Shown here piece after piece: positions 1-37,141 of a stretch of 37,141 bases of DNA. The position numbers and the translations under genes are program-made. The stretch's first letter is position 1. The number at the start of each line of letters is the position of its first letter. The stretch is from Octopus bimaculoides. Lineage: Eukaryota. The stretch covers positions 12,047,329 through 12,084,469 of the forward strand of contig NC_069001.1 in the NCBI RefSeq assembly GCF_001194135.2, given 5' to 3'. The notes beneath the pieces were generated by a model that searched no databases, was not told the origin of the DNA, and saw only the letters and a program-made list of their open reading frames with translations.

Positions 1-184
1 TGCTTCTATTAAATTTAAATCCAAATTCAATATTGACAACAGCAGTGGGAGCAGCGAAAAGAAGCCGGAGTAAAATGTCAGGTGAAACATTAAACAGAAA
101 ATAAAATGATTATCGTCATATCCATGTAAATATACTTATACATATATGCATGCATGTATGTATATGTAAATACATACATATATA

Positions 185-350
185 TACGACGGGCTTCTTT
201 CACTTTCCGTCAACCAAATCCACTCACAAGGCTTTGGTCGGCCCGAGGCTATAGTAGAAGACACTTGCGCAAGGTGCCACACAGTGGTACTGAACCCGGA
301 ACCATGTGGTTGGTAAGCAAGCTACTTACCGCACAGCCAATCCTACGCCT
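185..350 (-). mobile_element. tRNA-derived SINE, family A (Octopus-type), 5' half
   Basis: Reverse complement reads ggcgtaggattggctgtgcggtaagtagcttgcttaccaaccacatggttccgggttcag...gaaagaagcccgtcgta. It aligns closely with the full-length copy at 33840-34217 and ends at the family's internal (TA)n. Confidence 0.9.
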
Positions 351-484
351 ATCTTAATTGTTTTGTTTTATAATATTCTTCATATACAGTGAATATGAGA
401 TATTTCATATATGAATATCTGCATATCTATTTCTGTATCTTACTGTTATTTTACCAATTTATATACCTATTAACCTATTACGGT

Positions 485-573
485 CGCGGATTCAGCTTAA
501 ATAGTGGCACATTGAGACAGTTTTTCTACTATACTCCCGGTTGTTGTAGACACAAAGTACAACCGGCTCATCG

Positions 574-580
<7 letters not shown>
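485..580 (+). mobile_element. Degraded family A SINE fragment
   Basis: gcggattcagc...gtggcacattgagacagtttttctactata resembles ggttcagtcccactgcgtggcaccttgggcaagtgtcttctactata; tcgtatata at 571 matches the family's pre-microsatellite end. Confidence 0.45.
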
Positions 581-618
<38 letters not shown>

Positions 619-624
<6 letters not shown>

Positions 625-689
625 GAAGAAGTAGAATTACCCAAGACATATAAATAGATGTGGTCTAGCCGTGGTAGAGGAGTTGAGTA
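619..689 (+). mobile_element. 5' part of an LTR of the same family as 4949-5115
   Basis: Starts TGTTGTG, then aagaagtagaattacccaagacatataaatagatgtggtctagccgtggtagaggagttgagta, aligning to the LTR at 4949-5115 (minus) with a deletion near the start. The 3' LTR end is not clearly identifiable. Confidence 0.7.
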
Positions 690-1265
690 AAATTTATAAA
701 GTACCTCAATTCATTAAAGTGCTAAGCTTTAAACTACTGTAAATACACTCTTTTAAAGACCAACATCCACAATTTTCTCTAAATAGGATTTTATACGGTG
801 AAATATCAAGCTCGGTGCCCGCTAAACCATGGCATACAAGCTCATTTTGCCAGCAGCAGCCTTTATGAGCGAGGTCGTTGAGTCTAATGTTATATTGAAA
901 ATAGACACGCCTATTGACTATTTTGGTTTCATTGTGTTATGTATCTTCGTGACTTGGAAATTAATGTTCCACCCACTTTATATTTCTTTATATTTCTCTT
1001 TTCGATTGTAATTGTAGATTAATCAACATGTCAGACTTGTCAGCATATTTGGGAAACCTGATGAGTTGAGAGTGGCATAAAGTATCATATAAGCTTATGT
1101 ATATTGTGCCCTCTGATTACCTGACTGCATTTTTTTACGTCATAACAAAGATTCTCAATGAATCGGTCGTAACAGTTCTAGATAACCCACTCATCTCTTG
1201 ATATATACGTGTGTATGTTTTCTGTATGCGTGTGTGTTAGTGAGTGTGTGTGTATGTATGTATAT

Positions 1266-1656
1266 GTTGTTGTTGTTGGCACTCCGTCGCTTACGATCTC
1301 GAGGGTTCCCGTTGGTCCAATCAACGGAACAGCCTGCTCGTGAAATTAACGGGCAAGTGGCTGAGCACTCCACAGACACGTGTACCCTTAACGTAGTTCT
1401 CGGAGATATTCAGCGTGACACAGTGCGACAAGGCTGACCCCTTTGAATTACAGGCGCAACAGAAACAGGAAGAAAGAGTGAGAGAAAGTTGTGGTGAAAG
1501 AGTACAGCAGGGTTCGCCACCATCCCCTGCCGGAGTCTCGTGGAGCTTTAGGTGTTTTCGCTCAATAAACACTCACAACGCCCGGTCTGGGAATCAAAAC
1601 CGCGATCCTATGACCGCGAGTCCGCTGCCCTAACCGCTGGGCCATTGCCCCTCCAC
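1266..1656 (-). mobile_element. Full-length tRNA-derived SINE, family B, with (CAA)n tail
   Basis: Minus strand starts gtggaggggcaatggcccagcggttagggcagcggactcgcgg (A-box-like), has a B-box-like ggttttgattccc, and ends gacggagtgccaacaacaac. Its 3' body is shared with 2312-2573. Confidence 0.85.
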
Positions 1657-2311
1657 ATATGTATATGTACGCACGGAAATAAGTATATTTGTGCGTATGA
1701 GCGTGTGTGTGTGTGTGTGTGTGATTGTGTGAGTACTGCAGAACAACCTCCTATAATTATTGTACCATAAATGAAATTTGACCAGTGACAATGTTGTTAC
1801 CACAAAGCTAATATTTTTAGGGCTTTGCCTAGCTAACATCATGATGTGCTCCAATGCAGACTGTCCGTTTGTTCTGCGAAGCGTTGTTAAGATGCAAACA
1901 CACAGGAGGGTTTTTGTCGCGTATTTTATATGCTGAAGTAAATAATAATAATAATAATAACATCGATAATTACAACAACAACAACGAAAATCCAATATAA
2001 ATTGGAAATTTATAAAAATGAAAAACTATACGCAACATGTCAATATTAAAATACACAAGCATAGCAAGCAACAAGCAAACAAAACACAAGTAAATTGGTT
2101 ATGCAAACTCTACAATAGCTACGTATTTCATTTAAATGTTAGTATTTTATGACCGAACAAATAGCTTGAATGTGTGAACTACTGAACAAACCGACGGTGG
2201 TTGACGTTGCTGTGTGGGTTATGGTTGTAGTATTTGTGGTATTGCTTAAATGCTTCTGTCGACTGGAACACTGGTTGTAGTAGTAGTAGTGGTAGTGGTG
2301 GTGGTGGTTTT

Positions 2312-2573
2312 GGAGGCGCGTGGCCTTGTGGTTAGGGTATTCGGCACAAGATCTTATAGCCATGATTTCGAATCCTGGCATCTTGCTATTCCCTTTGTGC
2401 AGGACACTTTATTTCGCCTTGATCCAGTACGCTCCACTGGCAAATATGAACAGAACTTGTAGTCGAAAGGGTAAGCCTTGTCACATTCTGTGTCACGCTG
2501 AACCTTCTTGAGAACTATGTTAAGACTACGCCTGTCCGTAGAGTATTTGGCCACATGAACGTTAATTTTTACG
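2312..2573 (+). mobile_element. Degraded tRNA-derived SINE (head like 9482 copy, 3' body like family B)
   Basis: Head ggaggcgcgtggccttgtggttagggt. The segment aagccttgtcacattctgtgtcacgctgaa...gagaactatgttaag...acgttaatttt matches the reverse complement of about 1340-1440. Confidence 0.75.
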
Positions 2574-2781
2574 GTTATTGCAATTGTCATTCGGGTGAGG
2601 TTTTCTGCTTTTGATGTTCACCACTGTATATATATATATATATATATATACACACAGAGAGAGAGAGGGAGAGAGAGATTCAGAATAATATCGTACTTAA
2701 GTTGAGGCACCAGAATTTAGTACGGTATTATCCATACAATTTCATAGTAAGGTACTGCATTACCTCTGGATATCCTTGTTG

Positions 2782-2783
<2 letters not shown>

Positions 2784-2861
<78 letters not shown>
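2784..2861. repeat. (TA)n microsatellite
   Basis: Uninterrupted TA run. Confidence 0.98.
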
Positions 2862-2862
<1 letters not shown>

Positions 2863-4099
2863 TGTGAGATATAGAGATTTAGATACAGAAAAATAGACAA
2901 ACTGACTGGCAAACCGGTGAATGGTGAGACGGACGCACGTAGACAGATCGTAAGTGTTCTTTTCTACAGCAACACGGAAAGCGAGTGGCTAAGATAGAAA
3001 CAGCACTGTTTAAAGTATTGTTATATTTCAGGATTGTCATTTCTGTTTCGAATCTGAGTCAGACTCACTCGTGATCCTGCTACCTGCTAGAGGGTGGTAG
3101 CGGTTCGCTTCCCCCTTCTAACAATATATTGTACATAACGCGTGCTGAGTCGCAGCTGTAACTAGCCGGTGGAAAATCTACCTGGGGTTAAACTAGTAGC
3201 CGCATTCATCAGCCACTTTGAGGGTGTGACTAGCTTCACCAGTTCCCTTTTTTTTTCTGTCAAAGAAACACACGCATTATACATTTGTTCTTCACTCTTT
3301 TATTACCGTTCTTATATTATCTTCTGTCCATTATTCAGAGATCGTTCCTCACACATCTCTGACACCTTCAGCGACCTTTTCCGTCCACCATTACAGACTG
3401 AGCAGGCAGATATACGTAGACGGGAAAATTCGCCAAAGCAGCATGTGTGTCGAAAGTTTTCCGGACAGTGGACAAAATCTAAAATAAGAACAGTAGTAAA
3501 TGAATGAATATATAGGGCGTGTGTTTATTTGGCAAAAGAAAAAATAAGTGGCCTTACAGAAATACATCAATATCAGAACGCGATTTCACATCAAGAATCT
3601 AGCAAAACAAATTCATAAACGTAATGTTTAGGATGTTAAATCATTAAGTTCTCCAGACTTATAAATCAAACCCAAGATACGCTTAGTTGTGATAGAATTG
3701 CCAATTAAAATGTGTTTATACTCATCAACTATTTATATGAAAAAACATATATATACAGTAGAGATATTAGAATGTAGAAATAACCGTGTATCGATTATTA
3801 GTTATGTATTATAGTAAAGTTGTCATTAACATTGCTAATTTTATGAGATGGGAAGCTCTAAGCGATTTGTCTTACATCTTAGTACGGAAGATATATCATT
3901 ATGTTCATGGTTTATTCAGAGAAGTGGACAACTTGGGGAGTCCAATTAATTAATCGTTTCCTTAATAATAACATGGTGGTGAAATAGTAACGAATTTTGT
4001 GATTGATTCAGACAGAAATCTTTAGTAAATCTGCTTCTATACAAAAACAGGCCCGGTCTCCTATTTTTTCCTCTTTCTCTCTCTCTGTCTCTCTGTCTC

Positions 4100-4132
<33 letters not shown>

Positions 4133-4287
4133 GTTTCCCTTTCTATTTCTCTCTCTCTCTCTCACTCTTTGCGTCAAACACACAGGCATGCACAGGCATG
4201 CACGCGCATAATCATAAAAACACGTGCGCATATTTGTGTACGCGTGTGTGTATGCGTCTGAATACATTTATATATATAGATATATAG

Positions 4288-4339
<52 letters not shown>

Positions 4340-4380
4340 GTGCGTATATAGAAACATTCACACATACATACGTCCGTACA

Positions 4381-4382
<2 letters not shown>

Positions 4383-4411
<29 letters not shown>

Positions 4412-4460
4412 CATACATACATACATAGATATATACATACATACATACATACATACATAC
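4383..4460. repeat. (CATA)n microsatellite, left part, interrupted by the 4461-5115 insertion
   Basis: CATA run ends catac at 4460 and resumes catac at 5116. Confidence 0.95.
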
Positions 4461-4573
4461 TGTTTTGTCGATGCCCACAGGCGAAGAGGTAGGCTCTCCC
4501 AAGACATATAAATTGAGGTTGTCTGGCCGTAATAGGAGGTTGAGTAGCAATCGTGTAGCGGTTGAGTAGAGAT

Positions 4574-4919
4574 CCTCCGAAAGTTTATTATTTGCTGGCA
4601 TTCTTCAGCCACTTTCTGCAAAGTGAGTTTCACATCTTGGTTCAACTTTGATAATACTCTTTTCCTAATTTCCGCGTCTTCCGTTGCCTCTAGTCCATAA
4701 ACGAATATTAGACACTTGAACATATCTGGCGTTAATTCTTCCAACTTGAACCTTTCGCAAGCCTTCTTACTGCAGGCGAGAAATAGTACAGAATCATCTT
4801 CAGCAACTAGTTCTCGCCTGCAGTAACAATTCTGTTAACTTCAGTAGTTGCTGCTGTTACTCCTGTTGTTTCACTTGCTGCAATTGTGGTTTCACAACTG
4901 CTTTCAGTAACTCTTCCAT
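4574..4919 (-). pseudogene. gag remnant of Mag/K02A2.6-type polyprotein (two pieces joined across a deletion)
   Basis: ATG at 4919 gives MEELLKAVVKPQLQQVKQQE*QQQLLKLTELLLQ. 4768-4574 gives KKACERFKLEELTPDMFKCLIFVYGLEATEDAEIRKRVLSKLNQDVKLTLQKVAEECQQIINFRR, matching the FKCLIFV.GL....DAEIR.R.L.KL motif of K02A2.6-like Gag. Confidence 0.8.
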
Positions 4920-4929
4920 TTTTGGTGCT

Positions 4930-4947
4930 ATCGCATCCTCGTTGCCA
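4930..4947 (-). promoter_or_regulatory. Primer binding site complementary to tRNA-Ser(GCU) 3' end
   Basis: Minus strand TGGCAACGAGGATGCGAT versus TGGCGACGAGGATGGGAT, the complement of the metazoan tRNA-Ser(GCU) 3' end ...AUCCCAUCCUCGUCGCCA (recalled): 16/18 match. Confidence 0.8.
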
Positions 4948-4948
4948 C

Positions 4949-5115
4949 TGTTATGTCTCAACGCTTGTGCTGTCTAGCACCTTCGGATGATCTCTACTCA
5001 ACCGCTACACAACTGCTACTCGACTGCTACTCAACACTTCTACCACGGCCAGACTACCTCTATTTATATGTCTTGAGAGATCCTACTTCTTCGCCTGAGG
5101 GGCGTCGACACAACA
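4949..5115 (-). mobile_element. 167-bp LTR
   Basis: Begins TGTTGTGTC and ends GACATAACA (8/9 terminal inverted match, TG...CA). Contains a TATA-like catataaata and is followed after 1 nt by a PBS. Confidence 0.85.
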
Positions 5116-5136
5116 CATACATACATACATACATAC

Positions 5137-5320
5137 ATGATGATGATGGCCGTCCACTTGTGACCGAGGAAGACCATTGCCGACCTTCAGGAACGTTATG
5201 CGCTCTAGGACTAACTTATATATTTTGCATTTACGGCTCCGTTGGTGGCTAATGAGTCCTGCTCTTGACAAGCATACACGACTGCAGACATTGCAGATTA
5301 AGCTTTCCCCATTCACTATA
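5137..5320 (-). mobile_element. 3' end of an RTE-clade LINE
   Basis: Minus frame CNVCSRVCLSRAGLISHQRS is a C2H2-like C-terminal motif typical of RTE ORF ends. A short 3' UTR ends ggacggcc(atc)n, an RTE-style tandem tail. Confidence 0.75.
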
Positions 5321-5626
5321 TGTAAGCGGTATCAAAATTGCAAAAATTTTCGCCAACATTCATTAAGAAAAACAATGATTTAGTAAAACTCTATCGATGT
5401 TTAAATTATTCATTTTATTCTAAAAACATGCATTCAAACGCCATAATCGGATTAATGCCATAGCTGGAAGATATATTTGTTATAGCCGGCAAGCCATTAT
5501 TTGTGATGGTTAGCAGAGTCTGTGTAGTTGTGTGGTTAACGCTTTCGACTTCGTAATCGCGTAGTTCTAAGTTGTAACTCGCAACACGGCTATTGAGTCT
5601 GTGTCGCTCTTTATGTAATTTTAAAC

Positions 5627-5731
5627 CGGCGAGCTGGTAGAATCGTTAGCACGCCGGGGGAAATGCTGAGCGGTATTTCGTCTGCTGTTACGTTCTGAGT
5701 TGAAATTCCACCGAGTTCGACTTCGCCTTCC
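5627..5731 (+). mobile_element. SINE family C, 5' part
   Basis: ggcgagctggtagaatcgttagcacgccgg...tacgttctgagttgaaattccaccgagttcgacttcgcctt. tRNA-like head; shares motifs with the reverse complement of 7819-8000 and 8237-8369. Confidence 0.8.
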
Positions 5732-6263
5732 TGCTCCGTTTAGTGGCTAACTGCATTCCTTTTCAGAGCCACCTATCGTTCCTTTGATAGGCTATAACTA
5801 CATTCAGGTCCTCTCAAGTGATTGAAATGCACTTCATCGTTGCTATTTTTATCTACGTCACACTCTCCTCTTCCAGGACAGTGTGAGCTAGCTCACTTAT
5901 TAGCTGACACATGGACGATACAGTAAAACGTCCGTGCAAAACATTCCACTGCTTTTACTATGTAACGGTACCAGCATTTTATTAGTTCTTTCACAGGGAA
6001 ATCTGTACTTCCACATATCCAATTAGCTTTGTTCATTGACTTCTCTCTCAAGAGAGACTTTCAAATACAGCCAGGACACATCGAAACAGATCTTTGTTAT
6101 CCTTTGTCGGCTGGAAGCTATCCAGATCGCACTCCCCTCTTCCAAAAAAGTGACTACTCCAGAGTTCGTGCTCTTCTGAACCGGTGAATCAATATAGCTA
6201 TTCGTTGTGAACCAATAGTTAGTATGTATGTATATAATCATGCGTTTATGTTTGCATGTATGT

Positions 6264-6298
<35 letters not shown>

Positions 6299-6527
6299 TG
6301 ACTATGCATGTATATCTGTGGGTATGTGTTTATGTATTTATGTTTGTATGGTTTGATATATACCCGCTTAATTCATGGAGACGGAGTGGTGCCGCGGAAG
6401 CATACACCGAACGTCATTACATGTAATGTTACTGGAACCAATTCTATTTCGGGACTCACGACAATCGATGTTTTCTTGTAGGTGAGAAATCGATAGAGAA
6501 AGTGGAAACTCTAACCCATTCCAGAAT

Positions 6528-6601
6528 TGGTACTTGATATATCAATCCCGAAAGGATGAAATACAAATTTGATCTCAATAGCATGTGAACCTAGAGCTCA
6601 G
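6528..6601 (-). mobile_element. Family C SINE fragment
   Basis: tggtacttgatatatcaatcccgaaaggatgaaatacaaatttgatc parallels ggtatttaatttattgaactcgaaaggatgaaaggcaaatttgacc at about 7897-7945. Confidence 0.55.
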
Positions 6602-6696
6602 GGAATCAGAACGAAAATTATTATGGTAACGCAATCTATACGAAGTTGTTACGATTCTGAAGATTGATTACGAAACATATATACACGAGTACACAT

Positions 6697-6740
<44 letters not shown>

Positions 6741-7416
6741 GTCCTCATGTGGTTATCTATCAACCTAACGAGATATCTAGATATCTTTCTCTCTCACTCT
6801 TTCTGTCTACCTATATATATATATATATATAATGTATTGCATGTTATATAAGTGTGCACGCGTGTGTGAATGTATATGCATATACAAGAGCAATGTATAT
6901 TTATGTATTAAGGTGACAAATATCGCATACTTATACCACATGTGTTTTATTTCTATAAGCAGAGTATATAATAATATAAGCGATTTCAATAAAAATACGA
7001 ACATCTACAAGTGTTTGAACATTAAGGTGTGTTAAGTCGACCATTATATTCTATGGAGAGATAGCAAAAAATGATAGAATTTAAAATACTGGCAGTTGAC
7101 AGAATATTGAAATAATACTTTATCACATTTCGTATTCTTCATAATAGATTGGGAGAGAGTGACAGAATGGGAGAGGAAGAGGAAAACAGAGACGGAGATA
7201 GATTTTGCTGAAATATCTTGTGACTCTTTAGAAAAAAATATTCGGTTTTTTATTTTTTTTTATTTTAGATAAACCTTCAATTTATTCAAGTTCTTTTGTA
7301 CTGTAATCTTTTAAAATTGAAATAAAAAGTCTTTAAAAAATCCTCCATTTATATTTATATATATTGAGAAAAAATATACAAAAAATACTCCAATGAAAAG
7401 AGTAAGCTGCAATATG

Positions 7417-7461
<45 letters not shown>

Positions 7462-7464
7462 TGC

Positions 7465-7510
<46 letters not shown>

Positions 7511-7513
7511 TGC

Positions 7514-7553
<40 letters not shown>

Positions 7554-7818
7554 GCAATTTTCTAAAGATTTTTTCAGATATTAAAATAAGTCTTTGGGCA
7601 AACTTTTCTAATGGAGAATTAAAATAATATAAATTGAAATCAAGATAATGCACACACATGCGCAAAAGTGTGAATAGATGTGTATATATATTAATTGTTG
7701 TTGTATTTCCTATCTGGTATATGCATAATCTTTCATCGTAAAGTACAGATGGTCATCAGAGTAATGTAGTCACGACCTACAATGATTTCTCTACTTCTTC
7801 GTTATCTTTTACCTGTTT

Positions 7819-8000
7819 ATAATCTTTTCTACGATAGACACAAGGCTTGAAATTTTGTGGGGAGGGGCCAGTCGATTAGATCGACCCGTACGCAACTGGT
7901 ATTTAATTTATTGAACTCGAAAGGATGAAAGGCAAATTTGACCTTCGCGGAATTTGAACGTAAAGACAAACCTGCTTACGTTTCTGCCAGCTCGCCACCT
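7819..8000 (-). mobile_element. Family C SINE with internal deletion
   Basis: Reverse complement starts aggtggcgagctggcagaaacgtaagc and ends ...caagccttgtgtctatcgtagaaaagattat. Confidence 0.8.
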
Positions 8001-8236
8001 TCACATGTATATAATGTACACTCCAAACAAGCAGTAGATAACTGTACGTTTTTCATACAAATCCTTTTAGATTTCTTATCTTGTACCCCAGCACTAAAAA
8101 AATCGGTTATTCCACTTCTATAAAATATAATTGATTTACGTCACTACATTCTCCCTAAATATAACGCTTGTCTTCTGCAGCATTTAAAATCAGCAATTTT
8201 GAAGGAACATCGATTCCTTTATTTGTCTTGTATATA

Positions 8237-8369
8237 TTTTATCGACCCCGACAATATGGATGAGAGTTATAGATGACATTGGTCGGAACTCAACTCAGAA
8301 CATAAAGTCGGGAAAATACCGCTGTGCATTTTTTCCGGCTTGCTAACTCTTCAGCCAGTTCACCACCTT
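8237..8369 (-). mobile_element. Degraded family C SINE
   Basis: atcgaccccg...actcagaacataaag...ataccgctgtgcattttttccggcttgctaac...gccagttcaccacc matches the family C head and body in reverse. Confidence 0.65.
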
Positions 8370-8740
8370 TCCGTAATAAATGTAATACCTTCCAATTATA
8401 ACACAATGCCAGTAATTTTGAGGATAGGGACAAGGCATTTACATTGAAATTAGTACATGGCTGGTACTATATGTTGGTGCAAGTCTAAGTTCACCTCGGC
8501 GGACTTCAAATTCGAAATAGTAACAGAAGGAAGAATTGGTCCAAAACATTTTGCCGACTGCTAATGACTTTGTCAATCTGCTCCTTACGAATGCATTTTA
8601 CAATCTTCATAATCCAGTATATTTATGCTACTCGTATTATTTAGACAGCGGTCAACCCCGACAGGTCGCAGTATTTCTAAAAATCATCTTACAACATTCA
8701 ACATTGTATCATTTATTCAGATTTAATATGTTTAGGACAA

Positions 8741-8892
8741 GCACATGGCTCTGTGTTTAGTGTTGGGTTCACAATCAAGAGGTAGTGAATTTTATACCCA
8801 GACCGGTTTACGAGTTGTGTTCTTGAACAAGACACTTTGTTTCACGTTGCTGCTGTTCATTCATCTGTAGAAATGTGTTACAGCGTCACTGC
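8741..8892 (+). mobile_element. Degraded tRNA-derived SINE with CORE-like central domain
   Basis: gcacatggctctgtgtttag head; gttgtgttcttgaacaagacactttgtttcacgttgctgctgttcattcatctgtagaaatg parallels about 9563-9625. Confidence 0.65.
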
Positions 8893-8899
8893 TACATTT

Positions 8900-9110
8900 A
8901 CATTATTTACATTTGACGGATATTTGTCCTCATCGTATTTGTTGTTAACACAACATTTCGGCTGACATACCCTCCAGCCTTCATCAGGTGTCTTGGGCAT
9001 ATGGCGTAGTGGTTAAAAGCGCGGGCTACTGACCCCATGTTTCCGAGTTCGATTCCAGGCAGTGACCTGAATAATAATAATAATAATAATGATAATAATA
9101 ATAAAAGTAA
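8900..9110. mobile_element. Rearranged SINE: Penelope-like tail (8900-8997, minus) fused head-to-head to a tRNA-like head (8995-9069, plus) plus (AAT)n
   Basis: Head has A box TGGCGTAGTGG (9002-9012) and B box GTTCGATTCC (9047-9056). The tail carries a hammerhead motif. The two halves share a ggg junction at 8995-8997. Confidence 0.7.
8947..8992 (-). ncRNA. Minimal type I hammerhead ribozyme motif (Penelope-like-element type)
   Basis: Minus strand: gacac-CUGAUGA-a-ggcug(gaggguaugu)cagcc-GAAA-u-g-U-U-guguu. Stem I 5 bp, stem II 5 bp, loopless stem III. Confidence 0.65.
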
Positions 9111-9260
9111 TAATATCAAAAGCATGATAAGAAAGAAACTAATAGCTTGTGTGAGAAAAATGATATTGTGACTAGAAATCAATGTATAGCTAAGGTAGAC
9201 GCAGGTAAAACCACATAGATCATAACACATTTCGCTGAATAGTAAAATACAAATTTTATA

Positions 9261-9345
9261 AAATAAGTCCTGGGGTCGATTTCTTCGCCTGAATCTCTTT
9301 AAGGTAGTGCTACAGCATGGCCGCAGTCAAATGACTGCAATAAGT
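9261..9345 (+). mobile_element. 3' tail fragment of family A SINE
   Basis: aataagtcctggggtcgattt...gtgctacagcatggccgcagtcaaatgactg matches about 34122-34195. Confidence 0.8.
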
Positions 9346-9481
9346 ATATGAATACGTATATTATAATCAAAAGGTCCATGCAGTGTCCAGACTCACAGTA
9401 CGTGGTTACATGGAGTATACAATACCTACAGATTATCAAAACACCCCTCGTATGTTTTATTCCTGCCATATCAAAAACGGA

Positions 9482-9735
9482 GTGGAGGCGCGTGGCTTCG
9501 TGGTTAGGGTGTCAGTACCATGGTCGTGAGATTATGGTTTCGATTCCTGGACCTGGCGACGCGTTGTGTTCTTGAGAAAAAACATTTCACGTTGCTCCAG
9601 TCCACTCAGCTGGTAAAAATGAGTAACGCTGCGATGGACTGGTGTCCCGTCCAGCTGGGGGACACATACGCCATTGAAACCGGGAAACCGGGCCCATGAG
9701 CTTGGCTAGGCTTTAATAGTGCGCATTTATTTATT
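9482..9735 (+). mobile_element. tRNA-derived SINE with CORE-like and V-domain-like segments
   Basis: Head gtggaggcgcgtggcttcgtggttagg, B box ggtttcgattcc, then ccactcagctggtaaaaatgagta and ctgcgatggactggtgtcccgtccag (9629-9654). The last resembles the V-SINE domain motif from recall. Confidence 0.75.
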
Positions 9736-9956
9736 ATATCAAAAACCAATTGCCAACGCCATAGAAATTGTCAAGATGTCAGTGAAGACCGGTCTAATTC
9801 GATCTCAAAATGAAATGAACTGTAAAAAAAGATACCAACATTTCTATCATTTCACACTGTACTTACATTGTCGTTGATACATGCTCGATATGCGAGATTA
9901 TCACAGAAGGAAGGTGAGAGCGAGAATGTAAAACGGAGAGACAGACAGCTAAAGTC

Positions 9957-10014
<58 letters not shown>

Positions 10015-10537
10015 AGAGAGTGTGCGTGTCTGTGTGAATATTAATATGCATCCGCGATACAAGTACATATCCCACATAGAATATATAGAAATTTCAGATA
10101 ATTAAATGCTCTTAAATGGAAGCTTTCCCCGTTAGTAATTTCCCTAATATGATGTCGATACAACTTCATATACTCTTTGTCACTTTCTGGACCCCAATTC
10201 CGGTCACCGCAGGGTGTTCTGTATCAATTATTTCATATTTTCTGCTTTCATTTGTTTCTTTTCAATATCAGATCACCCACTGTTCACCTTTAGGATGTAC
10301 ATGGTGATTTCGTTGCTGTTCTCGTTGCTATTGGTGATAAGCTCTTTCATTAACCTGACTGAAACGATCCATGCAGAGATACGCTCTATAAAGATTAAGC
10401 CTCTCTTATATAGCAACTACATATTTGAGAATATATTTATATTAACTAGGTTTGTATGTCAAGAGTCTAAACTTTCATGCTAATGCGATCATCAATGCAG
10501 TGACACTCCAAGTACGAGACCAGGAATTCAACTTACA

Positions 10538-10738
10538 TTGTCTATCTATCTGTCCGTCCGTCCATCCGTCCGTCTGTATGTCTGTCTGTCTGTCTCTGTC
10601 TGTCCATCTATCTATCTATCCATGTATGTATGTATGTATGTATCTATCTATCTATCTATCCATCTATGTGTGTATGTATCTATCTATCCATCTATGTATG
10701 TATTTATCTGTCTGTCTGTCTGTCTGTCCATCTATCTG

Positions 10739-10769
<31 letters not shown>

Positions 10770-10790
10770 ATATATATATATATATCTTTC
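10538..10790. repeat. Compound (TCTA/TCTG/TATG/TA)n microsatellite
   Basis: Mixed tetranucleotide runs. Confidence 0.95.
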
Positions 10791-11392
10791 TATCTACCTC
10801 CATTGTGTGTGGTCGCGTGTATACACGGGGGAGTCCACAAATTAAATATAAAGGCAATCAACACATTTTATAAGCGTTGCTTGTATTATCATTTGATAAT
10901 CGAATTCCGTAAACTAAGGTCTAAAAGACACGAATTTCTAAGAGATGCTCGCGAAACTTTAAGTTGCAGGGAGCCGAATCAAATTGTTTTAAATAATAAT
11001 AATGATAGCAATATTAATAATAATAATAGTACTGATGATGATGAGGAAGAGGAGGATAATAATAATAATATAGGTATAGAGAAGAGTTCTTTATTTGTAA
11101 ACGATTGACACAATCCATCACTAAGGTAAACATAGCTGACGTAATCCATCACCAAGGTAAACTTAATGACGAAAAACGCGATTCGAAAGTAACAGATATT
11201 TATTTGTAGTTGAACTATATTTCGGCATCTCTTGTTCCTTCCACAGGTTCAAACTGAACATGTCAGTCTAATTCTCCTAATTCTTCTTTTTTGAAAGCAC
11301 ATGTTCTCAGAAAATATTCTGAATTTGCTACATGTTCAGTACTCAAAATGCATATATGGATGTGGCTCTATGCCTGTATGCAGGTGTGTATG

Positions 11393-11424
<32 letters not shown>

Positions 11425-12529
11425 GTAATGGTTGTGTTTACAGGTAAAGCATGATAAAGTTCTTCTCTTATTCGGTGAGCGAAATATATTACATTTACAT
11501 ATATATATCCTCTTAATCATTAGAGAAAATCTGTTTATCGTGCGCTCTGTGTTTTTATTGTGCATACGAATCTATCTCATACAACGTCTATTTTTCTCAT
11601 TGTCAACCTTTCTGCAGCTTTACTGCCCCACTATTGTGCCTATGTTTAGCACTGATTTGACATTACGTGCTAAACATGTTTGGCTTGTTCTTGAAATCCT
11701 GAACAGGTTGAAGATTTGCAAATGACGAAATCATTTGTACCACTAACAGTCAACCAACTAAACGGAATCTATTTAAAATCCCAGACGATGAGTAAGATCT
11801 CGGTAAAATTTATCCGCAAAGACACCAGCGAACCGATCTGCTATATCACTTCGTGTTAGATGCACGCGTGTCTATATTGTAATTTCCTTATTTGCCATTT
11901 GTAATCTATTCATTTCGAGAATATTTCCGTCTTCCATTATTTAAATTCGTATCCTTTTATCCTGAATTATCTGCTAATCTTTAGTAACAATTCGAAGTTA
12001 TCCATAACGTTATGAAGAGGGTTGGTGTCTGTCTTCATATGTGATTTATTTTATACAGGATGAATTTAATAGCATATCCGAGCCTAAGAAATCTTAATAA
12101 CACTGTTAAAAGTAATATGTATATCATAAAAAATTCGAATACCTCAAGCTATCACTAGATCGTATATTTCTCTATCAAGCGCAATAGGTTCAGCGTACAC
12201 GTCAGCGAGACTTAATTTAGTTTCTCTTATACAATCTAATCAGATTTCTTATATTCTTCCCTACCACTATCAACTCTGAAGGCGTTCCATTACTCCAGAA
12301 TGAGGAATCGTGTCACAGGCCTTTTTGTAATCGATGTATGCCATTGCAAGATTCCTGTGTCGATTCCAGCATTCCTGGAAAATTAATTTATCTACCAAGT
12401 AATTGGTTCACAGAAATCCTACACACTCGCTGACCACCTACTTTCTTCTGGTTTCCTTTCTGCTCTACTATCAATATGCGTTGGCTATCAATCCATTTAC
12501 CAATCTATATAGGCATCTATCTATCTGTT

Positions 12530-12577
<48 letters not shown>

Positions 12578-12623
12578 GTACACAATAAATATATATATAT
12601 ATATATATATAAACACTTACATG

Positions 12624-12672
<49 letters not shown>

Positions 12673-13689
12673 ATACATAGAGAAAGAAAGAATGAAAGAA
12701 AGGAAGATATATATAAACCCATGTATATATATATATAATATATATGCATATGCTTACGCAAGTATATATGTGTGTGTGTCTCTGTGTGTGTATCATTTTA
12801 CACACACACGCAAACCCAGATTCACAGATATACATATACACCTATATGAACGTGTGTGTGCGCATAGATGCATTCTGTTGCCTACAAAATGCGTCTCAAT
12901 ATGAAGCACCATATTAACTTATTAAAAGGACACGCGAATCGTGTCTACAAATTGTCATCTGTATTACTTCATTGAAGAACTATACACTCAAGCAGACTAA
13001 CACACCGTACTTTTACATACTCCATCCCACCTTCCATTCTGTGGAACGTCTTTTGTTCCTTAGGGTATAATTCAATTCCTCATTTATTCCTTATATGCAA
13101 AGAAGCCATTAGATTTTTAAGCAATAATTTTACGATAGATAACGTTCTGCTGTGATAGATTACTGCGGTTAACCTTTATCAACTGTATACTATTATCATA
13201 TAGACGTTTCGGTTCCAATTGCTAGCGATTTTCTGTATTTCTAAGACAGTTTGATATTTACTTGATATTATTATCACTGTTAGTCATTGTTGCTCTTCTT
13301 CTTCTTCTTCTTACTACTACTATGATGCCCGTTATCAATATTATTACAAAGCTGGTCGTTGTAGAATGTTGCCGTGTGAAGAGGTATTTTCTCTTATGTT
13401 CCAGGTCCGACTGAAGACATTACATACATACGCTCATATATAGAAACATAAATGCATATATATGTATGTGTATATATATATGTATAAACACATAAGTACA
13501 TGAAAATGCAGACACACGGGCACGAATGCATGCGCATTCGCACTCACAAACACATACATGTAAAGGGGAACATATGACACCTTTATATATTTTTGGCACA
13601 AAAGCTCATAATCATAGGTGAAAGGTCCATAAAGTCAATGTAGATCCTGCTATGAGACTCCAAAACTAGCGGTATTCCACACGGTATTT

Positions 13690-13815
13690 CTCCTGTATCA
13701 AATTCTATTCACAAACAATCGGGGTTCATTTTGAAGATCTTAACGCAGAATGATTCGCACTGAGGCCGAACATGGAACCATATGTTTGCAAAGCGGGCCT
13801 CTTTACTACAGCGAC
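13690..13815 (-). mobile_element. Highly degraded family A SINE 5' half
   Basis: gaagatcttaacgcagaatgattcgcactgaggccgaacatggaaccatatgtttgcaaagc parallels gaagacacttgcgcaaggtgccacacagtggtactgaacccggaaccatgtggttggtaagc at about 257-320. Confidence 0.45.
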
Positions 13816-14175
13816 ATGTTTGCACCATTGTCCAGCTTCCTAATCTAGTGCTAGATATTTAATTATTCAAGTCTTTACATGAACTTATATACTCATAGCT
13901 TCAGTTTGGTTTAGATTTGTTATTCATATTTTTAATCACCTCCGATCCCAACACACAGCTGTCTGCTCTCTCATCACCTGTTCTTGTTTTTACTGTTGTT
14001 TTTCTTTTTGTTGTTGCTTTCTCTTTTTCTTTAAGTTCTTGGTTTGCTTGCTGACACAAAACAGTTTAGCGAGTTGTGTCCATGCTTTATAGTTATTTTA
14101 TAACCAGATATTTTTTTATATATTACTTCAATAAATATTTTTTAATAATTTCCTGGCAACAAAAAGCACATAATC

Positions 14176-14500
14176 TCTTCTTTTCATGTTAAATATAATC
14201 TTCCCATTTCAGCTTTTGTGTAATATATTCTCGATCCAGTGATCACTTTTACAGGTTTGTCGTGTAGTCTTTCCAATTCATTTCGTTTCCAGGGAAAAAA
14301 ATATTGTAGTTATAAGTTACTTTATTGTTACATTTTTATTTAGGTAGGGGCCGCTTAGCTGTCTTTTAAGTATTAACTTCATGTGTTTAGAATATTCCAT
14401 CTTAATACTTTTTATCCATGTCTTTGTAAACAGTCTATTCATTCATACCTAAGAATTTGTACGTCTGTGTTTGGTTAGTCTTATCTCGATGTCTTTGTAT
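14176..14500 (-). pseudogene. Reverse-transcriptase remnant, R4/Dong-like non-LTR retrotransposon
   Basis: Minus frames give QTYKFLGMNE*TVYKDMDKSIKMEYSKHMKLILKRQLSG and, after a frameshift, WKRNELERLHDKPVKVITGSRIYYTKAEMGRLYLT*KEE. These follow the YKYLG...KEY.RR.K.ILKS.L...W...EL..LD.K.RK.......HPKAD..RLY.PR..G pattern. Confidence 0.65.
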
Positions 14501-15044
14501 CTTTATTGAACACGATATGAATGTCGTTTCTATTAAATAAATGTAATGTTTTCTTCGCAATTAATATGGCGACAGCATTGATTACAAGATTTTGCTTGGT
14601 GATAAAGATGTTCGAATATATTTTATTAAATGTACGAAGGCTAAATTTGTGATTTAAAAAAAAAAGAACAGATTAGTGATATTCTTTCGCTTATTTATTC
14701 ATTTATTCATGTAATTTTGTATTATGTTTAATAATCTTGAACATTTCAATTTGGATCAATTTTTCGTTTGCCCAAAATATGATCTTATAACGATTTAAAG
14801 TTTTAATTATTACCACTCCGCGGTTATTATCAAGATGAGTATCAACGTCCTCAGACTTTTCAATTCAAAAATATCATTCATGTTAATATAAATTCAATCT
14901 TTCGTATTTATATTTTATATTCGACGCTCATTGTTATCTCCCGTTTATTAATATGTATGGGCAAAATATGCAGCGTAAAATGCGTTGATTATCGTAATCA
15001 ATCGATACCAGTATGTGCACATACATACGGAGGAATATACGAAC

Positions 15045-15093
<49 letters not shown>

Positions 15094-15254
15094 TACACTT
15101 AATTATATGTATTTATTTTCTCCTAGTTAAGAATAATTCGGATAAAATAAATGGGTTAATGGAGACCAGGGTAGCAAAGATCATAAAATAACTGTAGCGT
15201 AACTCCTGTTTGTGAGGCAGAAACTCTTTGATATTTTGGGTATTTGTCTATATA

Positions 15255-15363
15255 NNNNNNNNNNNNNNNNNNNNNNNNNNNNNNNNNNNNNNNNNNNNNN
15301 NNNNNNNNNNNNNNNNNNNNNNNNNNNNNNNNNNNNNNNNNNNNNNNNNNNNNNNNNNNNNNN
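15255..15363. other. Assembly gap (109 N)
   Basis: N run flanked by TA repeats. Confidence 0.99.
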
Positions 15364-15396
<33 letters not shown>

Positions 15397-15407
15397 CGCA
15401 TACATAT

Positions 15408-15663
15408 CCTATTCTTTTATTTGTCTCAGTTATTTGACTGCGACCATGCTGGAGCACTGCCTTCAGTCGAACAAATCGAGCCCATGGCTTATTCTTTGTA
15501 AGCCTAGTACTTATTCTATCGGCCCCTTTTGCCGAACCGCTAAGTTATGGGGACGTAAACACACCAACATCGGTTGTCAAGCGATATTGGAGGGGCAAAC
15601 ACAGACATGCAAATAAATGCACATATATACATACATATAGACGACTGGCTTTTCTGTTTTTCC
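15408..15663 (-). mobile_element. Family A SINE, 3' half plus start of 5' half
   Basis: Reverse complement matches about 33975-34205 (aaccgatgttggtgtgtttacgtcccc...ataagtactaggcttacaaagaataagc...ctccagcatggtcgcagtcaaataactgagacaaat). Confidence 0.9.
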
Positions 15664-15888
15664 TTTCTCCTTATTTAATTGTGCGAATCTGAATGTGTGT
15701 CGGTGTATGTATATGTATGTATATATTTTATATGCCCATGTGTGGTCGTGTGCATATATGGTTATGTATATATGTATATGAATATAAGACTGTCCGGTAC
15801 ATATGTGCGACTTTCATGTACACACATCTACTTCATTTATACTGATAAACATGTTTGTACATTACAGGTGTAGGTGTGTGGTAGGAGA

Positions 15889-15923
<35 letters not shown>

Positions 15924-17262
15924 CATACATACATACATGTGTGTACATATGTGGACATATGTGTAAGTATGCGTACGAACACACACTTATATATTTTTGT
16001 TTATATGTGCATGTACGTATATATGTGTGTGTGAGTGTGTACGTATGTAGACTTTGAATATGGTTGCGCGTGTTTTTCATCTTTCTTTTTTCTGTTTCTA
16101 CCTATTAGAGTAACTTCCCTTTTATTCAACAATTTTTCCATCAATAGCCGATGAGAATGTATCGTAGCTCTTTCCTCCAACATTCGAAACTCCGAGTATT
16201 ATAATGAAAACGTTTTACTGTCTGTTCTAAATTATAACATATATAAATAATCCGCTATTTATCTAATATCGAGGTCTCATTCTTTTGCCTTTACTTATTA
16301 TTATTACCATCATCATGATTATTATATATATATACATATATATATATGTTTGTGTATACGTGTACTGCAATGTATATATATATATATGCGCCTGTATATG
16401 TATGTGTATATATATAGAGAGAGAGGGAGAGGGAGGGAGAGAGAGTGAATAGACAAAAATAATTAGATAAAAAGCACAAATAGTTCCATACAGCTTATAC
16501 ATATCCTTCATGTATATTGCTAATAGTGAAATTTCTTCAGATATACAAACAAAATTCTTTCATACTCATACTTTTACGTTCTTAGAATCTATAAGACCTA
16601 CACTCTTCTTTGATTTTTCCAAATTGATATTCCTTGGTGGATTGTTTCCAAGAATTACAACAGATCAGCATCTCGCACCAGCTGTGAGGTGGTTCCTGTG
16701 CAATAAAGTAACTGCACGCAGAGAAAATTGAAGTTCAAGGTTAGAACAATTTTCTGAATTTCCTTTACTAACGAACTCATGAATTTTAGGCGTTTATTCA
16801 CTGTGGCTACATAGTTGTGTAGCTATATCCGCCTATCACAAATATTCGTACAGGAGGAACATAAAGAAAAATATTTATTTTAGATGTTTGCTTGCGCGTT
16901 TGTGCTTGCGTGCGCGCTTGTGCGTTTGCCTGTGTGTTTGTGTTTGCACAATTACATATATATATATGTTGTAGGCATATTACACACGCATGCCCCCCCC
17001 CACAAACTCATACATATATATATATATACGTATACCCATACTCACTCATAAACATATATATAATAGATAAGATTTGCGGTATGGATATACATTTCTGCAT
17101 ACTTATTTATAACAACTTACGTTATACATACATATATTTCACACACACGAACATACACACACACACACAATACAGACACACGCATACATATATATTCTTA
17201 CGCTTCCAATATCGTAGTACGGTTAATAATATCGACGATAGACAAAGAATACACTGCAACAA

Positions 17263-18361
17263 TGTTATGACAACACAAAATAGAAACAGCGGCAGTAACA
17301 AACACGCAAAGAAACAACAATCAATGTTTCCAACAAACTAAATGGAACTGTAAACTGTGCCTGGATTTCGAACATCAAGTTACGAACTACCAACTACGTC
17401 AGACCGCTACTATTCATATGTAATGGTCCCGTATATTCTCGTCATGGGGTGTCGTACTCTCGTTATAACATCTCCTCTGTCGAGATTTCGACTTCCAAAG
17501 AAATAAAGAAATTTTATTTATTAAATTCAAACAAACCAAGTTTGCTCTTAGAAGCGTTCAGATGTCTTAGAAAGTTAAAGAAGTGATTTTAAATTCTCAA
17601 ACGCAGGATAATGCTAATAATATAGCCTGAACAGGATAAATTACCTCTATTTTTACAGAAAAAAATGTAGGTGGTTAGCTGTGTTATTTATTATTATCGT
17701 TATTTAGTATCCTTTTCGCTTGGACCTTATTTCGAGGTTTGGTCTGCTTCCGTTTTCTCATGCAGGTTCTACATTGCTCCATTACTTTCAGTGCTTGGAC
17801 ATCGAATACATTAAAAATACTTCCATAGGAATTTCTCGCCGGTATGTCTCTTCTTTAGCTGATTTGCGTGCCTTCTTTGTTCCCAGCGTGGTGCTTTAAT
17901 TTGAAACACCATACTAACTATTTCTTTGGTTACAAGGCCATCCTACCAGCCTTCTTTATTATTTCTGTAGTCTTTAAAATGCACTTTATCTCCTACTTCG
18001 TAATATTTCGTTGCATCTTTCGTATTTCCTTCAGATATATTTTCTCTAGCAAGAAATTATCAAAAATCGATTTTATTTTTCTCTAGAACATCAACTCTGC
18101 GTGTGACCTTCCTGAATTTGTAATTGGATTGGGAGTTACTCCATATACCCTTAAGAATTTTTTTAGTACTTCGTCGTTAATTAATTCGTTTCTAGCTTTT
18201 CTTAACCAGCGATTAATATTTCCTACAATCTAACACGAACTGTAAACTGAAACTGAGATTCAAAGATCAAACTACTACAAGTCGACTACGTCAGACTGAT
18301 GAATATTTATGTAGTGGTCTCGTCTACTCTCGCCAGTGAGTGTCGGATTCTCACCACAACA
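17263..18361 (-). mobile_element. Deleted Mag/K02A2.6-type LTR retrotransposon: truncated 5' LTR, integrase C-terminus, PPT, 3' LTR
   Basis: Diverged direct repeats at about 18205-18361 and 17310-17470. Complete 3' LTR 17263-17470 (TGTTATAAC...GTCATAACA). PPT-like gacagaggaga at 17481-17471 directly before it. Confidence 0.8.
17790..18200 (-). pseudogene. Integrase C-terminal remnant (K02A2.6-like)
   Basis: KKFLRVYGVTPNPITNSGRSHAELMF*RKIKSIFDNFL, then YEVGDKVHFKDYRNNKEGW*DGLVTKEIVSMVFQIKAPRWEQRRHANQLKKRH. This matches FL..YR.TP......SPAELMF.RK.+S.FD and GD.V......W..G.+......Y......RH.NQL+.R. Confidence 0.8.
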
Positions 18362-18438
18362 TATCATATATATATATATTATATGTCTTTGTGTGTATAC
18401 ATATGCATACATACATATACAGACCACACATACATACA

Positions 18439-18503
<65 letters not shown>

Positions 18504-18520
18504 TTCTCTCTTTCTCTCTT

Positions 18521-18576
<56 letters not shown>
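18439..18576. repeat. (TC)n/(TTTC) microsatellite
   Basis: Polypyrimidine dinucleotide run. Confidence 0.97.
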
Positions 18577-18577
<1 letters not shown>

Positions 18578-18670
18578 TTATATATATATACGTAGGTTAG
18601 TCTGCATGTTTATAAATTTCTGTTAGAAATTATCCTTGAAGGTATACACAATTCACTGGCTTCCCATATG

Positions 18671-19390
18671 NNNNNNNNNNNNNNNNNNNNNNNNNNNNNN
18701 NNNNNNNNNNNNNNNNNNNNNNNNNNNNNNNNNNNNNNNNNNNNNNNNNNNNNNNNNNNNNNNNNNNNNNNNNNNNNNNNNNNNNNNNNNNNNNNNNNNN
18801 NNNNNNNNNNNNNNNNNNNNNNNNNNNNNNNNNNNNNNNNNNNNNNNNNNNNNNNNNNNNNNNNNNNNNNNNNNNNNNNNNNNNNNNNNNNNNNNNNNNN
18901 NNNNNNNNNNNNNNNNNNNNNNNNNNNNNNNNNNNNNNNNNNNNNNNNNNNNNNNNNNNNNNNNNNNNNNNNNNNNNNNNNNNNNNNNNNNNNNNNNNNN
19001 NNNNNNNNNNNNNNNNNNNNNNNNNNNNNNNNNNNNNNNNNNNNNNNNNNNNNNNNNNNNNNNNNNNNNNNNNNNNNNNNNNNNNNNNNNNNNNNNNNNN
19101 NNNNNNNNNNNNNNNNNNNNNNNNNNNNNNNNNNNNNNNNNNNNNNNNNNNNNNNNNNNNNNNNNNNNNNNNNNNNNNNNNNNNNNNNNNNNNNNNNNNN
19201 NNNNNNNNNNNNNNNNNNNNNNNNNNNNNNNNNNNNNNNNNNNNNNNNNNNNNNNNNNNNNNNNNNNNNNNNNNNNNNNNNNNNNNNNNNNNNNNNNNNN
19301 NNNNNNNNNNNNNNNNNNNNNNNNNNNNNNNNNNNNNNNNNNNNNNNNNNNNNNNNNNNNNNNNNNNNNNNNNNNNNNNNNNNNNNNNNN
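18671..19390. other. Assembly gap (720 N)
   Basis: N run. Confidence 0.99.
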
Positions 19391-19686
19391 TACAATTCAT
19401 ACACAGATATATCTATTTACGATGGTACATTATTTTATATATATTAATTCAAAACTAATATATTTTAAATTTGACTATTAGAATGTAGGGGAGGTAAATA
19501 TTTTTTCCGTTTATATAAACAAAACGAAAAGCAAAATCAATTCGATAGGGTCAACGAAAAAAATACTTTAAATATATATGCATACATCAACGTAATACAA
19601 TACAAGCGAAATGTCCCGCATCCTAACAACGAGCCAATACAACAACAAATTAAATAAGATATACACCCCATCAATTGATCCGACGC

Positions 19687-19734
<48 letters not shown>

Positions 19735-19855
19735 TATATACACACTCAGTCGCATACAAATAGTTGCATATATATATATATATGCATATTTAATGCACAC
19801 ATATACGCACATTTGTACATAAATACATCAATGCACATATATATATATACACCAA

Positions 19856-19858
<3 letters not shown>

Positions 19859-19922
<64 letters not shown>
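19859..19922. repeat. (TA)n microsatellite
   Basis: TA run. Confidence 0.97.
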
Positions 19923-19926
<4 letters not shown>

Positions 19927-20187
19927 ACATATGTATATACATATATCAATACATATAAACAAAACTAAATCGAAGCCAACTCTATATACACAGAAAAATA
20001 AAATCTATAGGCACTGAAAATCAAAGTAATATCACTATAACCGAAATGCCCCAAGTACGAATACCGTGCCCAAGAGTGTATTATACCTAGTAAATACTCT
20101 ATATCTATTTTATATATACATATTATAGGCTACTATGTGGGTGCATATATATATATATATATATATGTATGTGTATATATATATATA

Positions 20188-20428
20188 GAATGCGAAAATG
20201 GGACAAGAATGCAAAACATCCACACAGTTATGTGATGCAAAAAAGGAACAACAAAACATCCAGACGGATGATACAAAGAAAACAAGGACGGGTCATTCGA
20301 AGTTTTCTATCCTAAGTCGAGTTCCAGATTAACTTTGCAATTTGGGCTGGTTATACTCGAGATTGCTCCAATCTGGCCAGCCCCAAGGAAAAACTAAGCT
20401 AAGAGCATTACATTCCTTGGAAGAAAGC
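20188..20428. repeat. Unclassified interspersed repeat (recalled from Octopus genomes)
   Basis: Starts abruptly after (TA)n with gaatgcgaaaatgggacaag. Has an internal caaaacatcc duplication and a nested hairpin at 20344-20383. Family status is from recall only. Confidence 0.4.
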
Positions 20429-21073
20429 AGCGAATGTATACGAAAACAAGAACGGAATAAAAAAAAAAACAGTAAGACCTTTTTTCACGATACTGCAGTT
20501 CACTTTGCTGGCGTTAGTAAGCTGCAATTGTAATTGAAGAGGCCAGACATTCCACAATCTGTGTCCCGCTGAATTTCCCTGAGAATTAGTCTAATTGTAG
20601 GTCTGCTTATGGAGTAACCATCCACTTTCTACGCCCGCGTGTTTTATTCCGTTGAAGTGTATTGAACATCATTGAAAAGGAAAATTAGGACCATCAATGC
20701 CGCGTGCTTTGCAGATAATTGGAAGACCACGTACGCTAACATTTCATTCATACAAGCAATATAAAAAAAAAACGTTGTGAGAAGTTGGATGGCGAAAGTC
20801 ACGCACGAAAACATTTTATTTCAAGTTTGGAAAATTTGAGGCATGCCTTTCATAATGACCCCTTGTAACACTTGGCCCAGCCCGTATAATAATAAAACCT
20901 CATTTAAGAACCGGCAACGCTTTCCAGTGACAACTAATTAGTGTTGGCATCCAACAATATTTAGCAGAGATTATTTTCCACGGTTCATATTTTCATATTT
21001 TATTCTTGTTTGATTTTTAGCTTTTGGTTCTGAAAACAGCGTGTATATATGCCTGGCAGTAGACTTCCAGGTG

Positions 21074-21116
<43 letters not shown>

Positions 21117-21559
21117 ACCTGTGTGCGCGCGCGCGTATTTGCCTCCCCTTAATGTAGTAGTTCCACAAAAGCGACCGATAACTAGAATAGCAGTCTTAAA
21201 GGATAAAGGAATAAAAGATTAGCGTTAGATACTTTTGGCTAAGAATTCTTTAGCATGACTGAAAGAAGAAAAGAATATATATATATATGTGTGTGTATGT
21301 GTGTGTCTGTGTGTTTGTATGTCTGTGTGTATACATATATATGTATAGACATATATAAATGCACACACCCATACACACATGTATATTTGAAATTCTAAAA
21401 AAAATACTTAATACAGTTTATAAGTATAAAGAGGATTTTTTAAAAAATTATCTTTTAAATGAGTTATCATAGCTTTTATCAAGATGTTACTATCTTTACT
21501 GAAACAAATCTTTTTCGTAGTGAGCGATATATATGGAGAGAGAGAGAGAGAGAGAGTGT

Positions 21560-21610
<51 letters not shown>
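21560..21610. repeat. (GATA)n microsatellite
   Basis: GATA run after (GA)n. Confidence 0.97.
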
Positions 21611-21611
<1 letters not shown>

Positions 21612-22017
21612 TGCGTTGATGTATGTAGTGATGTGGTGTGTACATTTGTGCATTTCTTTTTCCTTCGGAGTAAATCTTCTATGACATATACGTACGTTTC
21701 GTCTGTATGGTAATCAACACATACAACAACGTGAAACATACGCACACAGAGATAGACATACACACTGTTTCACACACACACACACACACACACATTAATG
21801 TACCTATATAAATATACATAGAATCATCCATTCATGCATAATAACAGGCAGTCATACATAAATATTTCTTTGTTCTTAAATATATAGAGACCGACAGCCC
21901 TAAAGCTCATGACTGTTCTAGGTAAATACATCGAACGAAAGATAATGGGGGAGAAGCAGGCATTACCGTAAGGTATAATAAAAATAACGAATGCACAACA
22001 CACTGCCGTCAGATCTC

Positions 22018-22048
<31 letters not shown>

Positions 22049-23450
22049 TATATGTATGGCTCTGTCTTTTTTCTGGTCTTTTCCTTCTCCATCCCACCGA
22101 CTTTATCTCTCTCGTATCTGTAACTATAACACTAGCTGTCATTTTGCATTTTTTGCAAATCTAGATTATTTTTTCCCTTTCTTCACATAATAGTAAACGT
22201 ACAATTACCTCTCGTATCTCTACCTAGACGTAACACTAACATACAGGCAAAACACACAAACACACCTGCATGAAGGTACAAGCATACATACGTACGTACG
22301 TACGTACGTACGTACATACATACATAAAAGTACATAAATATATGGATAAATAGATTTGTACGTTCATCATTCATATTCTTATAATTATATACACGTAACT
22401 GAATGTATGTAAGAATATATATATATATGTGTGTGTGGTGTATGTGTGTGTGTGTAAGACATGTAATATATTTATGTAGGTGTGTATTTAGATATAAACA
22501 TACGTGCATATATCTGCAGCCATATATGCATCCATATTTACACGAGGTGAATTGCTTCTCTTTTAGACATATACCTGTTGTAGCAACTATTACGTAAACA
22601 TACACACATATAGATTCGGTACCTGCACAAAAATGCATGTATTATATATCTTTGCATACACATACATAATTATATGACAATATGCCTGCACACACACGTA
22701 AAAAAATGCTCGAGAAAACTAGAAAAAATGATGCTCGATAGGCCAAACAAGGAAAAATAGTTGAGGGCTGGTTTTGCTGACATAGAAGTAGCTTCGTGAT
22801 AATAGATATCTTAAACAAGATTAGTAATGGATTTGTTTACATCAAAGTAAAAGCTGAGCAGCAGTGTTTGATCTGACTAAATTCAGCTTGAAATCTCGCT
22901 AGATATTGAATTATCCATTAAATAACACAACTTTGTAATATGAATTTGCTGTTTATGCTACTGAATAGGGTAATTACATGCGCTAATACTATTTCTCTGC
23001 TTAATTTCGATGATAGCGTGTTTGATATATAAAAACAACTTGCTCTGAAGCGGCAGCGTAGTGGCAAATACCTTGCTCGCTAGATTGTCGTACACGTGAA
23101 TTTGACGTATGACTCTCGTACAAGCATCTAAAATTTAAGATGAATGGCCTTATCATTTATATCCTATCTAAAACAGATCTATGCTAGATAACATGTCACT
23201 TCGGATGACAGGTTTACGAATCATATCACTGTTCTCAAGATCCAATCGAGTATATCTGTTGAGGAAATATGTTTAGTTTATGTTCAATAGAAAGGCCTGT
23301 GTTTCAAAATACATTCCCTCGTTATTAGAAAATTCTGTTTCGAATACTGTTTGAGTGTTTTATCCTTCGAAACCTGTAATATCTATATAACGATTGTTTT
23401 TATTGTTAATCTCCTCCTCTTACTCTTTTCTTACCTTCCTCGTCCTCCCT

Positions 23451-23565
23451 CTTCTTCTTCTTCTTCTTCTTCTTCTTATTCTTATTCTTATTCTTCTTCT
23501 TCTTATTATTATTATTATTGTTATTATCATTATTGTTTTCGTCATCATTATTATCATCATATAAT
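23451..23565. repeat. Compound (CTT)n/(ATT)n/(ATC)n trinucleotide tract
   Basis: Progressive trinucleotide runs. Confidence 0.9.
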
Positions 23566-25599
23566 AATATTGGAAACGACGTAACGAGATTAATTAACGA
23601 AATTTTACTTAACATCCAATGGCTACCCTTGTAGATATAAATATATCAAAATTTAAGTTTCTGGAATGTTTTACATATTTTCACAGTGTCTCTAGTGACT
23701 GGATGCAATACATTTTTCTTTAAACGTATCCATCCTGGTTTGTAATGCCCATCTTGTCGACATTGGTATAAAGGCAAATTTGTTTACATATTCATTGCCC
23801 CCAATAATTACAGGTAAATATACAAGACCATAATCTGAATAAATTTACCACTGATTTGTCCTAGGTTTTCCACTAATGTTTCATGTTGCCACACTTACTA
23901 ATCTTCAACATTATGCTAAATTCTGCTACAGAGGCAAAGACATCGATTATTTGCATAGTTTCTTCTCTCTTTCCCAGATCATAATATCTGATCTATTACA
24001 CTTTTATTTCTATCGCGGTCTTCACAGAAACATTTCACCAATAACCTTTCACATTCAGAAGTGATAATTTTCTCTACATCAAGGTATCTTCTAATACTTT
24101 AACCTCAGCATTATCCTGTAAACATATTGTATTATACAATGGTTTGGTCACGACACCATAATTCATAGATAGATAATGCTACAATGACATTTTTCGCATT
24201 ACTGCTTATGAACATCGGAAATAGAGCGTAAAGTTTCGTTCTGTGATATCTGTTGGACACGAAATAAAAATGTTATATAAAGTTATAAAGGATACAGCTG
24301 TCATCAATAAGTTTTTTTTATAATTTATTCTCCGACTAACTTTCTTAATCGTAAATTTCTTCCCTATTTTCTAACATTAATTTACAACACTGTTCACTTT
24401 ATTTCAAGCTGAATATACGAGATTGTCTTTTGTGTTCTCGAGGGAAATAAAATAAGATTCATTTTCAAATAAGATAATATATTTCATTTATGAAAGAATG
24501 AAAAAAGAAAAAAGCCACTGCAAGATAGAATATACATGTTTAAGGTTGTATAAGTGGTGGTTGTATTTGATGCATAAGGATCGGCTTATCTAATTCGGGG
24601 CAGAAACAATTCATATGACAACTAGACTTAGATTAGCAACTGGATTTTATTTGCGATATAATCAGAATATTTGAAAACGTCAAAAGCAATTTATCACGAA
24701 AATAGTCTTCACCACAAGAGGAGAATTTGATAAATGCATTAAATTTTAAATATAAATTATAAGATTCTTTTTCACTTACGAAGTTTCAATCCAATCTGTT
24801 ATGGAGTAATTCATTAAAAGAAATAAAAACATGAAGAATTTTGAAATGAACAAATACGTGATGCAAAATGCATTTAATTTTCCTCTTTGCGATTACATAG
24901 AGCATAAATTGATTTCACTTACAAAGAAGATTTGAGCATTATATTCACAAACTTATTTTTTGTAATATAAAACCATCCAATGAATTGATTCTCAAAAAGT
25001 TCCGAAATTTCATTACTTTTAGCGAAACTATACTGCGTACGTATCATGAAACCTGATTCCATTTAAAATGAATCATTGTAAAATACCAGCAAAACATGTT
25101 GCTTCCAACCTAATGAGACAGCATCCATGTGGAAATTAGATTTAAACCTCTAGCATATTACTGTATTCTAATTTTAAAGTAATTACTACTTTGCTTGAAC
25201 AATATAAATTACCCAGCTAACGAAGGACGCTTGTTAGAACAGTTTTAGAAAATGGCTTGCAGTATTTGAACCGGCTCTTTAGGTTCTCAGTTCTCATTAA
25301 AAGTGCAAAACACACTGTCTGGTAGAGCAAAAGATTCTCTTTCAAATAACATGAAACGTTTTACCAATACCTTTTATTTCTGCGTGCATTTTTAAATTTG
25401 AAAAAAAAAAAAAACATCATGAATTAGTTCTGAACACAATATTTCATTTTAACATGGACAACTATGCAGAATTCAATAGTACAACACAGTTGTATGTAAA
25501 TGTTATATTTATGTGAGGTGTCTATGACGAATGAAGAGTACTGGAAAATATTTTTTCGCGAGTAATTACGTATCAAAATAAGAAACTGCAAAAACTTTT

Positions 25600-25823
25600 N
25601 NNNNNNNNNNNNNNNNNNNNNNNNNNNNNNNNNNNNNNNNNNNNNNNNNNNNNNNNNNNNNNNNNNNNNNNNNNNNNNNNNNNNNNNNNNNNNNNNNNNN
25701 NNNNNNNNNNNNNNNNNNNNNNNNNNNNNNNNNNNNNNNNNNNNNNNNNNNNNNNNNNNNNNNNNNNNNNNNNNNNNNNNNNNNNNNNNNNNNNNNNNNN
25801 NNNNNNNNNNNNNNNNNNNNNNN
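25600..25823. other. Assembly gap (224 N)
   Basis: N run. Confidence 0.99.
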
Positions 25824-27037
25824 TATATATAAAGCAGTATTTTTATTGTATTGTCTTTCTAGCACGAACATTAATTATTATGTTTGTTGTCCTCTGCGTA
25901 ATAACTGAGAAATCGTCGTTGATTGTCACTTAGTGTTTCCTTCCAATAAATCACACTCTTACGTTGTGTTCAAACCTCTAGATAGATAGACAGATATATA
26001 TATATATATATGTTGATGACATACTTGACCGATGAACTTCCAACAAAATCGAAAACTTAAACCAATCATAATTCCATTCTCTCATTTCAGGTATTATCAC
26101 GTCATTCATTACCGAGACAAGATTTATCGTCTATCGTGAATTACTGAATATTATTAATATATATTACGTACTGAAGTAGTATATACACAGATATGATGAA
26201 TAGTGTTTTCTCTGCAAGCAAAACAAAAACACGCTCTATTTCTCTCTCACTCACTCACTCTCTTACACACATGCATGAATATTCACACACACACATACAC
26301 ACACACAATGTATAACTCAATTACACAAACAGTTATATACTCTATCAATTCTATTTTGTTTTTGTAATAAATCAATATAACAGAATTATATTTATGATAA
26401 AACTTGCAATATTGCTTTAATTCTCTATTATACAACAGACGTCTAGAGGCAGACATGTATGCACAGACAAACGCTTATTTAAATACATACATACAAAGAG
26501 ATAGAGTGAAAGAGAGAGAGAGAGAAATATACAGACACAGATAAACAGGCAGACAGACAAATAATTAGATAGATAGAAAGATAGATATAATTTTTCAGGA
26601 AGAAGTGACTGCTAGATAGATGGCTAGCTGGTCGAAAATTCTCAGTTACGGTCACACTTCTATTCTATTCTATCTATCTATCTATCTATCTATCTGTCTC
26701 CCTATCTATCTGGCTAATAAAGGTATGTCTTCTATTCTCCAAAGATGTATTAACTCTCCACTTCAATGTTAAATTGTTTTATTATAAATTGACATTGAGA
26801 CAAAAAGTAATATTGTTTGGTAGATAAATAGATACATACATACATACATACATACATACATACATACATACATACACAGACAGACAGACAGACAGACAGA
26901 GTGATGATTGTGTTCATAGTGTAAATGATATTTCCCATATTTCATAGTAACAATTTTGTATAGCTAGCTTACTTGAATCATCCTTCTATATCCAGAAACT
27001 CAGTGTCTCAATAACCAGAGCAACTCTCGTTTTATTA

Positions 27038-27528
27038 AGGAAATGCATTTGTTATAGCAAAAGAAGAAATGGAAATATTTTACCAACGATTTCTTCGTCG
27101 CAAGTTTGATCTTGTTGTTTGACATGTCATTCCATGTTAGAACCTCGGGTATTTTGAAATTTAGTGAGATTCCTGTATCACAACACAGATGACATATGCA
27201 TTACATTGACAACTTCAGTCCTACCATTGATCTATAAATACAATATGTCTTTCAGGTGATTCAGAAAATACTTGGTATAAAACGTGAATCAATGCTTTTG
27301 TTACGTATCACCTACAATAGTATTTTAAAACCTATTTGATTTCGTATTTCCAAAGAGAAGAAATGTGTTTAAGTTCTTCCTTATGGTGATGTTTAGATCA
27401 GATATAAAGCAGATCCATTCTGAATGTGTCAGAAATTCACGATTACAATAGCTCAACACATGCTTTATTTTTGTTATCGTTGGTAAAATATTTCCTTTTC
27501 TTCTTTTGACATAACAAATGTATTTCCT
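27038..27528. mobile_element. MITE-like element with 53-bp terminal inverted repeats
   Basis: 27038-27090 versus the reverse complement of 27476-27528: 49/53 identical. Non-coding 385-bp interior; no TSD found. Confidence 0.6.
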
Positions 27529-28365
27529 GTCAGTATAACTCCCAGAATTCTTTATATATTCTTCGGTACAAGTTCCAAGTCGTTTCTTAGCTTCTTCACT
27601 GGATTGTTAAAAGATTTGTGTTAGTTTTCACATAAATCTATTTTATTTTCTAACTTCTCTAAGTTAAAAGTAAACTTCTTAGTTCTAACATCACATAGAC
27701 ATGGAAAGTTTCTGCTGGTTGGCAACTCAAAGAAAGGTTTTGCCAAAGGTTTTCTCTCGAATTTTGCTACATACCACTAAATCATCAAGGGATTTTTTTC
27801 TGACAGCAGACTTTTTTTTTATTCTTGAATATAATGTTTTTCCTAAACACACTGTGAATATCTCCTTACCTTTTCTATGCATATTCTCAAATATATTCTC
27901 TAACACAGTGCATATTCTCTAAAACATTAAGCAAATAATTCATTTATACCCCATGCAAAAGTCCCCAACACAATATACAAGTGTTTGTATTAAGATTTCC
28001 ATTCAAAATGATCAATTCAAAAGTGTCATAACAATAACTCAAACACAGGGAGAGTCTCCAGCAATGCATTGTCCAAGAAAGCTTACTCACTAAACGCCAA
28101 GCCTGCACTGAATGCATACACAGATAACTTTAGGGAATCCTTCAGCTGGCACGTGAGAAATCTGTTTAATATAAAATCAATGCACATATCAAGTATACAC
28201 CAACGTATCTCACCAAAACTAAAGATGAATGTCAGCAATCTAGATTTATCACATTCGCTCCAGATACTGAATCATATAATCACAAAGAATCTTTTAATCT
28301 TTTCTGGCAAACACAAATCTTCAAAAGACAGGCCTTTTATTTGGCAAACGCAAATCTTCGTAAAG

Positions 28366-28788
28366 NNNNNNNNNNNNNNNNNNNNNNNNNNNNNNNNNNN
28401 NNNNNNNNNNNNNNNNNNNNNNNNNNNNNNNNNNNNNNNNNNNNNNNNNNNNNNNNNNNNNNNNNNNNNNNNNNNNNNNNNNNNNNNNNNNNNNNNNNNN
28501 NNNNNNNNNNNNNNNNNNNNNNNNNNNNNNNNNNNNNNNNNNNNNNNNNNNNNNNNNNNNNNNNNNNNNNNNNNNNNNNNNNNNNNNNNNNNNNNNNNNN
28601 NNNNNNNNNNNNNNNNNNNNNNNNNNNNNNNNNNNNNNNNNNNNNNNNNNNNNNNNNNNNNNNNNNNNNNNNNNNNNNNNNNNNNNNNNNNNNNNNNNNN
28701 NNNNNNNNNNNNNNNNNNNNNNNNNNNNNNNNNNNNNNNNNNNNNNNNNNNNNNNNNNNNNNNNNNNNNNNNNNNNNNNNNNNNNNNN
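28366..28788. other. Assembly gap (423 N)
   Basis: N run. Confidence 0.99.
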
Positions 28789-28818
<30 letters not shown>

Positions 28819-28820
<2 letters not shown>

Positions 28821-28984
28821 CGACGGGCTTCTTTGAGTTTCCGTCTACCAAGTCCACTAGCAAAGCATTACATGAACTTAGATTATACGAGAAGACACTT
28901 TCCCGAGGTGTCACGCAGTTGGACTTAACGTGGAACCATGTGATTGAGAAGCAAGTTTCTTACAATACAGCCACCCATGCGCCT
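28819..28984 (-). mobile_element. Family A SINE 5' half
   Basis: tacgacgggcttctttgagtttccgtctacc...ggaaccatgtgattgagaagcaagtttcttacaatacagccacccatgcgcct parallels 185-350. Confidence 0.85.
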
Positions 28985-29014
28985 TTGCATATAGATGGCC
29001 AGGATGGCACCGGG

Positions 29015-29365
29015 AGATGAGGCACTCCACTCGTTGAGATTCATTCACTAACTGACAAACTCCAGCCCTTGACTCATAAGTGTGCTCTATTTTCTTCTGT
29101 CTACCAAATTGGTATTATAATGGTCCCTGTTCCCCAGAGATGGCTGGTTTCATACAGGCCTCTCCTACATGCATACAGGCATCGTGACGCATTCAACGTT
29201 CAATATGACATTAATCTTGATGCGTCCATCTGTGTCCCACTCTAACGACCCTCCCAGTTCTTTATTCACGGAACATCGGTACTCTGGAATATTCTCACTG
29301 ATATGTCTTACTCGGCCGAGTTAACAATGCACTATTTTAAACAGAGTATTAATAGCAAGTTAACC
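29015..29365 (+). pseudogene. ORF2 C-terminal remnant of a CR1/L2/Jockey-group LINE
   Basis: With frameshifts: HSLTDKLQPLTHK, YYNGPCSPEMAGFI and SSLF/GTSVLWNILT...HYFKQSINSKL. These match LQPLSHRR...YY.G.CS.EL...SFFPRT..LWNSLP......FK..IN. Confidence 0.65.
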
Positions 29366-30216
29366 GATATAGGAAGGACGCTAAAATTCATTCAAGTACA
29401 TTACCCCTTTTCTTCAGTCTCGACATATTATTTGCTTTAGTTTCAATTTTTATTCGCCTAAATGAATCATAAGGCCGGACACTCGGTTTCCGTTACGTGT
29501 AAGTGTTATACCATACATCACAACCTTCACCTAAAGGAGACGCTGGTCCTTAGAGTAACAGGACGTAAAGCGGCGCAAGAAACACCGCTAAATATTTTGT
29601 ATACAGAGCCAACATTTTTGCTTCTTTGACGTTTAAGTCTCGAAGAATAAATCTTTCCTCAATATCATTCGCACTATATCTGTATAGCTGTATATTCCTA
29701 TCAGAAAAAAATTGTAATCAAAATCTATTGCCTCAAGACAAGTATATACAAATATATACAAAACATATAAAATATACAACGATAAATATAGAGCAAAAAA
29801 AAAAATAATAAAAAAATGTAAAGCATAGCGTTGACATAGATGTTGTTTCAATACAAATAATTGTGTAGCTGTTGAATAAGGTATACAATGCTGTAGAACG
29901 AACCATGGAAGATAAAACTTAATAAGTATATTGTTTTAATAAAATATTACTTTATTACCGATTAGTGTTAGATTTATTTATCAATATATTTCTTTATCTA
30001 TTTATTGAAAATATAGTACATATAATAATATGTACACGAAAGAGAATATTATTGTTTTTACTTTGGTAAAGCAATGGGTCATGTGCTAAATTGATACAGT
30101 AAATATTTAGTAAACTTAACGTATTAAGCAAATTTCATTTCCTCATAACTTTATTCACGTTTCATAAAGCTGCTTGCGAATATATATATATGTATATATA
30201 TATATGTGTGCGCGTC

Positions 30217-30270
<54 letters not shown>

Positions 30271-30274
<4 letters not shown>

Positions 30275-30417
30275 ATCATAAATATATAGGGATTAGCAGT
30301 AACCTGCTTCTCCAAAATTTGTAGTTTTAGAATCAGTAGTTCTTTGGCTGCTGTTTCTGAATTCTCAGTATGTTGGAGAAGCAGGTTACTGCTAATCCCT
30401 ATATATTTAGGATTATA
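30271..30417. repeat. 147-bp fold-back with 45-bp near-perfect inverted arms
   Basis: 30271-30315 versus the reverse complement of 30373-30417: 44/45 identical. The spacer also folds. Confidence 0.92.
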
Positions 30418-30740
30418 AATGGCTTTACCGAAAAGTTTTTTTCATACTGAGCTACCCTGCAAAATTGTTAATTATTAATTTTATTACTAATTGACGATTC
30501 CCTGCCCTGTATATATATATATATATATATATAATCAGGTCATTAAGAATGAAATATTCAATTACCTTATACTCCAAGTTTGACAGTCGATAACTCTAAT
30601 GTTTTATCCGTACAATTCTTCGGTTTACAACGTTGAAGAGTTGCATCATCATCAGTGTCCGTAATGCAATTCGTGGTATCTGATTATATTGTGAGTTTTC
30701 TCTTGTAAAGCCATTTTTGTAAACCCATGATTGATCAACG

Positions 30741-31480
30741 ATTCGTGTTTATGAATATGAGTTCTGTCGAGAAACGAATGCATCCCAAACAACTCGAAAC
30801 ATCAATGAGGTGTTTGGTGAAGAGGTGGCGAATGAGTGCACTGTACATCGATGGTTTGAGAATTTCAACCTCGTGGTAGACCTGAGACCAAGGTGAATAA
30901 TGATGAGCTGGAAACTGTAGTTGAAGCAGATACATCTCAAACAATGCGTGAGTTAGCAGCAAGGTTTGATGTTTCAATTCCAACTCTATTGGACCATCTG
31001 AAACAAATCGACAAGGTAAAGAAGCGGGTCAAGTGAGTACCACACGAACTGAACGTGCATCAAATGACACGTCGTCTTGAAACTTGCTTTTCTTTGCTGT
31101 CACGGATTAAAAGCGAACTATTTTTGCATCGTATTGTTACGTGTGATGAAAAATGAATTGTTTTTAACAATAGCAAGCGTTCTGCACTGTGGTTGGATAG
31201 AAAAGATGTGCCAAAACATCAATTCAAAAAGAATATTGACCATAAACAAATAGTAGTGTCTGTTTGGTGGTCCAGCGCTGGTGTCATCCACTGCAGCTTC
31301 TTGAGAACTAGTAAATTAGTTACAGCGTATGTATAAATCAACCAACAGGATGAAATGGTGAGTGAACGTGCAATTAAACAACCGAGATGGGTCTATCGAG
31401 ACATGCCAATTCTCTTGCCAGAAAATGCTTGACCACATGTTGCACAAAGAACGCTATTCAAGTTACTTCATCACCGAAGG
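30741..31480 (+). pseudogene. Mariner (Tc1/mariner, SETMAR/Hsmar1-like) transposase pseudogene, 3' truncated
   Basis: YEYEFCRETNASQTTRNINEVFGEEVANECTVHRWF, then after a deletion/frameshift PRGRPETKVNNDEL...K*VPHEL (WVPHEL; stop 31034), RIVTCDEK* (TCDEKW; stop 31154), VSVWWSSAGVIH and PENA*PH (HDNARPH; stop 31430). YSPDL and the third catalytic D are absent. Confidence 0.93.
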
Positions 31481-31496
31481 GGCTCTCCTCCTCCTC

Positions 31497-31559
31497 ATAT
31501 ATATATATATGTATGTATATATATATGTATGTATGTATATATATATGTATGTATGTATG

Positions 31560-31590
<31 letters not shown>

Positions 31591-32841
31591 ATATATATGT
31601 ATATATATATATATGTATGTATGTATGTATATATATATGTATGTATATATATATGTATGTATATATATATATATGTATGTATATATATATGTATGTATAT
31701 ATATATGTATATATATATATGTATGTATATATATATGTATGTATATATATATGTATGTATATATATATGTATGTATATATATATGTATGTATATATATAT
31801 GTATGNNNNNNNNNNNNNNNNNNNNNNNNNNNNNNNNNNNNNNNNNNNNNNNNNNNNNNNNNNNNNNNNNNNNNNNNNNNNNNNNNNNNNNNNNNNNNNN
31901 NNNNNNNNNNNNNNNNNNNNNNNNNNNNNNNNNNNNNNNNNNNNNNNNNNNNNNNNNNNNNNNNNNNNNNNNNNNNNNNNNNNNNNNNNNNNNNNNNNNN
32001 NNNNNNNNNNNNNNNNNNNNNNNNNNNNNNNNNNNNNNNNNNNNNNNNNNNNNNNNNNNNNNNNNNNNNNNNNNNNNNNNNNNNNNNNNNNNNNNNNNNN
32101 NNNNNNNNNNNNNNNNNNNNNNNNNNNNNNNNNNNNNNNNNNNNNNNNNNNNNNNNNNNNNNNNNNNNNNNNNNNNNNNNNNNNNNNNNNNNNNNNNNNN
32201 NNNNNNNNNNNNNNNNNNNNNNNNNNNNNNNNNNNNNNNNNNNNNNNNNNNNNNNNNNNNNNNNNNNNNNNNNNNNNNNNNNNNNNNNNNNNNNNNNNNN
32301 NNNNNNNNNNNNNNNNNNNNNNNNNNNNNNNNNNNNNNNNNNNNNNNNNNNNNNNNNNNNNNNNNNNNNNNNNNNNNNNNNNNNNNNNNNNNNNNNNNNN
32401 NNNNNNNNNNNNNNNNNNNNNNNNNNNNNNNNNNNNNNNNNNNNNNNNNNNNNNNNNNNNNNNNNNNNNNNNNNNNNNNNNNNNNNNNNNNNNNNNNNNN
32501 NNNNNNNNNNNNNNNNNNNNNNNNNNNNNNNNNNNNNNNNNNNNNNNNNNNNNNNNNNNNNNNNNNNNNNNNNNNNNNNNNNNNNNNNNNNNNNNNNNNN
32601 NNNNNNNNNNNNNTATGTATGTATGTATATATATATGTATGTATGTATATATATATGTATGTATGTATATATATATGTATGTATGTATATATATATGTAT
32701 GTATGTATATATATATGTATGTATGTATGTATATGTATGTATGTATATATATATGTATGTATGTATGTATATATATGTATGTATGTATGTATATATATAT
32801 GTATGTATGTATATATATATGTATGTATGTATATATATATG

Positions 32842-32872
<31 letters not shown>
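31497..32872. repeat. Long compound (TA)n/(TATG)n tract spanning an 808-N gap (31806-32613)
   Basis: Higher-order TATATATG/TATG units on both sides of the gap. Confidence 0.95.
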
Positions 32873-32978
32873 TACGCTTACGCAATCATAGGTTAATGAA
32901 AATGCCTCTAAATATATACGCATGCCCTCTCGCTAACAAGGACAAATATTTATATATGTATTTCTAAAATATACATAC

Positions 32979-33019
<41 letters not shown>

Positions 33020-33839
33020 GGTATGTGTGCGTGTGAATATATATACATGTATACACATATATACATATGTATGTGCAAGTAGAAATAAGCGTATATATAT
33101 GTGTATGTATATGTATGTATATGACTATGTATGTACGTATACATGACATATTTGCGTATAAAAAATGTACAGATTATTATTATTAGTCTCGTCGTCGTCA
33201 TCATACTCGTCATCATCATTAGATTTCATTATCTGATACTGAAATTTTTTTTTTTTCTAGCTTTTTCCTCCCAATTCTAATTTTAATCATTTCCTCTAAG
33301 CCACACAATTTCGCTGAAGTGAAAATATTTCACAGAAATTCTTTTGAAACCAAATTCTATCATTTATTACCCACCAATATTTACATATTAATTATTCTTT
33401 TTTTTTTTTCTCTTTAGATTTAGTTCTTCCTAGGATTACATCCGCCATTCTACATCCTCCCTCCTTCCTGCTCTGTTCATATTTCATTTAAAATACAATT
33501 GACCTCAAAAGGTCATGTCGTTAAAATATATTAATTGATTTTTAAATTAAACTTGCAATCATGAATAATTTCTGTAAACAATTTTCGAAATAGTTTCATT
33601 GTCATCTACGAAGATGTTAAATCCATTCCCCCGATGCGACTGGGAATGTTAGTGATGTTGCTACCGATGTTGTTGTTCTCGTAATCGTCATGATCACCAT
33701 CGTCATCATCATCATCAATATTGTTATTATTGTTGTTGTTACTAAGACGGTACGCAGCTTTAATCGTTGCGGCGCCGAGCAAAATGTTAAGTAGCAATTT
33801 GTCCATTTTTACGTTCTCTTCTCAAAATGTCATCGAAAC

Positions 33840-34217
33840 GGCTGTGTGGTAAGTTGCTTGCTTACCAACCACATGGTTCCGGAGTCAGTCCCACTGCGTG
33901 GCACCTTGGGAAAGTGTCTTCTACTATAGCCTCGGGCCGACGAAAGCCTTGTGAGTGGATTTGGCAGACGTAAACTGAAAGAAGCCCGTCGTATATATGT
34001 ATATGTATGTCTGTGTTTGTCCCCCTAACATCGTTTGACAACCGATGCTGGTGTGTTTACGTCCTCGTAACTTAGAGGTTCGGCGAAAGGGACCGATAGA
34101 ATAAGTACTAGGCTTACAAAGAATAAGTCCTGGGGTCGATTTGTTCGACTAAAGGTGGTGCTCCAGCATAGCCGCAGTCAAATGACTGAAACAAGTAAAA
34201 GAGTAAGAGAAAAAGAG
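33840..34217 (+). mobile_element. Near full-length family A SINE with short internal (TA/TATG) tract
   Basis: tRNA-like head ggctgtgtggtaagttgcttgcttaccaaccacatggttccgg, body, internal tatatatgtatatgtatg at about 33992-34010, and 3' tail ...gcagtcaaatgactgaaacaagtaaaagagtaagag. Confidence 0.93.
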
Positions 34218-34239
34218 TAGGGTCTCGCCCTTGATCCTT

Positions 34240-34550
34240 GCGGGTTCAATAAATTAAGTACAAGTGAATTATTGGGGTTTATGTAACCAACTTACCCTCT
34301 TGGCAAATTTGCTGGCCTTCTGCCAAAATTTTGAAATGCTTACTATGATTATTGTTAGCAAACTGAACCTAATGCTTATTTCGTCCATCTGTACGTTCTG
34401 ACTTTTAACTACGTTGAGGTCGATTTTACTTTTCATTTTGGGGGGGGGGGTCGATAAAAGTAACACATACCCACTGGTATCAACGTAATCGACTAGCCAA
34501 CCCACCCCAAATTTTGAACTTTTGTTCCTGTGGCAAAGATTATTATTATT
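34240..34550 (+). mobile_element. Two degraded family C SINE 3' portions in tandem
   Basis: ggttcaataaattaagtacaagtg...tggggtttatgtaacc, and tacgttctgacttttaactacgttgaggtcgattttacttttca...gggtcgataaaa...aatcgactagcc...aaagattatt. Confidence 0.6.
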
Positions 34551-34585
34551 GTTACTGCTCCTCGCACATACGTATTTACACAAGA

Positions 34586-34690
34586 TGGACTTATTCTACT
34601 TCCTGTCTAAGAAATCCACTCAAAGCTTTGGTAGGCCTCAAGTTATAGTGAAAGCCACCGACCTAAGGTCCCACGCAGATGGACTGAATC
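34586..34690 (-). mobile_element. Degraded family A SINE fragment
   Basis: aaatccactcaaagctttggtaggcctcaagttatagtgaaag...aaggtcccacgcagatggactgaa parallels about 216-295. Confidence 0.7.
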
Positions 34691-34744
34691 TATGTATATG
34701 CGTATATATTTCGTATAATATTAATATATATGTGCAAACATCAG

Positions 34745-34775
<31 letters not shown>

Positions 34776-34826
34776 ATATATATATAATATATATATATAT
34801 GTGTGTGTTTGTGTGAGAGAGAGGTG

Positions 34827-34867
<41 letters not shown>

Positions 34868-35569
34868 TAATATCGATATTGGGAGCGTGTGTAGGCGTAC
34901 AGAATGAGATAGACGCTCAAAGATATGAACAAACAGACACACTCAAGACATTTCGACTCAGAGCTCACATTCGCCATCTGTCTCATAGAAACACGCACGA
35001 ATACATAGACACAAATAAACGCAGGTACACAAAATACGCACACACACACACACACATACATACAAACAAACACTCACATAATAGCAAATGGCACTGACAT
35101 ACTTATACGAAAAAAGATGGAGGGTGCGAAAGGGCAGATTGGGAATGAAGGAATGAGAGTGTAGGCGAATGAAAGAATGTGACAGAGATTAGTGAAGAAT
35201 AAACAGGAATTATTGAAAGCGAGAGAAAGAGAGACAAACAGACAGACAGAGTGGTTAGAGGGAGAAAGAGAGTAAGTACAGAAAATGCTGATCGTGTGAT
35301 GGTTTCTCGTTGAATACGAGAAGACAATAAATTTTCGTTCAATTTAGCGTGAAAGAATATTGACAGGCAGATAACATTTTTAATAATGTCTAATGTAAAA
35401 TGAATGTGTTTATTGGACGAATGGGGTTATTGTAATTATCGGTGAAAATATTGAATTATCGGTTTCTGGAGAAATATCGAATAAACAGACGGCCTTATTA
35501 TGTGTCCAACTATATATGTGCATCTCGGAACCACTTTCCCCCCTCTCTCTCTCTTTGACGCTTCTTTCT

Positions 35570-35625
<56 letters not shown>

Positions 35626-36838
35626 ATATATATATATATATGTGTGTATATATACACACACATATAAGATCGGTGTTTGTGTGTCACTTTGAAAACTATA
35701 TATTTCGAACAAGAATTTAGCACCGCCACCTCTAGCCGAACATCTGTACTGCTGAAGAAAAATAACACGGAAATAGCGATACACTGAGTGTGGATGCTAA
35801 ACTCCTTTGTTCCAAAATATAAGGGCGCAGATAATAGTGTCGTACAGCCAGCTGGAGACGATGTTTCGTTGGTTTAAATAATAGCAGTAGCATTCGTCCA
35901 CATAACAATTTTGCCATTGGTCTTACAGCTGCATCTATCCATTTGTATAGTTGGGCAGGTGGTATTGATTTCTTTACGAAACTAAAATTTTTGCGTTTTG
36001 CTAAAATGATTTTTCAGTTGCCATCATGGTTTGGTTTGCTGCACACTATATCTTTACTCCTGAAGCTTTTATCAAGAACAGTGAATCTAGCTGGATCCTT
36101 GCAGCAATCTGCTGCTAATGAAGTGAGATATAATATGCTATTTTAGTTATGAGCAGTGATGAGCACCGAAACAGAACCATTGACCTATATAGGTGGAGAA
36201 ACCCTGCAATCTATATATACAAACTAACAAACTTGCCACTATCCAAACGCCTGGTACCACGTCAGTGACCACGTCAGTGACTAAATCTAAGAACGAAATC
36301 TTCAATTCTAGTGCTTGCTTTGAGGAGCTTGTGAAAGACTTTTGCACTAATTCACATAAATAATAATGTCTTTGATTCCTCTCGAAAGTTGCAATTTTCT
36401 TTCTTAAGGATTGTTTCTGTAATCGATTTTGTCACTTCTGGTGACACGTCATTTCCAATAAGTATGAATTTCTTAACAAAGTAAAGATGTTTTGGAAGCT
36501 AGGAACAAACATTTCTTTTCACAATAGATGAAAGTTCTTCGGGTCCACAAATTTCACCAGGAACAACTCTACGTACCCGTTCTACCGTTATTTCCTCTTT
36601 GTGAAATGGTTCAGAGGGTACTTAATAATTATATCCGGGGAACAGCCAATTCATTCACTGCCACTGATACTCGTCCAAACACCCACATTTCAAGTATCAT
36701 CAAAGACAACGGCACAAACCCAGCAATTTACACAAGTTTATACCTTTAATTAATAGCAAAATTTCATAACATTATACATAGAGATAGATAGACAGACAGA
36801 TAGATAGATAGATAGATAGATGCATACATACATCCATC

Positions 36839-36873
<35 letters not shown>

Positions 36874-36900
36874 GCATACATACATCCATCGATAGATACA

Positions 36901-37141
36901 TTTCTTTTATTAGCCACACAGGGCTCAACGAAGATGGGACAAATACAATGTAGAGCTTTTCTTTTTGGGAGGGGGAAGGAAGGAAAAAAAAAAAATTGGT
37001 GGTGTCGATCAAAAGGGATCGTAGGAAGGGAAAAAGGGGCAGTTCGATCAAAAGGGATCGAAAAAAAAAAGAAAAGGAAAGGCCGATCAATAGGGATCGT
37101 GTATCACACAGTAATGTTCTCGTGTAAAAAGAGGGGAGGAC
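36901..37141 (-). mobile_element. Probable LINE 3' UTR (L1/Tx1-like; class from recall), running off the window end
   Basis: Minus strand ends aataaaagaaa against a (TAGA)/(CATA) tract and contains three spaced 16-bp palindromes. No ORF2 sequence is visible within the window. Confidence 0.4.

What the first reader, a model, noticed from the sequence alone, without database searches (positions are those of the whole stretch)
4461..5115. Mini LTR-retroelement with INVERTED LTR ends and an apparent integrase-type TSD
Seen: the minus strand carries a complete 167-bp LTR (TGTTGTGTC...GACATAACA), a tRNA-Ser(GCU)-type PBS and two gag pieces. Instead of pol and a direct 3' LTR, it runs into an inverted copy of the first ~125 bp of the same LTR (4461-4583; about 88-89% identical by hand, plus an 11-bp indel). 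Both ends of the 655-bp unit therefore present a U3-type TGTT...AACA terminus. The gag-to-inverted-LTR junction overlaps by ~10 nt (cctccgaaag at 4574-4583 reads both as gag codons F-R-R and as LTR gatcatccgaag). The flanking (CATA)n ends catac and restarts catac, a +1 phase shift expected from a 5-bp duplication. Known: retroviral-type integrases recognise short terminal att sites, and Ty3/Gypsy elements commonly make 4-5 bp TSDs. Inference: an aberrant reverse-transcription product formed by microhomology template switch onto LTR DNA, which was still integrated. If multicopy, it would be a TRIM-like non-autonomous element that looks like a MITE but is retro-derived. Its transcript would also form ~120 bp of dsRNA, a possible ADAR or siRNA substrate. 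Alternative: two opposite-strand insertions in one microsatellite followed by a deletion.
Basis: partly seen in the sequence, partly recalled or inferred. Interest (0 to 1): 0.8.

Follow-up and report, generated by a model that had tools for sequence, protein, structure and literature searches.

The report
Dead retrotransposon copy with inverted ends
This is a 655-bp dead, rearranged leftover of a Ty3/Gypsy-type retrotransposon whose far end is an inverted partial copy of its own LTR; the structure is real but is most likely a one-off copying accident, not a new kind of mobile element.

Summary
Window 4949-5115 (-) is a 167-bp LTR with TG..CA ends. One base later comes a primer-binding site that matches the complement of the tRNA-Ser(GCU) 3' end at 16 of 18 positions, followed by a gag start. 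Window 4461-4584 (+) is an inverted copy of LTR positions 1-137 (88.7% identity, 13 gap positions). The gag piece is real: 627 homologues, and the long ones carry gag-protease-RT-RNaseH-integrase, so this is Ty3/Gypsy-type and not DIRS. The closest relative is an Octopus sinensis locus (80% aa, 90% nt).

The gag/inverted-LTR junction sits on a 7-nt microhomology (p about 3e-4 by chance).

My best reading (about 0.4) is a copy-back type defective cDNA, made by template switches during reverse transcription and integrated through two U3-type ends, which match the normal U5 end at 8 of 9 terminal bases. Two rivals remain open: two opposite insertions followed by a deletion, and post-integration replicative rearrangement.

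The TSD evidence is weak (1 in 4 by phase). Copy number could not be tested. The unit has no direct R repeat and no PPT, so a propagating TRIM/MITE-like family is unlikely.

The parts
4354..4460 (.). Left flank: (ACAT/CATA)n microsatellite. Its last 5 bases (4456-4460, CATAC) are the left copy of the putative target-site duplication.
   Evidence: TRF row 4354-4460, period 4, 26.5 copies; sequence.
4461..4584 (+). Left arm: inverted partial copy of the LTR, equal to right-LTR positions 1-137 and starting TGTTTTGTC. It includes a TATA-like box at 4507-4514 that points into the unit.
   Evidence: Inverted-repeat pairs I1/I2; alignments: 110/124 identical, 13 gap positions; BLAST E = 1e-30.
4578..4584 (.). 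7-nt overlap at the junction between the gag remnant and the inverted LTR arm. It reads ACTTTCG on the minus strand. Both parental sequences, as seen in the L001 gag and in the right LTR, read ACCTTCG.
   Evidence: Alignment of the unit to L001 gag and to the right LTR. A microhomology of 7 nt or more occurs at 2.8e-4 of random gag/antisense-LTR junctions.
4578..4919 (-). gag remnant, given as one part. It holds the N-terminal ~35 codons, a short piece of the same N-terminal region in inverted orientation, and an ~80-codon mid-gag piece. Breaks counted: 1 in-frame stop; 1 internal deletion (~0.34 kb relative to the O. sinensis relative, covering the DUF7083 domain region); 1 short inverted duplication with a resulting frame change; 1 3' truncation. 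pol (PR, RT, RNase H, IN) is entirely absent.
   Evidence: phmmer: 627 hits at E <= 1e-3; Pfam architecture of long relatives; tblastn of P0164, P0119 and P0019 against the window; BLAST and alignments to L001; inner inverted repeat pair I6.
4930..4947 (-). Primer-binding site TGGCAACGAGGATGCGAT, one base (G, 4948) after the LTR end.
   Evidence: 16/18 identical to the primer complementary to the tRNA-Ser(GCT) 3' end printed in PMC9072684. The same LTR end + G + TGGCGACGAGG is present in L001 and in the unrelated Ty3/Gypsy contigs L004, L008 and L009.
4949..5115 (-). Complete 167-bp 5' LTR (TGTTGTGTC...GACATAACA). It has a TATA-like box at 5061-5068 and an 11-mer tandem array at 4994-5035.
   Evidence: Sequence; homology of its 3' end and PBS with the L001 LTR; TRF.
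5116..5137 (.). Right flank: continuation of (CATA)n. Its first 5 bases (5116-5120, CATAC) are the right copy of the putative target-site duplication.
   Evidence: Sequence. The left flank is a direct continuation of the right flank, not an inverted copy of it.

Best explanation
The unit is a dead, born-defective copy of a Ty3/Gypsy-type LTR retrotransposon (tRNA-Ser primer-binding site, DUF7083-type gag) with a copy-back architecture.

Read on the element's sense (minus) strand it consists of:
- a 5' LTR, the PBS and the gag N-terminus;
- a short piece of that N-terminus in inverted orientation;
- a mid-gag piece;
- an inverted copy of LTR positions 137 down to 1.

The four segments alternate in strand, and every junction has a short microhomology (7 nt at the outer one).

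Proposed mechanism (inferred). During reverse transcription a growing DNA strand switched template three times between strands of opposite polarity. The last switch paired the 7-nt ACCTTCG shared by gag and the LTR. Synthesis then ran to the 5' end of a plus-polarity LTR strand, which is U3 position 1, the natural 5' end of plus-strand strong-stop DNA. That gave a short linear DNA with a U3 terminus at both ends.

The LTR's own terminal inverted repeat makes the U3 end (TGTTGTGTC) and the U5 end (read inward, TGTTATGTC) identical at 8 of 9 bases. The family's integrase could therefore treat both ends as legitimate and insert the molecule into a (CATA)n array with a 5-bp duplication.

The product has no direct R repeat, no PPT and no pol, so it could not replicate again. 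It has since decayed: the arms differ by 11%, which is roughly 15-20 My on the scale used for O. vulgaris repeats in PMC13282606.
For: Shown:
- The inverted LTR arm is real.
- The gag remnant is homologous to the gag of elements with PR-RT-RNaseH-integrase.
- The closest relative, L001 from O. sinensis, has the colinear LTR-PBS-gag order.
- The PBS matches the tRNA-Ser(GCT) complement at 16/18, and the LTR end + PBS is conserved across distant relatives.
- The outer junction has a 7-nt microhomology that is present in both parents, with p = 2.8e-4 by chance.
- A second strand-switch with an inverted duplication and a deletion lies inside gag. Two junctions of the same unusual kind therefore occur within 655 bp.
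- The inverted arm stops exactly at LTR base 1, and the flank beyond it is a direct, not inverted, continuation of the other flank. This argues against a simple fold-back copy of chromosomal DNA.
- The flank phase fits a 5-bp duplication. A sister-family element with direct LTRs has a probable 5-bp TSD at 4/5.
- The two arms are each other's closest relatives among the four LTR sequences available.

Precedent: abnormal template switching in reverse transcription yielding complex elements that are then inserted (PMC1950507; bioRxiv 10.1101/452573).
Against: - There is only one locus. No second copy, empty site or read-level support could be examined.
- The TSD is a phase argument with a 1-in-4 chance expectation. 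If the integrase prefers one phase of the repeat, two independent insertions would show the same pattern.
- With two outgroup LTRs, the left arm carries more private changes (6-7) than the right (2-3). This is not significant, but it points towards arms of different origin.
- Integration of a DNA with two U3 ends has not been shown for this family.
- The same junctions can be produced by DNA-level processes after integration.
Confidence: 0.4

Rival explanations
1. Two independent insertions plus deletion. [quoted passage not shown] A later deletion between two 7-nt direct repeats removed everything between the left element's LTR and the right element's gag. On the plus strand, CGAAGGT occurs in the left element's LTR and again in the right element's antisense gag. 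The small inverted duplication and deletion inside gag is then a separate, later event.
For: - In this geometry the 7-nt repeat is direct on one strand, so a plain microhomology-mediated deletion gives exactly the observed junction.
- Both arms end at a genuine LTR terminus, as independent insertions would.
- The left arm shows more private substitutions than the right.
- A third LTR fragment of the family lies next to a (TA)n array in the same window. The L001 LTR is also preceded by a TG/TA-rich stretch. This hints at a liking for microsatellites that would make double hits less rare.
Against: - It needs at least four independent events: two insertions, a deletion of several kb up to about 10 kb, and the inner rearrangement.
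- It also needs a 1-in-4 coincidence of flank phase, unless the integrase prefers one phase.
- The two arms are closer to each other than to any other available LTR.
- It does not explain why two strand-switch junctions lie in one small unit.
Confidence: 0.25
2. Post-integration replicative rearrangement. One normal element inserted with a normal 5-bp TSD. It was later remodelled in the chromosome by a replication-based repair event of the MMBIR / fork-stalling template-switch type, with several switches between the two strands of the element. One of these switches used the 9-nt terminal inverted repeat TGTTRTGTC at the element's left edge.
For: - Multiple strand switches with short microhomologies and inverted duplications are the hallmark of such events (established knowledge).
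- The terminal 9 nt of the two LTR ends are nearly identical in inverted sense. A switch there would leave the flank and the original TSD untouched.
- It explains both the TSD phase and the similarity of the arms.
Against: - It needs four switches, one of them exactly within the terminal 9 nt.
- Such events usually leave duplicated chromosomal flank or larger templated stretches, and none is seen.
- Reverse transcriptase switches templates far more often than chromosomal polymerases (established knowledge).
Confidence: 0.2
3. Assembly or library artefact. The inverted arm or one of the junctions is a chimeric join in a gapped draft assembly.
For: - The window comes from an assembly with five N gaps.
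- It is very rich in microsatellites and repeats.
Against: - The arms differ at 11% of positions plus indels, so they are not one collapsed sequence.
- The junction microhomologies (7 nt or less) are far shorter than assembler k-mers.
- The nearest gap is more than 10 kb away.
Confidence: 0.07
4. Member of a propagating multicopy family of miniature elements with LTR-derived inverted ends (TRIM-like or MITE-like), or a DIRS-like element whose inverted terminal repeats are native.
For: - The terminal inverted repeats are about 124-137 bp with a possible 5-bp TSD.
- DIRS elements do have inverted terminal repeats (PMC3950715, listed).
Against: - Relatives of the gag carry a DDE integrase (rve, Integrase_H2C2), not a tyrosine recombinase.
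- Canonical relatives have the LTR-PBS-gag order (L001). A sister-family element has direct LTRs (L003).
- The unit lacks a direct R repeat and a PPT, which LTR-type replication needs.
- The interior is a scrambled gag, not a conserved non-coding core.
- No other copy was found in anything searchable. The source genome itself could not be searched.
Confidence: 0.06

Closest known systems
[quoted passage not shown]
   Same: An aberrant cDNA is made by template switching inside the particle and is then inserted as one piece with a target-site duplication.
   Different: Those products carry three direct LTRs and two internal regions. Here the switch is onto a strand of opposite polarity, so the second LTR is partial and inverted, and the product is a 655-bp miniature.
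Copy-back (snap-back) defective genomes of RNA viruses, and L1 twin-priming inversions (own knowledge, not checked with the tools)
   Same: A polymerase leaves its template and copies a strand of opposite polarity. This gives a shortened product with inverted complementary termini, or an inverted 5' part, and microhomology at the junction. This is what the unit 'works like'.
   Different: The enzymes and life cycles differ: RNA replicase, or target-primed reverse transcription. Here the element is an LTR type with an integrase.
TRIM (terminal-repeat retrotransposons in miniature)
   Same: Small size, LTR-derived termini, a PBS, and no functional coding capacity.
   Different: TRIMs have two direct LTRs and a PPT and are multicopy. 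This unit has an inverted partial LTR and no PPT, and its copy number is unknown.
DIRS-like retrotransposons
   Same: A retroelement with inverted terminal repeats next to gag.
   Different: DIRS elements use a tyrosine recombinase and an internal complementary region. The relatives of this gag carry a DDE integrase, and the one sister-family element (L003) whose two LTRs could be compared has them in direct orientation.
MITEs
   Same: Short, with long terminal inverted repeats, a possible short TSD, and a strong hairpin potential.
   Different: The inverted repeats are LTR sequence and the interior is gag. No DNA transposase relationship is seen.
Short template-switch mutations / MMBIR-type complex rearrangements (own knowledge)
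   Same: Inverted duplications with microhomology at the junctions and several switches in one event.
   Different: Those are chromosomal DNA replication or repair events. This is the mechanism of rival 2 and is not excluded.

Membership tests
Ty3/Gypsy-type LTR retrotransposon | gag homologous to the gag of elements with protease-RT-RNaseH-integrase order | tested here: met
   627 phmmer hits. Long hits carry DUF7083, aspartic protease, RVT_1, RT_RNaseH, Integrase_H2C2 and rve in that order. The closest is P0164 at 80% aa.
Ty3/Gypsy-type LTR retrotransposon | LTR with TG..CA ends followed by a tRNA primer-binding site | tested here: met
   The LTR runs TGTTGTGTC...GACATAACA, followed by G and then a PBS matching the tRNA-Ser(GCT) complement at 16/18. 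The same end + PBS is seen in L001, L004, L008 and L009.
Ty3/Gypsy-type LTR retrotransposon | Second LTR in direct orientation, preceded by a PPT | tested here: not met
   The only other copy in the unit is inverted and partial. No direct copy exists in the window except an unrelated 72-bp fragment at 619-690. A sister-family element in L003 does have direct LTRs.
Ty3/Gypsy-type LTR retrotransposon | pol genes (PR, RT, RNase H, IN) | tested here: not met
   tblastn of the full-length relative P0119 against the window hits only the gag piece.
Ty3/Gypsy-type LTR retrotransposon | 4-6 bp target-site duplication | tested here: inconclusive
   CATAC is present on both sides, but inside (CATA)n the phase fits by chance 1 time in 4.
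Mag lineage of Ty3/Gypsy | Phylogenetic placement of RT/IN within the Mag clade | not tested
   The unit has no pol, and no named Mag reference sequence was available from the tools.
TRIM | Two direct terminal repeats flanking a PBS and a PPT | tested here: not met
   The terminal repeats are inverted. A PBS is present. No direct 3' LTR exists that a PPT could precede.
TRIM | Multicopy family with conserved structure | not testable with these tools
   The source genome is not searchable here. Indirect searches found nothing.
MITE | Terminal inverted repeats related to those of a DNA transposon, plus that superfamily's TSD | tested here: not met
   The inverted repeats are LTR sequence and the interior is gag.
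DIRS-like retrotransposon | Tyrosine recombinase instead of a DDE integrase in autonomous relatives | tested here: not met
   Relatives carry rve and Integrase_H2C2.
DIRS-like retrotransposon | Internal complementary region matching the outer ends of the terminal repeats | not tested
   No specific search was made. The only internal inverted repeat found is gag-derived.

The most novel reading that the evidence does not exclude
The unit is one member of a multicopy family of retro-derived miniature elements with LTR-derived inverted ends. In that case DNAs with two U3 ends are made recurrently and inserted by the Ty3/Gypsy integrase in octopus genomes. This would be a hybrid between a TRIM and a MITE that also seeds hairpin-RNA loci.
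Probability: 0.06. Interest if true: 0.7.

Novelty: new variant of a known kind. Interest (0 to 1): 0.3.

Why it matters
If the reverse-transcription origin is right, this locus is a natural record of two things usually seen only in vitro or in engineered vectors. One is strand-polarity switching by a retrotransposon reverse transcriptase. The other is an integrase accepting two copies of the same LTR end.

The structure also places two TATA-bearing U3 regions facing each other across 0.4 kb, and it gives read-through transcripts a very stable hairpin. It could therefore feed small-RNA or RNA-editing pathways. As a single decayed copy it has no evident function, and its value is as a mechanistic curiosity.

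Tried and rejected
- DIRS-like origin: rejected, because relatives carry a DDE integrase.
- Simple chromosomal fold-back copy of the right LTR: rejected, because the inversion stops exactly at LTR base 1 and the left flank is a direct continuation of the right flank.
- Autointegration: rejected by inference, because the inner end of the arm is at an internal LTR position (137), not at an LTR terminus.
- Pfam on the gag pieces: no hit.
- Word-indexed protein search with the gag piece alone: nothing.
- Word-indexed protein search with the open antisense reading of the LTR: nothing.
- Exact look-up of ten window ORFs: none is in the collection, so the source contig could not be traced.
- LTR-core pattern scans of metagenome and prokaryote genome collections: 0 hits.
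- The LTR-end + PBS 21-mer: it found only distant Ty3/Gypsy elements and two chance matches, with no family member among them. The viral collection gave 0.
- ARAGORN: no tRNA gene in the window or in loci L001-L003 to use as a PBS comparator. The comparator was taken from a paper instead.
- Rfam: no family anywhere in the window.
- Relative-rate test of the two arms: too few sites to decide.
- L001, L002, L004, L008 and L009 gave no usable LTR pair. Only L003 did.

Full report
**What is there**

The 655-bp stretch 4461-5115 lies inside a (CATA)n microsatellite (TRF 4354-4460; the array continues at 5116-5137).

Read on the minus strand, it starts with a 167-bp LTR (5115 down to 4949) that begins TGTTGTGTC and ends GACATAACA. 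One base later comes TGGCAACGAGGATGCGAT (4947-4930). This matches 16 of 18 bases of a primer that a published paper gives as complementary to the 3' end of human tRNA-Ser(GCT) (PMC9072684). An ATG follows at 4919.

The other end of the unit, 4461-4584 on the plus strand, is an inverted copy of LTR positions 1-137:
- 110 of 124 aligned bases are identical (88.7%).
- There are 13 gap positions, 11 of them in an 11-mer tandem array.
- JC distance is 0.12.
- BLAST gives E = 1e-30 for this inverted match within the window.

**Is the interior really gag, and of what element?**

Pfam does not recognise the pieces. A full HMMER scan of 1.8 billion representative proteins with the 81-residue mid piece gives 627 hits at E <= 1e-3 and 153 at E <= 1e-10. 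The long hits have DUF7083, then the region matched here, then aspartic protease, RVT_1, RT_RNaseH, Integrase_H2C2 and rve. That is the Ty3/Gypsy gene order with a DDE integrase, which rules out a DIRS-type element whose inverted terminal repeats would be native.

The closest protein is an annotated Octopus sinensis product (P0164, 80% identity). Its locus L001 is 90% identical in DNA over the mid-gag piece. It has the colinear order LTR (121 bp, TGTTATG...GACATAACA), G, PBS TGGCGACGAGG, gag, protease.

The 21-mer spanning LTR end + G + PBS also occurs in three metagenomic contigs that encode distant Ty3/Gypsy polyproteins (L004, L008, L009). In each, gag starts just after it. L008 shows a purine tract followed by an LTR start TGTTAC. 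A sister-family element in L003 has two direct LTRs with TGTTG...AACA ends and a probable 5-bp target duplication, GACAC/GACAA.

Taken together, these relatives point to a canonical form with direct LTRs (seen in L003), a tRNA-Ser-type PBS and a DDE integrase. The window's unit is an aberrant derivative of that form.

**Anatomy in detail**

Using L001 as a guide, the unit consists of four segments that alternate in strand. On the element's sense strand these are:
1. the LTR, the PBS and about 35 N-terminal gag codons;
2. a piece of about 40 nt of that same N-terminal region in inverted orientation, which forms a 24-nt, 92% complementary inverted repeat with the preceding sequence (pair I6);
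3. about 190 nt of mid-gag;
4. LTR positions 137 down to 1 in inverted orientation.

Counting breaks: gag has one in-frame stop, one internal deletion (about 0.34 kb relative to L001, covering the DUF7083 region), one short inverted duplication with a frame change, and a 3' truncation. pol is absent from the unit and from the whole window.

**Junctions**

The junction between mid-gag and the inverted LTR overlaps by 7 nt (4578-4584). Both parental sequences read ACCTTCG there, as judged from the L001 gag and from the right LTR. Among all possible junctions between the L001 gag-protease sequence and the antisense LTR, only 2.8e-4 have 7 nt or more of microhomology. The join was therefore made by annealing, not by blunt ligation. 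The two inner junctions have about 3-6 nt and 0-4 nt of possible overlap.

**Ends and flanks**

The inverted arm stops exactly at LTR base 1. Beyond it the flank is (CATA)n in the same orientation as on the other side, not its reverse complement. The arm is therefore not part of a larger chromosomal fold-back.

The left flank ends CATAC and the right flank begins CATAC. In a tetranucleotide repeat this only says that the duplication length is 1 modulo 4. Any unrelated pair of ends would satisfy that 1 time in 4.

The terminal 9 bases of the LTR's U3 end (TGTTGTGTC) and of its U5 end read inward (TGTTATGTC) differ at one position. A DNA with two U3 ends would present an integrase with nearly the normal pair of ends. 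That such a DNA was actually integrated is an inference.

**How it most likely arose**

Three models fit.

*Model 1 (about 0.4): aberrant reverse transcription, then integration.* A growing strand switched three times between templates of opposite polarity. After the last switch it ran to the 5' end of a plus-polarity LTR strand. That end is U3 base 1, the natural 5' end of plus-strand strong-stop DNA, which explains why the arm ends exactly there. The resulting short linear DNA was then integrated. This needs one event. It explains why two junctions of the same rare kind sit in one small unit, why the termini are flush, why the flank phase fits, and why the arms are each other's closest relatives among the four LTR sequences available. 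Abnormal template switching that yields complex elements inserted as one piece has been proposed before (PMC1950507; 10.1101/452573).

*Model 2 (about 0.25): two tail-to-tail insertions into the same array, then a deletion.* In that geometry the 7-nt repeat is direct on one strand, so a simple microhomology deletion produces exactly this junction. The left arm has somewhat more private substitutions than the right (6-7 against 2-3 with two outgroups, not significant). Against this model, at least four events and a phase coincidence are required.

*Model 3 (about 0.2): one normal insertion later remodelled by a replication-based repair event.* This needs several strand switches, one of them within the 9-nt terminal inverted repeat.

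An assembly artefact is unlikely (under 0.1). The arms differ at 11% of sites, the microhomologies are far shorter than assembler k-mers, and the nearest gap is 10 kb away.

The unit has no direct R repeat, no PPT and no pol. By the established mechanism of LTR-element replication it could not be copied again, so a propagating TRIM-like family is mechanistically unlikely. I could not test copy number, because the source genome is not searchable with these tools and every indirect route returned nothing.

A read-through RNA of the whole unit would fold into a very stable hairpin (-305 kcal/mol, z = -21). A transcript started downstream of the LTR's own TATA-like box (5061-5068) would keep only some 45-55 nt of complementarity to the far arm (inference). 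The left arm carries its own TATA-like box (4507-4514) pointing inward, so convergent transcription is conceivable (inference).

If the arms were identical at birth, their JC distance of 0.12 puts the event at roughly 15-20 My on the scale used for O. vulgaris repeats in PMC13282606.

**Verdict**

The retro-derived, microhomology-mediated origin is supported. The specific chain of aberrant cDNA, two-U3-end integration and TSD is the leading hypothesis but is unproven from a single locus. The multicopy TRIM/MITE-like reading is unsupported.

This is an unusual variant of a known kind of object, a defective LTR retrotransposon copy. It is of moderate to low general interest unless genome-wide searches show more copies.

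Noticed in passing
window 619-690 (+): A third fragment of the same LTR family, about 72 bp. It starts TGTTGTG directly after a (TA)n array, lacks about 17 nt near its start, and ends inside the 11-mer repeat region. It is closer to the right LTR (86%) than to the left arm (78%).
   Followed up: partly
window 5083-5316 (-), with tail to 5116: On the minus strand, an ORF with a weak C2H2 zinc-finger match (Pfam zf-met, E = 5e-4) is followed by (ATC)n and then the (TGTA)n array that holds the unit. This may be the 3' end and simple-repeat tail of a non-LTR element, which would make that tail the insertion target.
   Followed up: partly
L001 9826-9925: The O. sinensis relative carries a local duplication of its LTR end + PBS region (two copies of GTGGCGACGAGG about 60 nt apart). 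It lacks RT/IN and has no second LTR copy within 10 kb on either side, so it is also a truncated copy.
   Followed up: partly
L001 9716-9720 and window 5116-5120 (read on the minus strand): In both loci the 5 bases just upstream of the 5' LTR are GTATG. This is either chance in TG/TA-rich DNA or a hint of a target preference. The L003 sister element has a different flank (GACAC).
   Followed up: no
L003 8700-8760 and 14130-14172: Two (TA)n arrays about 5.4 kb apart lie outside the sister-family Ty3/Gypsy element: one about 0.4 kb upstream of its 5' LTR, the other about 0.6 kb beyond its 3' LTR. This is another loose association of this clade with AT-rich microsatellites.
   Followed up: no
L005 and L007 (metagenome contigs): The 21-mer LTR-end/PBS pattern also matched two GC-rich, apparently prokaryotic coding sequences. 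These are chance matches, with no retroelement features nearby.
   Followed up: partly
window, whole: The window has 32% G+C, five N gaps (15255-15363, 18671-19390, 25600-25823, 28366-28788, 31806-32613) and dense di- to tetranucleotide microsatellites. No tRNA gene and no Rfam family were found.
   Followed up: yes
P0001 (693 aa): One representative homologue contains the gag region twice (two matched stretches). This is another rearranged or duplicated copy in this gag superfamily.
   Followed up: no
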